Assembly: GCA_023205875.1 (NCBI GenBank)
Contig: CP060758.1
Coordinates: forward strand, 806,001-870,000
Direction of reading: 5' to 3'
Length of the DNA: 64,000 nt
Source: Chloropicon primus
Lineage: Eukaryota
Shown here: one piece after another, positions 1 through 64,000 of the stretch
How the letters are laid out: each line of letters begins with the position of its first letter
Numbering within the stretch: the stretch's first letter is position 1
Program-made: the position numbers and the translations under genes
The notes under the pieces: model-generated
Database searches by the model: none
What the model saw: the letters and a program-made list of their open reading frames with translations, nothing else
What the model was told of the DNA's origin: nothing

Positions 1-218
1 TGGTGTGCGTGTGTCCAACCGCAAGACCAGACCTCCCACCGAGGAGATCTGCCCGTCCTTGCGTTGATAAATTAACCCCAAACGAAGCGTGAGACGAAGC
101 CTTCGCTTCTCACTTGACCTCACAAAATCAAGTTGAACCCTAATGCACCACCTTTTCGGCCTCACACTTCCCTTGGCTCCTCAACACGGAACGCAAACAA
201 GAGAACAAGTAAAGACAA

Positions 219-260
<42 letters not shown>

Positions 261-335
261 TAGGTTTTTTCTATATGGAAATTTCCTTGCTTGGCTTTGG
301 ATAAAGCGAATAAGTTTGTGGCTCTCAGCGTTTGG

Positions 336-672
336 TCCTGCTGCTGGTGGTGTTCTCGGGATTACTGTCGAGGGGCACCGTGTTCTTCCGAGACTACTGA
401 AGGAAGGGTTTGTCCTCCTCCTCCTGCTGCTGCTGGTGCTGCTGGTGGTGTTCTCGGGATTGCTGTCGAGGGGCACCGTGTTCTTCCGAGACTACTGAAG
501 GAAGGGTTTGTCCTCCTCCTCCTGCTGCTGGTGGTGCTGCTGGTGGTGTTCTCGGGATTGCTGTCGAGGAGCACCGTGTTCTTCCGAGACTACTGAAGGA
601 AGGGTTTGTCCTCCTCCTCCTCCTACTGCTGGTGGTGGTGGTGGTGGTGTTCTCGGGATTGCTGTCGAGGGG
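336..672. repeat. Tandem repeat, ~98-101 bp unit, ~3.4 copies
   Basis: GGTGGTGTTCTCGGGATT recurs at 346, 444, 542 and 643 with near-identical intervening sequence. Confidence 0.95.
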
Positions 673-706
673 ATTTCCCGGGAAGAGGAGGGACTTTGTT
701 GGAGTT

Positions 707-1492
707 ATGATGGCTTCCGCGACGCGGGGGTGTCCTCGGATGATGGCCGTGGGGAGGGCGGGGAGGATTGGGAGGAGAGGGATGGGGGCCCGCAGCGACG
801 TCGCGAGGGGGCCTCGCCCTCGCCTCCCTCCGTCTGCCTCGTCGTCGTCGTCCCCGGGGAGGAGGGGCCTCGCCTGCTTCGCGGGCGCGAGGGGTTCTAC
901 GAGCGCGGAAGCCAAGTCCAAGCTCTTCCTTGCCCTCGAGCCCTGCGACGTGTACCGCACGACGGGCGAGAAGGTGAAGCTGACAAGTCTGTGGACCCCG
1001 GACGAGCGAGTGATGGTGGCCTTCGGGAGGCACTTCGGATGACCTTTGTGCTGGGAGCTTGCGGTGCAGCTCAGGAGAGACGTTAAGCCTCGCTTGGACG
1101 AATCCGGCATCAAGCTCCTGATGGTCTCCATCGGATCCGCGGCGTCGGCGTCGGAGTTCGCGAAGGGGACCGAGTTTCCTGCCGAGAACTTGTTCGCAGA
1201 CGAAACGAACAACTGTTATGACGCCCTCTCTTTCTACTCTGGGCTGATGCGAACGTTTTTTGACAAGTCCTCCTTGAAGTCCATGCAGAAGAGGTTCTCC
1301 TCCGATGGCGCCGAGGACTTGAAGGGCGTCATGAAGGACTACAAGATGCTTCCGCCCAAGCAGAACACCCAAACGCTCATCCAGGGAGGGGTGATCTGCT
1401 TTGATGGAACCAGCGACGTCTTCTTTCATAGGGACGAGGGCACTGGGGCGCATGCCGACTTTGACAAGGCGATCGCAGCCCTCGGAGCCTGA
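707..1492 (+). CDS. Selenoprotein U / PRXL2 (AhpC-TSA_2)-like thioredoxin-fold protein with selenocysteine at in-frame TGA 1040-1042; probable transit peptide
   Basis: ORFs 410..1042 and 1046..1492 share a frame and read VAFGRHFG-TGA-PLCWE (UxxC); C-terminal IQGGVICF..H motif typical of the family; SECIS-like hairpin downstream. Confidence 0.85.
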
Positions 1493-1529
1493 GGCCCGGG
1501 TCGGGTCGTCCTCCTCGCCCGTGATGGGT

Positions 1530-1595
1530 TCCCCTTTCATCTCATGATGCTGCTGGCTGAAACGAGTTTGCCAGCGGTTGAAACCGCATGTTTTG
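1530..1595 (+). promoter_or_regulatory. SECIS-like element in 3' UTR
   Basis: ATGA at 1544-1547, helix GCTGCTGGC/GCCAGCGGT, apical AAA at ~1560, TGA at 1579-1581 completing the GA quartet. Confidence 0.75.
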
Positions 1596-1957
1596 TGAAG
1601 CAAGGAGAATTATGGCTATCAAGACTGTGGATGAAGTGCACCCCTTTCGACGAGGCTTGGACGACAACCAACCCAAAGCAAAACTTTTGATTTATATATA
1701 TGTACACACACACACACACACACACACAATTGCGCATCTCGGGGTCCCCTCGTCCCCTCGTCCCCTCGTCCCTCCAGACCTTCCTTCTCCCTCTCGAAAC
1801 CCCGAAAGGAAGATCTGGATAAGGAACAGAGCTCTTTGTCTCTCTGCTGATCTGTGGCCTCCATCGGAAGCGTCTTCCAGCCACTGAGGCGGGTTGGCGC
1901 GCGAGGGGCAGCCGCGTTGGACGACGCCGGACCACCTCCCTCCGTTCTCTTTGAAGT

Positions 1958-3294
1958 ATGCGAACAAGCTTGCTCAGTGGGCGAGGGGCACGACGACGAC
2001 TGGGGGGGTTGCCAAAGTGTTGTTGGATACCTATACCTTGTGGGAGGTGCTCGCGACGGCGGAAGCATCGGGGAGGGGTCGAAGGGGATGGCTTCGCGTT
2101 CGGGAGGGGTCTCGCCGCACCCCTCAGAGCCTCGGAGGTGCGTTCGGAGACGGGAAAGAATGCCTCGAGCGCCTCGGAAGAGGTGGAAGACGTCGGGCCT
2201 GCACAGAGGGGTAGCGTGGGAGGGTCAAGGCTGATGATGCTGACGGTTGCGGCTCTGTGGGGGTCCTACGTGCCGTGCCTCAAAGTATTGTACAACATGG
2301 ACGGGCCGCCAAGGTATGAGCAGCGCACTGCGTGAATCGCCTAGACGCAGGGCTTACTGACTGGAGCTTCTTCCTCTGTCCTTCTTTTTTTGGATGCTGC
2401 AGCATTGCAACGTACACGGCCGTTCACTTGGTCCTGTCGTGGGTTTTCTTGAAGGTGTGCCAGATCGGATTCTTTCAGATGACCGACGAGAGCTTTGAAG
2501 ACGACAAGGGGAAGTCTCCGTGGTGGGACGGGGCGGAGCTGGCCTTCTGGGACACGGCAGCCGCTTTGCTACAGACTTGGGGAGTCACCCTGACCAGCGC
2601 CGTTCACGCGGGGGTGATCATCTGCCTGGCAACCGGGTTTGTGCCCATCCTGTCGTGGGCGATCATCAACCAGAAGCCAAAAATGGGGGAGGTGGTTGGG
2701 TGCGCGGCCGCCCTGTTGGGCGCAGTCCTCCTGGCGCTGGACGGGACGTCTTTCTCTTCGGCGGGGGCCGTTTTCGCGAACGGGAGCTTCTTCGGAGACG
2801 CCCTGACGGCCCTGGCCGCTTCATTTTACGCAGTTACCATGGTGCGAATCCACCAGAAGACCCAGGGGGCGAAGAAGAGCTCGACCAGGCTGGCTGTGGA
2901 CAAGGTTTTCTACGCCGCCCTGCTTAGCGTACTGTGGGCCTCGGGGGAGTTTTGCTACTACAGCCTCTTCGGGGGAGGGGGAGGGGGGGCAGTGGCTTAC
3001 AGCATGTGGGAGAACTGGTTCAGTACAAAGCAGTGGCTGATAATACTGTTCATCAGCGTGGGGCCATCGGCACTGTCAAACGTCCTGCAGTTCAAGGCCC
3101 TGTCCAACCTCAAGCCCTCGGAGGGCCAAGTCATCCTGTCCACGGTGCCAATCTGGGCGATCCTTTTCTCCCTCTTTGTAGGTGGGCCCCTCGAAATGGG
3201 CGGAAAGGCGATGGCCGGCCTTGGCATGATCTGCTTCTCATTCGTGTCGCTGTTTGCGGCGGAGATCGCCGCTGGCAAGAAGAAAAAAAGTTAA
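1958..3294 (+). CDS. EamA/DMT-family membrane transporter, intron ~2314-2402
   Basis: Multiple TM helices; LWGS and GDALT motifs; GT..CAG intron joins ORFs 1958 and 2332 in frame. Confidence 0.75.
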
Positions 3295-3323
3295 AATATA
3301 TCAAATGGGAAAGGAAAAAACTT

Positions 3324-4952
3324 TTATCTGATCGGCTCCACATTTCTTGCCATGTTCATGAGCTTCTCCAGCACCTTGGGGCCGTTCTCCCTGATTCCGC
3401 TGTGCAGGTACTCGTTGGTGACGTATACCCTCAGCCCTTTAATCTTCTGGGCGGTTTCCAACGACAGGTTCAGATCCACATACATGTCCTCAAAATAGAC
3501 GGCAGCGGCTGCCCTGACCTCGTTCCGCAGGAGCTGCCCCTCGTCGTACAGGGGGGGCCAATCAGACTTCATGGCAAGGATCTCGCTGGCCTCTTGGAGC
3601 GGCCTCAGTTGCTTGACCTCGTCGAACATGAAAGGGAAGACCATCTCCCCCGTAAAAAACACGGGCTCATCATTCGCGATGGCCCAGCTCGCATCAAAAT
3701 TTCGGCACTCGTTCACCTCGTACTCTTTCCTCACGCTCTCGGCCGCCCAGCCACTCGGTCCCCCTTCGCTGCAATAGATGGACTCGTGCAGGATGGCGTA
3801 AATGACGTTCGTGTCTATCGAGATCAAGCTGTCGTAATCCCTAAGGAACTTGTAAGACAGCTCGCCCGTCACCTCGAAGGGGTCCTCGAACATGAAGTGG
3901 ATGCTCTCGAGGCACTGCGCCGATCCGAACCTTATCCCGATGGACTGCAGGGACTTCGCGGAAAGAATGTTGCCGGCGGGCGTCTCCACGGACCTCTTCT
4001 TGAGCAGGTAGGAGAAGACCTGCCTGATCTTCTCCACGTCCTGAGGGAACCTCGAGTAATACTTTTTGTTCTGGGTCTCGACGCGCTTGAACAGGTGGGT
4101 GTAGACCTTGTGAGCGGTGCACCCCTTGTCCGTCGGCGGCAGTCCTCCCATGATGAAAGACTCCCTGAGGGACGAGGGAAACATGGAGAGGTACGTGACG
4201 GTGCAGAACCCGCCGAAGGACTGTCCTATGGTGCTCCACTGCTTCTGCCCCAGGCACTGCCTGATGGCCTCGGCGTCCCTCACGATGTTGTCCGCACGAT
4301 GCAGCGCGAGGAGGGCCGCCTGGTCGTGGGCAGAGTCCAGGAGCGCGAGGGAGGCCGTCGTCAGGGCCGTGCTCCTCCCCGTCCCGCGCTGGTCCAGGAG
4401 CAACACCCTGAAGGACTCGCAGGCTTTGTCCATCCAGCCTCCGGAGTCCAGCGGCCTCGGCGATTCGAACCCCGGCCCCCCCTGCAAGTAGATCAGGTAC
4501 GGCAGGGAGTCGCTCGGCCTTCGGGACGAGGACACCTCCCGGGCAAACACAACGATCTTCTTCTTCCCCTCCTCCTCCCCCCCAGCAGCGGCGTTCTTCT
4601 CGTCGTCGTAATCCAGGGGAACTTCGAAGAACAGCTCCCTCATGTGCAGGCCGTTCACCACGTCGGTGCACCCCAACCAGTGCCTGATCCGGCCGAACGA
4701 GGTCTCCGCCACGGTCGCCGTGGACGCGCCGGTCGCCGTGGACGCGCTCGCCCCGGCCGCTCGCATGGCAAGGCTGATGGCGTAGGTTGGCCTCGAGGGT
4801 GGATCGACGCGACAGCGGCGCGAGAAAGCGGCTGAGCCTTTGCAGGTGTGGTGCCTTGCGCGATACCTGGTGGATCGATCCACTGCAGCTGCTTGGCGTC
4901 GTCCACTGAACGCTCCTGCCCGCGCGACCGTCCGAGACCACACCGCCACCAT
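3324..4952 (-). CDS. PIP: Proline iminopeptidase (alpha/beta hydrolase S33)
   Basis: YLQGGPGFESP, LLDQRGTGRS, GQSFGG nucleophile elbow, DMYVD, EYLHSGIR. Confidence 0.9.
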   Translation of the reverse strand: MVAVWSRTVARAGAFSGRRQAAAVDRSTRYRARHHTCKGSAAFSRRCRVDPPSRPTYAISLAMRAAGASASTATGASTATVAETSFGRIRHWLGCTDVVNGLHMRELFFEVPLDYDDEKNAAAGGEEEGKKKIVVFAREVSSSRRPSDSLPYLIYLQGGPGFESPRPLDSGGWMDKACESFRVLLLDQRGTGRSTALTTASLALLDSAHDQAALLALHRADNIVRDAEAIRQCLGQKQWSTIGQSFGGFCTVTYLSMFPSSLRESFIMGGLPPTDKGCTAHKVYTHLFKRVETQNKKYYSRFPQDVEKIRQVFSYLLKKRSVETPAGNILSAKSLQSIGIRFGSAQCLESIHFMFEDPFEVTGELSYKFLRDYDSLISIDTNVIYAILHESIYCSEGGPSGWAAESVRKEYEVNECRNFDASWAIANDEPVFFTGEMVFPFMFDEVKQLRPLQEASEILAMKSDWPPLYDEGQLLRNEVRAAAAVYFEDMYVDLNLSLETAQKIKGLRVYVTNEYLHSGIRENGPKVLEKLMNMARNVEPIR

Positions 4953-6042
4953 TCCAGCAAAGGAAAGGCGAGGAGTGATCACCCAGCAGCGAAGGCTCTC
5001 TCCCCTTCGAGAGAGAGATGGAGGAGGGGAGAGAACGGAGGAGACAATAAAGATAATGGGCAAGAGGAGGTGTGTGTGGAGAGAGAGAGTCCGTATTGGG
5101 CGGGTTGGAGGAATTCGGCTCCATTGGGCACCTCCTCCTCCTCCTCCTCCTCCTGCTGCTGCTGCTTCAAGAGGACACTGTGGACCTTGGAGCCAAGACA
5201 CACGCGCAGCCAGGGTGCGTTACGCGCCCGGGCATTGGATGGGGGTTCGAGCGGGGGAGGGATGGTGCGTGCGTGGTCAGGGCCCCTCGAAAGTCTGCTG
5301 GCCGAGCCGATCCTAGAGAGAGAGAGAGAGAGAGAGAACGAGCATCCTTGCGTGTTGCGTCTGCGTCTTCTCGACGAGGAGGGAGGGAGGAGGACACGAT
5401 CCACAGAGAGGCAGGCACTAATTGTTTTTTTCCTTCTTCGAGGGAGGCCACCAAAACAAATCGAAGGCCAAGATCGCAACCTTGCGAGCGCGCAAGGAAC
5501 GAGACGACAGACAGAACCGCAGCGCCCCCCTCCCTCCCTCAACCCAAAGATAAGACAAGATAAGAATAAGATAAAGTTTCTCTCACGGTTGCACGGTTGT
5601 CCTCACTCACCGGGGGGTTGTAGCGCGGCACAAGAGAAGAAGCAAAGGTCAAGGTCCTCCGCTCTCCTCCTCTCCCCTCTCTTGTGGGGCTCGAAAATCT
5701 GGGCCGCGCCGGTCGAGTAGAACGGCCCACATTAAACCTGCCCAGAAAAGGGCACCCATGGGGAGACTGGAATCGCGAGAATCGCTCCGTTTTTGTGGGA
5801 GGAGGGGCGGGCGACTTGTAACGGCCGCGTGCGTCAGGTCAGTGATGGCAAGGACGAGGGCGGCCACGAGGTGCGAGAGAAGGAGTCGTGAGCTTGTGAC
5901 CGAGGAGGGAGACCGCGTTGTCAAGGGGAGCAGGGGGATCGCGCGAGGGCGGCGAGTCAAAGGAGTGGCCCGCCCCAAACCCCGGGGTGGTGGTGTGGTG
6001 GTTTGCAAGAAGAAGCGGAGTGACACGACGACGACGAGGGGG

Positions 6043-6285
6043 ATGGTACGGGGAAGCGTCGCGCAAAGGTACGGCCTGTTACTGGGGTGCGTGGTGGTGG
6101 TCCTGGCCCTCGCGCTCGGAGTCGCGCTGGCGACGACCGAGGAGGAGTTCGTCCTGTTGCAAAGGAGGCTGGTGCAGGAGCCCTCCGCCCCACGGACGGG
6201 CTTGTTCAGGGTCCAGGAGGCTTTCCAGGGCAACAGCATCCTGGCGAACTACCTGTTCCAGCGGGCCAGGGAGAGCGAGGGCTAA
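6043..6285 (+). CDS. Small hypothetical protein with signal/TM segment (start uncertain, could be 5758)
   Basis: Hydrophobic stretch LLLGCVVVVLALALGVALA and host-like codon usage; no family recognised. Confidence 0.4.
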   Translation: MVRGSVAQRYGLLLGCVVVVLALALGVALATTEEEFVLLQRRLVQEPSAPRTGLFRVQEAFQGNSILANYLFQRARESEG

Positions 6286-6443
6286 GGGGGGAGACTGCAC
6301 CCCCAAACAACTATCTGTGTCATGCATGCGACGTGTTTTTTGTTTTTGTTTCTTCTTCTTCTTCGTGTGAACCAGCACAAAAGAGCAAGTAATATTGTTA
6401 ATAGTTTGATTTCGATTGATTGGACGATTCACGGCCGTTCTCC

Positions 6444-7820
<1,377 letters not shown>

Positions 7821-8044
7821 CTATCTATCCCTTCCTCTAAAAAAAAAACTCCACCGGGCCAACGAGCCAAGCCAGCACCAACCACACAACACGGACGCGC
7901 GCAAGCACAATCGCAGGCACTACCTAAAAGCCAATAAAACTAAATAACACAACACCGAGCGCCGAGCGATCACTCCACCCTCTCTCTCTCTCTTCCCCCT
8001 CTATCTTTCCTCTATCTTGGTCCCCGTCCGCGCGAAAAAAAGCG

Positions 8045-8053
8045 AAACCCTAA
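8045..8053 (+). promoter_or_regulatory. Telo-box (AAACCCTAA) with nearby GGCCC site-II-like motifs in the MAP2/MOT2 divergent promoter
   Basis: Exact AAACCCTAA at 8045-8053; GGCCC at ~8059 and ~8074. Confidence 0.4.
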
Positions 8054-8538
8054 AAAAAGGCCCGGCGGCTCCCGGCCCAAGACGGGAAAATGTACACAAA
8101 TGAATCGCCCTCCGCAGTTCGGGGGGAAGTCGATTCCATGGAAGGCGTTACTTTTTCATGGGATCCGAATACCCTCTACTGGGATCCGAATCCCACGATC
8201 GATCGGTGGAGAGAGGATGGAGCACAGAGGGGCCGCCCGAGCGAGATCGATCTTGATCAAGAGCAGCGTCATCGCTTGCTCGCTAGGGAGGAGGACGCGA
8301 GCCCTTGTGGTCGAGAGATTGGTTCGAGGGCCCGACGGGTGACTTGGTGCGTGGGAAGAGGGAAACACTGAGGGTTCAGCGTTCGTCGTCGTCGTCTCCG
8401 TCGTCGTCGCTGGGGTTGCCTTGGGACTCCAACTAGGGGGCGCGTGCGTGAGGCTCGCTCGCCTTCCATTTGAATTGAATTGAATTGAATTGAATTGAAT
8501 TGGTGACTTGCTTGGGGCTCAGGGGAAGAAGAAGGGCT

Positions 8539-9933
8539 ATGGATCTCTATTACATTTTCCTGTTCGTGGCCATGGCGGCGGGGTGCGCCTACCTGGAGGT
8601 GAACAAGAAGAAGTCCTCGGCGTCGTCCTCGGCGTCGTCCTCCTCCTCGGCGTCGTCCTCGGCGTTCCAGAGGTTCAAGAACAACTACTTGGTGGTGTAC
8701 TCCCTCATGATGGCGGGGGATTGGCTCCAGGGGCCGTACGTGTACGCCCTGTACCAGTCGTACGGCTACGACAGGGGGGACATCGGCAAGCTCTTCATCG
8801 CGGGATTCGGGAGCTCGCTGGTCTTCGGGACCATTGCGGGGACCCTGGTGGACAAGTACGGGAGGAGGTTCGGCGCGATGACGTACGTGCTCACGTACGC
8901 CCTCAGCTGCGTGACCAAGCACTGGAGCAACTACGGGGTCCTCATGATCGGAAGGCTCCTCGGGGGCATCGCCACCTCGCTGCTGTTCTCGACCTTCGAG
9001 TCCTGGCTCGTCGGTGAGCACTTCAAGAGGGGCTACGAGGACACCTGGCTGTCCGAGATCTTCTCCAAGGCCGTGTTCCTTGGCAACGGGCTGACCGCGA
9101 TCGCCAGCGGGCTCATCGGCAACATGCTGGTGAACTCCTTCTCCGAGGGGAAGGTGGCGCCCTTCGACGCGGCCATCGTCGTGCTCATGATCGGAGGGGG
9201 AATCATCGTGTGCACCTGGGCGGAGAACTACGGGGACAGCCAGGGCAAGAGGACCGCCCTGGAGAGCTTCAAGCAGGCGCTGAAGGCGGTCCAGAGCGAC
9301 AGGAAGGTCGCGCTCCTGGGGGCGATCCAACCCCTGTTCGAGGCCTCGATGTACACCTTCGTCTTCATGTGGACGCCGGCCATCTCGCCCAACGACGAGC
9401 CCATCCCCCACGGAGTCATCTTCGCCATCTTCATGCTGGCCTCCATGGTCGGGTCCAGCATCGCCGGCAAGCTCATGGGAGAGGGCAACGTTCCGGTGGA
9501 GTCCTACATGCAGTACGTCTTCGTGGCCGCCGCGATCAGCCTCTTCGTGCCCAGCATCATCTCCCACACCTCCTTGAGCGAGAACGCCGCCGACCACCAA
9601 GGCCACCTTTCCTTCACGGGGCAGCTGGAGATCTTCGCCTTCTGCGTCTTCGAGGCCTGCGTGGGGCTGTTCTGGCCTTCTGTGATGAAGATGAGGAGCG
9701 ATTACGTGCCCGAGGAGACCAGGGCCACCATCATCAACATCTTCAGGATTCCCCTCAACCTGTTCGTCTGCATCGTGCTGTACAACGTGAGCTTGTTCTC
9801 CGTGGCCACCTACTTGGGAATGTGCTCCGTTTTCCTCATGCTGGCCGCGTACTGTCAGCTGACGCTCCACAAGATCGTCAAGGCGGAGAAGGGAGGTTAC
9901 ACGTACGACGAGGTCAAGAACGACAACGTATAA
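8539..9933 (+). CDS. Molybdate-anion transporter MOT2/MFSD5 family (MFS)
   Basis: YLVVYSLMMAGDWLQGPYVYALY, FESWLV, FEASMYTFVFMWTP, FRIPLN. Confidence 0.9.
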   Translation: MDLYYIFLFVAMAAGCAYLEVNKKKSSASSSASSSSSASSSAFQRFKNNYLVVYSLMMAGDWLQGPYVYALYQSYGYDRGDIGKLFIAGFGSSLVFGTIAGTLVDKYGRRFGAMTYVLTYALSCVTKHWSNYGVLMIGRLLGGIATSLLFSTFESWLVGEHFKRGYEDTWLSEIFSKAVFLGNGLTAIASGLIGNMLVNSFSEGKVAPFDAAIVVLMIGGGIIVCTWAENYGDSQGKRTALESFKQALKAVQSDRKVALLGAIQPLFEASMYTFVFMWTPAISPNDEPIPHGVIFAIFMLASMVGSSIAGKLMGEGNVPVESYMQYVFVAAAISLFVPSIISHTSLSENAADHQGHLSFTGQLEIFAFCVFEACVGLFWPSVMKMRSDYVPEETRATIINIFRIPLNLFVCIVLYNVSLFSVATYLGMCSVFLMLAAYCQLTLHKIVKAEKGGYTYDEVKNDNV

Positions 9934-10149
9934 CGCAACCTCTCTTTCCTGCGATCGATCGATTGGTGATGTCTCTTGTATTTAATTCATTATAATATCC
10001 ATAATGCTGCCAGCGTCCGGCGACGCCCGCCGACTGAAACTATTTATTCAATTCACACAAGGTTTGCCAAAACGTCCTTGAGTCCTCCACCACCACCATG
10101 GCCCGCCCCAGATCAGATCAATTTCATTCTCGACGAGAGGAAGGACGAG

Positions 10150-11200
10150 GATGGCGCTGAAGTCCTTTGCGAGACGGATCCAAGAGAGGTAAGCGGGAGG
10201 GGGAGGGGGAGGGCGATGAATACTCCGTACGAAGTCAGCGTCGAAGGTCATTCGCCACTCTCGCTTTCTTTTCTCCCCCGGGCTAACCTCCTGTAACACA
10301 TCTCTTTCCCTTTCCTCCAACTCGAAACTGGTGTGGCACACGAACGTGTGGTGACTCGCCCTCGCGCAGGTTCGAGGACGCGCAGCTCGTGGGTCGGAAG
10401 CGGGAGGAGGAGGCCGAGAAGAGCGAGAGCGTCGTGGGGTACATCGCTCTGTGCGAGGACAAGTGGCGACTTTTGACAACACAAGCCTTCAACAATATTG
10501 GTTTGTTGAACAACATACATGGCCTTGTGCAACGCTTGTATACTTACTGTAGCAATACGAACGAGAGCTGGAAGGAGAGCGACAAGGTGAGGAGCCGAGA
10601 GACGGGCGCGATGAATCGGTGGAACGAGAAGAGGGACAGCACAGCTCAGTCGATCCCCGCGAACGGACGTGTGTTTGCCAGGGTAGCATCTGTGGAGAGA
10701 GAGAGAGAGGCTGTTGGAGTGTGAACGAAGCACGTCACCAGACCAGCTTGCTGACTAATCGCCACGTCTCCTTGCCTTTGGCTCCCTCTGCGCAGGAGTT
10801 GGGGAGCTTGAAGGATCTCGAAGACTCAATAAGATCGCTGTCCAAAGCCGTCGGGGTGACGATAGACACGGCTCGGAGGGTGGAGGAGTCCGTCGTGGGA
10901 GCGATGGAGCGGAAGAACGAGAGGGACTTGAAATCCATGAAAGCTAAAACAGAGGAAGTGCTGAAGGTGAAGGAGGTTGAATTTCACAGGAACGTGAATC
11001 GGCTGAAGCAGCAGCACGAATCCTTTGCTCAGGAAGTTGCCCAGAGTCAGAACTCCTACAGCGCCATGCAGCAGGCTGCCGATGAGATCAGGGCAAAGCT
11101 CGCGGGCAGCACCAAGGAGGAACCAAAGTACAAGAGCTTGGGCGACGTTCAACTGGACATAAAGATAGATAAAAAGTTCAGAGTGAAAGACATTGAATGA
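10150..11200 (+). CDS. Three-exon coiled-coil protein, weakly dysbindin/BLOC-1-like
   Basis: Exons ~10150-10188, 10370-10586, 10796-11200 joined by GT..CAG introns; helical heptad composition; family resemblance is from memory only. Confidence 0.5.
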
Positions 11201-11282
11201 CGCTCCTCTGTCACATTTACATGAAGGGGACGGGAGCCCTCCCCCCACACTTTACACGATTTGTATTTTATTCCCAGTAGTT

Positions 11283-12647
11283 TTACTTTCTGCTCTTCCT
11301 GCTTTTGACGTACCTCAGACCCATCTCCGCCCGGTTCTCGTTCTCGTGGGTGTCGTCGTCATCCAGGTTCTTCGCAGACCGCTTCCTTCCCTTCCTCGAG
11401 TCCGTCTCTCTCATCTGCATTGACGCCAGCCTCGAGGCCTCGCTCACCCTCTCCTGAAGAACCAAGACCGCTTCCTCTTGCGACTCGAAGTTCTCCATCT
11501 TCTTTCCTATCAGGTGCTCGATCTTTTGGAACATCTCCACGTCGTACTGGGTGACGAGGGTGAGAGACCTCCCAGACCTCCCGGCCCTTGCCGTTCTGCC
11601 GACGCGGTGCACGTAATCCTTGGGATTCAAGGGGACATCAAAGTTGATGACCATGTCGACCGAGGGAATGTCCAAGCCTCGGCTTGCCACATCCGTCGCC
11701 ACCAGAATGTTTCTGTCACCCGACTTGAACTTGTTCAACGAACCAATTCTCTTCGACTGACTCATGTTACCGTGGATCGGTATGGAGGCAAAGCCCAAGT
11801 TCCTCAGCAAGAGCGCGTTCCTGCGAGCGCCGTCGCAAGTTCTGGTGAAGATGACAGCCGTGGATCCCGAGAGCTCCGTCAGGGCGTAGACCAGGTAGCA
11901 CTCCTTGAACTTGGCGGGTATGAAGAGGTACTGCTGCCTTAGCGTGTCCACGGTGCTGTACTTGCTGCAGATCTCCACCCTCACCGGGTTTTTCAGGCAA
12001 GCTCTCTGCAGCTTCTGCACTTTGCTCGTCATCGTCGCCGAGAACAGCTGCGTCCTGCGGTCCCTCGGTATCACCTTGAGGATCTGGTCGATCTCCTGCT
12101 CGAAGTCCATGTTCAAAAGCCGGTCGGCCTCGTCCAACACCAAGTGCTTCAACTTGTTCAGGTTAAAGCCCTTTGTGTTCGAAAGGTGGTCCACGACCCT
12201 TCCCGGCGTGCCCACAATGACGTGCGGCCTCCGGCCCAATGCGATGGACTGGGCCATCATGTCCACCCCTCCGACGAGAACCACGGACTTCAAGCCTATC
12301 GTAACCCCCAGGGCCTCGAACTGCTCCGCGATTTGGATGGCGAGCTCTCTCGTGGGGGACAGAACGAGGGCGAAGAAGGGCTGGGGCTTGTCGAGGAGCT
12401 CTTGGAGTATGGGTAGCGCGAAAGCGCCCGTCTTCCCGCTTCCAGTCTGAGCCAGACCAATCACGTCCTTGCCGTCTATCAACTGAGGAACTGCTTGGCG
12501 TTGGATGTCCGTAGGAGCCTTCCAGCCCAGGGCGAGGCACCCCTCGGCCAAGGCGTCCACGAGGCCGAGGTCCGTGAACGCCTTCTTAGCGTCCCCTTCC
12601 CCCGTCCCGGCCTGCCCGTTCGTCTCCTTCCGTTGCTCGGCACTCAT
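11283..12647 (-). CDS. RRP3: DEAD-box RNA helicase RRP3/DDX47 (RH10)
   Basis: [40 protein letters not shown]. Confidence 0.93.
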
Positions 12648-12760
12648 CTTCCCCCTCCCCCTCTCGTCGCTCTCCCGTCGCGCCGTCTTTCTTTTGCAGA
12701 CTTGACTTGGAGGGGAGGACCTGCCGAATCGCGAATTGCTGAAGGGAAATTGAAATTTGA

Positions 12761-12774
12761 AATTACGATTACAT
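12761..12774 (+). repeat. Left copy of 14-bp target-site duplication AATTACGATTACAT
   Basis: Identical to 16282-16295. Confidence 0.9.
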
Positions 12775-12784
12775 AGTACATCAG

Positions 12785-13315
12785 ATTAGCAAATGAATCC
12801 TCGTGTGATCGCTGGTGAGAGCGATCACACTCATGACGCTACCCGCAGGGCTTCACCAGGGCTTCGCCCTAGCTTCGGCCTGCGCTGCGTCTACGTTGCT
12901 TCTCATCATTTGATTACACGATACCATCACGCAAAAGTTACCCCGGAGGGTTACTCCCATCAGGTACCTTCGATTGTATTCTATGCGGCCCTCCACCAGC
13001 GAATCGAAACGCCTTTTTGAATGGAAGGTGACACTTCCATCCAATGTAGAGAGCCATCCGGACTACTCTCACTCCGAAGGGGAAGGAGCTGCCCCGAGTG
13101 TAAAACACTTTCATGCAGGCGTGTCGGAGCTCACCCCGGCGGTGGCGAGGCTTGGTTGGTTGGCTGTTTCAGAATCAAGAGTCTTGAAACATGTAGGCAC
13201 GCAAGGCTACTCCTTTCATCGTCCACAACCAATCACCCCGCCGATACCAGGGACTGTCGAGCTCGCACGCTCTTTGAGTCTTCGAGCTGTGGCCTCGACT
13301 ATGGGGGCGCGTTCA
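12785..13315. ncRNA. Putative large structured RNA at the 5' end of the Fanzor element (family unknown, strand uncertain)
   Basis: Consecutive stems: CAAATGA/TCATTTG, GTGTGATCGC/GCGATCACAC, GACGC..CGCAGG/CCTGCG..GCGTC, TTCGATT/AATCGAA, ATGGAAG/CTTCCAT, GAGAG/CTCTC, CACTC/GAGTG, GTTTCA/TGAAAC, GTCGAG/CTCGAC; no credible ORF. Confidence 0.5.
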
Positions 13316-13449
13316 CTTAAAAAAGAAACACAAGGAAACAAAAAACGAGAACGCAAGCCCCTCTCAGTCTCGACTAATCAAGCGCAGCTTCTTCATCATG
13401 GCTGGGCACACCATGGTGATGGGCACACGGCGTCGCCAAGGGAAGTGCT

Positions 13450-13509
13450 GGTCGCTCGGGCAGGCCGGTCGCTCGGGCAGGCCGGTCGCTCGGGCAAGCG
13501 ACCGGCCTG
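13450..13509. repeat. 17-bp tandem repeat (GGTCGCTCGGGCAGGCC x~2.8) ending in a perfect 13-bp hairpin
   Basis: Units at 13450, 13467, 13484; CAGGCCGGTCGCT (13478-13490) pairs with AGCGACCGGCCTG (13497-13509). Confidence 0.9.
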
Positions 13510-13580
13510 GTGCGACGACGGACGTTCACAACTGAGGGTGAGGGTCGTGGTCTCCGATGACACTTTCAAAATTTCCACGA

Positions 13581-13638
13581 CCACAGCCACAACCACAGCC
13601 ACAGCCACAGCCACAGCCACAGCCACAGCCACAGCCAC
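13581..13638. repeat. (CCACAG)n microsatellite upstream of Fanzor
   Basis: Visible hexamer run with one variant unit. Confidence 0.9.
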
Positions 13639-13729
13639 AACATCAAAAAAAGAGAGGAGAGGAGAGGAGAGGAGAGAGGGGGGGAGGGAGGGGGGCTGGG
13701 CACTTCCACATTAACTCTACTTCGACACC

Positions 13730-15796
13730 ATGACCTCCGACGGCCCTTCGACCTCACGTCCTACTGCCAAGCGTCTACGTGGTTCGCGTTCTCCTCGCCG
13801 ATCCCATTCAAAGAGGAGGAAGGGGAAGAAGGAGAAGGAGAAGGAGAAGAAGGGGAAGAAGAAAAAAATTTTTAGGGCGTATAAGATCGGTCTCCATTCA
13901 GCTCTCCAGCCCAGGTTGCGGGACAGCCTTGGGGTCGAATTGGAGGATGCCTCAAGAAGAATGGGGGTGATAAACCATCTCGGGACGGTGTTGATGGCCC
14001 TCCACCATGCTCGTCGGCTTGGGGAACTGCCCGGGGCTTCTGCTGATCTCGAAACCTTTCACCGTCGGTGCGGAGAGATGGTGACTGAGCTCAATCAACT
14101 CAGGGCTGAGCGGGAGGGGGGGCCGGTGGCGGACATCCAACTCCTCAAGAGGGTTTGGAGGTGTGTTCCAGCGATGGATCGGGTTTCGATAGGTCACTAC
14201 CTCCGCACCGTCTCCCACACGCCCAATTCGAGGGAACCAACGTCACAGGAACCAACGTCACAGGAGTGGAGATTGCTCCAGGCATCCATGGCGGCGTTGG
14301 TTCAGGCCGCCACAGCTGCCGAGACCTCTCTGCGTCTGCGTCTGCCATCGCGGGCGCTCCTGTCGCATGTCATCACGGAAGCTGCACTAGTTCTCAGGAC
14401 GAATTGGTCAAACTTCCTCAAGTACGGGACCTTCAATCACATGAAGCAATACCTGAGAGCAAAGTACCAACTGAACAAATCCGAGGCTGCCGCTCTCCGA
14501 GCAGCCCTTTTGAGCGAGTCGCAGCCCCGGAGACCCGACCTCGTCCAACACTACCACAACGAGCTGGCCCTCGTTCAGGGCTTTGGCGTTGCAGACTTTA
14601 TGCACGGCACCGACAACGTTCTCGACCCCGCGGAGCAAGAGAGAAACATGGTCGTGTTCAGGTATATGATGCTCAAAACGGTAGAGGCCTCGGACCTTCC
14701 GATCAAGCGTTTCACTCTGGTGCCTGTCTGCCGGGTGCAGTATCCAATGATCAATGTCTCGCGATCTTGCCTGAAACTCTGGGGCTATGATGGTGGCCGT
14801 GGGTGGGAGAAGATTTTCACCAAGAAGGTGAACAACATCGCCAAGAAGGGCCACACGAATGGACGTACCAAGGCATTCGCTAGGCACTTTCGAACCGATG
14901 GCCTCAGCGTCGTGGTCGTTGTCGAAGAGGTGATCCTCGCTCGTCCCGACAACAACTATATAGGCCAAGGGGAGCGGTGTGCCACCAAGCCTTCTCAGTT
15001 CGATCCCCGGAACACCGTGGGCGTTGATCCCGGCCGAATTTTTGTCGTCTACGCGAACATTCTGGAGAGGGGGAGGAAGAGGACCTTTTCTCTTCACCTC
15101 TCCGCTTACCGCGACCGCTGTGGTTTCACGAAGAGGAATATTTTGGCACACCAGTGGCTGAGCAGAGCCCCCAACAATCTCCAACAGAGATTGAACGACC
15201 GCGCCATTTCTCTGAAGCTCACAAGTGTAGATCGCCTCCAGGCGGCGATTGGGACCCGGCTCACCTTCCTCTCCAACGCCATCGATTTTTTGGGGCAACG
15301 GCGCTGGCGTCGAAAAGGGTTGGAGACTTTTGGGCGAAAGCAGCGAACTATGGAGTTCATAGCAAGCAAACTCTTCCCGACGGCGTCACACATCGTCTTC
15401 TACGGAGCCGCAAACTTCCCCTCTGGCATCAGGGGACGCCCTCCCGGGCCTTGCATCGGGCTCAAAAGGTTTTTGGTGACGAAGACCACACCAGGGAGAT
15501 TCTTCTTCGTCGATGAATACAACACCTCCAAGATGTGCGCAGCATGCTCTCAGAAGAACATCTCCACTGCGCTGCGGAGAGTGCACAAGAGTGATAGAAG
15601 CCGAGGAAACGGACCACCATCAAAGAAGGGACGTCCCCAGTACGGAGTTTTGTCCTGCCCCAAATGCAGTATGGAAGTGCCCCGCGACGATAACGGCTCG
15701 GACAACATCCTCGCCATCGCCAGTGCTTTCCTCCATGCACAAAATTGGTCTGTCCCACGCGAGATTTGGCCGCCAGCGCTGCGACGCCCTCTGTAG
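13730..15796 (+). CDS. Fanzor1 (eukaryotic TnpB-like RNA-guided DNA endonuclease), 688 aa, intronless
   Basis: RuvC-I VGVDPG (D433), RuvC-II VDEYNTSK (E596) adjacent to CAAC, CPKC zinc finger, RuvC-III RDDNGSDNI (D653); Fanzor1-type FTLVP, RTDGLSV and VFYGAANF segments; basic NLS-like N-terminus. Confidence 0.9.
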   Translation: MTSDGPSTSRPTAKRLRGSRSPRRSHSKRRKGKKEKEKEKKGKKKKIFRAYKIGLHSALQPRLRDSLGVELEDASRRMGVINHLGTVLMALHHARRLGELPGASADLETFHRRCGEMVTELNQLRAEREGGPVADIQLLKRVWRCVPAMDRVSIGHYLRTVSHTPNSREPTSQEPTSQEWRLLQASMAALVQAATAAETSLRLRLPSRALLSHVITEAALVLRTNWSNFLKYGTFNHMKQYLRAKYQLNKSEAAALRAALLSESQPRRPDLVQHYHNELALVQGFGVADFMHGTDNVLDPAEQERNMVVFRYMMLKTVEASDLPIKRFTLVPVCRVQYPMINVSRSCLKLWGYDGGRGWEKIFTKKVNNIAKKGHTNGRTKAFARHFRTDGLSVVVVVEEVILARPDNNYIGQGERCATKPSQFDPRNTVGVDPGRIFVVYANILERGRKRTFSLHLSAYRDRCGFTKRNILAHQWLSRAPNNLQQRLNDRAISLKLTSVDRLQAAIGTRLTFLSNAIDFLGQRRWRRKGLETFGRKQRTMEFIASKLFPTASHIVFYGAANFPSGIRGRPPGPCIGLKRFLVTKTTPGRFFFVDEYNTSKMCAACSQKNISTALRRVHKSDRSRGNGPPSKKGRPQYGVLSCPKCSMEVPRDDNGSDNILAIASAFLHAQNWSVPREIWPPALRRPL

Positions 15797-15880
15797 CGGC
15801 AAGGGCTATGGATCCAGGTTGAAACCAAGCAGGACACTGGATAAGATCTTTCTTGAGATCGAGGAGGACGTGGGAGGCCC
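15786..15880 (+). ncRNA. Putative Fanzor omegaRNA: scaffold ~15786-15860, guide from ~15861
   Basis: Stems GCCCT/AGGGC, ATCCAG/CTGGAT enclosing GGT-TGAA-ACC, and GATCT/AGATC directly 3' of the ORF, where Fanzor/TnpB omegaRNAs lie; host-gene homology starts right after the last stem. Confidence 0.6.
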
Positions 15881-16261
15881 AAGCACAGGACGTCGGGGCA
15901 TTCCAAACGAGTCCGGACAGCACCACGAGCTCATCCATCGGACCGGCAGGGCTATCCTCGTAGTTCGCGTAGTAGAAGCCTCCCAGTGTGTACCCGTTCA
16001 ACTCCACCAGAGGCATCTCCTGCACGACGACGGCAAGCGCGTCCCATCCCATCCCATCATCCAAGCGTCCGTACACAGAGTGAGAGAGTGCGTGCGTGTG
16101 CGTGCGTGTGTGTGTGTGGGGGGGGGAGTCAGTTCAGTTCAGTCCATGGTGAGTGCGACAGGAAGGTTTGCTTGTTGGGAACTTACCGGAGGGACGTATT
16201 GGCGAGCGACAGAGGACTTGACGAGGTGGAACTGATAGTGCGCGGACCCCCTGAACGTCCA
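15861..16261 (-). pseudogene. Fragment of NEOXANTHIN-DEFICIENT 1-like gene, truncated at both ends, intron 16020-16186 retained
   Basis: Spliced translation WTFRGSAHYQFHLVKSSVARQYVPPEMPLVELNGYTLGGFYYANYEDSPAGPMDELVVLSGLVWNAPTSCAWASHVL matches the NXD1 N-terminal half; in-frame stop and no ATG upstream; C-terminal half not found in the window. Confidence 0.8.
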
Positions 16262-16281
16262 ACAACCCTCCCGGGAACGTC

Positions 16282-16295
16282 AATTACGATTACAT
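16282..16295 (+). repeat. Right copy of 14-bp target-site duplication; contains the TGTAA poly(A) signal (minus strand) of the Rab3GAP gene
   Basis: AATTACGATTACAT identical to 12761-12774; abuts the TAA stop at 16295-16297. Confidence 0.9.
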
Positions 16296-18811
16296 TAGAC
16301 GGTTACAATGGAAGCGAAACGTGTCATGCTCTGGTCGAGGTCTTGGGAGAGGTAGGTGTACAACAAGGGCAAGTCCTCGGGGCCTTGGGCCTCGCCGGCG
16401 GAGGTGAACAGTTGGACCACCTGCTTGCGGAGGTGAAGGAGCATCACGCTGTCAGAGCTTTCTTCCTGCCTTCGGAAGCTTTCGCCGAAACTGAAGGAGG
16501 AGTGAAAGGGGTCCGAGAGGCTCAGCTCCAGGGTCGGGCCGTTGGAGAACTCCTTTGTGACCAGTTTGTTGACGAAGGCGTCGACAAGGAAGGCCTTGAC
16601 GTCCCCCGAAAGGAAGACCAGCTTCTGGACCACGCTCTCGGCGAAGGATATGGAGACTTCCAGCAGGTGGAGGTCGAGGCAGAGGATCGTGGCCTCCTCG
16701 TCCTTCGCGAGGTCTGAAGTCGCCAGCTTCTTCGGCAACTTCGCCACCCAGTCTTGGACGCTCTCTTTGACGCTCGAGACGAGATCTGCGATAGGCTTCA
16801 GCTCCAGGTTCCTGCTCGCTCTGAGGGTGTTCACACAATTGGACAAGCCCAGGCAGTAGAGCGACTTGAACAACTCGAGGGGGGCCACGTGCTCGAGCCA
16901 GTCCAGGGCCATCTCGGCTCTGCTGCAGAGAACGCTTTCTGCCAACCCCCCCTCGGAGTGGTCCTCTTCCTCTTGGGCGCTCGCCAAGTCATTCCACACG
17001 TCTTTCAGCCTGTCCTTGGTGAAATTGTTCCACGCAAGAGATTTGCAGAGCTTTGAGAACTCGTCGAAATACCTCGAGGACCGAAAGTGCTTCTTGAAGT
17101 CACCAAAGGACACCCCGTCCTTGGCCCTCCTGAAGGACCTTGCCATCTTCCTCGCCGCAACCCCGTGCATCTTGATCCAGACCTCTTTCTTGTTCTTCTT
17201 GTTCGAGGTCGTGGTGAACATGTAGTCATACTCACCGACGAGGTCCGAGGTGAGCATGCTCGGGTTCGAATCACCCGAGTCATTTCCCACCAAGTCGTTC
17301 GCGCTCAGGGTGCCGCCGCTCCTCAGCCCCAGAATGCAGAGCTGGATCAGCTGCACCTTCTGCTCGATGACTTGGCACGAATGGTCGATGCCCGCAAAGC
17401 CAACCATTCTCGGCAGGAGCTCCCGCTCCTCCCAGTACCCGAGCCTAATCCCCGAAATAAACCGCTTCCACAGCAAGGAGATCGCCCTTGGGTTGTCGCC
17501 ATAAGACAGGGCGTACATGGACAGGTACCCCACGAGGTTGTCCACGGGGAGGCTGTGGAGGTCGTTCTCGAGCCCCCCGAAGTTCTGCGTGACGTGAGCC
17601 CTCCGGTTGAAGATGGACTCGACCTGAGTCTCCAAAAGATTCTTCGAGGGTATCTGAGGGACCTGCGAGTATTGGTCCCAAAATGAATCCTGGGACAACT
17701 GGCTGACCCCCTTGGCCCTCTCGACCAGCTGAAAGGTGGAGTGAAAGGCGGACACCATTTGAGCAAAAAAGTAGCCACCGCTTGACTTCTTCATGGTATC
17801 CATCACATTCCTGTGCCACATGACGTCCGAGAGCACTTCGTCTTTGAGCTCGAGCTTCAAGCAGGCCTCGCCCACCGCGTCAAGGGCACTCAGAGACGAG
17901 AGCTCAAAACTCTTCACGGACTGGGAAGATCCGCTGGACCCACCCGCGCGTTGGAATGAATCGAGATCGGTCTGCACATCAGAGCAGCGGAGGTTGTCCC
18001 ACGATATTCCCAGCCTTATCCCGGCGATTGGATCTTCGTATTCTGCCCAAGGGTACCAGGGGCAAGCAGCGTTCCAGTCGTCAATCCAGATGCACATGTC
18101 GGACTCTGACTCCGGGAGGGTCCAAGTGAGTTCGAACTCTCTCGTCACACTCGCGCTCGTGCTCGCGGCCTGCCCTGCCCCCCCCGCGGCGGCGGCTCCC
18201 CGCCCCCTCTCCACGACCGATCCCGCCCTGGACTCGGAGTGGTAGCCTTCCACGACCGACAGCGGAGGCATCTCAGCTGCCTTGAGTCTTCCCGTGATAC
18301 AGTCCGTTTGCAACCGCGCCACGTGGCCCCCTGGCCTCAGGTGCACGCCTTCGAAGGACCTCCTCTGCCTGTCTCTCATCGGTATGAGCAGCGGGTGGGG
18401 GAACTTCAAGCTCGTCGCGGACGTGGACAGAGCCGACAAGAGCGCCACGCCCTCCTCCTTATCGAGAACGCAGCCCGAAAACGAGTTCGGGTAAAGCAGC
18501 ACGAAGGGCTCCCCCTCCCCCAAGGCAAGCCACTTGGACAGGTAGTGGTCCATGGGAGGGTAGTGCAAGGCCACGCTGTACTTCTCCGGCCGGAACTGCG
18601 GCAGCTTCGCTTCCAGGACCCACACATGAACCTGGTCCCCCTCGTTGTTTTCGATGACTTGGCTCGGCGATGCTGCAGCGGGAAAGTCTCTCAAACCTTC
18701 TCCGTCCTCCTGGGCCTTCTTCCATTCGCGAAGCTTGGCCTCCACCTCCGCACAGAACGCCTCCCACGCCGTCGCGGTCGTGTAGTCCAGGAACCCGTCC
18801 TCATCCTCCAT
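16295..18811 (-). CDS. RAB3GAP1: Rab3 GTPase-activating protein catalytic subunit-like
   Basis: N-terminal DYTTATAWEAFCAEVE, NPRAISLLWKRFI..WE and IDHSCQVIEQKVQLIQLCI segments. Confidence 0.7.
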   Translation of the reverse strand: MEDEDGFLDYTTATAWEAFCAEVEAKLREWKKAQEDGEGLRDFPAAASPSQVIENNEGDQVHVWVLEAKLPQFRPEKYSVALHYPPMDHYLSKWLALGEGEPFVLLYPNSFSGCVLDKEEGVALLSALSTSATSLKFPHPLLIPMRDRQRRSFEGVHLRPGGHVARLQTDCITGRLKAAEMPPLSVVEGYHSESRAGSVVERGRGAAAAGGAGQAASTSASVTREFELTWTLPESESDMCIWIDDWNAACPWYPWAEYEDPIAGIRLGISWDNLRCSDVQTDLDSFQRAGGSSGSSQSVKSFELSSLSALDAVGEACLKLELKDEVLSDVMWHRNVMDTMKKSSGGYFFAQMVSAFHSTFQLVERAKGVSQLSQDSFWDQYSQVPQIPSKNLLETQVESIFNRRAHVTQNFGGLENDLHSLPVDNLVGYLSMYALSYGDNPRAISLLWKRFISGIRLGYWEERELLPRMVGFAGIDHSCQVIEQKVQLIQLCILGLRSGGTLSANDLVGNDSGDSNPSMLTSDLVGEYDYMFTTTSNKKNKKEVWIKMHGVAARKMARSFRRAKDGVSFGDFKKHFRSSRYFDEFSKLCKSLAWNNFTKDRLKDVWNDLASAQEEEDHSEGGLAESVLCSRAEMALDWLEHVAPLELFKSLYCLGLSNCVNTLRASRNLELKPIADLVSSVKESVQDWVAKLPKKLATSDLAKDEEATILCLDLHLLEVSISFAESVVQKLVFLSGDVKAFLVDAFVNKLVTKEFSNGPTLELSLSDPFHSSFSFGESFRRQEESSDSVMLLHLRKQVVQLFTSAGEAQGPEDLPLLYTYLSQDLDQSMTRFASIVTV

Positions 18812-18999
18812 GATCTCCGAGCCCCCCCAGCTGTCACTTGTGGAGGATACCAGCCCAGCAAAGCACCAGAGAGAGAGAAGAGAGAGAGGGGGGGGTGAAT
18901 CGGTTGGTGGGAGTCCATAAGAAGTATGTCGTTTCATAAAAAATACTTGGAGATAAGGGTGTACTTTTTAGACCCTTACTTGCTGCAGAGCATCACCAG

Positions 19000-19507
19000 T
19001 TACTGCAGAGCATCAATGGAGTCCTGCTTCTCGGCCTGGGTGGCAATATCAAGAGCGGTTCTTCCGTCGATGTCTCTCTCGTTCTTGCTGGCTCCTCTCT
19101 CGAGCAAAAGCTTGCAGATTCTACCGTATCCGTGCTTGGCGGCCAAGTGGAGAGGGGTGGCACCAGTGGTGAAAGTTTTCGTGGATGGCATAGCTCCGTT
19201 GTCTAAGAGGAACTTTCCGACCTCGTAGTGACCGTTTCTGCAAGCGTAGTGAAGAGCGGTACGTCCAATGTCGTCGATCTTGTCGATGTTACTGTGGGTT
19301 GCAGGGCGAGCGGCACACCCAGAAGTCAGTCGTCTTGTTCGGGGGTGGGGATGGGGGGTCGCGTGCGGGAAAATGCGAGAAATCTCTGGCTAGGGGGACT
19401 TACCGCTTGTGTCCGAGAGGGTCCTTCATGGATCTGACGACCTCGGTCAGGAGTTTCTGACACTCCTCAATGTTTCCTCTCTCAGCGGCAAGGTGAAGCT
19501 TTCCCAT
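19000..19507 (-). CDS. Small ankyrin-repeat protein, one intron
   Basis: LHLAAERG, GRTALHYAC, GATPLHLAAKHG, GRTALDIA. Confidence 0.85.
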
Positions 19508-20238
19508 GGTTCCTGTTGTGCTAGTTCTTTGGTTATGTTCAAGATTCGCCTGGTGGTGGGTTTGGCGGGAGTGGAACGAAAAACAAGAAATACAGATCCA
19601 GGGGAAGATGCTCTCGTCAGTACGCGGTCCTTTTGTGGCTTCCGGCCGAGTTCGTCTTGCAGCGGTGTTTCCGTCCTCGCATCCCACACACACGCTGCGG
19701 AGGGCAGGGAGACTCACGGGCGGGACGCAAACCCTGGAGAGAAAAACCACAACCAAGTCCAGCCCAGCCCAAGCTGCAATCTTTGGACACCTTTTTCGTG
19801 TGTGTGTTCGGCGTCGATATTCCTTTTCGGGGAGGCCTCTCCAGTTCTCTTCCCTTCTTCAAGCCCGCCCCCCGCCCTCACCCCTCACCTCCTCGCCGCG
19901 TCTCGCCGCGTCTCGTCCCTTACCTACGGTGCGCTTGGACTCAAGTGGACTAACTTTTAGGGTCAGGGGTCTGGCCTCAATTCTTTGTCTCTGAATCGAC
20001 GGCGTCCCTGTGACAGATCGGAGGGGAGGGGAGGGGAGGAGACAAGAACTTAACAAGGGTTCACCACACACACGAGCCCGAGTGGGGAGGGAGGAACAAA
20101 GGAAAAGAAAGGAAAGAGAAAGAGAAAGAGAAAGAGGAGGAGGGGAGAGCCGTGAGTGCAGTGCAGTTCTCTCCTTTTTTATCTTAGGGTAATTGAACAC
20201 GGGATGCGTGGCGTGACCATTGTGTTGGGTCACTAGAT

Positions 20239-20478
20239 TGACTAGAGGGGAGAGGGGGAGGCCCCCCACGTGTCCTCTACAAGAGGTTTTGTCCTAAAAC
20301 CTAAAGCATTTAGCACACTCAGCCATTGAGACGACATTGAGACGACATTGAGACGACATTGAGACGACATTGAGACGACATTGAGACGACATTGAGACGA
20401 CATTGAGACGACATTGAGACGACATTGAGACGACATTGAGACAGGGGTCGGGGGACCCCTCCCTACCTCCTCTAGTCA
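20239..20478. repeat. Imperfect inverted repeat enclosing the minisatellite (MITE-like or RNA stem)
   Basis: TGACTAGAGG (20239-20248) and CCTCTAGTCA (20469-20478), extendable with mismatches. Confidence 0.6.
20324..20442. repeat. Perfect 11-bp minisatellite (CATTGAGACGA) x10.8
   Basis: Direct count of units starting at 20324 and ending in a partial unit at 20434. Confidence 0.97.
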
Positions 20479-21029
20479 GGGACAGAGGAGAGGAGGCTAC
20501 ACTTTGTTGACCACACCCTGGGGAGAATTGAGTAGGCTAAATTCTTATTTAATAATGTGATCATCGTCAAAAGACTCGCCGCCGGAGAAAAGATAGAGAA
20601 TATCGCCCTCGCCCTTCGCCCTATTATTCCCGAATAATAGTACTACGTCACTGGGAATATACTGGAGGTTCGAAGCGTCAATCAGACTCAAGAATCAGCC
20701 TGATGGCTCCTCTCTCCTCTCCTCTCTCCTCCTCCTCCCCGAACCCGAACTCCGTGCTTCTCTCGAGAGAAACCCGCTGCCCAGTTCAACTTCACTCACT
20801 CGCTGGAGACCATTGAGAATTTTCCTCATTCCTCCATGGTGGGTGGGTTGGCTCAATTGGGACCGGACATTGTTACTTCGCGCGTTGTTGGGACGCAGCG
20901 CAACGCAGGAGCTGAAGCGGAGCCCTGCCCCGGGTCTGGGGTTCGCTCGAGACCGGCAAAGGTGGAATCTTTCTACCGATTGAACCTTGCTTCTTTGACG
21001 TAGTTGCATTGAGACTTGGCAGAAGTAGT

Positions 21030-22706
21030 ATGCCGGCGACGGGGGAGGAGGGGGAGGCCTTGAGCAGTGGGGAGAGGAGGCGAGAGAGGGGGGGGGAGGA
21101 CGAGGAGACGTACATCCTGACTCCGTATGCCAGCGAGGGCAAGGGGGTAGCGGAGGCCGTGGAATCCAGGGCGGGAGCCGAGGCGGTCGTTCGCGCGAGC
21201 TCGAGCGGCATCAACAGCAAGGACGAGCCCGTCCTCAAGGAGAAGCTCGAGGGACTGGGCGAAGACTTCAAGTTCAATCTCAAACTCCTGGAGGAGAGGG
21301 ACGAGGAGCTGTCGAGGAGCGACCTGGAGCTCTACAAGATGAAGGTTCGTTACGCGGAGCAGGGCGCAGAGGTGAACGACTTGAGGGAGCAGGTTCTGTC
21401 GCTCAAGACGCTGTTGGGCTCGCGGGAGAAACGGGGAGGCCGGGGGAAGGGAAGGGACAGGAGCGACACGGAGGGGGCGGTGGACTACGTGGAGTTCGAC
21501 AAGGACACTGACGCATCGTCCGAGGAGGGCGCCTCGACGAACGAGGAGGAGGAGCTTCGAGACAACGGTGGCCGGAGAAGGAAAACGGACAACGTGTTGT
21601 CCCACGCCTACCAAGCCGCTCTCCAGCTCGATTCCAAGGGCAAGGAAGGCAGCGCGTCCCAGGAGAAGTACCTCAGCTTGCTAGAAAAGTACGAGTCCGT
21701 CCACGCGGACTATGTAGCCGCCAAGTACGAGATCGCCGAGATGAAGAGGAGGAGCGAGAAGGTGGATTTTGGGAACATTCTCGACAGTTACTTTGGGACC
21801 TTCGATGACCTCGGGAACGGCGTCGTTGCCGGGAGCAAGAAGAAGGACGTGGAGACTCAGCTGACCTTCCTGAAGCATGAACTGGAGTGCGAGCAGCACC
21901 TCAAGTACGAGGCCCTTCGGTCCCTCGAGCTGGAGAGGAAGAAGAACAGGGAGGTGAAGAAATCCCTCTTGAAGGATTACGAGGCCAAGTGCCTCTCTCT
22001 GATGAGGCATCTCAAGTCAGTGGAAGACTCTTTCGTCCAGCAGCAGAGGGAGAACGACCGCTTGAGGGAAGAGCACGCGAGGAAGGGGGCCCTGGAGGCA
22101 AGGATCATGCAGCTGGCCGAGGCGGTGAGCCACAGTTATTCTTCTCCTTCCGAAAACCCGCAGCAAGTGGAGGGCCACGACGCCGCGGAAAGTGGCGGGG
22201 AGGTGGGGGAGGACGTTGAGCTGACTGCCACGAACATCAGGCAGCACCTTGGAGAGGGGGAAGGTGCAGGGAAGAGGAGGCACTCCGCGGATAGCGAAGT
22301 GAACGAATTAGTTGAGGACGCCTTGACCACCTTGGAGAGCGCGATCGTGGACCAAGGCTTCAGAATCAAAAAGTTGGAACTCGAGTCGAACCAGAGGGAA
22401 AAGATGGCTGCCCGGTCCCAACACAGATTGAAAGCAAGCATTCCTCTGGTGAATCTTGCTTACGCCTACTGCAGCACCGTTCACAAGGCCTCGAACGCGG
22501 ACCTGAAGGAGAAGTACCCTCACGTGTCCGAGGTCAAGGGCGCCGCGAAGTCGATCATGAGGTACATGAAGAAGAGCGACAAGGCCTTGGTGCCTTACAA
22601 GCAATTGGGTTTGAACATTGAGCCGCTGGAGAGCGAAGCCAGGCGGCTAAAGAATTCAGGTGTGCTGGGGCTCGCTGTATTCTCGCTGAACGAAGAGGAG
22701 GTTTGA
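21030..22706 (+). CDS. Coiled-coil protein with CCDC57-like N-terminal motif
   Basis: EDFKFNLKLLEERDEEL motif; long coiled-coil composition. Confidence 0.6.
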   Translation: MPATGEEGEALSSGERRRERGGEDEETYILTPYASEGKGVAEAVESRAGAEAVVRASSSGINSKDEPVLKEKLEGLGEDFKFNLKLLEERDEELSRSDLELYKMKVRYAEQGAEVNDLREQVLSLKTLLGSREKRGGRGKGRDRSDTEGAVDYVEFDKDTDASSEEGASTNEEEELRDNGGRRRKTDNVLSHAYQAALQLDSKGKEGSASQEKYLSLLEKYESVHADYVAAKYEIAEMKRRSEKVDFGNILDSYFGTFDDLGNGVVAGSKKKDVETQLTFLKHELECEQHLKYEALRSLELERKKNREVKKSLLKDYEAKCLSLMRHLKSVEDSFVQQQRENDRLREEHARKGALEARIMQLAEAVSHSYSSPSENPQQVEGHDAAESGGEVGEDVELTATNIRQHLGEGEGAGKRRHSADSEVNELVEDALTTLESAIVDQGFRIKKLELESNQREKMAARSQHRLKASIPLVNLAYAYCSTVHKASNADLKEKYPHVSEVKGAAKSIMRYMKKSDKALVPYKQLGLNIEPLESEARRLKNSGVLGLAVFSLNEEEV

Positions 22707-22794
22707 GACAAAACTAATCCGTCTAATGTAATAAAGAACCCAAAGGGACCTTTCATTAGTTGTTATATATTTTCTTCAACAAAGCCTTTTCGCT

Positions 22795-24000
22795 TTAGGC
22801 CTCTCCCCTCAGGTGCTTCACTCCGCAGGCCTTGAGCACCTCAACGACGGAGTGGAAGTTGAAGTGGGAGAGTCCCACGGACTGGCCGGCCTCAGCACTT
22901 GGCTCGCAGTCGACGATCACGATAGGCTTGTCCGTGATCTGAGGGAGCTCCTTGCCGTCCATTCCCGGTGGGAACATTCTCAACCAGACGCCTGGCATGT
23001 TCTGGTTCTCCACCGTGAGGTCATCCCCAACATTCCCGATGTTGATGACCTGGCCGTTCTTGTAGTCTAGGATCTCCGTTGGAGTGGTCTCCTTCACCAA
23101 CCAGTCCTCGTGCTTCCTATGAAGCAGCTCGAGGTACTCCAACTCGATGTTGCTCTCCTCCTCTCTCGACCTCTTCTTGAGTCTCGCCATGCACGCATCA
23201 GGGGAAGCCCTGAGGTACACGATGACGTCAGGTACCAAGTTTGGCAAAGTCGCGAGGACTGGATCGAACCACTCGTTGTACAGGGAGACTTCCATGTCGT
23301 CCAGGTAGTTGTTGTCCTTGAGGGAGCTGACAAAGACCTTCCTGTCGGTGAAGACGCTCCTCTCGAGGATTCTGACCTTGTTTGGGTTGTTCACCACGCC
23401 CTGGCTGTGCTGCAAGAACCTGGTGATGAAAGCGTAGCTCTGGAACGTGTACGAGTATCTATGAGGGTCCTCGTAAAATTTCCCGAGGAGGTTGTATTCC
23501 GGGTTTCCGGCGACGTTCTGCCACTTGTCCACGGGCTCGGGCATGGTGACGATATTGCCGTCCAACCCCTTGACCTTGCGCATCAAGCTGAGGAAGGTGG
23601 ACTTTCCGACTCCTATGTTTCCCTCGATGGAGATGCTGGAGCCGGTCTCGTCGACTGGCAGGCTGCTCGCGCCGCGGCTCGCGGTGTTCAGGGGGGAGCC
23701 AGGCATCCCAAACACGCTGGTTGGGGACTTCATTCCGACTCCGCCCCTTCCTGGCTCGGTTGTCGTGAAGAGGGACCTGCGCATGCGCTGCTGAGAGTCC
23801 GCACCGTGGTGCGAGTTCCCCCTCACGGTCAGGTTCGCCTTGCTAAGGTTGGCATGGTTCTCCTTGCCAATAGCGAGACGTCTCATCACGTTCTCCTCGC
23901 TGACAGTCGAGTTGCTCTTTGGACTCGAAAGCCCGTCGATGTCAACGCTGTTGTTGTCGTTAGAGTTGTTCAAATCAAGGTTCTGTATGTCTGTCGTCAT
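22795..24000 (-). CDS. Deoxyribonucleoside kinase (dNK/dCK family)
   Basis: SIEGNIGVGKST P-loop, EPVDKW, ERSVFTDR, YLRASP, RSREEE. Confidence 0.92.
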   Translation of the reverse strand: MTTDIQNLDLNNSNDNNSVDIDGLSSPKSNSTVSEENVMRRLAIGKENHANLSKANLTVRGNSHHGADSQQRMRRSLFTTTEPGRGGVGMKSPTSVFGMPGSPLNTASRGASSLPVDETGSSISIEGNIGVGKSTFLSLMRKVKGLDGNIVTMPEPVDKWQNVAGNPEYNLLGKFYEDPHRYSYTFQSYAFITRFLQHSQGVVNNPNKVRILERSVFTDRKVFVSSLKDNNYLDDMEVSLYNEWFDPVLATLPNLVPDVIVYLRASPDACMARLKKRSREEESNIELEYLELLHRKHEDWLVKETTPTEILDYKNGQVINIGNVGDDLTVENQNMPGVWLRMFPPGMDGKELPQITDKPIVIVDCEPSAEAGQSVGLSHFNFHSVVEVLKACGVKHLRGEA

Positions 24001-24959
24001 TTTGCAAGCATCTACCACTTGCTTCTTCTCCTTCCACTGGTTCAACTGTTTCGTCGCAGCCGCACTAGCGCTGCTTCCCACGTCCCTCGTCGCTCTAGTA
24101 GCTCTGATCTCACGACCAGAGTCTCTGTCCCGTGATCTCAACAGGTAAGGTCTCGCGCTGGCACTTGCACTGAGTCTTGGGCCACCGATCAAAGCAGTCC
24201 ACGTCTTCTGAAAACTCTCGGAGCCACAACAACTCTTCTGAAAACGGAAACCGCGTAGGACTAAAATATTGGCAACGTAAATCCGCGTCAACCAATAAAA
24301 AGTATTGCTTTCGTGTTTGTGTTCGTGGCACGATCCTCTCGTTAGCCTTCCAACTACTACCCGTCCGTCCTCGTCCTCTCGTCCTCGTCCTCAACCCCAG
24401 CCGTCCTGTCTCTGTCCCTCTCTTCCCTCCCGCGCCAAATTCCTAACAGCTGTTTGAATTCCTCCAATTTGCCGCGAAACAAAACAAAACAAAACAAAAA
24501 CGGAGACCACAAGCGGAGACCCAAACCGCGCCACTCGATCGATGCGATGCGATGAGCAGAGCAGGGGGGTGGACAAGGACAAGGTAAGGACGAGGACGAG
24601 GAATACGGAGTCGATACCTTGAGGTCTTCCCTTCCCTTTCCTTCCCTTTCCTTCCCTTTCCTTTCCTTCCCTTCTTCTCGCGCGTTTCCGTTCGAAAGGT
24701 TGGGTGGCGAAGGCGAGAGAGGACTGACTGAACGTGAACGTGAATGTGAACACCTTGGATTATCCATCCATCCAACTCACTTTGTTGTCCGGGCTTCACC
24801 AGGGTGCTCTGCGCGGGTTACGGTGGGACTCGGTCGGGCTTGGGACTCCTTTCGTCCTCGAGGGTCGTCGTGTCCGAACGTCGGGGGTCCGTGCACAACA
24901 ACTTGCTCGCTGCTCGGACAGTAGTCTCGACGACGACGGGGTGGGCAGCAGGCGGGGTG

Positions 24960-25745
24960 ATGGTGGGAGCCCGCGCGTTCCCGACGGAGGGTGTCGATCG
25001 ACTCTTCGGGCCGTGGACGATATCCAGGGGGGAAATCTTCGCCGAGAGCTCTCTCTCCTTCGCTTTCGTGAACCTGAAACCCGTTGTCAGTGGGCACGTG
25101 CTCGTGGCCCCAAAGCGGGTTTGCAAGCGGTTCACCGAGCTGACGGGCGAGGAGGTGGCGGACTTGTGGCAGCTTGCAAAGGTGAGTGACCCCGTGGATC
25201 GACTCGAACGTTGCGTCTTGTGGAACCTTGCCTTCGCACCCCAGCCTACCTTCCCTCTTCGCTGACAACGGTGCGGCCGACGGGTTCTTCGCCCAACAGG
25301 TGGTGGGTCACAAGCTGGAGACGAACGCGCACGATCTGTTTCGAGGCTCGGCGGGGAAGGAGCACTCGCTCACGTTGTGCATTCAGGATGGCCCGCAAGC
25401 CGGGCAAACCGTGCCTCACGTTCACGTGCACATCCTGCCGAGAAAGGAGGGCGACTTTGAGAATAACGACGACGTCTACGACGCGATAGGTGGGTCCAGG
25501 TCGCAAGGATGCCGAGGTTGCTGCCGATTTGCTGACGCTCGTTTGCCTCTCGCGCTCGCGCTACAAATTCTTGCGCACCTATCTTCGAATAACGCGTGCG
25601 TGCGTGTGTGTGTGTGCGTGGATCCAAAGATGACGGCGAGAAAAGCCTCACCAGGCAGCTCGATAACGAGGAGAGGAAAGACCGAACGAGACAAGAGATG
25701 GAGGAAGAGGCACAACGATTCAAAGCCCTGTTCTGCAAGCCGTGA
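24960..25745 (+). CDS. FHIT: FHIT-like bis(5'-adenosyl)-triphosphatase (HIT family), 3 exons
   Basis: [40 protein letters not shown]. Confidence 0.9.
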
Positions 25746-26311
25746 AGGAGGGAAATCGATCCCATCTTCCTTTGTGCCCCCCTGACCATGTAATGCACTT
25801 TCACATCCACTCGGTCCTTCCCCTTCACGCCCTTCCACCACCTTGGGCTTCTTCCTGCCGATGCAGCTCAAGCCCCTCTCCTTTGGTTGCGGCGGAGAAC
25901 CTTGTAGAGGATTGCACGAAAGGCTGTGGCGGTGTCATTGTGACACTGTCATAAGAAGGACGCAACACCTCGCTCGCTCGACGCCCAGTGCTTGGCTTGT
26001 CCCATTAGACTGAGACCGAAATTTGACGGAAGGGGAGCGAGCGAGCGGCGAGGGCAAGGCAGTTGGGTCATCTTGGAAGGTTCAGACGAGTCCCAGGCAC
26101 CTTGGGAGGGACCAAGATGGAAACTAGGGCGAAGGCCCAATCCAAAGATTCCCAATCTTTAACAAGGTTTCCCGTCGAAAGAATGAGCGGTATTGTTTTG
26201 CCGGTGGTGCTGGTCAGCTGGGGTTAGTGGGACAAACCTCGCTGGGCCATCGGGGTCTTGGTTGTTGGTCTTGGTTGCAAAGCTCGAACTCGGGGGGGGG
26301 GGGCATTCGCG

Positions 26312-28327
26312 ATGCGAGGAGTGCTGGGGAAGCCCGAACGAAAGCCAAACCGGAAGGCGGTTGCGGTGTCCGTGCTCGACTACCCGCACGTGGGCCAGGA
26401 GCACGGAGGGAGCACCAGCGGGTGTTTCACAGATGCCTTGCTCATGTCCCGAATGCTGAACAAGTTTTACGGTTTCACACCAAAGGAGACCGTTCGGACG
26501 CCTTCGGAGCCAGCGAGAGGGGCAAGCGCGTCGACTTCGGCGAGTCCTTCCCGCCAGGGCGAGGCCAAAGCTGCAGACGGCAGTATAGACATCGTAGTTT
26601 GTGATGAGAAGGTGAAGGACCAGAGGGAAGGAAGAGGCCGTCCAAAGGCAATGTCCCCCATGATACAAGTGTGTTGCACGTACACCTGGGACTGCGCTGA
26701 GGAGGAGGAGGAGAACGCGAAAGACGCGCCGTCCTCGAAAGCTCTGCTATCGCCGAGCAGCTCCAACGTGAGGGACACGGGCCTCGCTGGTACGAGCGAG
26801 GCGGACTGCGAGGTGGTGCACGCAAGCGACACCCACAGAGAAGTCGTGCGGGCCCTGAAATGGCTGGTGAAGGATGTCAGGAAGGGTGACACCCTTGTCT
26901 TCCACTTCAGCGGCTGCTCGACGTACAAGAGGGTCAGCACGGGCGAGGGTCTTGAACCCGTGCTGTGCTTGGGCGATTTCTCTTGGAGGGACAACGACAG
27001 AGGCTTCTTGGATTGCGAGACCCTCCACGAGATTCTAACGAAAGGGCTTCAGAACGTCTCTTGCGAGCTGACCATCATCCTTGACACGTACTTGGGTTCC
27101 GCGTTGGCCGAGCTGTTAGAGGAAAGGTCGAAAGCCATCGACAGAACTGCTTTCGAGAACACCTCAAGGGTGAAGTACCGCGCACTGCCCACAAACAGGG
27201 CAAGGGCTCTGCCGCTGCCAGCGGAGGAGAAGAAGGTGCTGAAGAGGCTGCTGGGGAAGCAGAAAGGCAAGGCGGGTTGGAGGCGGCTCTTGGACAAGTT
27301 CATCCGACTCACCACGGGCTTCCGGGGGGAGGGAGAGGGTGGGTCCAACTGGAGGAAGAGCACCAAGATCAGTCCGAGCCCCGCTCCGAGTCCTATGGCC
27401 AACTCAAGCCAGGAGAGCAGTCCCAACAGGAGATTCAAACCACCTCGAAGGGCCACGGGGATGGTGCCCCTGAAATTAGGAAAGGCGGATCCAAACTCAA
27501 AGGTCGTTATACTTTCTGCGGAGGCCACCAACGTTGGAGGTCGGGTCGAGAAGATCAACAGAATCAACATGGTGAAGCTGGGACCCTTGACGTGGGTATT
27601 GTACAGGCTGCTAAAGGGTGGCCTAGCCGTCGAGCACGAGCAGGAGACGAGCCTCTCAGATTTGATAGACAAGCTTCACCCAACACTTGGCCAATTGGCG
27701 GAGTCTGCCGATGAGCACTTCGAGCACAGGTGGCGGGCAGGAAGCAAATCGGGCCGCAAGCTCCGGGGAAGGGACGGAGGAGCACGGAGCCCCCCCTACA
27801 AAGCAGTCGCAAGGGGTTGGGGCTTCGGTGAGAAGAACGGTGAAAAGGAGGGCGAGTTCAAGGGCTTCCGGTTGTTCGGGAACGTGCATTCGGAGCAGCT
27901 TCTGTTGGACCGGGCCGGTCTAGGGCAGCATCCTTTGGAGACCATGAGGACTCTGTCGCTGACGCACAACCTGGCCGATGTCATAGAGACGCCAACAAAG
28001 AGAGAAATGGCGAAGCTTTCCAACAACTTGAATTTGACTCCTTCTCCAGCACGGAAGAAAGAGCTGGCCCCTCTAAAAATCCCGCGCACGCCGATCATCG
28101 AGGAGGAAGAGCAGGAGCAACAGGAGGAGCGGGAGCAGCGGCTGCCCGAAAGCAACGGGGCTGTCCCCAAAGCAACGGGCACTGTTTCCGCCATGAGGCT
28201 GCCCCACTTGGACAAGAAGAAGGCGGACAGGAAAGTAAGGGAAAGGAAGGTGACGTCCTTCTCGCCAATGAAGTCGAACTTGAACAAACCTGGTCCCCTT
28301 CTGCAGGCTTCCACCATCGAAGAATAA
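26312..28327 (+). CDS. Metacaspase-like protein with degenerate catalytic dyad
   Basis: RKAVAV..Y, GCFTDA, GDTLVFHFSGCS, TIILDTY segments follow the metacaspase p20 layout. Confidence 0.7.
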   Translation: MRGVLGKPERKPNRKAVAVSVLDYPHVGQEHGGSTSGCFTDALLMSRMLNKFYGFTPKETVRTPSEPARGASASTSASPSRQGEAKAADGSIDIVVCDEKVKDQREGRGRPKAMSPMIQVCCTYTWDCAEEEEENAKDAPSSKALLSPSSSNVRDTGLAGTSEADCEVVHASDTHREVVRALKWLVKDVRKGDTLVFHFSGCSTYKRVSTGEGLEPVLCLGDFSWRDNDRGFLDCETLHEILTKGLQNVSCELTIILDTYLGSALAELLEERSKAIDRTAFENTSRVKYRALPTNRARALPLPAEEKKVLKRLLGKQKGKAGWRRLLDKFIRLTTGFRGEGEGGSNWRKSTKISPSPAPSPMANSSQESSPNRRFKPPRRATGMVPLKLGKADPNSKVVILSAEATNVGGRVEKINRINMVKLGPLTWVLYRLLKGGLAVEHEQETSLSDLIDKLHPTLGQLAESADEHFEHRWRAGSKSGRKLRGRDGGARSPPYKAVARGWGFGEKNGEKEGEFKGFRLFGNVHSEQLLLDRAGLGQHPLETMRTLSLTHNLADVIETPTKREMAKLSNNLNLTPSPARKKELAPLKIPRTPIIEEEEQEQQEEREQRLPESNGAVPKATGTVSAMRLPHLDKKKADRKVRERKVTSFSPMKSNLNKPGPLLQASTIEE

Positions 28328-28395
28328 GTACATAAGAATAAGAAATCTCTCATGTATAAACAAGGTTCACAACACAGCGATGGACGTCCATCCCT

Positions 28396-29252
28396 CTAGT
28401 AATCCATGTGCTTGTCAAAGAACGACTTGAGCGCGGGCCAGTACTCGTTCCTGGCCTCCTCGTAAGCGGTCATGTGATGGGCTTGCATGGGGAAGAAGAC
28501 GCAGTCGTCGCTCTTTTGGTGCTTGAACAGCTCCTGCATCTGGGTGAAGGGCACCATCTCATCCAGGGTGGACGCGAGCATGAGAAGTGGCTTTTTGATT
28601 TTCCCTATCTTTCCCAAGCTGTCCCAAGGGTGTCGAATCAGAAAGCTCAAGGCTCCTTCCCTCTTGATGCCGACCGCCTTGAGGAAGGGGAACTTCTCCG
28701 CGGCCATGTCAGGGATGCACGTGAAGGTGTTCTCTATCACCAGAGCCCGGACTTTGTCCTGGTGCCTCGACACCAGGTCAATCGCGACGGCACCACCCAA
28801 TGACCGCCCAAACACCGCAACGTTCTTCTCGTCTACGTCCTCTCGCTTGCCGAGGTAATCCAAGGCCGCCTCGGCGTCCATCCTCAAGCCAGACTCACTT
28901 GGCGACCCCTCCGAGCTTCCGTACCCCCGGTACATCACCATGAGCACGTTGCAGCGGCAAACGCGCAGCAGAGGCTTCACGAAAAGCAGTCGGTAAGACA
29001 TGTTTCCCGCGTTCTCCTGAAGCCATAGAACCGTTGGTCTTGACCCCCTCCCCGTTGAGGCGGTGCCGAGTCCCGCATTCTTCTCAGAGAAGGGGAGGTA
29101 CCAGCAGTGTATCTTGACGTTATCCCTTGTGGTCAGCCACACGTCCTCGAACTCCAAGCCAAGTCGCGTTGGGTCGAAAGGATAGTCCTTGTCCAGCCCC
29201 GGGGCGTTGGGAACATAAATAATTTTCTCTGCCAACACCACCAATCATCATC

Positions 29253-29285
<33 letters not shown>

Positions 29286-29491
29286 ACATCAAGGGAAACA
29301 ACGGGAAGAATTCGCGTGTCAGTCGGATCGCCACGACGCAATTGCAAGAGAGGACTACTGCTGCACGCACCCTGGAAGGCCACCATAAGAGCCAAGAGCG
29401 CCCCACCAAGGCCAAGGCCGCCAATGGCAGTATTCTTCACCAGCTTGTACATCGTCCTGAACATCCAGTTCAACATGGTCAAAAACTGCAT
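28396..29491 (-). CDS. ABHD13/WAV2/Bem46 alpha/beta hydrolase, one intron
   Basis: FQEKIIYVP, QENAGN, YRGYGSSEGSPSESGL, GRSLGG, ENTFT. Confidence 0.9.
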
Positions 29492-29994
29492 GGATCTCCT
29501 TCCTCCGAAGATCCCGGTCCACAATGCCGTCACACAGTCAGCCCTTTAACCTTTTGCGCCCCGCACACACGCGCACGCTCCCTCACCCTCTCTCCTCGCC
29601 ACCTGAGTCTGCCTGAGACCTTTAGGGAAGGAGCAGACCGCGAGCAAAACCAGAGCTGATTTTCAGTCCAATTCTCACCCGTGCGTCATTTCTTTCAAGA
29701 GAGGGCTCGAACAAATCATGTAGAGACGAAATACTCCATCACGTCGCCCCCTCCTCCCCCCAGACCGACCCCCTCGCCTCTCCCGCCCCTCCCTTACCTC
29801 GTATCCCTCTCCACCAGAGCGCGCGCCTCGCCTCGCCTCGCTTGATGGATCCAGTTCAAGTCGGTCGGGCGCCGCAGGGTGAAGTGAGGAGGTGCGAGGG
29901 TTGAGCGAGGAAGTTTTGTCGGAGGACGAGGGGAAGAGGGGGGGGGCGTTGCCAGACGAATCTTCATCTCACGGGCTTTTGATCGGTGGGTCAC

Positions 29995-31772
29995 ATGGCG
30001 AGCATAGGGGACCCCCTCGCCCTGCTGAGGGAGTACAACCGAAACAGCGGGGAGCACTTGAACCGCGTCAAGCTCAAGGGGAATAAGGTCGAGTTCGAAG
30101 GTGTGAACGGGGGATCAAAAGTCGCTTTCGACAGGAAGACGTCGACGGGATACAGGTAAGTCGACCGACCGACCGGCGTAACCTTTGCGAGTGGTTGACT
30201 TCGCCTCACGCGCGCACGTGCTTGGGCCATCAGGGTTGTGGGGAGCAAACTCTCGTCTTGGAGTTTGTGCTCGATCTTCTCCGACCCTCTTATGGGTTTT
30301 CTTCGTGGTTCTGACATGACGCGTCTGGCGACCCTCCCTTGATCTTCCACGCACGCACTCACTCTCTCTCTCTTTCTGTGTTTTTGCGTTGGAACGTCAG
30401 GGCTCGCAAGGGGAAAGGAGATCCTTATGCCATCGACACCATCTTGCTGTTCCTGAAGAACAGAAATCTCAGTTGGAAGGACTACAATAATGTCACGAGT
30501 CAGTTTGGGGCCAAGTTCGTGTCGAAAGTGGATCAGAACCCGCTCCTTTCGTACCTCGATGGTAAAGTGGACACCGTGGCCGGACTGGAGGCGGTGGCGC
30601 GCATCGTCGTGCCCGAGAAGGAGCTCGTGGACGAGGGGGAGGCCAAGCCAACAGCGGCCAAGTCCATCTGGACGGAGATCCCCAAAGATCCGGCCGAGCT
30701 TCTCGGCACGGTCAGGGAGGTGGAGAGGAATCTCGTGCACCACACGAGCGTTCTCATGTGCCCCGTGCAAACTTTTGATCCGTATACAAAGGTTGCCTCC
30801 GATTACATCAAGAAGTTCAAGAAGGAGGAGGAACGCGGGAAGAAGGAGGCGGGGAGCAGGGATCCGCCCAAGGCGCGGGCCAAGGGGTATGAGAAGAGGC
30901 CTGCTGAGGTTCCGACCGTCTCTGGCCGCGTGAAGATTAACCCGCAGACTGGCCAGGCCTCGACCAAGGACGTGAGAATGGAGTTCGACGAGGAGCAGTA
31001 CAGGAAGAACAGGTTTGGTGACGCCAAGTTTGACGTGAACGAGTACGGAGGGGCACCCATGCAGGTGGACGCCGAGTCCGTGATTCCTCCGGAGAGCGAG
31101 GCTGAGATGGCAGCGGTGAGAAAGCAGGAGGAGAAGGAGAAGGAGAGGGCGAGGAGGAAGGAGGAATACATTAGGAAGAAGAAAGAGGAGAAGAGGAGGC
31201 AGCACGCGGAGGAAGAGAGGCAAAGGAAGAAGGAGTCCAGGGAAAGGCCCATTGTCCTGATATCCCCGGGCTACAACTGCATCTTGAACAAGTACAACGT
31301 CAAGACTTTTCTCGAGAAGGGGAACTTCGAGCCCTGGGATGTCGCGAACAAGAAGAATAAAGGAAAGCCCAAGAGCACGCAGAACATGACGAGGGTCTTT
31401 AACAGGACGGGGAGCGACCACGTTAGCTACAAGATCACCGAGGAGGTGCCGCAGGACCCGAACCAATGGAAGCGAGTGTGCGCCGTGCTGGTGACGGGGA
31501 AGAAGTGGCAGTTCAAGGGGTATCCAGCGAACCAGTTCAAGGGATTGAAAGAGAACAACTTTTCGAGCCTCTTCACGAGCCTTTGCGGCTTTTACTTCCA
31601 CTACACCTCCGACCCAGTCCCAAAGGAAGTGACGGAGTGGAACGTCAAGGTGATTGGGATCGACAAGAATAACAGGCACAAGGACATTGCGGCCTTCAGA
31701 GAATTCTGGACGAATTTGGACAGGTTCTTGGCGGAGAAGAAGAGGAGGGGAGACTTCAACTACAAGTACTGA
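29995..31772 (+). CDS. CDC73: Paf1 complex subunit CDC73/parafibromin, intron ~30156-30400
   Basis: DPLALLREY N-terminus; C-terminal PIVLI..NVKTFL, WKRVCAVLVTGKKWQFKG, RHKD..FW. Confidence 0.9.
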
Positions 31773-31820
31773 GAGAGTGTCTTGAACAGAAAAACTTTAT
31801 TATGCTGCGTTTGATAAAAT

Positions 31821-32828
31821 TCACAGTTTCTTTGGCAAACCCTGCTTCGGAATGGGGTGAAAGTATCGCTCCACGTCGAATTTTGCGCCCAACGTGCTGA
31901 GCTTGGCGAAGCCCGCCGCAAAATCGATCTGGTAGTTCGTCTGCGTAACCGTCTGCCTCGACTGCTGGTAAGACTTTGTGTAAAAGGCAAACTTGCCGTC
32001 GATCTCCTTCAGTTGGGACTCGACCTCCTCCAGCGTTCCCGTCGGGAAGCAAGCCGCTAGCGCAGTCACGTTGCCGGCGGTGAGCCCGTTGCCGAGCGCC
32101 CTCTGCGCCAGGTCCGCCGTCGACAAGCTCAGGGACGAGCCGTCGGGGGCCTCGGCGTCCACCCGACCCAGTGGCGGAGGCGGAAAGTCGTTCCCGTAAC
32201 CCTGCAGGATGACGTTGGCGCTGGTGGGGTCCTTGGCCTTGTCCACGATCTGCTTGATGAAGTTCGACCGGACCTTGTAGTACGCCGCAAAGACGATCAT
32301 GTCGGCCACGGAGATGGTGAGAGGGAACTTGGAGGCCCTCTCGGCCTCCTCCTTGGCCTTTTTGATCTGGCTCACGGTCGTGGAAAGCTCCCCGTCCAAG
32401 CCCAGCGCCTTGAGCTCGTCCGGAAACAGGGCGATGGATCCGTTCGCCCCGCCCGTCTTGGCGCCCTTGTCGTACGACACGGCGTCCAGGAAGGCCAGCT
32501 TCAGGCACTTGACGTAATCGTCGCTCACGTTCGCCTTGATCGCGTCCTTGATCAGACCCAGGACCTCCTGCCTTTGCTGCGCCTTGGCCCCCTTCGGCAA
32601 CGATTTCACAGGGGTCATCGCGACGCCCTCCTCCGCCAGGGCGACGGAGCTCCCACCCGTCGTCGCGAGCCCAAGCCCGAGCGCGAAGACCACGTCCCTC
32701 CGAGTGGTGGAGAAGGACTCGTCCCTCTTCCTCGATCCCGTCGGAGAGGGCCCTTTCTTCGAGGCGCAGGCCCTCACGCAGCACGGCCTCCCCCGCAAGG
32801 CCCCCATCCCCTTCAACCCCATCCCCAT
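31821..32828 (-). CDS. TL29: Thylakoid lumenal 29 kDa protein / APX4-like
   Basis: Twin-arginine lumen signal (TRRDVV..AEE), DAVSYDKGAKTGGANGSI, ISVADMI, YQQSRQTVTQTNYQID. Confidence 0.88.
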   Translation of the reverse strand: MGMGLKGMGALRGRPCCVRACASKKGPSPTGSRKRDESFSTTRRDVVFALGLGLATTGGSSVALAEEGVAMTPVKSLPKGAKAQQRQEVLGLIKDAIKANVSDDYVKCLKLAFLDAVSYDKGAKTGGANGSIALFPDELKALGLDGELSTTVSQIKKAKEEAERASKFPLTISVADMIVFAAYYKVRSNFIKQIVDKAKDPTSANVILQGYGNDFPPPPLGRVDAEAPDGSSLSLSTADLAQRALGNGLTAGNVTALAACFPTGTLEEVESQLKEIDGKFAFYTKSYQQSRQTVTQTNYQIDFAAGFAKLSTLGAKFDVERYFHPIPKQGLPKKL

Positions 32829-33503
32829 GGCTCCTTTCGCTCGGTGTTCCACGCCAAAGCAACAAACTCTTCCCTTCGGTCGAACGCAGCAGAGAGAGAG
32901 AGAAAAAAAACCAAACGCAGACCCAGACGCAGACGCACGTTTCAGTCTCTTCCGTTGTCCTCCAAGCAAGGAACGCAGGAGCGAGCGAAGCCTCCCCCTC
33001 ACCTTTGAGCTCTTGGAGGAGATCTCGACCGGGCTTATCCACAAACCCAGAGAGGAGAGTTTTTTCGTTTTTCGTGGCCAGACGGCGAGCGAGGGGAGTG
33101 CGGTGCGGTGTGCGAACGAGGTGAGTGAGGGTGACGGAAAGGACGAGCAAAGGGGGGAGGCATTGCGTTCTTCGCGTCTTTCTCTTTCGAAGGACACCTC
33201 GCTCGGAGGAAGGGACAACAAACTGAGGTCACGGGGGACTGAAACAGAACCTGGTTTCGTCGTTGCGTTGCAGACGTGGTGGACATTGACTGACGCCACT
33301 TTGAGCAAAGGGGGGAGGCCGAGGGCCACGGGTTAGGGCTGGTGCGCAAGACCTCGTCCCACGAGCTCGCGATTGGTGCGACGCCTGACCTGCTCGAGGC
33401 CACGCACGCACGCACGAGAGAGAGAGAGAGGTGTGTGTGTGTGTGTGTGTGTGACGTGGCAAAGGTGTCGAGGGTCAGAGGAAGGTGGTGTAGCGGAGAG
33501 GTC

Positions 33504-34715
33504 ATGAGATTGGGACGAAGGGCGACGTCGTGTGCGATGTACGCGTCGTCGACGACGGCGTCCTCGTCCGCGGGGAGCTGCGGGGTCGCGAGCGCGAGGA
33601 GGCAAGCCCAGGGAGGGCGTCCGAGGCTGGGGGGGGGGAGGTGGCGCGACGGCAGGGCGGTGCGCGTGCGCTCGGGGATGGGGGAGGACGCGGAGAGGGA
33701 CTGGAGCGAGGGGGAGTCCTCCTCCTCGTCCTCCTCGTCCCTGTCGCCCGAGTTTGTTCCGCTGTCGCAGAGGACGGAGTTCGAGGAAGCCATGGAGGCG
33801 CAGGGCTTGGACAGCGAGAAGGTTCCCGTGGCAACGCGAGCGAGCTCTCCCCCGAAAAGCATCGAGGAGTACGACAGGGAGTTCGCCCTGGCGGAGAGTC
33901 GCGAGAGGAGGTCGGCCATGCTCGCCGAGGGGGAAGACAAGACAGCAGTGCAGAAGTTTCTGTTTCCGGACAAGGAGCAGCTCCCGGACGACGTGGAGAT
34001 GTCCATCTGGGAGCACCTCGACGAGCTGCGCGAGAGGGTCCTCGTGTCGGTCGTCGGCGTCGGCGTCACTATCGTCGGCTGCTTCGCGTACTCGAAGCAG
34101 CTCGTGGAAATCTTGGAGGCGCCCGTCGCGGACAAAGGCGTGAAATTCCTTCAGCTCTCCCCCGGAGAGTTCTTCTTCACGTCCTTCAAGGTCGCGGGGT
34201 ACACCGGCCTCCTCCTCGGGGCGCCCTTGATCCTGTACGAGATCATCGCGTTCGTCCTTCCGGGCCTCACGGTCTCGGAGAGGAAGTTCCTTGGACCAAT
34301 CGTCCTCGGGTCGTCGGTGCTCTTTTACGTGGGCTTGTTCTTCTCTTACGCCGTGCTCACCCCCGCGGCCCTGACGTTCTTCGTCAGCTACGCGGACGGG
34401 GCGGTCGAGAGCCTGTGGTCCATCGACAAGTACTTTGAATTCGTACTGGTGCTCATGCTGAGCACCGGGCTGTCTTTCCAGGTGCCTGTGATCCAGGTCT
34501 TGCTTGGGCAGACGGGGCTCGTGAATTCGGACACCATGTTCGGCGCCTGGAGGTACGTCGTCGTGGGAAGCGTCGTTGCCGCTGCCGTCCTCACGCCCTC
34601 CACGGACCCGTTCACGCAGACCCTCCTGGCGGCGCCCCTGATAGGCCTCTACCTTGGCGGGGCGGGGCTCGTCCGGCTCACGGAGCAGAGCAAGTCGACT
34701 GGGGAGCTGCAGTAG
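33504..34715 (+). CDS. tatC: Chloroplast twin-arginine translocase subunit TatC
   Basis: [32 protein letters not shown]. Confidence 0.95.
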
Positions 34716-34803
34716 GAGGAAAATGAGAATTGATTGTAACAGCGCGCCGCGCATATACCAGACGAACAAGAAAAAAGTTTTAAGGGATATTCATCATCTT
34801 ACT

Positions 34804-35856
34804 TCAGCCGACGTTCAAGACCGTCGTCAGGGTCGCCAAGTTGGGCGCGAGGCACTGAAGGATGGAGGGACCGCCGTTGAATGGCGTGGTGAAGCGAACA
34901 GTCTCTCCGCTGGGGGTCGTGCCATTCTTCTGAAAGATCGTGTTGGTCTGCTCGGACGCGGGGAGCCCGAAGGCCTCCAGCATGACCGGAGCAAAGGCCA
35001 AGATCTGCTCGGTCGTGCAGCCAGCGTTGTAGTAGTCATCCACGAGCTTTGGCAGCCGCTCTCCGACCGTCTCGAACATGGTGCCTTGGGTCACAATCAC
35101 CGCAACAGGTTGGATGTAACCCTGATCGACGATGCACTGGTTCGGAAGTGTCACCAACCAATTGTATATTGGGGGGTTGTTGGAGATCACGTTGGCGTAC
35201 AAGGTCGGGATGAGTGCCTGGAGTTGCGGAGGAATACCACCTGATCCCCCTCCCGAGCCCCCGCCCCCGATGAGCGCCGGGTTCTCCAGGACCGACTGGA
35301 TGACAGGATTCGCCAAGACGGCGTTGATCGCGTCGAAGAACGGCTCCGTTTCACCGCCGCACTCGTAGTAGCTGCTGATCACGTACGGGATGAATGGCCC
35401 CAGCTCCTCAAGCAGGGGCTGCAGATCCGGAGGCGCCAAGTTGGCGTCAATCACCGTGCTGAGCAGGCCCTTGAACCCTGTCCCGAGCACGAGCTCCCCC
35501 ACGTCGACGCCGTCCAGGAGGACCTCGAGCGCGGGGAGGAGCGACGCCAGAGCCTGGAGTCTGGAGGAGGATGGCTCCTCGCTCCCGGTCAAAGCTGAGA
35601 AGGCGGCTGGATCAGACAGAGCGAGGCCTGCCGCGGCCACGAGCTGCTCCTGCGTCCCTCGAGCCCCGACGTAGTCGTAGAGGAACGTCATCAGGTAAGG
35701 CGAGACCTGGTTCATGACGCTGCCAATGATCCCAGGCCCAGGCGAGGAGGACTTTACTCGAATCCAGTTCGCGGACGTCTCGCCCGCGAGGAGGACGAGG
35801 ACGAGGAGGAGAACTGCGGCGAGGGGGGCAGGGGAGGCACGCGATCGTCGCCCCAT
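34804..35856 (-). CDS. Hypothetical secreted protein
   Basis: Signal peptide; 350-aa ORF with host-like codon usage; no family recognised. Confidence 0.6.
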   Translation of the reverse strand: MGRRSRASPAPLAAVLLLVLVLLAGETSANWIRVKSSSPGPGIIGSVMNQVSPYLMTFLYDYVGARGTQEQLVAAAGLALSDPAAFSALTGSEEPSSSRLQALASLLPALEVLLDGVDVGELVLGTGFKGLLSTVIDANLAPPDLQPLLEELGPFIPYVISSYYECGGETEPFFDAINAVLANPVIQSVLENPALIGGGGSGGGSGGIPPQLQALIPTLYANVISNNPPIYNWLVTLPNQCIVDQGYIQPVAVIVTQGTMFETVGERLPKLVDDYYNAGCTTEQILAFAPVMLEAFGLPASEQTNTIFQKNGTTPSGETVRFTTPFNGGPSILQCLAPNLATLTTVLNVG

Positions 35857-36107
35857 CGTGGAGAATGGGGTGGGGGGGTCTCCCCCTCCCCCGGCCGCGA
35901 TGCGATCGATCGATCCCTCGTCTCGACAGGCGAGGGGTCAACGCCCAAGATTCTTGGTCTTGGAGGGGAGAAGAATTTTTGTTTTTTGGGGGGGACGTTA
36001 CTTTACTTTTAACCGAAAATTGACGTGGTGGGGTGCCCCCACTCGGATGTCCCGATGACACTTTTGACCCGCCACACCACCTCCGCGACCACCCACTCTC
36101 AACAACC

Positions 36108-37857
36108 TCAAAGCAGGGTGCGAAGGTGCCCGAGCCACTCGTCCCGGCCCTCCTTCGAGCCCGGGTCCAGCTTCATGTCGTGCACGTCGTTCTCAATGGC
36201 GAAGGCGAAGGGCCTGTCCGAGCTCTTGATGTCGTCGACGACCTTGGCGTCCTTGAGGTTCACCCGCCTCATCTTGCCGCCGTCCTTGCCGCTGGGGTAC
36301 TCCACGATGAAGGTCCGCCTCAGTCGAAGCAGGTTGATCTTCCTCCTCTTCCACTCCGCCATCTTGATGAGCTCCTTCTTGCCGCCCTCCTTCTTGAACA
36401 TCTCTTGGCTCAGGACGAGCTCGTACTCGGGGATCGGCTGGCCTTGGACCACGTTCAGCACGTCGAAGTACGAGGTCAGGTAGTGGTCCTGGATCATGGA
36501 GTCGGACAGCTCGAAGCGGTTGAGGCCGGACCAACCGTGGGAAACCTGGAACGCCTCGTAGCCGGCCTCGCTCACCCTCAGCATGACCACAAGGTCGCCG
36601 GGAGGGAAGAGGGGCTGGATGGCCTTCTCCTCCCCTGGGTACTGGGGGTACTCGCGCACGGATGCGGCGGCGTCTCCGGCACCGCTCTCCCCCTTCTCCT
36701 TCCCCGTGAAAGACAACTTGGACATCTTCCCGGTAGCGTAAGCGGTCATCGAGCTGAGTTTCGGCTTCAGCATGGCCGCGGCCTTTTTCCCCATGTCGCT
36801 CACCTGGCCCACCGCTCTCTTCGTGGAGTCCGTGGCCTTATTGTACGCCTTCATCGAAGCCACCCTCGTGGTGACTTCCCCGCACTTTGTTCCCACGTAG
36901 TCCGCCATCTTACCCGCCCTCGTCGAAGCCAAGTCTTCTCGGGCCATCTGGCCCCAGTTCAGTTGAAGCAGCTCCTCGGTCAACCCCCGCATATTCGCCA
37001 CGGACATCCTGCACACGATGTCGTCGTTGCAGACCAGGGACTCGATGTAGGGCTTCGATTCGACGGCAAGGCTGAGCTCAACCACGGGTGGAGGAGCGAT
37101 AGCGTAGCAGGACAAGCTCTTGATGGCGTTGGTCTCCTTGAGCAGAATAGCGAGCAACGCCGCAGTTCCCGCCCCGAGGCTGTGGCCCACCAGGACCACG
37201 CGGAACCCCTCGTCGGAGAGATCCGCAAGCTGCTGCTGCACCTTCTCCAGGAGGGCCTTGGCGCTCTGAAGCATGCCTCTGTGCATTGCCCGGCCGGAAT
37301 GGACCTCCGCTTTGCTGTCCAAGTCAGTGAGCATCTGTTTTGGTGTTGGAGGAGAAGAGAAGAGAAGAGGGGGAGGGTCGTCAGGTGCCAGTCCACGGCC
37401 TGTGCAAGGCGGAGGGGAATCGCTGGATGCCGAATGTACGTACGTCTTTCCTGGTGACGGTTCCCCTGACACCGAAGACCACCACCTTGTCCGCTTTGTT
37501 GTACGCCCAATAGTGTGCGGGCACGGAGAATTTGCTCTCGACCTCGGCGTGGACCAGAGTCAAGCCGTGCTCGGACAAAAGATACTTTCTGATGGCGGCC
37601 TCGTCCTTCGTGTAAGCAATGTCAGCAAGAGAGCTCGCCCAAGCGAACTTCTTCAACCTCTCCTGCGGACAACTCGATGCCTCCCTACTGGCGAGGAGGT
37701 CTGCCTTTCTTTTCTCAAAATCGAACTCAGTTTTCCGTTTCTCCGACAGGTAAGCCAGTCCAACAAGGATGTCCGTCAGTTTCCACTCTGAACCCAACGC
37801 CTTGTTCCCCGCGGAAAGGCTCTCCGCCACGCTCATCATGTCCTTCTTCCACCCCAT
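36108..37857 (-). CDS. Lipase class 3 (DAG-lipase-like) with C-terminal PH-like domain, one intron
   Basis: VRGT, HRGM, VGHSLGAG, NDDIVCR, DH; C-terminal KEGG..WKRR..F..Y..EW. Confidence 0.82.
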
Positions 37858-38130
37858 GGCTCCAAGGCGCAATCTTCTTCTGCTTCATCTATCTTGTCTC
37901 CAAAAGCAAAAAACAAAAAAAGGGGGAGAAAAGGGGGACGGTTACACCTTGTGGGACAGTTTGGTTGGTTGGTTGGTTGGTTGGTTGGGCTTGTCTGCAC
38001 GCGAAGCTCTGCGTTTTTGGTGCCGCTGCTGCTGAGCTGATATGAGTTCATCAGGTGAAGTGAGTGCCGCTATATTCTTCTTGATTTTATAATAGTCTAT
38101 ATCATTTTTCTTTCCGCGTTCGAACACTGG

Positions 38131-41100
38131 TTAGAGTTGGTCGCTCAAGGGGTTGAACTGCGTCTGCCTCTTCGGTTCAGGTGTATCGTAGCTGAAGTGG
38201 TTCATACTGGCACGAGCTGTTGGGGATCCGAACCCATTCAGGTCCGAGTAAAACTTGTTTCTGGCCACGTGGCCAGAGTTCTTGCGCTTCTTGTATCCGT
38301 ACATGCCTAGCGTAAGCACCACGAGAGCTCCACCGCCTATTCCTGCGAGCAGTCCGATGGGGGGCAAGCTGGCCTTTTTCGCGTCCTCTTGCTCTACTTG
38401 CACGTCTCCATTTAGCGTCGTGAATTGCTTGATTTGGTCGAGGTCCACGTTGTCCTTGTCTGCAATGCCCAAGGCGTTGCTGAACGCGTCAGAGTCTTTG
38501 ATGACATCGACCACCATCGTCAAGTCCTTCACATCTGTTTTCGTCTTTTCAGCCTGTGCCTCACTCCCTTGTCCCTCGTACTCGATTTGGACGTTCGTGA
38601 TCAAGCTGCCTTGCATCAGGATGACAAGGACGCGCTCCCGCGGTACTCCGGCGACCCTTGACCAAGACGTCTTCAGATCCTCTTCGATGGCACCGAGCTT
38701 GCCGTCGGCCTTCAGGGCCGCATAATCGACTCCCTCGAAGCGCAGTGAGAAGAGCACCTTGACCTTCTTGCTTTCATCCTCGGGGCTTGGTTGAGGTGGA
38801 GGTGGAGGTGGTGGGGGCGGGGATGGCGGTGGAGGTGGGGGCGATGGCGGTGGGGGCGGGGATGGAGGTGGAGGTGGGGGCGATGGCGGTGGGGGCGGGG
38901 ATGGAGGTGGAGGTGGGGGCGATGGCGGTGGGGGCGGGGATGGAGGTGGAGGTGGGGGCGATGGTGGTGGAGGTGGAGATGGGGTTGGTGGAGGTGGTGG
39001 AGGGTACGGAAGTGCAACCAGGGGATAGTCCGTTTCGGCTCCGCCAAACATGGCGAGCATGTCGCTCCCAGCTGTCTTAGAATTCAAAGCCATGGTACTC
39101 GAACCATCAGCTGCAACGTTGACGCACTGCTTGAAAGGGTACGCCACAGGAGCCGGAAAGTTCTCGTACTTCTTGGAGCAGGTGGCGTCCTCGTACACGT
39201 TGAGATACATACCGGACGAGTTTGTGGTCACGATGTAACTGTAGTCCTCGCCAGACAGGCACGTGCTCGAGGGGGCAAATTTGTACTTTGGCGGACCATT
39301 TGCGAAGGAGCAGTTATACTCGTCGAAGTGCAGGTACACCAAGTCGTAAGTCTCCGCATGGAATTGTGCGGGCTCCACCTCGTCAAGTTTTATGTTGCCG
39401 AGCGGAGAGCAGGAGAGGTCCAGATCGTTTCCAAAAGCTGCCATCTCGGAAACGTCTGTGCCGTTACATCCTGGCGACGCCCAAACGACGTAAAAGGGCT
39501 CGCCGTCGTCCACAACAAGTGCTACGCTCATGTTACCTTCCTCGTAGCAGACTTCCATCTCCCAAAGCTGCTCGTAATCCGCCGTGTTTTCGCCGTTGCA
39601 GAGCTCGTCGGCGTATTCCTTCACGTGGACCCACTTCTTGTTTGGCCCTGGTTCAGGGAATGGAATGTGGGGCTCGTGTGTCTGGTTGGCGAACGGGAAG
39701 AGCTCCGGATGGTGCTCCTCTCCAAACGCCTTCATCAGTGTATCTAATGCCCCGTTCCTTCCTGTTACAATCATGTAGTGGTGAGGCTGGTTGTCATCCC
39801 AGGGGTTGATGCACGCGTCCATTGGCAGCTGCTCTCTCGTGTAGTTCCCAGTGCAATTGTCAATGTCAAACTTTTTACTCCCGAGGTAACGCACGCTTTT
39901 CGCTTCGTCATCGTCATACCCAATAGCCGGGAAGAGCATTTCGTTGTCCACGTCGGCCCCGTTCATGCACTCGTAGTAGTTCATCATCACAAAGCTAACC
40001 TGTGCGCCCGAGTCATATTTGCAGTAATGCGCGCCCACGACATCTGCTGTGACGTTCAAGCCTTGGGCTGGAACATTTGTCCGCGCCACGCGAGCCCAGC
40101 CATATTCGTAGTAGAATGCGTCCTTGAAGCAGGAGTTGTCGTCGACGGTGCGTGCATCGAACTGCTTGGCGTGTTCGCACCCAAATCCTGTGAAGAGGAA
40201 AATTTCTGTCCCCGTGATTATCTGGGACTGCTGCTGGTTCGTATCCGGGTGGAAGTTGTCAAAGCACTTGTTCTCCTCAAAGACCCTGTAGATCGTTCCC
40301 GGAGCGTTCTGGGCACAGGTGTCGTCAGGACCAGTGTACGCAACCACGCTCCAAGTTTTGTTGGAGATTGGCTCGAACGGGTAATCGCGTGGGGTTCCCC
40401 CGAAGATGGTAACCATCTCGGACGAGGGATCCTTGGCAGAAATGGCCATGATTGAGCTTCCATCCTCCTGATTCACGCATTGCCTGAAAGGGAAGAACTG
40501 CTCCGCCGTCACGTTGAAGGTGGGGCAAAAGTTTCCGCCGTACTCCTTCACGTTCACGCCCGTCGCGTTCGTTGACAAGGCAATGCTTTCCAGTTCTGAG
40601 GGGTCCTCGTTGTCTGGGGACGAGAGGCAGGCGTCGAAGGGGAACATGCGGTATTCCAGCGCTTGGTCTTCCAGCTTGCAGTCAGGTCCGAAGAAAAACA
40701 GGCCAATCGCTCCATAATCTGCGTCAAAGCTCTCGGGCTCCACAACACGTGCTTTTGCCCTGCCTTCAAAGACAGGAGAGCAGTCAAGACCCAAATCCAT
40801 CGATATGGGTACCCTGTAGCTCAACGTACCGCTCTCAAAGCAGCCTGGACCCTCCCAACCGTAGAGGTAGAGCTCGTTGTGCGTCGCATTGTCATAGAAC
40901 ACCATTTTACTCTCCCCGTCGACGAAATAGCAAACACCAAGCTCAACTAGTCTCTCGAAATCCTGAGTGTTCTCGTCGCCGCAACCGTCTTTTCTGAAGC
41001 CTTTGATCCACAGCCACCGCTTTTCTGTCATGTTCGCAGGGCTTGGAGCGAATGGCGGTAAGGTTTGGTTCATGAAAGGAAACGCGTTCAACGGCATGTC

Positions 41101-43203
41101 GAATTCTTGCACCAGTCCCGTCAGAGCCCCGGACGTCGGATTGGCCGTGTAATAGTTCCCGGGCTCTTCTTGGTTGTGGCGCGGAAAGCAAGCATTTGGC
41201 TGCATGCCGTGCATCGCGTAGCTTCCAGTGCAATTTCCCGAATTCTCGAATTGTTTCTCCATGATCATGTCCTGGCCATCAATTGTCACTGGGTACCAAC
41301 GACTTCCGCCGTCCCATGGGCTGCAGTCCGTGTAGTCTCTCGCCACGTAACCGATCGCGCTGTAGTCAAATTTGCAACCTTTTGAGACAACGACGTCTGA
41401 AGTAACGTTCAAGCTGTTTGGGATCACCGTGGTGCTCTGGAACTGCCAGTAATACGGGCTCCCGGGCGTAGGGTCCTGTATGCACGAGCCTGGTCCAATG
41501 GTTTGGGTGCCTGACTGAGCCTGCGGCTGGCACTGCTTTCCCGAGTAGAGCTTCAATTCCGTGCTGGTGAACATGGCAGATCCATCAGAGTCGTCGTCAT
41601 CGTAGCACAAGCCATTCTCAGCAACCAGCAAGGGGTCACCACCCGCGGCTGGCCCGAAGCAATGGGGGTCCGTGAACAGCCTGTACGTGGACCACGTCTT
41701 GGCGGCTACCGGGGGGCTAAACAAAGGAAAGTCTCCCGAAGATGATCCTGGAAACATCGCGAGGAGATCGTGCGCAGCTGTCTCGGGATCGAGAATCATC
41801 TCGCTGCTTTGGTCTCCCTCGCTTGGCAGACACGTTCGGAAAGGCAATTCATGGGTCCACGCTTGACTTGCTTGGTTGCAAGGCTGATCTTTGTTGAAAC
41901 CCGTCCTCGTCACCTTGTTAGGACCGGTGCGCTGCCACATCTGGGGGCCCTCTTCGGCTCCGAGGCACGTGTCCAAGGGATAGAACTGATACAAGAACCC
42001 GTTTGGATCGCTCGTGTCGCACGAATTCGAGGTGGTCCACCTCAGAATGACGACGCCGTACTTGCTCGTGTCGACCGTGTTCGCAACTACCTTTTGGATT
42101 GCATGCCTCTCCCAAAGCTTCGAGCAGCCCAAGTGCAAATCTGCTCCAATAGGAAGCTGGTAGGCAGGCCCCGCGTCTTCGCACGTCGAGCTGTTCATGA
42201 AGATGAAATAAGCCATGTCACCAACCTCATCGCCCGTCATAAGCTGACTGATGTTACTGCCAGGGTACCTGTAGCACCTTCCCACCTGAAGGATGTATTC
42301 GTACTCGTTGTTCTCGTCATCTGAGCAGGCGTTGTCGTTGTAAACTTTCACTTTCACCCAATCCTTGTCTTGAGGCTCGGGCTTGGGAGTCCACGGGGGA
42401 GCCGTGGTGTTGTAGAACGGGAAATGATGCGCGTTTGTATCCTTCCGGAGTCCCATAAAGTGGTCGAGAGCCCCCGACCTTCCGTGAACATTGATGTACG
42501 CATCAGCTGTCGGGGCGTCTGGGGTAACGGAAACACAAGTATCAAAGGGAAGGACGGAAGTCACCTCGTACGAGTTCCCCTCCTCGCATCCCGCGGCGAA
42601 AATCTTGTTGACAACGTACTTTGTGTAGCCCAAGACAGCCGGGTGGGATTTTGAGTACCCGTCGTAAGTGTAGCACTTCCCGTAGGACCTCAAGTCGTAG
42701 AAGTCGTTCGTCTTCAGACTGGAACCAGGAAGATCGCACCGATTTGCCGCAATGTCTTCGCTCATCACGTAGGTGTTCGAGAAAAGGCTGGTGGTGTTGA
42801 AGTAGAGATAGTACTCGCTTCCCGTCCTCTCCAGGAGGCAAGTGCCTGTCGTTGTAGGGTCCTTCACAATCACCTTGGCGTCATCGCAGTTCAGATCTTC
42901 GTAAAGCGTCACATCTTGACTGGAGAACTTGAACGAGTACTGCTGGGCAGAGGGGCCATCCTCGTACGTATTGTAGCAAAAACCGTTCTGATAAATTCTC
43001 CTTGGATGCCCTTGAGAGTCGCCCGAGACCGTCATATCGCAAGTCGGAGACTTCACGATGTCCACCACCGTGAATGTGTTGGCGACGTCGCCACCCACTG
43101 GACCGTCGTGGCCATACGCACCGACGTTGTCAGGGGCACCAAATGCGGCGAAGGCCAGCACAAGCAACAAGACGGAGGCTGAAACCTCCCGCGCTCGGCC
43201 CAT
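38131..43203 (-). CDS. Large type-I membrane/cell-surface protein: three Cys-rich modules, SPPPP linker, SEA-like domain, TM helix
   Basis: Signal peptide; recurring NGFCY/NGLCY/NKCF and FPF.N.T.PP motifs; (SPPPP)n; hydrophobic GIGGGALVVLTLGMYGY followed by KKRK. Confidence 0.8.
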   Translation of the reverse strand: MGRAREVSASVLLLVLAFAAFGAPDNVGAYGHDGPVGGDVANTFTVVDIVKSPTCDMTVSGDSQGHPRRIYQNGFCYNTYEDGPSAQQYSFKFSSQDVTLYEDLNCDDAKVIVKDPTTTGTCLLERTGSEYYLYFNTTSLFSNTYVMSEDIAANRCDLPGSSLKTNDFYDLRSYGKCYTYDGYSKSHPAVLGYTKYVVNKIFAAGCEEGNSYEVTSVLPFDTCVSVTPDAPTADAYINVHGRSGALDHFMGLRKDTNAHHFPFYNTTAPPWTPKPEPQDKDWVKVKVYNDNACSDDENNEYEYILQVGRCYRYPGSNISQLMTGDEVGDMAYFIFMNSSTCEDAGPAYQLPIGADLHLGCSKLWERHAIQKVVANTVDTSKYGVVILRWTTSNSCDTSDPNGFLYQFYPLDTCLGAEEGPQMWQRTGPNKVTRTGFNKDQPCNQASQAWTHELPFRTCLPSEGDQSSEMILDPETAAHDLLAMFPGSSSGDFPLFSPPVAAKTWSTYRLFTDPHCFGPAAGGDPLLVAENGLCYDDDDSDGSAMFTSTELKLYSGKQCQPQAQSGTQTIGPGSCIQDPTPGSPYYWQFQSTTVIPNSLNVTSDVVVSKGCKFDYSAIGYVARDYTDCSPWDGGSRWYPVTIDGQDMIMEKQFENSGNCTGSYAMHGMQPNACFPRHNQEEPGNYYTANPTSGALTGLVQEFDMPLNAFPFMNQTLPPFAPSPANMTEKRWLWIKGFRKDGCGDENTQDFERLVELGVCYFVDGESKMVFYDNATHNELYLYGWEGPGCFESGTLSYRVPISMDLGLDCSPVFEGRAKARVVEPESFDADYGAIGLFFFGPDCKLEDQALEYRMFPFDACLSSPDNEDPSELESIALSTNATGVNVKEYGGNFCPTFNVTAEQFFPFRQCVNQEDGSSIMAISAKDPSSEMVTIFGGTPRDYPFEPISNKTWSVVAYTGPDDTCAQNAPGTIYRVFEENKCFDNFHPDTNQQQSQIITGTEIFLFTGFGCEHAKQFDARTVDDNSCFKDAFYYEYGWARVARTNVPAQGLNVTADVVGAHYCKYDSGAQVSFVMMNYYECMNGADVDNEMLFPAIGYDDDEAKSVRYLGSKKFDIDNCTGNYTREQLPMDACINPWDDNQPHHYMIVTGRNGALDTLMKAFGEEHHPELFPFANQTHEPHIPFPEPGPNKKWVHVKEYADELCNGENTADYEQLWEMEVCYEEGNMSVALVVDDGEPFYVVWASPGCNGTDVSEMAAFGNDLDLSCSPLGNIKLDEVEPAQFHAETYDLVYLHFDEYNCSFANGPPKYKFAPSSTCLSGEDYSYIVTTNSSGMYLNVYEDATCSKKYENFPAPVAYPFKQCVNVAADGSSTMALNSKTAGSDMLAMFGGAETDYPLVALPYPPPPPPTPSPPPPPSPPPPPPSPPPPPSPPPPPPSPPPPPSPPPPPPSPPPPPSPPPPPPSPPPPPPPPPQPSPEDESKKVKVLFSLRFEGVDYAALKADGKLGAIEEDLKTSWSRVAGVPRERVLVILMQGSLITNVQIEYEGQGSEAQAEKTKTDVKDLTMVVDVIKDSDAFSNALGIADKDNVDLDQIKQFTTLNGDVQVEQEDAKKASLPPIGLLAGIGGGALVVLTLGMYGYKKRKNSGHVARNKFYSDLNGFGSPTARASMNHFSYDTPEPKRQTQFNPLSDQL
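38791..39004. repeat. Coding minisatellite (~39-bp unit) encoding an extensin-like SPPPP tract
   Basis: Repeated GGTGGAGGTGGGGGCGATGGCGGTGGGGGCGGGGATGGA units. Confidence 0.9.
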
Positions 43204-43836
43204 CGTACTCGACCAAGAGTTTCCCGCCTCTCTCTCTCTCGTAGTCAAAACTTTTTGCGCTCCCGCACGCGCGCCTTTGGATTCAAGAGCAAGCCAAGGG
43301 TGCGACCTCGCCTCGTCCAAGATTCACGAAACCAAAGTGCGCGACGGCCACCGGTCGCTGACCTCTTGTTCTCGACCCAAGGGAGGACGAGGATCCCGCA
43401 CCGCTTTCCCCTTTCCCCTTACAGTGAGGAGTGGCCATCTCGAGAGAGAGAGAGAGAGAGGGGAAAGAGAGAGAGAGAGGAGAGAGAGAGCAAGGGAGGG
43501 AGAGGGGCCGAGGAGGCGTGATTCAGTTGGAGGAGTGTCGCACCGAGTCGCACCAAGTCTCACGATCTTTCCCTTGACTCTCTCCGTTCGTTCGTCGCAA
43601 TAACACAAGTGCCTTCCATCCAGAGAGAGAGAGGGAGGGAGGGAGGGAATCGCAAGCGGAAGGGAGGATTGGCGGACAGAGAGGGAGAGGAGGGGTGAGG
43701 AGGGGTGGGACGAGGTGTCGCAAGAGCGTCCTTGGATTGAGCCTCCTGCGTCCGTTGAAAGCGAGGCTTCGATCGGTTGGTCTGGAGGATTGGAGCCACA
43801 GAGTCGCCGAAGAAGGAACCGGGGACGAAGGGGGAG

Positions 43837-44976
43837 ATGACTGGAGGAAGCAGGGAGCAGGGGCGGGGGACCGCGTACGAGGAGCAGAGGAGGGAGAACA
43901 TTCGGCGGAATAGGGACCGCATGAAAAGGCTTGGGGTGGAAGGCGTGATACCGGAACGGGGGGACGCGGATCGCAGCGCCGGGAAGAAGAAGAGGAGAGA
44001 TCGAGATCAAGGATTGGCGTTGCCGGTGCGCCAGTCTGCGAGGCTGAGGAATGTGCCGGCCGTGAGCTACACACTCCCGGATGAGGAACACCTCGAGGAC
44101 TTGGAGAGAGTTCGAAAGCGAGTGAGGAAACAAAACGCAGTCACGGGTGGGAACCGGATCCCCAAGCGCGAGAAGGTTACTCCCCCTGCTCCCTCGCCCG
44201 ACTCTTGCAGGGCGCTTTCGATCGACAAGGAGTACTGGGGGGACTCGGAGCTCGTCGGCCGAAAGCTCGTCCCTTCGAACGGCCTCGGACCAAAAGGTGC
44301 GAGGGGCGCCCAAAGCTCAGCATTCTCCTCAGCTCCTCAAGAGCCACCACATCGATCGCAGCCAGCGACGGGCCATCCTATTGTACTGACAGAACCTTTC
44401 ACACTTTTGCTCGTCTGATCTTCGCGACGACTCAGCCTTCATCATGGCGAGCCTCCGAGGAGCAAGCAACGGCAGACTGGCGCCACCAAAGTTTAGCAAA
44501 TATTCTGGCATTCAGGAGTGGGCGAACGCGGTGGTGCTCTTCGTGAACGTGAGCAGCAAGGTGAGAGTGACCCGCGACGACAAGTCATCCAAAGTAGGAG
44601 GTTCGTCCCACGATCCTCTGCTTCGACAGTCGATTCTGACTTCTCAAATGACTGCGACACCGCGCAGGGAGGACAGCAGGCGTACGATAACCTGTTTCTC
44701 GATAATTTCGGCAGGATGACTTGGTTTGCCCAAAAGTACCACGTGGAGGAGACTCCGGTGGTCCAAAGGCTTCTGAAATTGACGAAGCGAGAAGGCGGCA
44801 ATGGCGAAAGGGATCCGGTGCTTCTGTTTTGCAGAAGGGAGGGAGAAGCCTACGTCTTCGGGGGACAGCTCCAACTGGATCAATTCTTCCCCGAGACGAG
44901 GCCTCTGAAATTCATCTGGACGCTCCCAGAGAGACTGAGCGCCTCCAAGGAATTCCTGGACATCGTTGAAACGTAA
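43837..44976 (+). CDS. Hypothetical nuclear protein, 3 exons
   Basis: YEEQRRENIRRN and RQSARLR basic motifs; GT..CAG introns near 44297-44436 and 44561-44666. Confidence 0.6.
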
Positions 44977-45017
44977 GAATATCTGGTATGAATGCATTGA
45001 TGTGATGTTTGCGTGTT

Positions 45018-46357
45018 TCAGATCAGGCTCTGCCCTGCAGAGGGATCGAAGCTGAAAGACGGGGTATTTGGCCGTTCGTTCGGCTGTGTCGGGGCGGGGG
45101 AGGCAAACCCAAAGTCGGCCAGCCCCAAAGCTGGTCCGCCCGCACTAGTGGGGGCAGCACCATTCTTTCCCTGCTCGAGTGATGCAAGCTGCTTCCTCAA
45201 GGCCTCCACCTCCGCCTTGTACTCCATCGCTTTTGCTCGCAAATTCTCGTAAGCAGAGGCCCCTTTTTTGTTCTGAAGTCTGAGCTTCTCTAGTTCTGCG
45301 GCCATCTCGTCATTGGAGGCCCAGGTGTCCGCTTGGCCCTCCTGCTGGTTCTGCGGGGGCTTGGGCAAGTTAGAGGCAATCGGCAGCGAGCTTCTCCTCG
45401 AAGCCCGCTGCGCCTTCATTGTCATGCTCGCATCTTGCCTGCAGACGTCTTCGATCCACTCGGGGGGGTTCTCCAGAGTGAATTTCGCGCACTCGTTCAG
45501 CGTCTTGCTAAACTCGTCTTGGGCAAACAGCAACTCCAAGTTCGCAGTGAAAATTTGCACAGGAGCGTTCGTCAAAAACGCAGAGAGAAAGGTCACACAC
45601 TCCCCTTGAAGCTGCTCCTCCTCCTTGATGGCCTGCTGAAGCTTGGTCTCGTTGCTCGCAATCTTATCCGGCTTCTCGTTCTTCTCCTTCAATACTTTAC
45701 ACTTCCTCAAGTAGTGGTCGGTCTCGACCTGGGCCTTTCGCAAGGCATTCACGATCTTCGCAGCCTTCTTCTGGTCCTCCACCGCTTTGTCCAGCACGGT
45801 CATGAAACTGGACACGAAAGCGTTGGCGTAGGCCCTGCAGCCCAGGGGAAACCCTTCAGTCTTCCTTTTCCGTTCGAGCTCCTCTGGATCGGACGGCACG
45901 TACACGAGCTGTTCTACGGACATCATCGAGCAGCTGAAATCGTCCGCCTTGCCGCTGAGCTTGTTGAGAAGCATGTACACCTGGTCACCATCCTTCTTGA
46001 TGGAACTAAGGCAATCGGAGTACTTCTCGAATTTCTTCAGAAAGTCTTCCAGCTCGGGGTCCTTTGCAGGTAAACGCGTCCCCAAGAGGCAAAAGTCGCA
46101 CGCAAGAGAGAGACGGAGAGGTGCACGGAGGGACATCGTCAGGCTCGCCTCGCTGCCGGAAAGGAAGAGATGCCCACCAAGGGCTTCTGGGACCAAGATC
46201 CAGATCTTGGAAGCGACGAAAGGGATGAAAGCCCAACTTCCGGGACCTCTCGTGAACCCGTGCAGGGCCTCGTGCAGGGCCGCTCGCTTACCTTTTCCCT
46301 GTCGGAGCCCTTTATCCTCGACTCAACCCTACGCCTCACTTGCTTCAGCTTGAGCAT
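45018..46357 (-). CDS. BAR-domain-like helical protein, one intron
   Basis: Amphipathic N-terminus, DHYLRKC..L..K..KI..NE.KL pattern, low-complexity tail. Confidence 0.6.
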
Positions 46358-46526
46358 GATGGCTCCCAGCTGGCTCTTCTCTCTCGCGCGACAAGATCGA
46401 AGTGAAATCCGATTTTGAGGATGGAGGAACAGGAGAGGTGGAGGTGCCGGGGCCAATGCTGGGAATTCTCGATAATCGCGAGGAGGCACCCCGCAGCGCC
46501 TTGCAGCCTCGATGCCACCCTTCTTG

Positions 46527-46562
<36 letters not shown>

Positions 46563-46575
46563 CGTTGAATTAATC

Positions 46576-47872
46576 TCACTCAAAGCCGCTTAGGGCGTCA
46601 GCAATGTCGGTGTGTCCCCTTTCCCTCAGTCTTCGCATCAATATCTCCTTCTGGTTCGAGCTCATGGCGTAGGGTGAGTACTCTTCCGAAGGGAAGCTTC
46701 CTTGCTCAACGTCTCTGCAGTAGCGCGAAAGGGCCTCGTGGGCAATCTGGCCCAAGCTCGCGTACCTTGCATTGTGAAGAAGAAAACAGAAAGCGTTTCG
46801 AGAGTTAGAGTTAGTCCTCCTCCGCCTCACGTGTCTCTTGGGACGGCCCGCGCCCCCACACCTACCTTTTCGCAAAGCTGGGCGTCACGCTCTCGTGGTG
46901 CGGGTGCGAGAGCATCCCCAGCATGTCGTGGTACACGAGGACTTGACCACTCGTCCCGGGGCCCGAGCCGATCCCGATGGTGGGGATATCGAGCTTGCGC
47001 GTGATGGCCGCGGCCAGTTCGGAAGGGATGCACTCGAGAACCACGGAGAAGCACCCTGCGTCTTGCAGCCTCAGGGCTTGATCGTAAATCGCCTCCGCCT
47101 CCCTGGCAGACTTTCCGAGGGATCTGAACCCGCCCAGGACGCTGATGGACTGCGGGGTCAACCCCGTGTGCCCCATGACAGCTATCCCTGCTTGCACGAC
47201 CCCTTCGATCATCTCGAGCTTCTTTGGGTTCCCGCCCTCGATCTTCACCGCGTCCATGACGCCCTCCTTCAGGACTCTTACGCTGGTCTGGATGCACTGG
47301 GTCGCCGAAGACTCGTACGAGCCAAAGGGCAAGTCTCCAACGCAGAGTGCGCGCCGCGCGCCCCTGGCCACCGCTCTGCAGTGACTCAGGAGCTCATCCA
47401 GCGTGAGAGGCAGCGTGGTGTCGTAACCGTGGACGACCATGCCGGCGGAGTCGCCAACGAGGACGATATCCGCCCCAGCCGTATCGACCTGGCGAGACGA
47501 GCTGAAGTCGTAGGCAGTGATCACGCTGATCCTCCCGCCGTCCCTGTACTTTCTCGCCAGTGACCTCGTCGTCACCCTGTCCCCGATGTGGCTCTTCGGG
47601 CTCGACCCCGTCCCGTACACGCTGGACGCTTCGAGCTTCCCCCACTTCTCCCTCCCGCCGCCGCTGCTCGAGTACTGCCTCGACCGAGGAAGGTTCCCAC
47701 TCCACTTGCGAAACCGCTCCAAGAGTCCTCCTGGAGAAACGCCGATCGCCAAGGGGGGCGCGGGCAGCGCGGCGAGGGAGGAGGGCGTCGACGTCCTCGC
47801 GACCTTCCCCGCGCTCGCGACTGCCCTGACCAGCGCCAGAGACCCTGCCTTCCAACCCACTCCTCGGCTCAT
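46576..47872 (-). CDS. panB: Ketopantoate hydroxymethyltransferase, mitochondrial, one intron
   Basis: [43 protein letters not shown]. Confidence 0.96.
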
Positions 47873-47992
47873 GCTCCCCTCGCCTCGGCCTCGCCCCCAA
47901 AATAACGCACGAGCTCGCTCATCTCAACCCCTGGGGTCTGAACCAAGGCATTGGGATTATAATACAAAGAAGTGCTTAATTGTGTCCTTATT

Positions 47993-49363
47993 TTACTTTG
48001 CGGCGAGCTCCACGAACTTGTCAACCCTGTAGGTGTGCTGCATCATCTCCAACTGGTCCTTCTCCGCCTTGAAGAGGCTTGGCGCGTCGAGACCGCCCGC
48101 TGGGCCCGCTCCCATTGACATCTGCTGCTGCATCACTTGGGTGTCGTCGAAAGTCTTCTCTCCCATGATCAGTTGCAGCAGGCCTGTCGCCGTCGTGCAA
48201 GCAGACGCAAGAGCGAGTGGACCGGTCAGACGCTGGGAACGTAATGGCACAAGGAGGGAAGTATTCCTGTCGATCACTTTTCGCGCAAACTGTCAGACTC
48301 ACCTTGCATGCCGAAAAGGTTGAGGAAGTACCACGACAGGGACGAGATGTACGTCACGTCCAGGGAGGAGAGGTCCACGCCCCTCTGCAGCATGAGCTTG
48401 AACTTCTGGGTCAAGGGGAAAGGGACTTTGGCCACGACGAAACCGCTGAAAAAGAAATTCACCCACGCTCCCGTGACAAACTATTTTGGACAAAGGACGA
48501 CAGGAAAGCAGCGAGGTGAGGTTGTCAGCGCATGAGGTGCGGCACGCCAAGATTCCCAGGGGTCTAGTGAGGCTCGGGATCCTCGCTTACCTGCGGCACG
48601 ATCATCGTCAAGTTCTTCGTGAGCATGTCGGAGAGCATGCTTGGGTCGGACATCATCGCCTGCTGCGGGTTGAGCGACGGGTCGACCTTCTGCAAGAAGG
48701 CCCCCTTCTCCTTCTCGCAAAAGAATTCCTTCCTCTGGTTGAATGCCGCTCGGTTCAGGAATCCAGAATGAGCTCGAAGGTACTGGGACCTCTGGATCAG
48801 CTGCTTCGCCTGAATCGTCTTTATCTTCGGCGTGCTGCTTCCTCGCATCAGCTGACAGTTTTTTTGGTGAGGTCGGCGGGAGAGAATACCGGAGGAGCGC
48901 AAAGGCAGAGTCAGTCCACGCCCATCGCCAGATTCATTGCCGCCTCCCACCCCTTCAGCTCAATCGTCATGAGGCGGCGGAGGACTGACGAGTGAGGCAA
49001 TCGCTTTCGAGATCCCCACCGCAGTCAAGCAGCCAGCCTCGTTCTCTTCTCGTTGTCCGGGCCACGTACCTTTGAGACGAGGTGTCTGAGCACGCCGATG
49101 AGAAGCATGGCGAAGGTGATGGGTATCATCACCCAGTTCCTGACGTTTGGATCGAGCATCCTGCAAGATCACGCAGAGCAAAACACCCATGGGAAGAGGT
49201 CAGGGAAAAGGCCAAACTCGCAAAACGCTTTCTTTCGCGCTCAAGCCAAAAGAGCACACGAAGGAGAGAGGGGGGGGGGCGGAGAAAGAGCCTCACGAGG
49301 AGGAGCCCATCAGCTGCTCCCGCCCTCGCGCCGTGGGCACCCCGGTGCCGCGACTTACAACAT
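47993..49363 (-). CDS. EMC3: ER membrane protein complex subunit 3, multi-exon
   Basis: [45 protein letters not shown]. Confidence 0.93.
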
Positions 49364-49583
49364 GTTGCCAACCCCCTTCCTTCGATTGACGAGCTCGATC
49401 AGAAAAAAATGAAGCTTGCTCCTCCAGGGGCCTTGGAAGGAGGCCTTTGTGAAGTTCCACCGATGAGAGCTTGGCTTTAAGCCTGGGAGGCAATGACCAG
49501 GAATTCCAATCCGCGACGCGTGCAGCAGTCCGGGAGAGACTTCACAGGCAAATGAATCAGAAGTATGTTACAATGACAAAATA

Positions 49584-51359
49584 TTACGCCGCGTTGCTGT
49601 GGCTGGTGGTCCTGTCGACGAGAGCTTCCGCGACAAGGAAGTGGAAGAGAGACAAGGAGGCGATTGTGACGTCCCTTGGCTCCACGAACTCGAGGGGTGA
49701 GTGGCTTATGCCGTCCCTACACCGAACGAAGAGCATGCCTATCGGGGTGACCTCTGACATGGCCAGGGCGTCGTGCCCAGCCCCGCTCGCTATCACTGGG
49801 ACCGAGGCCTCGTCCATCTCCCAAAGTATGCTACTCTCTCCCTCCTTCCCCTTCCCGTCACCACCAACCGCTTCCGCTGGGTCGACTGACGACGAGACTT
49901 GCCGGGCCTCTTCGTACCGCTTGGCAAAGGAGTGCGCGCCGATGATACCCTTCCGGAGGGACTCTGTGAACACGGGGGACGACTGGCAGGACTCCGCGTT
50001 GTGCTTTGTCTCGATGTTGCAGTCCACGCTCCTCCTCGCGGCGATGTCCTTGAGGCTCACTCGGACCAAGTCCACGACCTCCTCCCTCATGGTGTCGTCC
50101 TTGCACCGAATGTCGATACTGAAGTTGGAGTACCCGGCAATGACGTTGGACGCCCCAGGGAAAACGTTGAACTCCCCCACCGTGCACACCAACATGTTCT
50201 CACGAGACAAGGGGAAAGCCTTGCAGTCCTTCTCTATCCTGTGAATCATCTCCGCGCTTGCCGCGATGGTGTCCCTCCTTTGGTCCATGGGAACCGTCCC
50301 GGCGTGCCCCGAGAACCCGTCGACCTGAACGTAGAGTCTCGTCTGGCCGCTGATCGCGCTGACGACCCCGACAGGCTGATTCAGGGACTGCAAGACGGGC
50401 CCCTGCTCTATGTGCACCTCGACGTAGCCGTAGAGCTCTTCCCTCTTCATGGCGATCTTCGCGATGTCCTCCTTGCTGTTGCTCAGCCCCACGGTCTCCA
50501 ACACGCTGGACAGCGTGTACCCCTTGCTGTCCCTGGCATCCAAGTACCCATGCTTGAGAAAAGTCCCCGAAACCGCCCTGCTGCCCAAAAAAGTGGATTT
50601 AAACCTCAAACCCTCCTCGTCGCTGAAAGCGATGACCTCCACCGGCCTCTTGAGAGCGAGGCCCTCGTCGCTGTCCAGCTTCAGCTTCAGGTTCTTCACC
50701 GCAGTTATCGCGGCAACTATTCCCAGCGTGCCGTCGTAAGCCCCCCCGTCGACGACAGTATCTATGTGCGAACCCAAAAGCAGTAGCTTTTCCCCCTCCC
50801 CTGTCTTGCCTCCCTCAGCCCCCGCGCCTGCACCGCCCGCCCTCTCGAGCCTTCCGTGCAAGTTCCCCACGCTGTCCAGCCAGACGCGCAACCCTGCCTC
50901 CTCCATCCACCTCCGGACGCTGGCGAGGGCTCGGAGCGAGCCCGGGCTGAGGAAAGTCCGCTCCAGGTGAAAATCACTGTCGCTGATCCCTGCCAACTCG
51001 TCCAGGTAGCTGTTCGTCATGTTCGCGTTCGCGAAAAACGTCCTCATCATCTTCAAGTTCTCATCCCGCTCACGTGACACCCCGGCGAGGAGGACCCCCG
51101 CGCCCGCGCCCGTGGCCCCGAGCACGCTCCCCCCCTCGTCGCAGACGCCGTCACCCCCGACCTCATCCCTCGCCCTCCCAACGCCACCTGCCCTCGCATC
51201 CTCGCCCAGCGTCGCCCCCTCGACCCCAACAGGACAAGCCAGTGCCACCCACACCCAAGCGACAAAAAAGGACACCACCACCGCCTTTTTTTTTCGTCGA
51301 CCCCGCCAAGCGCAAAGGACCCGAGAGCGCGTCCGAGTAGGAGTACGATCCCGCCTCAT
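49584..51359 (-). CDS. AAH: Allantoate deiminase/amidohydrolase (M20)
   Basis: GSHIDTV, YDGTLG, FSDEEG, EVHIEQGP, GHAGTVPM, SGAGHDA, GISHSP. Confidence 0.92.
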   Translation of the reverse strand: MRRDRTPTRTRSRVLCAWRGRRKKKAVVVSFFVAWVWVALACPVGVEGATLGEDARAGGVGRARDEVGGDGVCDEGGSVLGATGAGAGVLLAGVSRERDENLKMMRTFFANANMTNSYLDELAGISDSDFHLERTFLSPGSLRALASVRRWMEEAGLRVWLDSVGNLHGRLERAGGAGAGAEGGKTGEGEKLLLLGSHIDTVVDGGAYDGTLGIVAAITAVKNLKLKLDSDEGLALKRPVEVIAFSDEEGLRFKSTFLGSRAVSGTFLKHGYLDARDSKGYTLSSVLETVGLSNSKEDIAKIAMKREELYGYVEVHIEQGPVLQSLNQPVGVVSAISGQTRLYVQVDGFSGHAGTVPMDQRRDTIAASAEMIHRIEKDCKAFPLSRENMLVCTVGEFNVFPGASNVIAGYSNFSIDIRCKDDTMREEVVDLVRVSLKDIAARRSVDCNIETKHNAESCQSSPVFTESLRKGIIGAHSFAKRYEEARQVSSSVDPAEAVGGDGKGKEGESSILWEMDEASVPVIASGAGHDALAMSEVTPIGMLFVRCRDGISHSPLEFVEPRDVTIASLSLFHFLVAEALVDRTTSHSNAA

Positions 51360-51802
51360 GTGGGCCGCACCCTCGTGCTCTCCCCTCCCCTTCCGCGCCC
51401 CCTGGAACGGAACGCCTCGCTCTTGCCCCTCCCCTGTCGATCGATCGACCCTTCCGCTCCTCCTGGACCACAGACTGCTCTTCGGGAGATCTCGATAAAG
51501 GAGGAGCCAGAAAGGGGAAGGAAGTTTCCTCACACGAAGGCCGGTGCTGGTGCTTGTGCCGGTGCAAGGAAGGGGAGATGGGGGGCACCAGGGGGCTCGG
51601 AAGGAGGGGGATCGAGGTCCCAACCCACGAAATGACGAAGAGTCTTTGTCTTCCCGCTCGACTTGACGGAAAAAGCAAGGCAGGAGACGCTTGTGGCACA
51701 CACCCAAAGATTCCTCAATTTTTTTTTCCCAAACGTTTGCGTGCGTTGATTCATAGTACACAGTCTTAATCGACCTTTGCACAAAACTAACGGTACACAG
51801 TC

Positions 51803-52381
51803 TTAATCGGAGAATTCCTCGATCTTCTTTGCCCAAGCCTGAAGCTCCTCCTCGGAGTCCGCCTTGAGGTACCACTCCTTGTTGCGCTCCTTGTTAATCT
51901 GAAAGGCCTCGAAAGAGATAATACCGTCCTTCATCTCGAACTTGTTCACCGTCTCGAGCTCGCAAACCCCAACAGGCAAGACCTCCTCGTTGCTGGCGTC
52001 TTCCTCCTTAAAATAGTATTGCAAGACATACTGACTTCCCGCTTGCACTATGGTGAAGTACCGTTTTTGCCAGCTGCCTGCGAACGGGAAAAGGAGACCG
52101 CGGGACGGGAGAGGAAAAGAAAAAGGAATTGTGTCAGCAACCACGCGTGCACGCACAATGCTTCGTTTCGTTCTAGAGGATGCCTGCCGCAAGGCTCCCT
52201 TTCGCGACGACGAACAACAACCATCTTCCCTTGCCTCGTGAAAAGATTCGACGCCTTGGGGGGTGGGTTTGACTGATTGGAGGTCTTGGGGGAGCAAACC
52301 TCGTCGAATTCTCGTGGCCTACTTACGTGGAAACTTGTTCCTCCTCTTGAAGAGGAAACCGCTCTTCGTGTTCTCGGACAT
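51803..52381 (-). CDS. Small single PH-domain protein, intron ~52078-52326
   Basis: MSENTKSGFLFKRRNKFP/RSWQKRYF...LKADSEEELQAW. Confidence 0.8.
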
Positions 52382-52799
52382 CGCAAGGTGCAAAGGTCTC
52401 CTGGAGACGCTCGAAACCCAATTAACTTTCTAAGCCGAGCCGCCACGACCCTTCCCTTTTCCGATGCCTCGCCTGGTGTGTAATCCAACCCTTGAAGAGG
52501 GGAGGAGCAGGTCTCTTGCGCTCTATTCGTTTGAGGATGGCCTTCGTTGTCACTCTCCTCCTGGGACAAGACAACACAAGATGAAGAAAGACCTCACACA
52601 AGACACAAGACCTGATGTGAGGTGAGGTGTTCTTTTTCGCACAAGACCAAGCTGAAGCCAAGACCAGGGGAAAACTAAACTAAACGCACTGAGAAGACTC
52701 GATGGTGGGGGTAGAGACCAACAAACAAACAAACTCTACAAACTCCGGACCACGAAGACAAGTTCTTGGGGAACAACTGAACGTTCCTCGAGAGACCGA

Positions 52800-53170
52800 A
52801 CGCTTTCTTAGCGATAACAGCACCAGGCGTTCGGACCCAATCGAATTTACGAATCTCTCAGGGCTGATTCGGCTATTACACTTTAGGTTTAAGGAAAACT
52901 ATGGGAAAACTCGAGCTGATGGGATGATAGGAGTCATAAGACTATCCTATCCAGGGGTGGCACCCCATAACATAGGACTGAGCCACATCGCACGACAGTC
53001 GCGCTCATGGCTGCAGCCAGCCTAACCCCCTAGACGTCTCCGTCTGCCCAACGTTTAGGGAGGCTTTCTTGGAGACGCGGAGCGGGGGGCTCCGCGCCGG
53101 CGCCGTTACGGTAAACCATGCAGAGTCCAAGGAACGCAACGCTTAAGAGCTCGGAACTTCCGAGGGGAAT
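52800..53170. ncRNA. Putative structured non-coding RNA or element (unassigned)
   Basis: Dense stems: GAATC/GATTC, GATAGGA/TCCTATC, GGGG/CCCC, AGCCA/TGGCT, CGTCTCC/GGAGACG, CGCGGAGC/GCTCCGCG, CTCGGAA/TTCCGAG. Confidence 0.35.
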
Positions 53171-53336
53171 CGTGCTTGCTTGCATGCTTTCTTTAATAAA
53201 TATATATATATACATATATATCCACGAGCTTCACTCTCTGATAAGTGAATGTTTTTATGCCGGATCACTCGACACTCGGTAAGTACATCCACACAACGCA
53301 AACGACCCGACCCGCCAGCGCTGCTAGCCTCCGAGC

Positions 53337-54119
53337 CTAAGGCTGCGCGCTCTTCACGTCGTCGTAAATTTCCTGCAGGACTGTTGCCCAATTATTCAAG
53401 ACTTCCTTCGTGGAAGTTGGGTCCCCTTTGAGCACCCACTCCTTGCTCCTGTCTTTGTTCGGCTGAAAGGCTTCAAAATAGATGAGGTCCCCACTGTACG
53501 TGAACTTCTCCACCGTTCGCAGGTCAACTGAGCCCAGAGGCGCGGCGTCGGTCATGTATTCTTCCCTTGAAGGGAAGTACTTCATCGTGCAGTAGCCGTC
53601 CTCCTCCACCAAGACGAAGAACCTCCGTTGCCACGTCTTTGGGAACTTGTTTCTTTGCTTCATCAGGTTTCCCTCCACAGGCTTCTCCAGCTTGAAAGTG
53701 AGCTCCCAGCTCGACTCGGCGCCTTTCTTGGCCTCCCCCTCGTCGACGCTGTTCTCCCTCTCGATGTCGAGTATCGCAGACTGCTGGGCCTTCAGCAAAG
53801 AGGACAGACTCTTCGTCATGCACTCCACGAGGTCTGACATCTTTTCACACTTGAACCTGTGGAGCCTCTCCGAAGTCGTCGTGCCATTGTTCTCGTCGCC
53901 TTCGGAAGAGGCCTTTTCCAACTTCTCGTTCACGACGAGCTCCCCTTTGCTCTTCGCATGCCACCAAGCCTTGACGCTCTCCCACTTGACGAACAGCGCC
54001 ACTTCCTCGTTCACGGTGTTCGTCACAGTAATTCCAGACTTGCCCACCTGGTACCTGCAAAGGACCGCGTTCTCGGCAGTCTGGACGTACACGACCTCAA
54101 ATGTCTGCTCCGCTACCAT
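53337..54119 (-). CDS. Tandem PH-like/PH-domain protein, paralogous to 51803-52381
   Basis: GNLMKQRNKFPKTWQRRFF...FEAFQPNKDRSKEWVLK mirrors the neighbour's FEAFQINKERNKEWYLK. Confidence 0.8.
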   Translation of the reverse strand: MVAEQTFEVVYVQTAENAVLCRYQVGKSGITVTNTVNEEVALFVKWESVKAWWHAKSKGELVVNEKLEKASSEGDENNGTTTSERLHRFKCEKMSDLVECMTKSLSSLLKAQQSAILDIERENSVDEGEAKKGAESSWELTFKLEKPVEGNLMKQRNKFPKTWQRRFFVLVEEDGYCTMKYFPSREEYMTDAAPLGSVDLRTVEKFTYSGDLIYFEAFQPNKDRSKEWVLKGDPTSTKEVLNNWATVLQEIYDDVKSAQP

Positions 54120-54495
54120 TTCATCTCCCCTTGGACTTCACCCGACCCGCCTCTGTTGCGGCACTCCGTCCGTCCAAACCCAAACACAAGGCTCTTTCCT
54201 CCAGGCTCAAGGGACGGGGCCAAGATGCGAATCTTTGGCCACAGTCAAAAAGAGAGTTCGATGGGAATCAAGGACAACGAAGCCAATTCGGCCGAGGGAA
54301 CACGCTTCCCGACCCAAGCGAAACAAGGAGGACCGAGGCAACGTCTCTGTGTCGCCGAAACTGCTCTCAACAACTCCCCAGCACTGAGGAGGAGTCAATT
54401 GATTGGAGATTGCTTGATGGACAGGGGAGGGGAAAAAATGTTTCCTATAAAATTCTTTCTACAAGTTTACAAGTCGAGGGGGCGACCTTCGGACT

Positions 54496-56649
54496 TCAGC
54501 ATTGAGTCTGCTTATTGAAGATGTCCATCGTCAAGTTTGCAGTGAAAGCGGGGATGGTCTTGTATCGACCGATGAAGGTGTCGACCTCCCTCTGCATGGT
54601 CTCGCTGTACTCGGTGGGCACCAACTCCGCGGCGCCAGAATCATACTTGAACGTAAGATAGAGGCTTTCCTTCTCCTCGTGCATCGGCCTGAGTATGAAC
54701 TTTGTCATCTTGTTCTCCGTCGTCATGTCGATGCGATATCCGAATATCGAGTAACAGGCGTCGATGAAGAGGGAAATTCTTTCCTGGAATGCGCTTTTCA
54801 GCCTGCTTTCCCTCTTGCTGAGGGAGTCCAGCTGCTTCTGCAGCCCGGCCACCGTCGCCTCGGCGACGTCTCTGCCAGACTTTTGCAAGGTCTCCTTCAG
54901 GGTGCTGATCTCGGCGACGAGGCCATTCACGTGGTCCCTCCTTGCCTTCTCTTCCGGATTGCTCGCGAGATGAAGAATGCGAGAGTTGTGCTCCGCTTTC
55001 AGGTGATTCAGCTCCTGACCCGTCACGGCCAATTCCCTGGTCATCATGACCTTCTCGGACTCGAGGGCGCTCAGGGAATCCTTCATCGCCCTCGCCTCCG
55101 CCCTGTGGGACTCGTTCTGGTTCATCAAGTCCTCGCACTTCTCGGCCATGGCTTGCAGCTCGGCCTCGTGCTTTGCCGCCTGCGCCTTCTGCAGCTGGAG
55201 CAACTCTTCGAGCTCTTTCACTCTCAAGGCCGAGTTGTGGCCGGTGCCGTCCGCGGCTCCTGCCCCATCTGCAGGCCTCAGCGACAGCTCCTCCTCGTCG
55301 TACGAGGCGATGATCCTCTTCAGGCCGTCCCTTTCCTTCTGCAGAAGAGAAATCTTCCGGTCGTGCCGCAGGGCCGTGATCTTCATCTCGTTGATGTGCT
55401 CCTTCAGGCTCTCCTTCTCCTCCGACAGAGACTTGCAGTTTCTCTCCAAGTCCTCCCGGCTCCTCAGAGCTTGCTTCGACTCCGCCTTGGTGCGACCGCA
55501 CTCCTCCGTCAGCTGAAGCACGGACTTCTCTAGCTTGCTGACATTTTGCAGGACGTCGTAGGGGCTCGCGTCCTGCCCAAACTTCTCACCCATCACGGTC
55601 TTCCAGCTCTGCAGGTCGCTTTGGTCCACGGTTGTCTCCACGTGCGAGGCCGAGGCGCTCGCCAGGACACCTTCTGCCCTCGCCGCCCGCGCCACCGCCT
55701 GCGCCAGCTTTTCCTTCAGCACCTCGGTGGACTCCAGCTTCCCCCGGAGAGCTCTGGCGCTCGAAATTTCAGCGACCTGGGACTTCAACTCCTTCTCGAG
55801 CTGTTCCACTTGGAGCTCCAAGCCCGTCACCGGCTCGGCGGACGAGGACGCGTCCACGAGCTTCCTCTGGAGATTCAACGCCGCCTTCTCCGCATCCAGA
55901 GCTTTCTTTCTTTCCACTTCTACCTCCCCCAGAGCTTCCGCCAGCCGGACCTCGGTCTGGCTCTGGGCTGCCCTCACCTCCTTCAGGTGCACCTCCAGCG
56001 TCGCTGCCCGAGACTCAGCGAGCCTCTTCCCTTCGCTGTCCATCACCAGGGTCACGATCTCCGCTTTCAGCCGCTCCACCTCGCCCACCGCCGCCTTCTT
56101 CTCCGCGGCTTCCGTCTCCTTCGACCGTTCCAAGGTCGCCACAGCCTCCTCGAGGTCCGCGATCCTGGATATCTTCGAGTCCACCAGGAGCCTGAGCTTG
56201 GCCTGCTGCTCCCGCGCGAGCTCCAGGGCCGCGGAGTCGCTGCCCCTGGAATCGCTGCCGTCGCCCACCTTCGAGCGACCCGCCCCGTCCGACCCGCCCA
56301 GCTCCGACTCCGTTCTCTCCCTCAGGCTCTTCGTCTGCCTCGCTTGCTCCAATGCCATCAATTTCGCCTTGGTGCTCGCCTTCTCGCTCTCCAGGATGCT
56401 CACGCGCTGCCTCAGGGACGAGAGCTCGCCCCTCTGCTCCTCTATCACGACGTCCTTGGCCTCGGAGGCCTCCACGTACTCCCTCCTCAGCAAGTTCGCC
56501 CTCCCGTACGTATTCACGTAAACCTCCTGGTCCTCCGCGTTTACGAACTCCCCCTCCGCGAGTGCCGGCGTCATCAGACCCTCCGAAACCCGACGCCTCT
56601 TCAGCGCCGCGCTCAGGGGCGTCCCCTCCCGCCCACCCCTCACCTCCAT
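54496..56649 (-). CDS. MAD1: Mitotic spindle checkpoint protein MAD1
   Basis: Long coiled coil, RILHLASNP Mad2-binding motif, C-terminal RLKSAF..CYSIFGY..IPAFTANLT. Confidence 0.9.
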   Translation of the reverse strand: MEVRGGREGTPLSAALKRRRVSEGLMTPALAEGEFVNAEDQEVYVNTYGRANLLRREYVEASEAKDVVIEEQRGELSSLRQRVSILESEKASTKAKLMALEQARQTKSLRERTESELGGSDGAGRSKVGDGSDSRGSDSAALELAREQQAKLRLLVDSKISRIADLEEAVATLERSKETEAAEKKAAVGEVERLKAEIVTLVMDSEGKRLAESRAATLEVHLKEVRAAQSQTEVRLAEALGEVEVERKKALDAEKAALNLQRKLVDASSSAEPVTGLELQVEQLEKELKSQVAEISSARALRGKLESTEVLKEKLAQAVARAARAEGVLASASASHVETTVDQSDLQSWKTVMGEKFGQDASPYDVLQNVSKLEKSVLQLTEECGRTKAESKQALRSREDLERNCKSLSEEKESLKEHINEMKITALRHDRKISLLQKERDGLKRIIASYDEEELSLRPADGAGAADGTGHNSALRVKELEELLQLQKAQAAKHEAELQAMAEKCEDLMNQNESHRAEARAMKDSLSALESEKVMMTRELAVTGQELNHLKAEHNSRILHLASNPEEKARRDHVNGLVAEISTLKETLQKSGRDVAEATVAGLQKQLDSLSKRESRLKSAFQERISLFIDACYSIFGYRIDMTTENKMTKFILRPMHEEKESLYLTFKYDSGAAELVPTEYSETMQREVDTFIGRYKTIPAFTANLTMDIFNKQTQC

Positions 56650-57543
56650 CCTCCCACTAAAACCAAAGCCTCCCTCTCCCTCCGCACCTTCCCGCCTCTG
56701 TTCCCAACCGACGCGGGAATTTCCGACGACGACGAGGAGGAGGAGGAGGAGGGAGGAGGAGACTTTTTTGCTTCTTTCAATCAATCCATCGTCCCGACCA
56801 AGATACTCGAAGAGTCAATCGATGGGTGCACGTTGGTTGTACAATGGCCATTTCTACTATGACCCACGACCAAGGAGGACCTTGTTGGTGAGCACAATCA
56901 CCCAAGGGGGAAGAGGCTGAAGGCTGAAGCGGAGGGCGACAATGTGGAATTGAATAAGAAATAGGCGGAGCATCGAATCCTTCCCTGGATGATGACTCTC
57001 TCTCTCTGTCCTTCTTCCTTCTTCCTTCTTCCTTGTTCTTCTCCCAGGCAGGAAGAGCTTTTGCTTTTCTTAATTGCTTCTTAATCGGGGCCAGCCCACC
57101 GAAAATTATTATTTTTTTCCCCAAGCCAAGCCTAAGAGAGAAGGAGAAGGGTTTTGGCCCAAGGAGGGGAACAGAAGAGAGGTTTCCTTGAGGAAATCAG
57201 GCCCCCTTTTCTTTTCTTTTCCCTCGCCTTGAGGGTGTGTTTTACCAGAGAGGGTTCCCCTTGACTGTCCATCGAAGCGAAGGCGTGGTATCGTGGCTTG
57301 GGTTTGGGAACAATTGAAGGAACCAGGAGACTCCGGGCGCTGGTGTTGGTTGGTGACCCGAGGTACGCTCGCGAAGGAGACGAGACTCCCAAAAGAGGTC
57401 CGGGACCAAGAGATTGGCGACGCGACAAGGACCGATCTCCGCGGTCAGGTTTTTTGTTTCCCGCCTTTGCACTTCGTTAGGTACCCGCGAGCACAGACCG
57501 TCAGTTGGCGCGAGGAGAATCAGAGAGGGAAGGGCGTGACACA

Positions 57544-58488
57544 ATGACCATGGTGGGATCGAGGACGTCGACGGAGAAGCTGAAGAATCCGAAAATGATT
57601 CGTTCTTCGTTTGGAAGTCAGCCTTTGTCTGTTCACCCGTCGTCATCATCTTTTGGCTTTGGGTCGTCCTCCAGGGGCGCCTTTCAGAGACAGTATCTCT
57701 CCCCGGAGCACGCCCAGGCCATGGGAGGAAACAATTCCCCCGGCGCCATCTACAACATGCTTTCCAGTATCTCCAAGCAGCCCTTGTCGAACAACTCGAC
57801 CTCGGCCAAGTTCAGTTTCGGTACCGCGGAGAGGATTGGCAAGGCGAACAACAAGAAGGGGGATAGGAAAACGAATATGAAGCCAGGACCTGGTGCTTAC
57901 AAGATGCCCTCGTCCATAGCCTCCCAAATTGTGTCGACGAAGAAGAGTGCGGCGACGCCTAGCTTCGGATCCTCCACCAGAGATAACCAACAGAAACTCT
58001 TCCTGACCACGGACCACGAGAAGATTCATTACGGAAGGCACTCCCCTGGACCAAGCATCTACCAGGCGACCTCCTGCTTCGGCATTCAGCAGAACGCGAG
58101 AAACCGCTCGTCCCCGATGTGGCGCATGTCAAAAAGCTCCAGGTTCGAGTACGACTACGAGAAGAGAGCTTCCAAGCTTCCTGGCGCGGGTCAGTACGTC
58201 GCCGGCAGTAGCGTTGGCAAGATGGTGGTATCCCAGAAGAAGACGATGCCAAAGTTCTCTTTCGGCAGAGGAACCAGGGACGCCAAGGCGAAGCTTTTCA
58301 CTTCTGCGGACCACGAGAAGTCCCAGTACGGCAAGCACTCTCCGGGGCCAACGACTAGCGTCACGGACTCATCGATGGGAAGGCAAATCTTGTCGAGGAG
58401 GTCCTCGCACAATGCATGGAGTTTCGGTTCGGCCGTTAGGAAGACCTTTAAGGAATCCGAGGTCCCAGGACCCGGGGCGTATGACTAA
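57544..58488 (+). CDS. SHIPPO/ODF3 PGP-repeat microtubule-associated (flagellar-type) protein
   Basis: Repeated SPG/PGPGAY..FSFG motifs. Confidence 0.75.
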   Translation: MTMVGSRTSTEKLKNPKMIRSSFGSQPLSVHPSSSSFGFGSSSRGAFQRQYLSPEHAQAMGGNNSPGAIYNMLSSISKQPLSNNSTSAKFSFGTAERIGKANNKKGDRKTNMKPGPGAYKMPSSIASQIVSTKKSAATPSFGSSTRDNQQKLFLTTDHEKIHYGRHSPGPSIYQATSCFGIQQNARNRSSPMWRMSKSSRFEYDYEKRASKLPGAGQYVAGSSVGKMVVSQKKTMPKFSFGRGTRDAKAKLFTSADHEKSQYGKHSPGPTTSVTDSSMGRQILSRRSSHNAWSFGSAVRKTFKESEVPGPGAYD

Positions 58489-59173
58489 CTTTCTTTCCGC
58501 TCGGCTGCACTCGCGAGTGGGGAACCTCCCAAAGGGACCTCAGTCCGACGCCGCGTGCCCGAGAGGCCTGCGGAGGTTCAGCTACTTGTGAGAGAGCGCC
58601 CGAGAGACGAAGGAGGGGAGCCGTCGTATATATAAAGATGAAGAAAGAAGCTAACTGGGGGTGGCGTATGAGAATATCTTATTGTAGCTCAAGCGCAAGG
58701 GACATGCATTTTCTATTTTGTGGACGAACAAAACAAGACAAAAAAAAACAATGATTTGACAGAAACTTGAAAAACGATAAAACTTTTATGGACTGTGACA
58801 ATATATCTGTACCCTTGCACAAAGGCCAGAGGCCACCGCCTTTCTTTGGCACCCCACTTGCCCTGCAAAGCAACGCACGAGCGCACCACCAACCTCCCCG
58901 AACCCAACTTGCCTTCGGGGCAGCACAGCATGGATCGAGGTGGCTCCCCTCGATCCCGCCCGTGACGACCGCAAACCAACCAAGCAATCCACCCTGTGCA
59001 TTGCATTGCATTGATTTTTCAAGGCAACAGCATTGGGTGGGTTGCCTTCCCTCTCTTCCTCCCCCTCCTCTCTCTCTCTCTCTCCCCCCAACTTGGGTAA
59101 CTTCTCTCATCCATCCCATCGATCGGCGCCAGCCAGCGAGCGAGGGCTTCGAGCTGCTGCTGCTGCAACGACG

Positions 59174-61863
59174 ATGAAGCGCGGGAGGGAGCCCATACGC
59201 TACGGCGGGTATTATGACGAGGTTCGGGTGATTCACGAACTCCTGGACTTGCCGGAGTCCCCGGAATCGAGCGAAGAAAGGAGCGACGAGGATGCGGTGT
59301 CCGTGGTGGCTCACCAGCTCGTGGGCAAGCTGCCCCACCACCAATACGTAAGAAAAGAAGCCCTTCCCACGAGGCCCGAGCCAAGACGCGCGGTCCGGGA
59401 GGAAGGAGGTGGCTCTGTCTCTCCCCCTTGCCCCGCCAACGCCCGCCCCCCTTCGTTTGGACGCGTGCGTGCCCCAAGGGCGCCTGCTCTTTTGCTTTTC
59501 GTTTCGTGATCCCCAGATCTCTAACTCCAAACTTCTTTCTTCCTTCGCGTGCTTTCCCTGGGTTTGGACACGAATGCGACGACGACGACGACGACAACGA
59601 CGACGCGCAGGGGGTGCAGCAGGTCGTGGTGGACATGGCGCTCTCGCATCCGACGAAGCACGACGTTCTGGCGTACTTGCTGAGCCTGATGTGTCGAAAG
59701 GGCAACTACGGGAGGGACCTCTGCAAGGGCGTGCTTTCAGAGGTGGTCAGGACGACGGGCAGCTCGATCAAGTCCGGGTTGCCGGTTCACGCGAAGATCG
59801 GACTGAGGTTCTTGGCGTGCTGCTCGGCGGCTGACGTCCTTGAGCCCAAAACGGCGGCTTCCATCATGAACATGACGGTCGAGTCTGCGACGAAGGCTCG
59901 CGAGAAGTCGAAGACCCAAGACAAGCTCGCGAACTACGCCTTCTACGGCGAGTACCTCGTCTACTGCGTCCTTTGCGCTCTCCCCCTGGCGGCGGAGAGC
60001 TTGCAGAGGACCGAGAAGGAGATGCTCGCGAGCCTGCTGGAGAAGCTTGGCGCGTACATCGCGGGCAGACCGAAGATGAAGAACGATTCGCTTTGCCTGT
60101 ACAAGGGGGAGGGCTACCCAACCCTGGCTAACGTGGGCGTCGGGGGCTGCGGAGCTGGCGTCGCAGGCCAAGTCGACTGGATCTGGGCCGCGTACCAGAG
60201 CGACGGGGCGCACTCCCCGGACTTTGATTGGTCGAAAGTGGAGACCATCAATCACTTTGAGCCTGCTGGCGCGGCGTCGGCCGCGGCCGAGGCGAAGCAG
60301 GATGGGGTGGAGATGGTGGTGGACGGCAACGGGAAGGCTGAGGGCCCCGCCGAGGGAGGGGACGAGGTCATGAACGACTCCACCACCAAGAACGAAAGCG
60401 GGAAGGAGGGTCTGAAGAGCATCACGGAGGAGGAGCTCATTCCGCCGAGGCACCAGAAGAGCGGGGAGACCGTGCCGTCCTTCTACTTTTCCCAGGAGAC
60501 CGTCGAGAAGGTCGACAGGTTCACGGAGGTGGTGGCGCCGTACTGCTCCTTCCTCCCCAAGCAGCACACGCGGCTGGGGGACCACGACCTGAACCAGGTC
60601 TTGATCCACGAGCTCGCCGCGGACTCGCTGACGAGCCTCGCCACGAGCCCGCAGAACCTCGGCAAGATCCTGGTGTCCCTGCCAGCGGGGGGGCTCCAGT
60701 ACACGGCGGTCCTGGCGGAGGCGGTCTTCTCGGACATGCTGCAGCTGCCCTCGCAGCACTTTGCCCCCATCTTTTACTCGGGGGTGATCTCGGACCTGTG
60801 CTTGAAGATGCCCGGCTTCCCCAAGTACATGTCGGCCTGCGTCAGGTACGCCCTGGAGAGGGTGGACTCGATGGACCTGGAGGCGAGCCAGAGGCTCGCT
60901 CAGTGGCAGGCCTACCACCTGAGCGCCTTCCAGTTCCAGTGGCCTTGGGAGAGGTGGGGCTGGACCGACTTCCCGCAGAGGGGGGAGAGCGACAGGCGCA
61001 GGGTGTACATCAAGGACTGCTTCGTGAGCCTGCAGAGGCTGGCGTACCACGAGCACATCACCAAGAAGGTGCCCCCGGAGCTCCACCCGCTGGTGGAGGC
61101 CGGGCGGGTGGAGCCCAACAAGCGGGCGGAGGGGGACGAGGGGGAGAAGAAGATCGACATGATGTCCTCGCTGATCTTCAAGAAGAGGTCCGCGGAGGAC
61201 TTTTTGCTCTACCTCGAGGGGGCCAACGAGACCCCCAAGCACGTCGTCATGGCGATCCTCTGCATCGGGGGCAAGTCCTTCACGCACATGAGGACCCTGC
61301 TGAAGAGGTACCGGGCCGTCATCGACAGGTACGCCAAGGACAAGCCGCTGGACATCCTGGACATCCTCTTCACGACCTGGTCCAAGTTCCCGGACAAGTT
61401 CATGATGGCCTTCACGTGCCTGCTGGAGGAGGGGATCCTGAACGACGTCGAGGCCCTCGAGTGGTCCGCCAAGGACCACCTTGGCGGCGAGCCGGGGAGC
61501 CTGGCCCTCCTGACCTCGAGGGCGAGGATCCACTGGGCCGTGGTGGAGTCGTCCCTGGCCGCCTGCTGCAACGTGGCGTCCGACCGAGCCTCCGGCGAGG
61601 AGACCCGGAGGACGTACGAGGGGGGGATCAAGCTGTTCTGGTCCAGGGTCATGGGAAGCCTCGGCAAGGGTCGCGGCGGCGAAGGCGGGTGGTCGAGCTT
61701 CGCCCTTCAGCACCTCCAGTGCCTCGCCCGGAGGCACGCCAAGGTCCTCAAACCCCTGATCGCCGCGGGGGACGGCGGAGACGACGACGCGGTGAGCGCG
61801 TGCCAAGACGAGGGGGCGCGAAGAGCCGTCCAGGCGGGACTCGACTGCTTCTCCTTCGCCTGA
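59174..61863 (+). CDS. CBP80: Nuclear cap-binding protein subunit 1, intron ~59348-59610
   Basis: FSDMLQLP..FY, HLSAFQFQWPW, RLAYHEHI, GKSFTH. Confidence 0.88.
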
Positions 61864-62399
61864 CCAGAGTGAAGTGAAGTGAAGTGAAGTGAACTGAACT
61901 GAGGAGGAGGAGGACATTGTAACCCGCTTTAGTCGTTCAAAAAAATAAAAGATATTATTGATAGAAGAGCCCAGGTAACGGTTGGCTCTCCCTCTCCTCT
62001 TATCCTTTGTTTCATCCAGAATCTCCACGACACGACGAATAGAGAGTAGAAAACCGTGCATACTTCGAGTTGGCGGGAAGGGACCCTTGGAGGATCTCAT
62101 TGAGGGGGAAGGAAGGGAAGGGACCTTTGGACAAGGGTGGGAGTCCTGCTTTGCCTCGAACCTGCTTTACCTTGGCCTCGGTCGTCGTTCTTTCGTCGTC
62201 GGAAGGGGCGAAAGAAACAACGCAGGCGTCCTCTTTTTCTCGCGCGCGCGCTCGTCTTTGCCTTGTCTCGACCGACCGCGAGAAAAAGAATTTTGATTTC
62301 CGAGGGAGGCCGTGAGGAGATCTTCTTCTTGTTCTTCTTCCTGTTCTTCTTCTTGGTGCTTGCTCCTGCTTGACGCGACGAGGACCGAGCTTCCGCGCC

Positions 62400-63473
62400 A
62401 TGTTCAGGGGACCGCCGGGGCGCCGAGGGCCGAGGGCGAGGGCCCTGTGCCTCAAGAGAATGGCGCCGGTGTGCAAGGCCCAGAGGGGCAGCGGCAGCAG
62501 CAACAACAGCAACAACCGGGTGCGGTCGAACGCGTCGGCCTCGTCCTCGAGCGGCGCGAACTTTCCGCTGAACCTGGGGGGCGGCGCCGCGGGCGGGGCG
62601 GGGAGCACGACGCTGATCCTCCAGGGCGCGCTCGGCGTGGGAATCGGCGTGGGGCTGGGCCTGGGCTTCGGCATGGGCGTCTCGAACATGCTCCAGCTCG
62701 GGGACTTTGAGGGGGCGCTGTCGGGCGACTTCGACCCGCTCCAGGAGGGCGAGAAGGAGCTGACGCGGCTGAAGCTGAAGCAGAAGGGCAACGCCCTGCA
62801 GAACGCGCTGTCGGGCTTGGTGAAGAAGCTCAAGTCCCACGCGAGGAACAGGAAGGTGACGGACGTGCTCATCCAGCTCAACTGCCTGACCTTCTTCCTG
62901 CAGAAGGCCAGCAAGGGGTGGCTCTCCGCGTGGGGCTGCAAGCACAACCAGGCCATCGCGAGCGGGCAGCTCTGGCGGCTCTTCACCCCCGCCCTCCTCC
63001 ACGGCAACCTGCTGCACCTGCTGGTGAACTGCTACACGCTGAACCACCTCGGGCCCACCACGGAGGCCCTCTTCGGGGGGAAGAGGATGCTCGCCGTCTA
63101 CGTCCTCAGCGGCGTCAGCGGGAACGTCTTCAGCTTCTACATGAACCACCTCCCCGCGGTCGGGTGCAGCGGGGCCCTGTTCGGGCTCCTGGGGGCGCTC
63201 GGCTACTTTTACTACAAGCACAGCAACGTGCTGAAGAAGGAGCACGTGGAGAGGCCGCTGAGGAGCTTGAACCACATGGTCCTCACCAACCTCGTGATCG
63301 GCCTGACGACGCCGAACATTGACAACTGGGCTCACATGGGAGGCCTGTTCGCCGGGGTGGCGGCGGTGATGCTCCTGGGACCCTCCTTCTCGGTGGAACA
63401 AGACAACGGCCCGAAGCTGGTGGACAAGCCCCTCCTGCCGGTCCTGGCCTCCAAGCCACTGTCTCTCAAGTGA
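62400..63473 (+). CDS. Rhomboid-like protease, plastid-targeted (RBL10-like)
   Basis: GQLWRLFT..LH..LLHLLVN, GCSG catalytic Ser, IDNWAHMGG catalytic His. Confidence 0.9.
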   Translation: MFRGPPGRRGPRARALCLKRMAPVCKAQRGSGSSNNSNNRVRSNASASSSSGANFPLNLGGGAAGGAGSTTLILQGALGVGIGVGLGLGFGMGVSNMLQLGDFEGALSGDFDPLQEGEKELTRLKLKQKGNALQNALSGLVKKLKSHARNRKVTDVLIQLNCLTFFLQKASKGWLSAWGCKHNQAIASGQLWRLFTPALLHGNLLHLLVNCYTLNHLGPTTEALFGGKRMLAVYVLSGVSGNVFSFYMNHLPAVGCSGALFGLLGALGYFYYKHSNVLKKEHVERPLRSLNHMVLTNLVIGLTTPNIDNWAHMGGLFAGVAAVMLLGPSFSVEQDNGPKLVDKPLLPVLASKPLSLK

Positions 63474-63634
63474 CGAGACTTGCCAAGGACCACCACCGTC
63501 GTCGTCGGGCGGCAGCAAGAAGCCTTCCTTTGTTTTCCCTTTTGAGCAGCAAATAATAAATTGACAAACCTTAATCGGATAGAGAGTTTTTAGGCGACAC
63601 GCCCTTTCTCGACCGCCGCACATCCCCCGCGCCT

Positions 63635-64000
63635 TCACTCGCTGACGAAGAGGTCGAGCCCGTACCCGTTGGACTCCTCCGTCTCCTTCTTCTCGGCAGC
63701 CGCGACCCTCTCCTCCTTCCTCTCGAGATGCTTGAGCTTCCTCTCGCTGATCTGGACCCCGGCGGACTCCTTGAACTTCTCCCCCAAGACCGTGTCCTGG
63801 CCCGCGGCCCCCTTCCTCTTCCTCTTCTCCTTGCTGTTCCTCGAGACCTGGAGCAGGTCCCTCTCCCACTCCACCTTGTGCTTGTGGTACAAGTAGAGCG
63901 CCGCCCTCGCGTCCTCCACGGGAGAGTGCTCCCCGTGCTGGATCTCCAGCCCGAGGTGCTCGGCCGCCAGCTCCTTGAGAGCGCGAGACTTGAACCTGGC
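63635..64000 (-). CDS. REX4: RNA exonuclease 4-like (DEDDh), 3' part; runs off the window
   Basis: LKELAAEHLGLEIQHGEHSPVEDARAALYLY. Confidence 0.85.
   Translation of the reverse strand, partial: ARFKSRALKELAAEHLGLEIQHGEHSPVEDARAALYLYHKHKVEWERDLLQVSRNSKEKRKRKGAAGQDTVLGEKFKESAGVQISERKLKHLERKEERVAAAEKKETEESNGYGLDLFVSE

Follow-up and report, generated by a model that had tools for sequence, protein, structure and literature searches.

A 3.5-kb segment between two neighbouring host genes of the marine green alga Chloropicon primus is a real, derived insertion, and its ORF encodes a predicted Fanzor1 nuclease. Our preferred reading, to which we give about an even chance, is that the segment represents a multi-copy Fanzor1 element without a transposase of its own, and that a rolling-circle transposase of the HUH (Helitron/Replitron-like) type copied it here in trans, from its hairpin-bearing left end to an imprecise stop on the right. 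The locus is organized as follows in the window, the whole 64,000-nt stretch of DNA that was analysed, with the strand given where one applies:

11283..12647, minus strand: intact host DEAD-box helicase gene (Pfam DEAD and Helicase_C), with an 89-94% ortholog in the related alga L001
12761..12774: 14-bp target-site duplication (TSD), left copy, at the X1 depth step
12772..12802: left end of the element, also present in at least one further copy
12803..12830: subterminal hairpin with a perfect 11-bp stem
12831..13729: non-coding left arm and leader
13730..15796, plus strand: Fanzor1 ORF, 688 aa if read from the first ATG; basic N-terminus, intact D-E-D triad, TDG motif and C4 zinc finger
15797..15857, plus strand: putative omega-RNA scaffold, assigned from its position directly after the stop codon
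15858..15872, plus strand: 15-mer, candidate guide or terminal hairpin arm, common to copies with a different flank
15858..16279, minus strand: captured 5' part of NXD1 (neoxanthin-deficient 1), a host pigment gene of the ADC family; its translation equals native P0167 from residue 9
16280..16281: two nucleotides (TC) belonging neither to native NXD1, which differs past 16279 in runs X6 and X7, nor to the TSD
16282..16295: right TSD copy, exactly matching the left one
16295..18937, minus strand: intact upstream host gene, whose L001 ortholog lies directly upstream of the helicase

The first-pass annotation had described a 14-mer flanking the insert on both sides, and AATTACGATTACAT is indeed present in exact form at 12761-12774 and 16282-16295, with no further site at up to two mismatches elsewhere in the window. 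Such a pair is not rare by itself, since 16 of the window's 127 maximal direct repeats (at least 14 nt long and more than 200 nt apart) are non-simple; when only the two zones flanking the ORF were considered, a shared 14-mer appeared in 2 of 1000 dinucleotide shuffles. Both copies, moreover, lie 0-2 nt from insert borders that were mapped independently of the 14-mer. On the left, the contig depth of sequencing run X1 steps up at ~12762-12791; on the right, the match to native NXD1 stops at 16279, 2 nt ahead of the right 14-mer, whose final base is also that of the upstream gene's stop codon. An X1 contig (16250-17200) spans the right junction with 32 nt inside the insert, and only 17 nt of the X1 flank contig cross the left one.

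Removal of the insert leaves, as had been proposed, a compact intergenic spacer of 126 bp from the upstream gene's stop to the helicase ATG. In L001 a spacer of 111 bp separates the same two genes and contains neither a Fanzor nor an NXD1 match, indicating that the relative carries the empty state. The order of the parts between the 14-mers also agreed with the earlier description, as did the presence of TGTAA within the 14-mer, on the minus strand, which may serve as a poly(A) signal, as in chlorophytes. As for the names assigned to the neighbours, the gene called RRP3 is the helicase, for which Pfam gives DEAD and Helicase_C, and the one called Rab3GAP is the upstream gene, which matched no Pfam family; the name Rab3GAP is unconfirmed.

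It is extremely improbable that the 14-mer pair is a coincidence or the locus a misassembly. The repeats in the window and the short crossing of the left junction leave some room for such an error, as does the failure to see a same-species empty allele: an insert-skipping joint was absent from four of 20 listed runs (X1, X6, X7 and X8), an absence without evidential weight given that X6-X8 do not cover both junctions, and a published heterozygous indel list (222 rows, sequences to 400 letters) contained neither an element motif nor a row at 748,207-815,041 on chromosome 5, which encodes the identical Fanzor protein. However, the closeness of the 14-mers to both borders, the bridged right junction and the agreement in spacer length with L001 argue against an artefact, as does the occurrence of this copy's protein variant on 2 contigs.

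The ORF is intronless, and its annotated form is 572 aa long with a start at 14078. Its initial assignment to Fanzor1 was borne out by the triad, the motifs, a profile search and the predicted fold. Among 95 aligned relatives (P0002 numbering), D317 and E480 of the RuvC triad (D in DPG, a shifted E just before the zinc finger, and RD) are invariant, R536 and D537 are conserved in at least 90%, and C527 and T273-D274-G275, the TDG motif of the WED domain (Yoon 2023, PMC10711439), are almost invariant. Both CxxC pairs are present (Pfam PF07282). The profile search gave E-values of 7e-70 to SpuFz1 versus 7e-11 to mimivirus Fanzor2, and the predicted model (pLDDT 86) reached a TM of 0.69 to Fanzor1 (SpuFz1) versus 0.25 to the Fanzor2/TnpB side. 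The protein shares its predicted fold, catalytic triad and TDG motif with the Fanzor1 structures SpuFz1, PpFz1 and GtFz1 (PDB 8gkh, 9cf0, 9cer), whereas its identity to them is only 11-15%; a single-sequence PDB search with the Fanzor protein returned no match. The protein is already among the FZ1 entries of Saito 2023, and a metagenome scan found no relative among 594 stretches.

The element is multi-copy: the X1 depth, a rough measure rather than a copy number, is 804 on the ORF versus 128-158 in the flanks, and six loci are annotated (QDZ18706, QDZ20339, QDZ21102, QDZ21418, QDZ24299 and QDZ25362). By the same measure, depth is highest in the left arm (1133-1144) and falls through 929 to the ORF, so that the non-LTR signature of 5' truncation with 3' over-abundance is absent; a left arm deeper than the ORF is what one-ended copying from the left predicts.

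The left end is common to the copy studied and one loose X1 contig end, on which its fixed position is based: the contig of a variant copy starts at a CATA equivalent to 12772. The exact terminus is uncertain within 12772-12777, and the last 3 nt of the TSD (CAT) overlap the left end. The adjacent 11-bp hairpin (z -2.7/-3.1) is one of five window sites with a perfect stem of at least 9 bp; read on the minus strand, it is followed by 13 nt and then CTAA (12789-12786), a Helitron-like 3' mark. Further in, the leader contains three 17-bp tandem copies (13447-13499), a 13-bp hairpin (13478-13509) and (CCACAG)n (13575-13640). Of the large structured region reported here earlier, only 12775-12924 and, on the minus strand, 12975-13074 proved structured (z about -3 or lower); most other 100-nt tiles of 12875-13424 were ordinary.

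New here is the captured 5' part of NXD1, its intron retained, joined to the element where the last 15 nt of the latter match native NXD1 at 13/15. The piece comprises exon 1 from codon 9 (16279-16187), without a start codon, an unspliced 167-nt GT-AG intron (16186-16020) and the start of exon 2. In X6 and X7, NXD1 contigs skip this intron; no sequencing run containing the element is recorded as RNA. We rejected the possibility that NXD1 is native here and was interrupted by the element, as the native gene is annotated on chromosome 3 and L001 has no NXD1 at this locus. The right end has at least three extents: in X1 and X6, other copies diverge from the window sequence at 15872 into another flank; the copy at 12761..16295 carries NXD1 to codon 9; and the third extent runs beyond the NXD1 ATG, with the start codon retained in the chromosome-2 copy and the same chimeric junction plus the NXD1 N-terminus in P0166. 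The 3.5-kb unit is therefore not the element's fixed form.

The putative omega-RNA scaffold would end at 15857 or 15872, and an X6 contig covers the 15797..15857 region and continues into the flank. The resulting length of 61-76 nt is similar to the ~75-80 nt from stop to end in SpuFz1. A hairpin cluster previously noted 3' of the ORF is present but weak (z -0.9 to -2.0), and Rfam returned only three chance-level matches, none near a gathering score.

The 15-mer after the scaffold differs from native NXD1 at what appear to be positions 15863 and 15866; the first 5 nt of the near-match are perfect and are preceded by TCTT. It is possible, though doubtful, that these last 15 nt of the element are a guide, that Fanzor1 cut NXD1 at this near-cognate site, and that NXD1 became attached to the element at the resulting break, around nt 15. 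The switch point between 15-mer and NXD1, at nt 10-15, falls near the cuts of GtFz1 at nt 14-17. Plain microhomology could also account for the 13/15 junction, and background near-matches to the 15-mer at this level numbered 2 in 60,200 nt, that is, they are common in the genome.

We then compared the ends with those of known element classes. As claimed at first pass, no terminal inverted repeats (TIRs) were found: the best inverted match is 6 nt long and lies 26 nt inside the left end. Neither Helitron2-type asymmetric repeats (ATIRs), nor the terminal direct repeats of Replitrons (the best direct match, 5 nt, is not terminal), nor an A-rich or repeat tail at either junction was detected. The reported lack of a transposase was also confirmed, as Pfam identified none in the element ORF, in the two genes beside it or in the window's 29 remaining ATG ORFs of at least 250 aa. 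Hairpins are strong at the left, weak at the core right end and absent from the composite right end. The minus strand of the core has Helitron1-like marks (A followed by TC at 15859/15858-57, and the hairpin, 13 nt and CTAA), but the sequence common to copies extends 14 nt past CTAA, and there is therefore no clean Helitron1 terminus. The 14-bp duplication departs from Helitron1, for which no TSD is expected, and the lack of TIRs and of a fixed short TSD from a DDE cut-and-paste TIR transposon. A Replitron-1 signature, variable donor flank at the right end, is present. Failing both the Helitron2 and the Replitron end tests, the element works like both and is filed as neither.

In the rolling-circle mechanism that we prefer, the 13/15 match at the right end of an earlier copy would have served to join that copy to NXD1, and daughter copies would have carried NXD1 to different lengths. 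The target would have been opened by nicks 14 nt apart, with fill-in repair leaving the duplication, the 3-nt overlap on the left and the 2 extra bases on the right. A left start with an imprecise right stop would explain both the carried NXD1 flank and the 14-bp duplication. Fanzor would be a passenger that cuts empty alleles and promotes homing. The subterminal hairpin and the Helitron-like marks on the minus strand favour this mechanism. Against it, no autonomous partner was seen among the window's long ORFs, which include no transposase family, ATIRs and terminal direct repeats are absent, the conserved 3' end that carries the Fanzor RNA in the Chlamydomonas elements CRe-1/2/3 is the end that varies here, only a single TSD is known, and the sample behind X1 may be that of the window itself.

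The two junctions look like products of repair and so would also fit a templated insertion without a transposase: the A/T-rich spacer may have suffered a staggered double-strand break, made by Fanzor with another guide or by any other source, which was then repaired by copying 3.5 kb from an NXD1-bearing copy through synthesis-dependent annealing or microhomology-mediated joining. The overlap on the left and the untemplated bases on the right are consistent with such repair, as are the truncation within NXD1 exon 1 at no recognisable signal and the homology-directed nature of the older NXD1 junction. Random repair copying, however, would not favour a start at the same left end as in another copy. 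The staggered break by Fanzor suggested earlier for this site is not supported by the one known candidate guide, whose best match to the empty site is 10/15, a level reached by 173 of 250 background tiles, and published Fanzor1 cuts leave overhangs of ~0-5 nt, not 14. Overall, we consider templated insertion unlikely.

Retrotransposition in trans, another route raised at first pass, would involve a plus-strand read-through transcript (leader, Fanzor, omega-RNA and antisense NXD1) inserted by target-primed reverse transcription with a host LINE or Penelope enzyme. Fourteen bp is a usual duplication length for that mechanism, the left TSD border has a T-rich to A-rich step that loosely resembles an L1 nick site, and X6, in which the NXD1 contig is spliced, has a contig that passes the right end and includes 157 nt of flank. 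The retained intron is no proof against an RNA intermediate, because it is antisense to the Fanzor transcript. Nevertheless, neither junction has poly(A) and the 5' arm exceeds the 3' part in abundance, which makes this route distinctly improbable.

Least expected of these is an unrecognised element class, a quite remote prospect, in which Fanzor, aided by the host's repair machinery or one of its polymerases, would place the element at sites resembling its ends or guide. The failed tests for Helitron2, Replitron and TIR ends point this way, together with the NXD1 match, its switch near the GtFz1 cut, and a resemblance of the target to the variant left end at 10/11 nt (by eye, post hoc). Yet Chlamydomonas HUH elements offer a precedent for every feature save the 13/15 match, and such near-matches are common.

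Those precedents bear on the novelty of the system. CRe-1/2/3 of Chlamydomonas reinhardtii are non-autonomous Fanzor1 Helitron2 elements that carry captured extra DNA and have TSDs of 7-19 bp, and MCi-2 of Mucor circinelloides comprises TIR-less Fanzor elements with 11-12 bp TSDs (Bao & Jurka 2013, PMC3627910). The premise that Helitrons make no TSD therefore fails, and with it the ranking of this locus as the best candidate for a new system. The C. primus element resembles CRe-1/2/3 in its green algal host, Fanzor1 as sole gene, lack of TIRs, one-ended copying and extra DNA inside TSDs, and its 14 bp fall within their range. They have a T-rich 4-mer near the 5' TSD; here, in the single TSD, TTGA directly adjoins and TTTG lies one base earlier. 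Unlike CRe-1/2/3, the element has no ATIRs and no identified autonomous partner, its Fanzor is intronless, its variable end is the omega-RNA end, opposite to theirs, and its captured DNA is a host-gene 5' part joined via a 13/15 match. MCi-2 is likewise unclassified, with long A/T-rich TSDs, but varies on the 5' side, includes a partial Crypton recombinase in some copies and has TSDs of one pattern.

Replitron-1 of C. reinhardtii has donor-derived fuzzy right ends and variable TSDs (Craig 2023, PMC10288648). It and Replitron-N1 share with our element a fixed left end, variable donor flank on the right, a size of ~3.5 kb and a subterminal hairpin; their TSDs vary in length, and here a single one of 14 bp is known. 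The C. primus element differs in having no terminal direct repeat or Rep gene, a hairpin on the left, a carried flank that is far longer (422 nt) and Fanzor cargo. Chloropicon is absent from the text and seven supplements of that paper, which proposes, highly tentatively, that HUH activity with Fanzor cutting may explain the odd TSDs of Chlamydomonas elements; in vitro, the Chlamydomonas Fanzor did not cleave (Jiang 2023). SPu-1 has ~30-nt TIRs and a TA TSD, unlike our element. The Fanzor2* TIR element of C. primus (UPR03652, QDZ25014; 5-nt TSD; Yoon 2023, PMC10711439 and preprint) is likewise non-autonomous, TSD-flanked and without a partner found, but is not the same element, since it has a different protein (Fanzor2), TIRs and a 5-nt TSD; five searched accessions of the Fanzor1 family are absent from the tables of Yoon 2023.

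If the guide reading fails, what is left is a new but ordinary family of Fanzor1 transposons that carries a gene fragment. If it is true, the junction would record, as a natural footprint, how a eukaryotic transposon captured a host gene under RNA guidance, and every copy in the family would retain a guide that has two mismatches to a live host gene. For the roles of Fanzors in their own genomes, the C. primus family adds a second alga with the long-TSD signature, in a 17.4-Mb genome that has about six loci, an intact Fanzor1 free of introns and a single defined host target as candidate.

The insert between the helicase gene and its neighbour is a real insertion with a flanking target-site duplication (TSD). 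It is laid out as follows:

11283-12647, minus strand, DEAD-box helicase gene
12761-12774, left copy of the 14-mer
13730-15796, Fanzor1 ORF
15462-16076, minus strand, annotated chimeric ORF
15858-16279, 5' part of NXD1 (neoxanthin-deficient 1), including a 167-nt intron
16282-16295, right copy of the 14-mer
16295-18937, minus strand, upstream gene

The 14-mer pair claimed by the first-pass annotation is exact, and no third copy occurs in the window at two or fewer mismatches. A shared 14-mer appeared in 2 of 1000 shuffles of the two zones beside the ORF. On its own the pair is weak evidence, as the window holds 16 non-simple repeats of such length (127 long-range repeats of at least 14 nt in all). 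The stronger argument is its position at the insert borders: the unique flank contig of sequencing run X1 stops at 12791, where depth rises from 158 to more than 1000; identity with native NXD1 stops at 16279, 2 bases short of the right copy; and the right junction is spanned by an X1 contig starting at 16250. X1 possibly comes from the very sample that yielded the window, and it therefore checks the assembly, not the ancestry.

With 31-letter words, the X1 contig end at 12791 implies either that another sequence is identical from 12762 on, over the left end and all but one of the 14 TSD bases, or that 12792 is a variant site; a daughter copy with the same TSD could account for it. Two further observations were made by eye and post hoc. 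First, the duplication also fits an imperfect 17-mer with AG at its end (12761-12777 and 16282-16298, the left copy lacking one T); the left terminus would then fall at 12777, behind an RG dinucleotide like that of Replitron-1. Second, the target resembles a variant left end, with 10 of 11 nt matching.

In L001, a metagenome contig of a related alga and the one match among 173 candidate stretches, the same upstream gene is followed by 111 bp and then by the helicase, which is 89-94% identical; neither Fanzor nor NXD1 gave a match there. Since the window spacer is 126 bp after deletion of the insert, the insert is derived and little or no DNA was lost at the site. The two spacers do not align between species, and a single-copy 14-mer is hence not directly visible. 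No empty allele appeared in 4 runs of the 20 listed. Synteny with L001 extends to the next gene, and both of its neighbour genes carry introns (1844-1987 and 240-416) where the window orthologs have none. Among 222 published heterozygous indels, no row falls at the locus encoding the identical protein (10 of 12 chromosome-5 rows, spanning the place), and none contains the element motif in its first 400 letters; other insertions of 1.5-2.7 kb in this list are heterozygous. Homozygous Fanzor1 copies might fit homing, or simply age.

The ORF product (688 aa) is a Fanzor1 of Chloropicon primus, in agreement with the first-pass annotation. Profile searches gave E-values of 7e-70 to 8e-54 against SpuFz1, PpFz1 and GtFz1 (7e-11 against Fanzor2), and the predicted structure (pLDDT 86) has a TM of 0.69 to SpuFz1. 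Across 95 aligned relatives, D317 and E480 never vary, and there is almost no variation in TDG, R536-D537 and one zinc-finger cysteine. Saito 2023 already lists a 572-aa FZ1, identical to the window copy over the part of it that could be compared. Yoon 2023 (PMC10711439) describes a C. primus element with TIRs, a 5-nt TSD and a Fanzor2 protein; it was ruled out as the same element, its protein being a different one. Database proteins start at 14078; ahead of this annotated start, 13730-14077 adds 116 codons in the same frame, among them a K/R-rich stretch that looks like an NLS. Compared with the majority contigs of X1, the window copy has 17 substitutions and small indels (13877-15292, mostly in the N-terminal half); the indels, extra 15-nt and 6-nt pieces and 3 missing nt, all keep the frame.

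Six accessions in one series bear the same Fanzor, and the family also includes three broken database proteins, encoded on chromosomes 2 and 13. X1 depth, which does not equal copy number, was 128-158 in the flanks, 1133-1144 in the left arm, next 929, after that 804 in the ORF, and 547-584 in the NXD1 piece. One variant X1 contig starts at the CATA equivalent to 12772, suggesting a left end common to copies; 30 nt in from this end the sequence can form a perfect hairpin of 11 bp. The variant left end starts CATATTAC (window 12772-12779), which may resemble the CRESS/Rep nick-site nonamer and also the CATA TAM of SpuFz1. The right end varies: X1 and X6 copies match up to 15872 and then enter other flank. 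The chromosome-2 copy (P0166) has the chimeric junction of the window copy but retains the NXD1 start; in the window copy, NXD1 ends within codon 9.

As the first-pass annotation had stated, neither TIRs at the element ends nor a transposase family in the long ORFs of the window were found; ATIRs, terminal direct repeats and A tails were likewise not found. Repair copying that needs no transposase is unlikely, and retrotransposition in trans slightly more so. The best fit is one-ended copying, in which an HUH transposase acting in trans would have copied the element imprecisely. The earlier statement that Helitrons make no TSD is contradicted by Bao & Jurka 2013 (PMC3627910): the non-autonomous Fanzor1 Helitrons of that study carry captured extra DNA and have TSDs of 7-19 bp that follow T-rich 4-mers. 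In Craig 2023 (PMC10288648), de novo Replitron-1 insertions have a fixed left end, right-end donor flank and variable TSDs, and joint HUH and Fanzor cutting is suggested. The element behaves like both, yet fails their end tests; unlike in CRe-1, variation is at the end that bears the omega-RNA. With the one known candidate guide, a Fanzor cut at the insertion target is unsupported: its best match is 10/15, a level that 173 of 250 background tiles also attain.

Native NXD1 reads SHV-FV-DKR, with FV in 5/5 close homologs, and the window and chromosome-2 copies read SHV-LL-D ahead of the junction. With the simplest codons, and native bases inferred accordingly, exactly two differences result, at 15863 and 15866; two other letters in native pieces from runs X6 and X7 and an X1 contig starting at 15867 agree with them. 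Because of these two differences, the 15 nt common to the compared copies (15858-15872) would equal native NXD1 at 13/15, directly after native TCTT, with the switch into NXD1 sequence between nt 10 and 15. Since such a match has a chance of ~7e-6 per site, the junction is likely homology-directed, though 13/15 sites are plentiful (2 in 60,200 nt; ~250 expected per genome, ~0.9 after TCTT). X6 and X7 contigs skip the 167-nt NXD1 intron.

Three readings of the 15-mer remain. It may be a guide that directed a Fanzor cut in NXD1; guides in nature have a length of 14-15 nt, and GtFz1 cuts at nt 14-17. It may instead be the element's own end: with the preceding bases it folds as a 9-bp hairpin in which the element-type G15863 is paired, the 76-nt distance from the stop to 15872 fits SpuFz1, and guides normally differ among copies. 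Alternatively, the element may first have entered NXD1 at an A|T site, with two later mutations in the flank; against this, chance would place both changes within the first 15 nt of the 422 with a probability of 0.001, unless selection against self-targeting acted. The chimeric ORF, which fuses the NXD1 start to antisense Fanzor and recurs on chromosome 2 (database proteins P0156, P0166), where it is annotated as NXD1, is probably not a real protein.

No published description of the element's ends or of the NXD1 capture was found in a search of the open literature outside Repbase. The first-pass annotation had ranked the element as the best candidate for a new system; its signature is already known from Chlamydomonas (PMC3627910, PMC10288648). 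On present evidence it is a catalogued Fanzor1 in an insertion of that kind, not a new class, and what deserves follow-up is the capture of NXD1, probably joined by homology, at the place where a guide would lie.

Follow-up and report, generated by a model that had tools for sequence, protein, structure and literature searches.

The window analysed here is a 64,000-nucleotide stretch of a Chloropicon primus-type genome, in which an insertion of 3,507 bp (12775-16281) lies in intergenic DNA. Its left neighbour is a DEAD-box helicase gene on the minus strand (11283-12647), and to its right is an 880-aa host open reading frame, also on the minus strand (16295-18937), that has no Pfam match. The insertion is flanked by a 14 bp direct repeat, the two copies of which (12761-12774 and 16282-16295) match exactly; the right copy lies directly against the host gene's stop codon, and contig depth there is back to the single-copy level. 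Of 210 pairs of TTACA sites this pair alone shares a 14-mer, and a word of 14 nt or longer was common to just one of about 20,000 random pairs of 30 nt windows. The repeat is likely a target duplication around the insertion, judging from the sequence of the one junction pair of the element that was examined. Its right copy contains TGTAA, the poly(A) signal of chlorophytes, on the minus strand. The unique left-flank contig in the DNA sequencing run X1 stops at 12791, and 12762-12791 is perhaps common to another copy or allele; should these 13 bases of the left repeat be part of the end proper to the family, the reading as a duplication would be weakened.

The cargo consists of an intact-looking Fanzor1 gene and a piece of a host gene. 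The Fanzor1 open reading frame (13730-15796, plus strand) encodes 688 aa, matches Pfam PF07282 with a Cas12f1-like TNB domain, and is 97% identical to annotated C. primus proteins. There are 237 relatives at E values up to 0.001, the best of those beyond C. primus being 23-38% identical. Blocks that align with 36 relatives include the DPG of RuvC-I, the Glu preceding the C4 zinc finger, and the RD, TDG and YGAA motifs; the corresponding residues are D433, E596, C603/606/643/646 and R652-D653, with D433, E596 and D653 forming the RuvC set. In databases, the gene models for this family of Fanzors (565-572 aa) begin 116 codons further down, and the extra open N-terminus (13730-14077) is basic and NLS-like. 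The Fanzor orthogroup contains six genes in one C. primus strain and five, two of them adjacent, in the other, and the available listing gives two chromosomes in one strain only (PMC12301720); this distribution suggests recent movement, with annotation differences as a possible contributor.

To the right of Fanzor1 is a 413 bp fragment of NEOXANTHIN-DEFICIENT 1 (NXD1; 15867-16279, minus strand), composed of part of exon 1, a 167 nt GT-AG intron (16186-16020) and part of exon 2. Matches to the NXD1 protein flank the intron on both sides, and both protein and contig comparisons place the Fanzor/NXD1 junction at 15866/15867. The native C. primus NXD1 is intact elsewhere and diverges directly after 15867. 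The fusion recurs at a second locus, which retains the start codon and full N-terminus of NXD1 and lies beside a broken Fanzor; in the present copy the NXD1 piece is cut eight codons in, inside the coding region. The intron would be in sense orientation in an RNA intermediate from the minus strand, yet it has been retained, which points to copying at the DNA level. An annotated 196-aa 'protein' (15465-16052, minus strand) is a chimera in which the NXD1 piece is read into the antisense of the Fanzor end, and its 224-aa twin carries the NXD1 name in databases.

The insertion is one copy of a repeat with one fixed and one variable end. Contig depth in X1, which does not equal true copy number, is 158 and 128 in the flanks, 1133 at 13094-13201, 1144 at 13276-13436 and 929 in another piece, and then 804 over Fanzor and 547 and 584 over the NXD1 piece, so that the left end is commoner than the right. 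Over 12700-13450 X1 yields 142 contigs, with 25 at 99% identity or above, 48 at 95-99%, 57 at 90-95% and 12 below 90%, and three probable RNA runs from two studies yield 19, 13 and 6; runs X7, X8 and X15 gave only scattered short pieces and were left out. The fixed end (12775-12802) when read on the minus strand finishes with CTGATGT (12784-12778) and three further bases, and the loose ends of other copies carry a similar end motif, with a one-base indel, up to the fixed end and are divergent thereafter. Some copies retain only the terminal 60 or 215 nt. The segment at 12785-13345 is the conserved, fixed end of this multicopy Fanzor1-bearing element; it is also present in copies without the Fanzor side. 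A 3,047 nt contig (X5) and a 533 nt contig (X1) share 13131/13138-13230 with 8 differences (92% identity) and then continue into unaligned sequence; since X1 contains no such joint on 12200-16800, we infer a different body of about 3 kb beyond 13230, which is perhaps the autonomous partner.

A preliminary description of this DNA, made from the letters alone, had placed an ornate RNA-like domain of about 530 nt at the 5' end of a Fanzor element. The location was right, in that the segment lies at the 5' end in the sense of Fanzor and inside the unit bounded by the 14 bp repeat, but the element as described overlooked the duplication and the captured host-gene piece, both of which define it. Every stem that had been named folds locally at about the proposed position, and the comparison with dinucleotide shuffles that had been suggested as a check comes out in favour of folding, with 12785-13320 beating 100 of 100 shuffles on both strands. 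This is so with RNA parameters (z of -3.24 for plus and -5.26 for minus) and with DNA parameters (-4.28 and -3.97), under which both strands fold alike whereas the RNA parameters favour minus. When the segment is split, folding is strong in 12785-12920 (z -4.6/-4.7, with no strand preference), but 12921-13320 is only mildly unusual (-1.75 plus, -2.65 minus), and 2 of 48 background strand-windows of 400 nt from the rest of the 64 kb reach -2.65. As an illustration of the background tail, a coding region for a peptidase of the M20 family (50500-50900) has a z of -3.5 on both strands. Among 120 nt windows across 12600-16400 the peak is at 12800-12919 (-5.1/-6.2). A strand-neutral count of stems with one mismatch allowed is little above expectation (15 stems, compared with 11.8 for each background piece and 7.8 for each shuffle), and the G-U pairs in these stems (three on plus, two on minus) show no bias.

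The folding signal is thus concentrated in 12803-12891, making two strong hairpins certain and an ornate 530 nt RNA not. The first is a subterminal perfect hairpin (12803-12830) 28 nt from the end, with 11 pairs where 10 had been counted, which folds on both strands and as both RNA and DNA. One diverged copy, to judge from its loose end, appears to have a shorter version, with a GNRA-type loop on minus that would favour RNA. The second is the long nested stem, present at 12835-12891 (17 pairs on plus and 20 on minus) and built around two 11 nt tandem units (12846-12867), of which copies gain or lose about one. On the minus strand it is capped by a C-GAA-G triloop (loop 12863-12865) and is the only C-GNA-G hairpin with at least four further pairs on that strand of the 64 kb. 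Triloops of the C-GNA-G type are very stable in single-stranded DNA. One variant alters solely the middle base of this triloop, an uncertain case that lies near indels. The closed multibranch domain of the preliminary description fares less well: its helix (12790-12796/12906-12912) forms in local folds but is absent from both whole-region ensembles, and other copies differ there. The UNCG-type loops are not borne out, as the minimum-energy folds close no UNCG or GNRA tetraloop hairpin on either strand. Beyond the hairpins is mildly folded subterminal sequence (12892-13320, minus strand) that is common to diverged copies, in which a hairpin at 13016-13045 is optional, two variants being without all or most of it (one with a joint at 12998-13074, the other a 27-gap variant). 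The A-rich tract (13319-13346, plus strand) is as had been noted, with A at 21 of 28 positions.

Variation among the copies provides a view of whether an RNA fold is constrained. Inside 12775-13330 there are 38 of the 40 substitutions shown, and none of the 38 forms part of a two-sided compensatory change. On the plus fold 16 are unpaired, 4 keep a pair and 18 break one, and on the minus fold the numbers are 11, 7 and 20. These substitutions are unphased, come from close relatives only and in many cases stand beside indels, so they are weak evidence against a constrained fold. Pairing of the terminal loop with 12852-12858 or 12994-13002 in a pseudoknot is rejected, since these positions are altered or missing in variants. 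A plus-strand frame at 12983-13237 is not treated as a gene: a comparison with longer proteins gave no relative, and the frame is broken up by indels in other copies.

The segment matches no known RNA family, in agreement with the preliminary description. An Rfam scan of the whole window at the gathering cut-off and one of 12700-16400 at E values up to 10 found nothing in the segment, the four low-complexity matches all being elsewhere, and a tRNA scan found none. Pol III B box, hammerhead core (CUGANGA) and HDV-like matches are absent from it, and the telomere-template motif is represented by one 6 nt word on minus only. A host housekeeping RNA is rejected since the segment is multicopy, diverged and inside a repeat-bounded unit. 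The suggestion that the element has been joined to a small ribozyme or a group I intron, as a eukaryotic IStron, has in its favour a location 5' of the nuclease open reading frame and a length near 500 nt, and it recalls the structured 5' region ahead of a TnpB-like frame in IStrons as reviewed in the available part of PMC13565253. Set against those elements, there is here no group I intron core, there are no IS605/IS607 ends, and the site is intergenic with a 14 bp repeat. The P7 consensus of group I introns is GACTA/TAGTC; GACTA occurs on plus only and TAGTC on minus only, so no canonical P7 pair can form on one strand. Together with the empty Rfam scan, even at E up to 10, these observations make a ribozyme or IStron most improbable.

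Homologues outside the C. primus copies were sought in several collections. A distant DNA search with the segment gave no match in phages and four in plasmids at an E value of 0.5, none a homologue, and a search of genome contigs gave none. Exact-pattern matches in two viral contigs (L001 and L002) were set aside as chance, there being no further likeness, and a third pattern had no match. With the Fanzor as query there was no match in viral contigs and there were seven loci in metagenomes (24-37% identity, AT-rich), none carrying the segment. One of these contigs (L004), AT-rich and probably from a giant virus, has a distant Fanzor-like frame (4846-6798) among XPG, RFC and ankyrin genes.

From the stop codon of Fanzor to the junction there are 70 nt, which fold into small stems in the usual position of an omegaRNA, so the predicted guide is antisense to NXD1. 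The predicted scaffold (15780-15866, plus strand) has three small stems and folds no better than shuffles (z 0.1). The predicted guide (15867-15890) of this intact-looking Fanzor1 would make self-targeting of the host NXD1 possible. A different place for a guide RNA is the folded segment itself, which on the minus strand could be a long scaffold (omegaRNA or fRNA) for which the left flank would be the guide, either belonging to a partner family that has its own nuclease or serving this Fanzor in trans. The minus strand does fold better, the guide at the right end of this Fanzor is tied to NXD1 and unable to mark the empty site, and in Chlamydomonas the fRNA is described as sitting at the conserved Helitron2 end, with extra copies (PMC10530073). 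We nonetheless regard a guide RNA here as improbable: the segment is unlike both this Fanzor's right end and the seven distant Fanzor loci, it is far longer than the published scaffolds (about 120-200 nt in the accounts available, PMC10530073 among them), the probable-RNA contigs of some copies run through the fixed end, and no second C. primus Fanzor1 family is named among the 10 of 237 relatives looked up.

Coverage in the probable RNA runs begins at about 12797-12825 while DNA coverage continues further, and 12700-12777 is uncovered in X4-X6; both are weak hints only. The former would suit a promoter and long 5' leader of a plus-strand Fanzor mRNA, in which the folding would be incidental to palindromes arising by template slippage, and the varying number of 11 nt tandem units between copies is in keeping with this. 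But the segment is common to copies without the Fanzor side and marks the fixed end of the element, and the strand cannot be derived from the contigs, and we think a leader distinctly improbable.

Both rolling-circle copying and retrotransposition would account for an element that is fixed at one end, is variable and carries captured flank at the other, and has a 14 bp duplication. In the latter, the structured 3' RNA of a minus-strand transcript would be bound by the reverse transcriptase of a Penelope-like or LINE partner, and target-primed reverse transcription would give the duplication, the truncation at 16279 and two extra bases. In favour of this are a duplication of variable length and a gradient of depth resembling 5' truncation; the RNA fold is stronger on minus, the long end is shared with another body of about 3 kb in a probable RNA run, and the NXD1 promoter would drive read-through in the minus direction. 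Penelope-like elements of the Chlamys clade occur in green algae, are 5' truncated, mostly lack hammerheads, and are able to mobilise genes of the host and to retain introns (Craig et al. 2021, PMC8557442). The element differs from them in having no pseudo-LTR (there is no long direct repeat) and no reverse transcriptase or GIY-YIG open reading frame that we could see, and the available text of PMC8557442 contains no mention of Fanzor. There is also no poly(A) or clean microsatellite tail at the element end and no hammerhead core, and the copy variants show no covariation. Among the retrotransposition models considered, reports of intron retention concern Penelope-like elements only (PMC8557442, as far as its text was available); a LINE would be expected to have removed introns from transduced sequence, and the 167 nt GT-AG intron is kept. 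Retrotransposition is an unlikely source of the element, though the main rival to rolling-circle copying. Its fullest form, in which an intact Fanzor1 cassette spread through an RNA intermediate, with an opposite-strand 3' RNA of about 550 nt recruiting a reverse transcriptase in trans and intron-containing read-through transcripts being copied, is quite unlikely; if true, it would be the first retro-mobilised Fanzor, with a fixed guide against the host carotenoid gene NXD1. Some role as RNA may still belong to the segment, but a single functional RNA of 530 nt is not shown, given that none of the 38 substitutions is compensatory, modules come and go between copies, and the intron is kept.

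Of the roles proposed in the preliminary description, a replication or transposition signal is the best for the segment. We put at about even the chance that the two strong terminal hairpins are single-stranded DNA signals for an HUH transposase of the rolling-circle, Helitron2-like type, supplied from elsewhere in the genome to a non-autonomous element of about 3.5 kb that carries Fanzor1. A plausible scenario is that copying would start at the fixed end (12778), proceed through Fanzor and normally stop at a hairpin of the Fanzor right end (15866), and that in the present lineage it overran by 413 bp, copying DNA that flanked a donor copy sited in NXD1. Repair of a staggered break would then give the 14 bp duplication, as described for the 5'-truncated copies of CRe-1/2/3. 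The remaining 400 nt or so would be subterminal sequence that came from the partner family; it would be transcribed and fold mildly, with no discrete RNA machine. Rolling-circle copying explains the retained intron directly and has the precedent of CRe-1/2/3, and for these reasons a Helitron2-like DNA end signal is preferred. The absence of a poly(A) tail at the end, the similar folding of the two strands under DNA parameters and the lack of compensatory changes also speak for it. Against a DNA signal stand the bias of the RNA fold towards minus and the coverage of the segment in the three probable RNA runs of two studies. A 5 bp hairpin 6 nt inside the Fanzor right end is a candidate for the 5'-terminal hairpin of Helitron2 elements, but it may instead be the omegaRNA stem.

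CRe-1/2/3 of Chlamydomonas reinhardtii are non-autonomous Helitron2 elements that bear Fanzor1, are intact at one end and truncated at the other, and have duplications of 7-19 bp; at the variable end some also carry additional sequence that was captured (Bao and Jurka 2013, PMC3627910). CrFNuc is treated in PMC10530073. Their sequences end in TGT, with GCGAAGC-capped hairpins on the same strand (PMC3627910 supplement). The present element resembles them in its green algal host, its Fanzor1 cargo, one fixed and one truncated end, a duplication within the 7-19 bp range, a terminal TGT, a subterminal hairpin and a GCGAAGC-capped hairpin on the TGT-ending strand (here minus), and the extra sequence captured at its variable end, here the 413 bp NXD1 piece. 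The hairpin near the conserved 3' end of Helitron2 has its counterpart in the 11 bp hairpin at 12803-12830, 28 nt from the end. There are also differences from CRe-1 as described. The Chloropicon Fanzor has no introns and runs antisense to the fixed end, an orientation opposite to that of CRe-1 and one in which the predicted guide comes from the variable end, and the GCGAAGC hairpins are at the variable end in CRe-1 but near the fixed end here. CRe ends share 50-200 nt (PMC3627910), whereas the shared, folded end in Chloropicon is at least 450 nt. No TTTT precedes the duplication, the minus strand having TCTA in place of the T-rich tetranucleotide expected of the CRe type. The best asymmetric inverted repeat linking the ends is 7 of 8 (12822 against the Fanzor right end), about the level of chance, with none at 16235-16281; the variable end of this copy may be other than the family's own, a caveat on this comparison. 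No RepHel partner was seen, the open reading frame and Pfam survey of this copy finding no RepHel or Rep gene, and the supplementary list of Chloropicon orthogroups, confined to those specific to a species or strain, has no match for 'helitron'. The element would behave as CRe-1 does, yet we do not class it within Helitron2.

Two other kinds of element invite comparison. Replitron-1 and Replitron-N1 likewise have one precise end, duplications of variable length and parental flank taken up at the other end (Craig 2023, PMC10288648; PMC9977147). Replitrons carry short direct repeats at their two termini and go with a Y1 Rep partner. In the Chloropicon element the sole end-to-end repeat seen is the 14-mer whose right copy abuts the host stop codon, no such partner was seen, and the captured flank is 413 bp where that of Replitron is a few bases; Fanzor cargo is undescribed for Replitron in the available text (PMC10288648). 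The Fanzor2* elements reported from C. primus share the species, the non-autonomous state and Fanzor as the sole encoded protein (Yoon et al. 2023, PMC10711439), but they belong to a different protein family, all nine Chloropicon rows available in the supplement being of the Fanzor2 type (about 480-540 aa), and they have terminal inverted repeats (TIRs) with a 5 nt duplication. Around the present element pairs of TIRs and short duplications were found at the level of chance only, and none was convincing.

The family is undescribed in the literature covered, incompletely, on Fanzor, Helitrons or the transposable elements of Chloropicon. Regarded as a large new RNA, the finding carries little weight. 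The family provides an example, small, recent and with few copies, of how one-ended elements that bear Fanzor make target duplications in green algae; these duplications are unexplained, and for them cutting by Fanzor as a source is raised as speculation only in the available text of PMC10288648. Because Fanzor faces away from the fixed end, capture of flank can freeze the guide, here predicted on the host NXD1, and this makes self-targeting or repression testable.

Among the various other features of the element, we note three 17 nt tandem repeats followed by an inverted copy at 13447-13509, which form a strong hairpin (z down to -5). A CCACAG microsatellite comes next, together with a GA-rich tract (13575-13700).

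Follow-up and report, generated by a model that had tools for sequence, protein, structure and literature searches.

Does the reading frame at 13730–15796 of this stretch of DNA from Chloropicon primus, a very small marine green alga (the window, meaning the whole 64,000 nucleotides that were analysed) encode a complete Fanzor1 nuclease, how did it come to lie there, and to which sequence would its guide RNA point? The original prediction described an apparently intact Fanzor1 with a set of named motifs, three acidic residues and a very basic N-terminus, and these features are borne out: the 688 codons run on the plus strand as a single frame without interruption, the motifs VGVDPG, VDEYNTSKMCAAC, CPKC and RDDNGSDNI start at residues 430, 594, 643 and 652, residues 433, 596 and 653 are D, E and D as claimed, and residues 1–47 contain 21 K/R and 4 D/E. 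The third-position GC content was also said to be less biased than in the flanking genes, and is 0.67, compared with 0.79–0.94 in the four host ORFs measured in the flanks; it is the seventh lowest among the 30 ATG-initiated ORFs of at least 300 aa in the window, a set that includes overlapping shadow frames. The parts of the gene lie as follows:

13730..15796, plus strand: Fanzor1 ORF, 688 aa, intron-free
13730..13870, plus strand: N-terminus, residues 1–47, basic by K/R count and mostly of low confidence in the AlphaFold model
15026..15028, plus strand: RuvC-I residue D433 (SpuFz1 D383), in 87 of 87 alignment rows
15515..15517, plus strand: RuvC-II residue E596, shifted (SpuFz1 E541), six residues ahead of C603, in 87 of 87 rows
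15536..15667, plus strand: C4 zinc finger C603/C606/C643/C646, kept in 72, 74, 78 and 74 of 87 rows; PF07282
15686..15688, plus strand: RuvC-III residue D653 (SpuFz1 D606), in 79 of 87 rows

The Fanzor1 ORF matched 237 representatives at E ≤ 0.001, with 23–38% identity to the nearest relatives across the matched stretches. For the alignment, 86 of the 150 matches listed were chosen by length (507–794 aa, a few in this range being omitted), giving 87 rows with the ORF itself, and D433, G435, G559 and E596 are invariant in all of them. When this alignment was used as a profile, SpuFz1 (E 1e-68), PpFz1 (3e-59) and GtFz1 (2e-56) ranked first, followed by a mimivirus Fanzor2 (7e-11), and D433/E596/D653 landed on their SpuFz1 counterparts at one constant offset, as counted by hand in the profile alignment (SpuFz1 residue numbers from Saito 2023, PMC10432273, and Xu 2024, PMC11423790). 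An AlphaFold model of the 688-aa ORF (pLDDT 81.7, pTM 0.81) gave Fanzor1 structures at all of Foldseek ranks 1–7, and structure comparison (VIA) with Fanzor1 returned Z 19.2–22.2, rmsd 4.2–5.1 and 473–533 aligned residues, the next family reaching Z 12.6. In the model, D433, E596 and D653 sit at a strand end, in a loop and at a helix start, respectively, within high-confidence blocks; on the alignment offset and these model blocks, the three residues are predicted to form one RuvC site. The comparison by profile and by structure that had been proposed as a check was thus run, with SpuFz1, PpFz1 and GtFz1 first by both routes, and the claim of a Fanzor1 with a complete catalytic triad is upheld by profile, alignment and model alike. 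Over its whole length, including the enlarged REC, the protein is nearer to Fanzor1 than to Fanzor2 or TnpB by profile, Foldseek and structure comparison, and its fold matches SpuFz1, PpFz1 and GtFz1 (PDB 8gkh, 9cf0 and 9cer) from residue 44–46 to residue 665–687. The four proteins share the same triad and C4 finger, although the C. primus sequence is only 10–15% identical to the other three.

Published signatures of the superfamily were also found. Residues 590–660 match Pfam PF07282 above its curated cut-off (30.1 versus 26.3 bits), and the Fanzor motif D-X(125,275)-[TS][TS]-X-X-C4 finger-X(5,50)-RD (Bao and Jurka 2013, PMC3627910) is present as D433, T599-S600, C603/606/643/646 and R652-D653, with spacings of 165 and 5. 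Fanzors have G or P in place of the canonical RuvC-II glutamate and an alternative glutamate six residues ahead of the zinc finger (PMC10530073, PMC13565253), and here G559 and E596 occupy these positions in 87 of 87 rows, with six residues between E596 and C603. The original prediction had treated the glutamate before the finger as a Fanzor hallmark. It is indeed present, but it is common to Fanzor1, Fanzor2 and some TnpB, so it is insufficient alone to name a Fanzor1. A single-sequence search of PDB sequences returned 0 matches, the profile alone succeeding there, NCBIfam guided_TnpB scored far under its cut-off (16.3 versus 100 bits), and the nearest atlas clusters (score 0.98), a lead only, were PF07282/DUF8286 proteins from eukaryotes and giant viruses. 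The sole close database match was from C. primus itself, at 97% identity, and no close relative was found in metagenome and viral contigs. P0035, from a short ENA contig, was the only representative from outside C. primus to be best matched in REC alone (residues 202–341, 36%); it may be more closely related than the proteins matched through RuvC.

Public gene models of this protein begin at M117 and so drop the first WED strand along with the basic N-terminus. The structural match to Fanzor1 begins at residue 44–46 and residues 45–99 are aligned in 75 of 86 homologues, so the long 688-aa ORF is right and the M117 models are clipped. By analogy with the function described by Jiang 2023 (PMC10530073), residues 1–47 are likely a nuclear localisation signal, as the nuclear targeting in the original prediction would require. 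Database records of the clipped 572-aa sequence come from 2 contigs, and QDZ21418.1 is row 1450 of supplementary file 3 of Saito 2023 (PMC10432273), listed as Chloropicon primus, 572 aa and labelled FZ1. Its length is that of the ORF read from M117, and its first 400 letters bear the distinguishing variants of the window copy; unlike the 688-aa ORF, the row is without residues 1–116 and therefore without the first WED strand or the basic tail. Any experiment on the public 572-aa model would thus use a clipped protein. Sister copies appear in Data S1 of Jiang 2023 (PMC10530073) as Fanzor50_0105, _1023, _2230 and _3281, and one row there is a 694-aa stop-to-stop ORF that includes the full N-terminus. 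The suggestion of a candidate new nuclease is consequently not supported as regards novelty, since the protein is already FZ1 in Saito 2023 and its family has four rows in Jiang 2023 Data S1. In contrast to the catalogued protein, neither the element that carries it nor the guide taken from a host gene is described in the literature searched. The searchable text of Saito 2023 and Jiang 2023 holds no description of the element, its ends or its guide, Chloropicon occurs only in the tree table among the eight of nine Saito 2023 files searched, and the accessible text of PMC12633428 mentions Fanzor together with Chloropicon in passing. In the open literature, which here means sources other than subscription journals and bioRxiv supplements, we found no description of the element or of any Fanzor with its guide fixed on a gene of the host, and no experimental test of C. 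primus Fanzor1 was found in the literature searched.

We think it reasonably probable that it is active, with predicted RNA binding and cutting next to a target-adjacent motif (TAM). Two in-frame tandem duplications, at 14233–14265 (15 nt) and 14329–14345 (6 nt), were observed within the Fanzor1 ORF. The copy could be young and already inactive, with an open frame and a protein or RNA that no longer functions; both duplications are missing from the six sister proteins compared, several sisters are frameshifted, and Jiang 2023 (PMC10530073) saw no activity from an intron-bearing Fanzor1 of Chlamydomonas. This seems to us a tentative alternative, of limited probability, because both duplications fall in low-confidence REC loops of the AlphaFold model (residues 145–171 and 198–201), every invariant and nearly invariant alignment column is kept, and the published 694-aa sister ORF (Jiang 2023 Data S1, PMC10530073) carries both duplications as well.

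If the nuclease is active, its guide would be read from the DNA beyond its stop codon. The SpuFz1 RNA consists of a 75-nt scaffold after the stop codon and a 14–15-nt guide (PMC10432273), and the distance from stop codon to variable sequence is alike, at about 70–75 nt, in SpuFz1 and C. primus Fanzor1. Two features occupy this region:

15797..15866, plus strand: candidate omegaRNA scaffold and core right end, 70 nt, placed by analogy with SpuFz1 and common to the sister copies
15867..16281, minus strand: carried fragment of the host gene NXD1, 415 bp, intron-bearing and doubly truncated, from comparison with HOP50_03g22900

The candidate scaffold contains two predicted stem-loops, at 15812–15842 and 15845–15860; its fold is no better than that of shuffled sequences (z -0.70, or z -1.89 with 19 more nt), and it had no match of note in Rfam. 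Its position and length fit an omegaRNA at the 3′ end of a Fanzor1, by that analogy. The guide would start 70–83 nt past the stop codon (15867–15880), and any such start lies wholly inside NXD1 sequence. As a nuclease, the protein would be one further Fanzor1, intron-free and with a simple candidate RNA, its activity predicted only.

The NXD1 fragment begins seventy bases past the Fanzor1 stop codon, and its antisense fills the predicted guide position. On the minus strand it comprises a partial exon 1 without start codon (16281–16187), a 167-nt GT-AG intron (16186–16020) and the first 51 codons of exon 2 (16019–15867), which are 100% identical to HOP50_03g22900 and 69–76% identical to plant NEOXANTHIN-DEFICIENT 1 proteins. 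The gene presumably serves neoxanthin synthesis. Intact NXD1 is annotated on chromosome 3 (A3770_03p22910 / HOP50_03g22900); past the 51 codons its protein continues with different sequence, and the native NXD1 DNA of a relative (L001 and L002, 80% identity) ceases to match at about 15864. By analogy with characterised Fanzor1 systems, the C. primus Fanzor1 is thus predicted to point at the host gene NXD1. A minus-strand 196-aa ORF at 15462–16052 (P0156) was considered as a gene and rejected, being an NXD1 exon piece joined to antisense of the element. The same ORF is annotated as a protein in public databases, and UniRef gives the name NEOXANTHIN-DEFICIENT 1 to its chromosome-2 twin.

Other copies record the same junction. 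A3770_02p12230 is an NXD1 chimera with the same junction and an identical tail; it has a longer NXD1 piece, start codon included, and adjoins A3770_02p12240, the chromosome-2 copy of this Fanzor1. A3770_02p12240 is also the closest sister, with 2 substitutions over residues 149–400 and 4–10 in the other five compared. A third copy, the published sister ORF of Jiang 2023 Data S1 (PMC10530073), is identical through 15874 and diverges within a few codons; because this ORF apparently contains indels, the NXD1-like stretch in common is given as 8–13 nt. These sister junctions were read from annotated proteins and from the one published ORF with apparent indels.

The third copy raises an alternative view of the junction, in which the 8–13 NXD1-like nucleotides are the true end of the element, targets are joined by short homology (guide-seed or end pairing), and NXD1 was hit because it contained matching sequence. 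Along with the divergence after 15874 in the published sister (PMC10530073), the 7 nt before the junction match the relative's native NXD1 in 4 places, which favours this view. Fanzor1, however, cuts 14–21 nt from the TAM (PMC10432273), a distance at which a junction would not fall on the seed, no such match lies at the ends of the window copy, and the sister ORF is a single translated record with apparent indels. We regard a short-homology origin as unlikely, and continue with NXD1 as flanking DNA that the element carried along.

The limits of the carried block, which the original prediction passed over together with the host-gene piece in the guide position, were sought in exact repeats, and the features found were:

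12761..12774, plus strand: left copy of a 14-bp direct repeat, a likely target-site duplication, from the exact-repeat search
12775..16281, plus strand: inferred insertion of 3507 bp, made up of a 3092-bp core and 415 bp of carried host DNA, its bounds inferred from the repeat
16282..16295, plus strand: right copy of the 14-bp repeat, starting at the end of NXD1 similarity
12803..12830, unstranded: perfect 11-bp hairpin, 28 nt in from the left end and with a loop of 6 nt, from folding and stem scan
13450..13509, unstranded: 2.8 copies of a 17-nt unit leading into a perfect 13-bp hairpin (13478–13509), from repeat and stem scan

The 14-mer at 12761 and 16282 is the only non-simple exact 14-mer repeat with copies 1.5–6 kb apart in the 64-kb window. 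Nine comparable 13-mer repeats occur there and a lone 14-mer is near the chance expectation of once per window, so the weight of the repeat comes from its position. Its left copy follows T-rich host DNA and lies 114 bp upstream of where a DEAD-box helicase gene starts, and its right copy is within 2 nt of the end of NXD1 similarity and directly adjoins the stop codon of a host ORF of 880 aa. With the block 12775–16281 removed, the 880-aa ORF would stand about 130 bp from the helicase start, a gap that we infer to be normal for a compact genome. The left part holds strong hairpins: 12775–12900 folds with z -4.38, none of 200 shuffles being as stable, and the only two perfect stems of at least 11 bp in the window both lie in the left 750 bp of the element. 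At a threshold of 9 bp the window has five perfect stems, two of them in the left 750 bp, and five shuffles gave 0–1. Simple repeats (CCACAG ×9.8, GAGAG ×5 and a G-rich run) occupy 13575–13700, directly upstream of the Fanzor1 start codon, and are possibly its promoter or leader.

No transposase was found in the element by Pfam, homologue or atlas search. Neither a 243-aa ORF at 12983–13714 nor ten further stretches without stops in the left part gave a Pfam match above cut-off or a homologue, and the atlas score was 0.75. A likeness of the left part to a decayed Harbinger-type transposase, seen by eye in its motifs, was dropped when the searches gave no support. Neither terminal inverted repeats nor terminal direct repeats were found at the ends of the element, the longest inverted matches to either right end being 8–9 nt and internal.

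Near-identical (97–98%) Fanzor1 proteins bear locus tags of chromosomes 2, 4, 5, 13 and 17 in two annotations, and three of the gene models are broken; some copies, the chromosome-2 sister among them, are frameshifted. Lemieux 2019 (PMC6731263) lists a 37-nt chromosome-2 indel that matches 13022–13063 in 36 of 38 letters; from the order of locus tags only, we infer that it sits in the chromosome-2 Fanzor1 copy. Of 6 motifs from the element ends, 0 were found among the published heterozygous indels, in the first 400 letters per cell of that table (PMC6731263), and RNA depth for the loci of this family was not found in 14 of the 20 supplementary files of the same paper.

Spu-1 has 30-nt inverted repeats (PMC10432273) whereas none were found here, and for cut-and-paste elements with terminal inverted repeats (Spu-1, Mariner, hAT) the internal 8–9-nt matches and the 14-bp duplication do not fit. 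The Chlamydomonas reinhardtii elements CRe-1/2/3 are copies of Fanzor1-Helitron2 with 7–19-bp duplications after T-rich sites, and occasionally contain captured DNA (Bao and Jurka 2013, PMC3627910). Like the C. primus element they are green-algal, non-autonomous and Fanzor1-only, with variable duplications after T-rich sites; they differ in having a fixed 3′ end and extra DNA at the 5′ end, whereas the extra DNA here is at the guide end, and their Fanzors are intron-bearing with asymmetric inverted repeats, whereas C. primus has no intron and no such repeats were found. Of the end hairpins expected of Helitron2, the left is strong but lies 28 nt inside rather than at the terminus, and the core right end has a 5–6-bp stem (z -0.14). 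No asymmetric terminal inverted match was found between 12775–12900 and 15761–15880 apart from an internal 10-mer containing a mismatch, and the inferred left end starts with A. In Replitron-1, insertions bring along DNA from downstream of the parent and show duplications that vary (Craig 2023, PMC10288648), and Replitron-1 and Replitron-N1 resemble the C. primus element in a right end that bears DNA from downstream of the parent copy and in a duplication of variable length. Unlike in Replitron-1, the left end of the C. primus element follows AT and not RG, and the carried piece is long (PMC10288648). Replitrons have short direct terminal repeats, whereas here no 5-mer is common to the first 25 nt and 15836–15882, and there is no match to a Rep HUH gene within the element. 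Since it resembles both Replitron-1 and the CRe copies but departs from them at its ends, the element is filed as neither.

Taken with the shared junction, these observations lead us to consider it probable that the locus is a full-triad Fanzor1 on a likely non-autonomous copy-and-paste transposon, the guide being a piece of NXD1 that was likely dragged along from the parent insertion. An ancestral copy would have inserted into exon 2 of NXD1, and daughters would then have been copied with an imprecise right end, retaining different lengths of NXD1 flank: 415 bp here, a longer piece on chromosome 2 and at most about 8–13 nt in the third copy. Integration through a staggered break would have produced the 14-bp duplication. 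The mobiliser might be an HUH-type (Helitron- or Replitron-like) enzyme acting in trans, a proposal on which we stand evenly divided. The protein would bind its own 3′-end RNA and cut DNA beside an AT-rich TAM, normally restoring or spreading the element. As the ancestor would have sat in NXD1 and its daughters kept the flank, the guide would still read as the ancestral site did before its insertion, and at that site this genome has an intact gene. Against this reading, the searches of the element for a transposase and for terminal repeats were negative, 415 bp is long relative to the 'short' fuzzy ends described for Replitron-1 (PMC10288648), and no record shows a copy within the NXD1 gene of chromosome 3.

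The block could instead have arrived by repair, as 3.5 kb that template switching copied from a sister locus into a double-strand break, without a transposase; the Fanzor family would then move by another route and NXD1 would be a bystander. Variable-length duplications are compatible with break repair, and the present ones fit it. The lack of any transposase or terminal repeats among the searches made is in keeping with such an event, as is the closest sister, in which the junction is shared and the NXD1 piece is longer; the NXD1 intron is retained, which argues for copying at the level of DNA. The copies on five chromosomes and the strong hairpin just inside the left end speak against such repair, and the 37-nt chromosome-2 indel resembling 13022–13063 (PMC6731263) suggests that the left part travels with the Fanzor1 gene. 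We therefore find a repair-made duplication doubtful, and retain the copied element with its host flank as the preferred reading.

What the NXD1 guide does is a separate matter from how it was acquired. The guide was compared with the window copy's own insertion site without a convincing match (best 9–11 of 15), so it was not the guide of this copy that made the 14-bp duplication. Fanzor1 TAMs known so far are AT-rich (review, PMC13565253); the insertion site of the window copy is preceded by T-rich DNA, and the corresponding NXD1 site is mixed in the relative's gene. Real cutting of intact NXD1 needs a fitting TAM there, and we think it unlikely. Most likely the NXD1 guide is an accident of transposition and not an adaptation.

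Craig 2023 (PMC10288648) tentatively suggests that cutting by Fanzor contributes to variable duplications. A bolder version of the copied-element account would have an active Fanzor1 with its guide fixed on NXD1, an RNP that cuts or binds NXD1 in trans, and breaks that help to create the long target-site duplications, and this we consider quite improbable. As the right flank is copied together with the element, several copies would keep the NXD1 guide and not acquire a new one per site. If true, Fanzor-made breaks would bear on the long duplications left unexplained by Bao and Jurka (PMC3627910) and by Craig (PMC10288648). A further possibility is a domesticated, host-directed Fanzor, in which the NXD1 guide is kept since the RNP binds or nicks NXD1, tuning it or driving allele conversion. 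The candidate guide starts at 15867–15880 all lie inside sequence identical at the protein level to the intact gene, the NXD1 junction is present in at least two copies, bacteria have TnpB-derived repressors (PMC13565253), and C. primus is mostly diploid (PMC6731263). However, all three catalytic residues are retained, unlike in dead repressors, the target lies in an exon rather than a promoter, the chromosome-2 sister has a frameshift, and no close relative was found outside C. primus, so that there is no sign of conservation. A host-directed role accordingly seems to us very improbable, and the guide as a by-product of copying remains our preferred reading.

Yoon 2023 (PMC10711439) reports a C. 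primus Fanzor2* in an element with terminal inverted repeats, in rows of 477–543 aa; identity with the present protein was rejected, as no motif of the Fanzor1 ORF was found in those Fanzor2* rows. Lemieux 2019 (PMC6731263) lists, with RNA depth, 25 'IS605 transposase' loci in C. primus, which contain none of the locus tags observed for this Fanzor1 family and form a separate IS605-like family. These roughly 25 loci are likely the Fanzor2* of Yoon 2023, and the small C. primus genome would then hold both Fanzor types. The small, fully assembled algal genome carries a handful of 97–98% identical copies whose ends record parentage, so that two questions can be tested directly: by what route Fanzor-carrying algal elements without terminal inverted repeats acquire carried flanks and duplications of variable length, and how a eukaryote puts up with a Fanzor guide that matches one of its own intact genes.

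The host DNA on the right was also inspected. The 880-aa host ORF (16295–18937, minus strand) had no Pfam match at E ≤ 0.1. The pentamer TGTAA is a green-algal polyadenylation signal. It is contained on the minus strand in the duplicated 14-mer (16282–16297 region), immediately past the point where the 880-aa ORF stops, and the insertion may have left the 3′ signal of this gene in place and moved a copy beside the helicase promoter.

Follow-up and report, generated by a model that had tools for sequence, protein, structure and literature searches.

How a piece of a host carotenoid-pathway gene came to lie directly behind a Fanzor nuclease gene, possibly at the position from which such an element would read its guide, and whether it now points the nuclease at that gene, are the questions raised by an insertion in Chloropicon primus (assembly GCA_023205875.1, contig CP060758.1). 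The window, to which all coordinates below refer, is the whole stretch of DNA analysed, 64,000 nucleotides long. Other copies of the element were followed through annotated proteins, a published orthogroup list and the contigs of four runs (X1, X3, X4 and X5), X4 and X5 being treated as RNA because both show the NXD1 splice, although X5 is labelled 'DNA?'. The insert of 3.5 kb (12775–16281) lies between a DEAD-box helicase gene and a gene for an 890-aa protein, both on the minus strand, and its features and borders are as follows.

12761–12774, no strand: left copy of a 14-bp direct repeat, a likely target-site duplication (repeat search)
12775–12989, plus strand: left terminal region, common to other repeat copies and to sister elements (loose ends at 12786, 12797, 12835 and 12989; high depth)
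13478–13509, plus strand: second perfect hairpin, 13 bp, within 17-bp tandem repeats (repeat and hairpin search)
13730–15796, plus strand: Fanzor1 open reading frame, 688 aa when counted from its first ATG, against 572 aa in the annotation (P0062) (open reading frame list, motifs, profile, fold)
15791–15868, plus strand: candidate omega-RNA scaffold with three predicted stem-loops, at 15791–15811 (7 bp), 15812–15842 and 15847–15868 (fold prediction)
15858–15872, no strand: junction patch, where the element matches NXD1 at 13 of 15 bases, perfectly over 15867–15872, and behind which other copies leave the window sequence (host and Fanzor contigs, proteins)
15867–16019, minus strand: fragment of NXD1 exon 2, codons 40–90 (protein match; no differing letter over 15867–16072 in X1 and X3)
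16020–16186, minus strand: NXD1 intron, 167 nt, GT..AG (splice joint in X4 and X5)
16187–16279, minus strand: fragment of NXD1 exon 1, codons 9–39, start codon missing (100% over 31 aa; the host match stops at 16279)
16280–16281, no strand: two extra bases between the NXD1 fragment and the repeat (window letters against the host loose end)
16282–16295, no strand: right copy of the repeat, which borders immediately on the stop codon of the minus-strand gene for the 890-aa protein (repeat search)

The 14-bp repeat occurs only twice in the window, is expected by chance with a probability of about 4e-5 (two 100-base zones), and encloses both the Fanzor gene and the NXD1 fragment, in agreement with the initial annotation, which had placed the fragment inside a target-site duplication. 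Its left copy contains on the minus strand a TGTAA motif, which we take to be the green-algal poly(A) signal. Near the left terminus of the element lies a perfect 11-bp hairpin (12803–12830; z −3.9 for the 90-nt window at 12805), which has the same inner five pairs and the same 6-nt loop size as the hairpin at 13478–13509. Between the two ends of this copy, no terminal inverted repeats were seen among the 25 longest of 81 inverted pairs or by self-BLAST, and an asymmetric inverted repeat was likewise not found, no second copy of the hairpin arm being present inside this copy, which is without the other tail described below. Pfam gave no match in the two left-part open reading frames scanned. 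The depth over 13094–13231 corresponds to about 8–10 copies, against 5.6 for the Fanzor gene; the left part may thus have shorter relatives. The unique left-flank contig stops at 12791 in X1 and X3, which would reflect either an allelic difference at 12792 or a further locus where the start of the element is preceded by 13 of the 14 repeat bases; in this second case, part of the 'duplication' travels with the element. The piece 12880–12989 also belongs to a much deeper RNA contig (depth 250, X4), which leaves the window sequence behind 12989 and whose printed letters extend the ATG at 12983 with no stop over ten codons. This contig likely represents a sister element that shares the left end and may be the one coding for the transposase.

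By its sequence, the product of 13730–15796 is a Fanzor1, closer to Fanzor1 than to Fanzor2 or TnpB. The reading frame contains the Pfam TNB domain, and VDPG, DEYNTS, CAAC/CPKC and RD are all present, giving an intact RuvC D/E/D triad with a rearranged glutamate and an intact C4 zinc finger; FRTDG, the TDG motif of the WED domain, is intact as well. Across 81 sequences, G443 and E480 are invariant and D317, C490, C527 and R536 nearly so. The best profile matches are SpuFz1 (E-value 4.7e-65), PpFz1 (1.5e-56) and GtFz1 (1.1e-52), a mimivirus Fanzor2 following at 7.4e-11, and the same three Fanzor1 proteins are the best fold matches (TM 0.55–0.69; ranks 1–7 of the fold search are all Fanzor1), while a single-sequence search of solved structures gave no match. 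Identity to the solved SpuFz1, PpFz1 and GtFz1 (PDB 8GKH, 9CF0 and 9CER; described in PMC10432273 and PMC11423790) is only 12–15%; near-identical proteins are labelled Chloropicon primus. The open reading frame runs 116 codons upstream of the annotated start (13730–14077), and a lysine/arginine-rich stretch in this extension looks like a nuclear localisation signal. Metagenome contigs yielded seven distant loci (24–37% identity) and none of the C. primus Fanzor1 family. Two peptide motifs of the family had no hit in the supplement of PMC10711439, and the family had none in that of PMC10530073 and did not appear in the accessible part of a 2026 review; it would be an addition to the Fanzor sets searched, though supplements of bioRxiv preprints and element-end alignments in figures may list it. 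The distant TnpB/Fanzor2-like loci L003–L006 share a 3′ region that stops sharply about 135 nt behind the stop codon; it has no similarity to the 3′ region studied here, and the loci are too distant to set the element end.

The DNA behind this gene comes from NXD1. With its 54-aa piece as query, all 57 candidates scored E ≤ 0.001, many of them being named NEOXANTHIN-DEFICIENT 1, and the best full-length match is a C. primus protein of 256 aa (P0061), on which PF06314 scores above its cut-off; P0061 is thus identified as NXD1 by plant and algal homology and would have an ADC-like fold. In plants, loss of NXD1 is described as preventing neoxanthin synthesis, and its biochemical role as unknown (PMC8151144). 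The insert holds 82 of the 256 codons, antisense to the Fanzor gene, in a cargo of 413 bases. The initial annotation had seen antisense NXD1 with its intron from 15861 to 16281, lacking the start codon and the C-terminal half. The fragment and its intron are real over 15867–16279; at the near end, NXD1 differs at 15863 and 15866 and the bases through 15872 also occur in copies without NXD1, and at the far end 16280–16281 are extra bases beyond the host match. The first eight codons are indeed absent, and the missing part amounts to about two thirds of the protein rather than its C-terminal half.

The exact skip of the 167-nt intron is seen in two of the four runs (X4 and X5), and a processed retrocopy of NXD1 was rejected, as the intron is kept in the insert. 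Intact NXD1 proteins are known from chromosome 3 of two strains (P0061 and P0002), and the NXD1 contigs of X4 and X5 are unbroken and spliced; NXD1 elsewhere is intact and transcribed. The remaining parts of the gene are absent from the window (tblastn). Simple disruption of a sole NXD1 locus, the outcome named in the initial annotation as incompatible with its reading, is thereby rejected: an intact gene elsewhere, together with a second copy that carries a longer NXD1 piece, indicates the capture of a host-gene copy that travels with the element, as had been proposed. Between fragment and host gene there is no differing letter over 15867–16072 and 16144–16279 (the repeat 16073–16143 was skipped), whereas 1.8 kb of Fanzor sequence shows 14 differing letters and 24 gap letters; the capture is therefore recent.

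Several transcripts and annotations touch this region. X4 and X5 hold a deep intron-containing path (88 against 155 spliced, and 1025 against 550, respectively) that touches 16020–16072, and P0002 starts at an ATG inside the NXD1 intron; NXD1 may have a second transcript form. The annotation calls a fusion protein made of the NXD1 piece and an antisense Fanzor frame (15462–16133; P0001 and P0060), which databases name NXD1. It is probably not a real protein; a search with the antisense open reading frame found only this fusion cluster (1 of 87 candidates). A contig of X4 (16250–16700) runs from the 890-aa gene into the NXD1 piece and, since the insert lies directly behind the stop codon of that gene, its transcript probably reads into the insert; such read-through would probably be NXD1-sense and antisense to Fanzor, the contigs themselves being strandless.

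How the two parts were joined can be read from the junction. Host contigs (X4 no. 23 and X5 no. 31) align to the window from 15858 with two differing letters, which F91-V92 in P0061 against L-L in P0060 places at 15863 and 15866. Such 13-of-15 homology between element and gene has a probability of about 9e-7 at a given joint, and about 32 such sites are expected in a genome of C. primus size, so that a free end can find one. In the DNA run X3, the shared Fanzor contig (5.6 times single-copy depth) stops at 15872 and the shared NXD1 contig starts at 15867, as it does in X1. The joint must therefore exist in the read graph, and contigs from X1, X3 and X4 run across the right junction; an assembly artefact was rejected. 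A 33-base junction pattern was found neither in viral contigs nor in prokaryotic genomes. All copies are alike through 15872, including those without NXD1. Because an ordinary insertion needs no likeness between its target and the element end, whereas a template switch or end invasion does, the patch favours a joint made by homology.

Comparison of the 3′ cargo across copies, which the initial annotation had suggested, divided the family. Two copies carry NXD1, and about four of six have a different tail in common, at least 142 nt long, here called the other tail. Behind 15872, a single other continuation appears in X1, X3 and X4 among the loose ends listed, with a median of 142 letters in X3 and X4 and 13 in X1; the Fanzor contigs of X4 and X5 show 142 further letters of it. 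Additional continuations may exist beyond these loose ends. By bin arithmetic under an assumed host depth, the Fanzor body amounts to 5.6 single-copy units in X1 and X3, and the X3 bins, a rough measure that assumes a host depth of 109–175, give 4.2–5.1 units for the other tail and 1.2–2.1 for the bridge into NXD1, which agrees with four loci of the first kind and two of the second. No contig crosses the joint in X4 or X5, where the depth adds up without one, and their Fanzor contigs show the other tail as well as alleles different from those of the window. Because rare forms are lost from contigs, and a small RNA would not appear in them, this absence of an RNA bridge counts little. The published orthogroup OG0000062 (PMC12301720 supplement) lists 11 Fanzor open reading frames at six loci in one strain and four in the other, none of them on chromosome 3, and the fusion orthogroup of the same supplement holds two NXD1-fusion open reading frames; neighbouring gene numbers there added nothing. 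OG0000062 has entries on chromosomes 4 and 17 for just one of the strains, and these may be recent insertions or annotation gaps. The second chimera lies on chromosome 2, where P0060 (A3770_02p12230) is the same fusion of NXD1 with antisense Fanzor and begins at the true NXD1 start codon. The gene next to it is a Fanzor of the same family (P0065), which is frameshifted in both strains (P0065 and P0215) and shares with the window copy several residues that other copies lack. The two fusions and these common residues indicate that the chimera arose once and was then copied with different right ends.

We favour, with somewhat better than even confidence, the explanation that the 5′ third of NXD1 was joined antisense to Fanzor1 by a microhomology-primed template switch and has since been a passenger, probably inert toward NXD1. 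It starts from a multicopy Fanzor1 element of which about four of six copies bear one shared tail behind 15872. A broken or copying strand ending within 15858–15872 would then have annealed to NXD1 and copied toward the 5′ end of the gene, replacing the tail; the inclusion of the intron places this event at the DNA level. Later copying of the chimera, seen at two loci, would have kept to one left end while the right end varied, leaving a longer NXD1 piece on chromosome 2 and, in the window, a shorter one with two filler bases and the 14-bp duplication. Finally, the swap would most likely have cost the element its true right end and, with it, the omega-RNA in part or in whole. Alternatively, the scaffold would survive at 15791–15870 and NXD1 probably be without a TAM; in either case NXD1 is intact and expressed. 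Some points count against this explanation: the stop codon lies 76 nt from the point of divergence, close to the 75 nt described for the scaffold behind the SpuFz1 stop (PMC10432273), the fold resembles that of solved Fanzor1 RNAs, and the other tail could itself be an inherited flank. Nor was a Helitron2 asymmetric repeat found in the element, and the fixed end of the CRe elements discussed below is the 3′ end, whereas here it is the left end, 5′ of the Fanzor gene.

The choice between these outcomes depends on where the scaffold ends. Characterised Fanzor RNAs are described as abutting the right end of the element (PMC10530073), the small RNA of Cre-1 as starting about 100 bases behind the last exon and running to the element end (PMC10312701), and the first stem-loop of solved Fanzor1 RNAs as 7 bp long (PMC11423790). 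In the chimera, the predicted fold ends 1–4 nt before the point of divergence. The last scaffold hairpin had been placed with its end at 15860; a hairpin ending there is predicted (−4.6 kcal/mol; pair probability 0.55 if the folded sequence stops at 15872), but a stronger competitor (−8.1) spans 15847–15868. Rfam gave two weak matches far below the cut-offs, none of them at the 3′ end. The 30 letters seen of the other tail paired with the candidate scaffold no better than most controls did, 43 of 60 control windows reaching the same level or a higher one, so nothing shows the other tail to be scaffold. We nevertheless give slightly better than even credence to a scaffold lying in the lost tail, with the element end at least 142 nt further, that is at least 218 nt behind the stop codon, in which case the chimera lost its RNA end. 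A scaffold at 15791–15870, as modelled from the fold, is somewhat less probable than that; all copies would then carry inherited guides, and the window copy would read NXD1.

On this modelled scaffold rests the most serious competing explanation, possible yet doubtful in our judgement, namely that the guide was swapped: the scaffold would occupy 15791 to about 15870, every copy would carry an inherited 3′ flank, which is NXD1 in two of them, a guide starting anywhere from 15869 to 15873 would match perfectly, and the joint would have arisen when the element's own end invaded NXD1. The 76 nt from stop codon to divergence, near the SpuFz1 value, fits it, as do the three stem-loops with a first one of 7 bp, an optional 8-bp closing helix ending at 15871, and the intact nuclease motifs of the window copy. 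In Replitron-1, one end of a copy retains flank from the parental site and the duplications vary, and the two chimeras are proof that even long flanks can be moved. The fold itself is unremarkable against shuffles (z −1.5; 36 of 113 end positions score as low, and 23 of 113 have such a closing helix), and every other copy must have kept at least 142 nt of one flank. Any base change in the TAM abolished cleavage by SpuFz1, and no motif is common to the left flank of the insertion and the bases that precede the NXD1 match on its 5′ side; if the joint was not an ordinary insertion, we would see no reason for a TAM at NXD1. A swapped guide lacking a TAM would mean that the RNA is made but does not act. 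Nothing was found for homing, allele conversion or repression of NXD1, the outcomes proposed at first, and the host target is identical over the stretches compared (15867–16072 and 16144–16279). The fragment is thus probably inert cargo toward NXD1, and action of the Fanzor on the gene is improbable. Equally improbable is a full natural guide swap, in which guides are inherited and a homology event at the scaffold end gave an intact nuclease a perfect carotenoid-gene guide, with binding or cutting in trans. In the literature, subscription papers and figures excepted, no Fanzor guide taken from a captured host gene was found.

We hold it unlikely that the chimera was moved by retrotransposition of a minus-strand transcript from the NXD1 promoter, 5′-truncated and inserted with two untemplated bases and a 14-bp duplication. 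Target-primed reverse transcription fits variable ends, untemplated bases and duplications, and the right end of the insert is variable, its left end fixed, with two extra bases and 14 duplicated base pairs. Against it, the intron is kept, the left junction is without a poly(A) or simple-repeat tail, and the joint between element and gene is left unexplained.

The initial annotation had proposed an ordinary earlier insertion into NXD1, with the element ending at 15860, its flank carried along by 3′ transduction and a guide from 15861 driving homing or conversion. That the fragment is genomic DNA with an intron, lies at two loci in different lengths and follows a hairpin that does end at 15860 agrees with this proposal, which we consider very improbable. 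The bases 15861–15872 are common to copies without NXD1, about four of six copies carry the other tail, none of the 11 listed family members lies on chromosome 3, and the NXD1 proteins of both strains are intact. Granting a 6-base target motif, the further match of seven of nine bases in the 13-of-15 patch has a P of 0.0013. The guide fares no better: from 15861 it mismatches NXD1 at positions 3 and 6, and it matches fully only from 15867 or later, while tested Fanzor1 is described as tolerating most single mismatches, position 3 being the sole one that cut activity (PMC11423790). That a family guide near 15858–15861 hit the near-match in NXD1 and cut it, repair from the element then copying NXD1 into the guide position, is just as remote, since despite the homology patch directly behind the candidate scaffold and the mismatch tolerance of tested Fanzor1 (PMC11423790), there are two mismatches, one at about position 3, the match stops after 12–15 bases, a TAM lacks support and the stronger hairpin sequesters 15860–15868.

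The closest parallels come from another green alga. CRe-1/2/3 of Chlamydomonas reinhardtii (CrFNuc; non-autonomous Helitron2; PMC3627910, PMC10530073, PMC10312701) are described as one-ended, with truncated copies that have 7–19 bp duplications and extra captured sequence (Bao and Jurka, PMC3627910). As in C. primus, they pair a green-algal Fanzor1 without a transposase with one fixed and one variable end, a duplication in whose range the 14 bp fall, captured DNA inside the duplication, and a first stretch of about 200 bases common to sister elements. Unlike in CRe, the variable end here is 3′ of the Fanzor gene, so that cargo lands at the RNA end; there is no TTTT before the repeat (the four bases preceding the left copy are TTGA, outside the T-rich motifs listed for Helitron2 in PMC3627910), no empty site was seen, no asymmetric repeat was found, the Fanzor gene is intronless and the cargo is 413 bases of a host gene. 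In the assay reported for it, CrFNuc showed no RNA-guided, TAM-dependent DNA cleavage (PMC10530073). Replitron-1 of C. reinhardtii is described as bringing along, at one end of each new copy, a stretch of parental flank that differs in length, and as having variable duplications (PMC10288648, PMC9977147); its right ends coincide with rearrangement breakpoints, a likeness to the fuzzy end here, whereas its carried flank is described as short and without a Fanzor, and no terminal direct repeat or Rep gene is evident in our element. By analogy, the C. primus element may work like CRe or Replitron-1 copies. Less similar is SPu-1, described as having terminal inverted repeats and as taking its guide from the local, variable flank. 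The published Fanzor2* of C. primus itself (PMC10711439; bioRxiv 10.1101/2023.08.09.552727) is likewise non-autonomous and codes only for a Fanzor, but belongs to another protein family (none of the nine Chloropicon supplement rows is this protein) and has terminal inverted repeats and 5-nt duplications; identity with it was rejected, as it is a different, Fanzor2-type family.

TldRs are bacterial, domesticated TnpB repressors that are nuclease-dead and whose fixed guides target host genes. An NXD1 guide, if the guide reading were true, would work in their manner, with the differences that the nuclease motifs here are intact and that the target would be coding sequence.

The native-genome targets of eukaryotic Fanzors are largely open, and this family, with six copies and two kinds of 3′ end in an alga that is small and can be cultured, offers a ready test between local flank, inherited flank and NXD1 as the source of the guide. 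If the favoured explanation is true, this locus would show neatly how a Fanzor element captures a gene fragment, and the one-ended, long-duplication pattern of Chlamydomonas would extend to another class of green algae.
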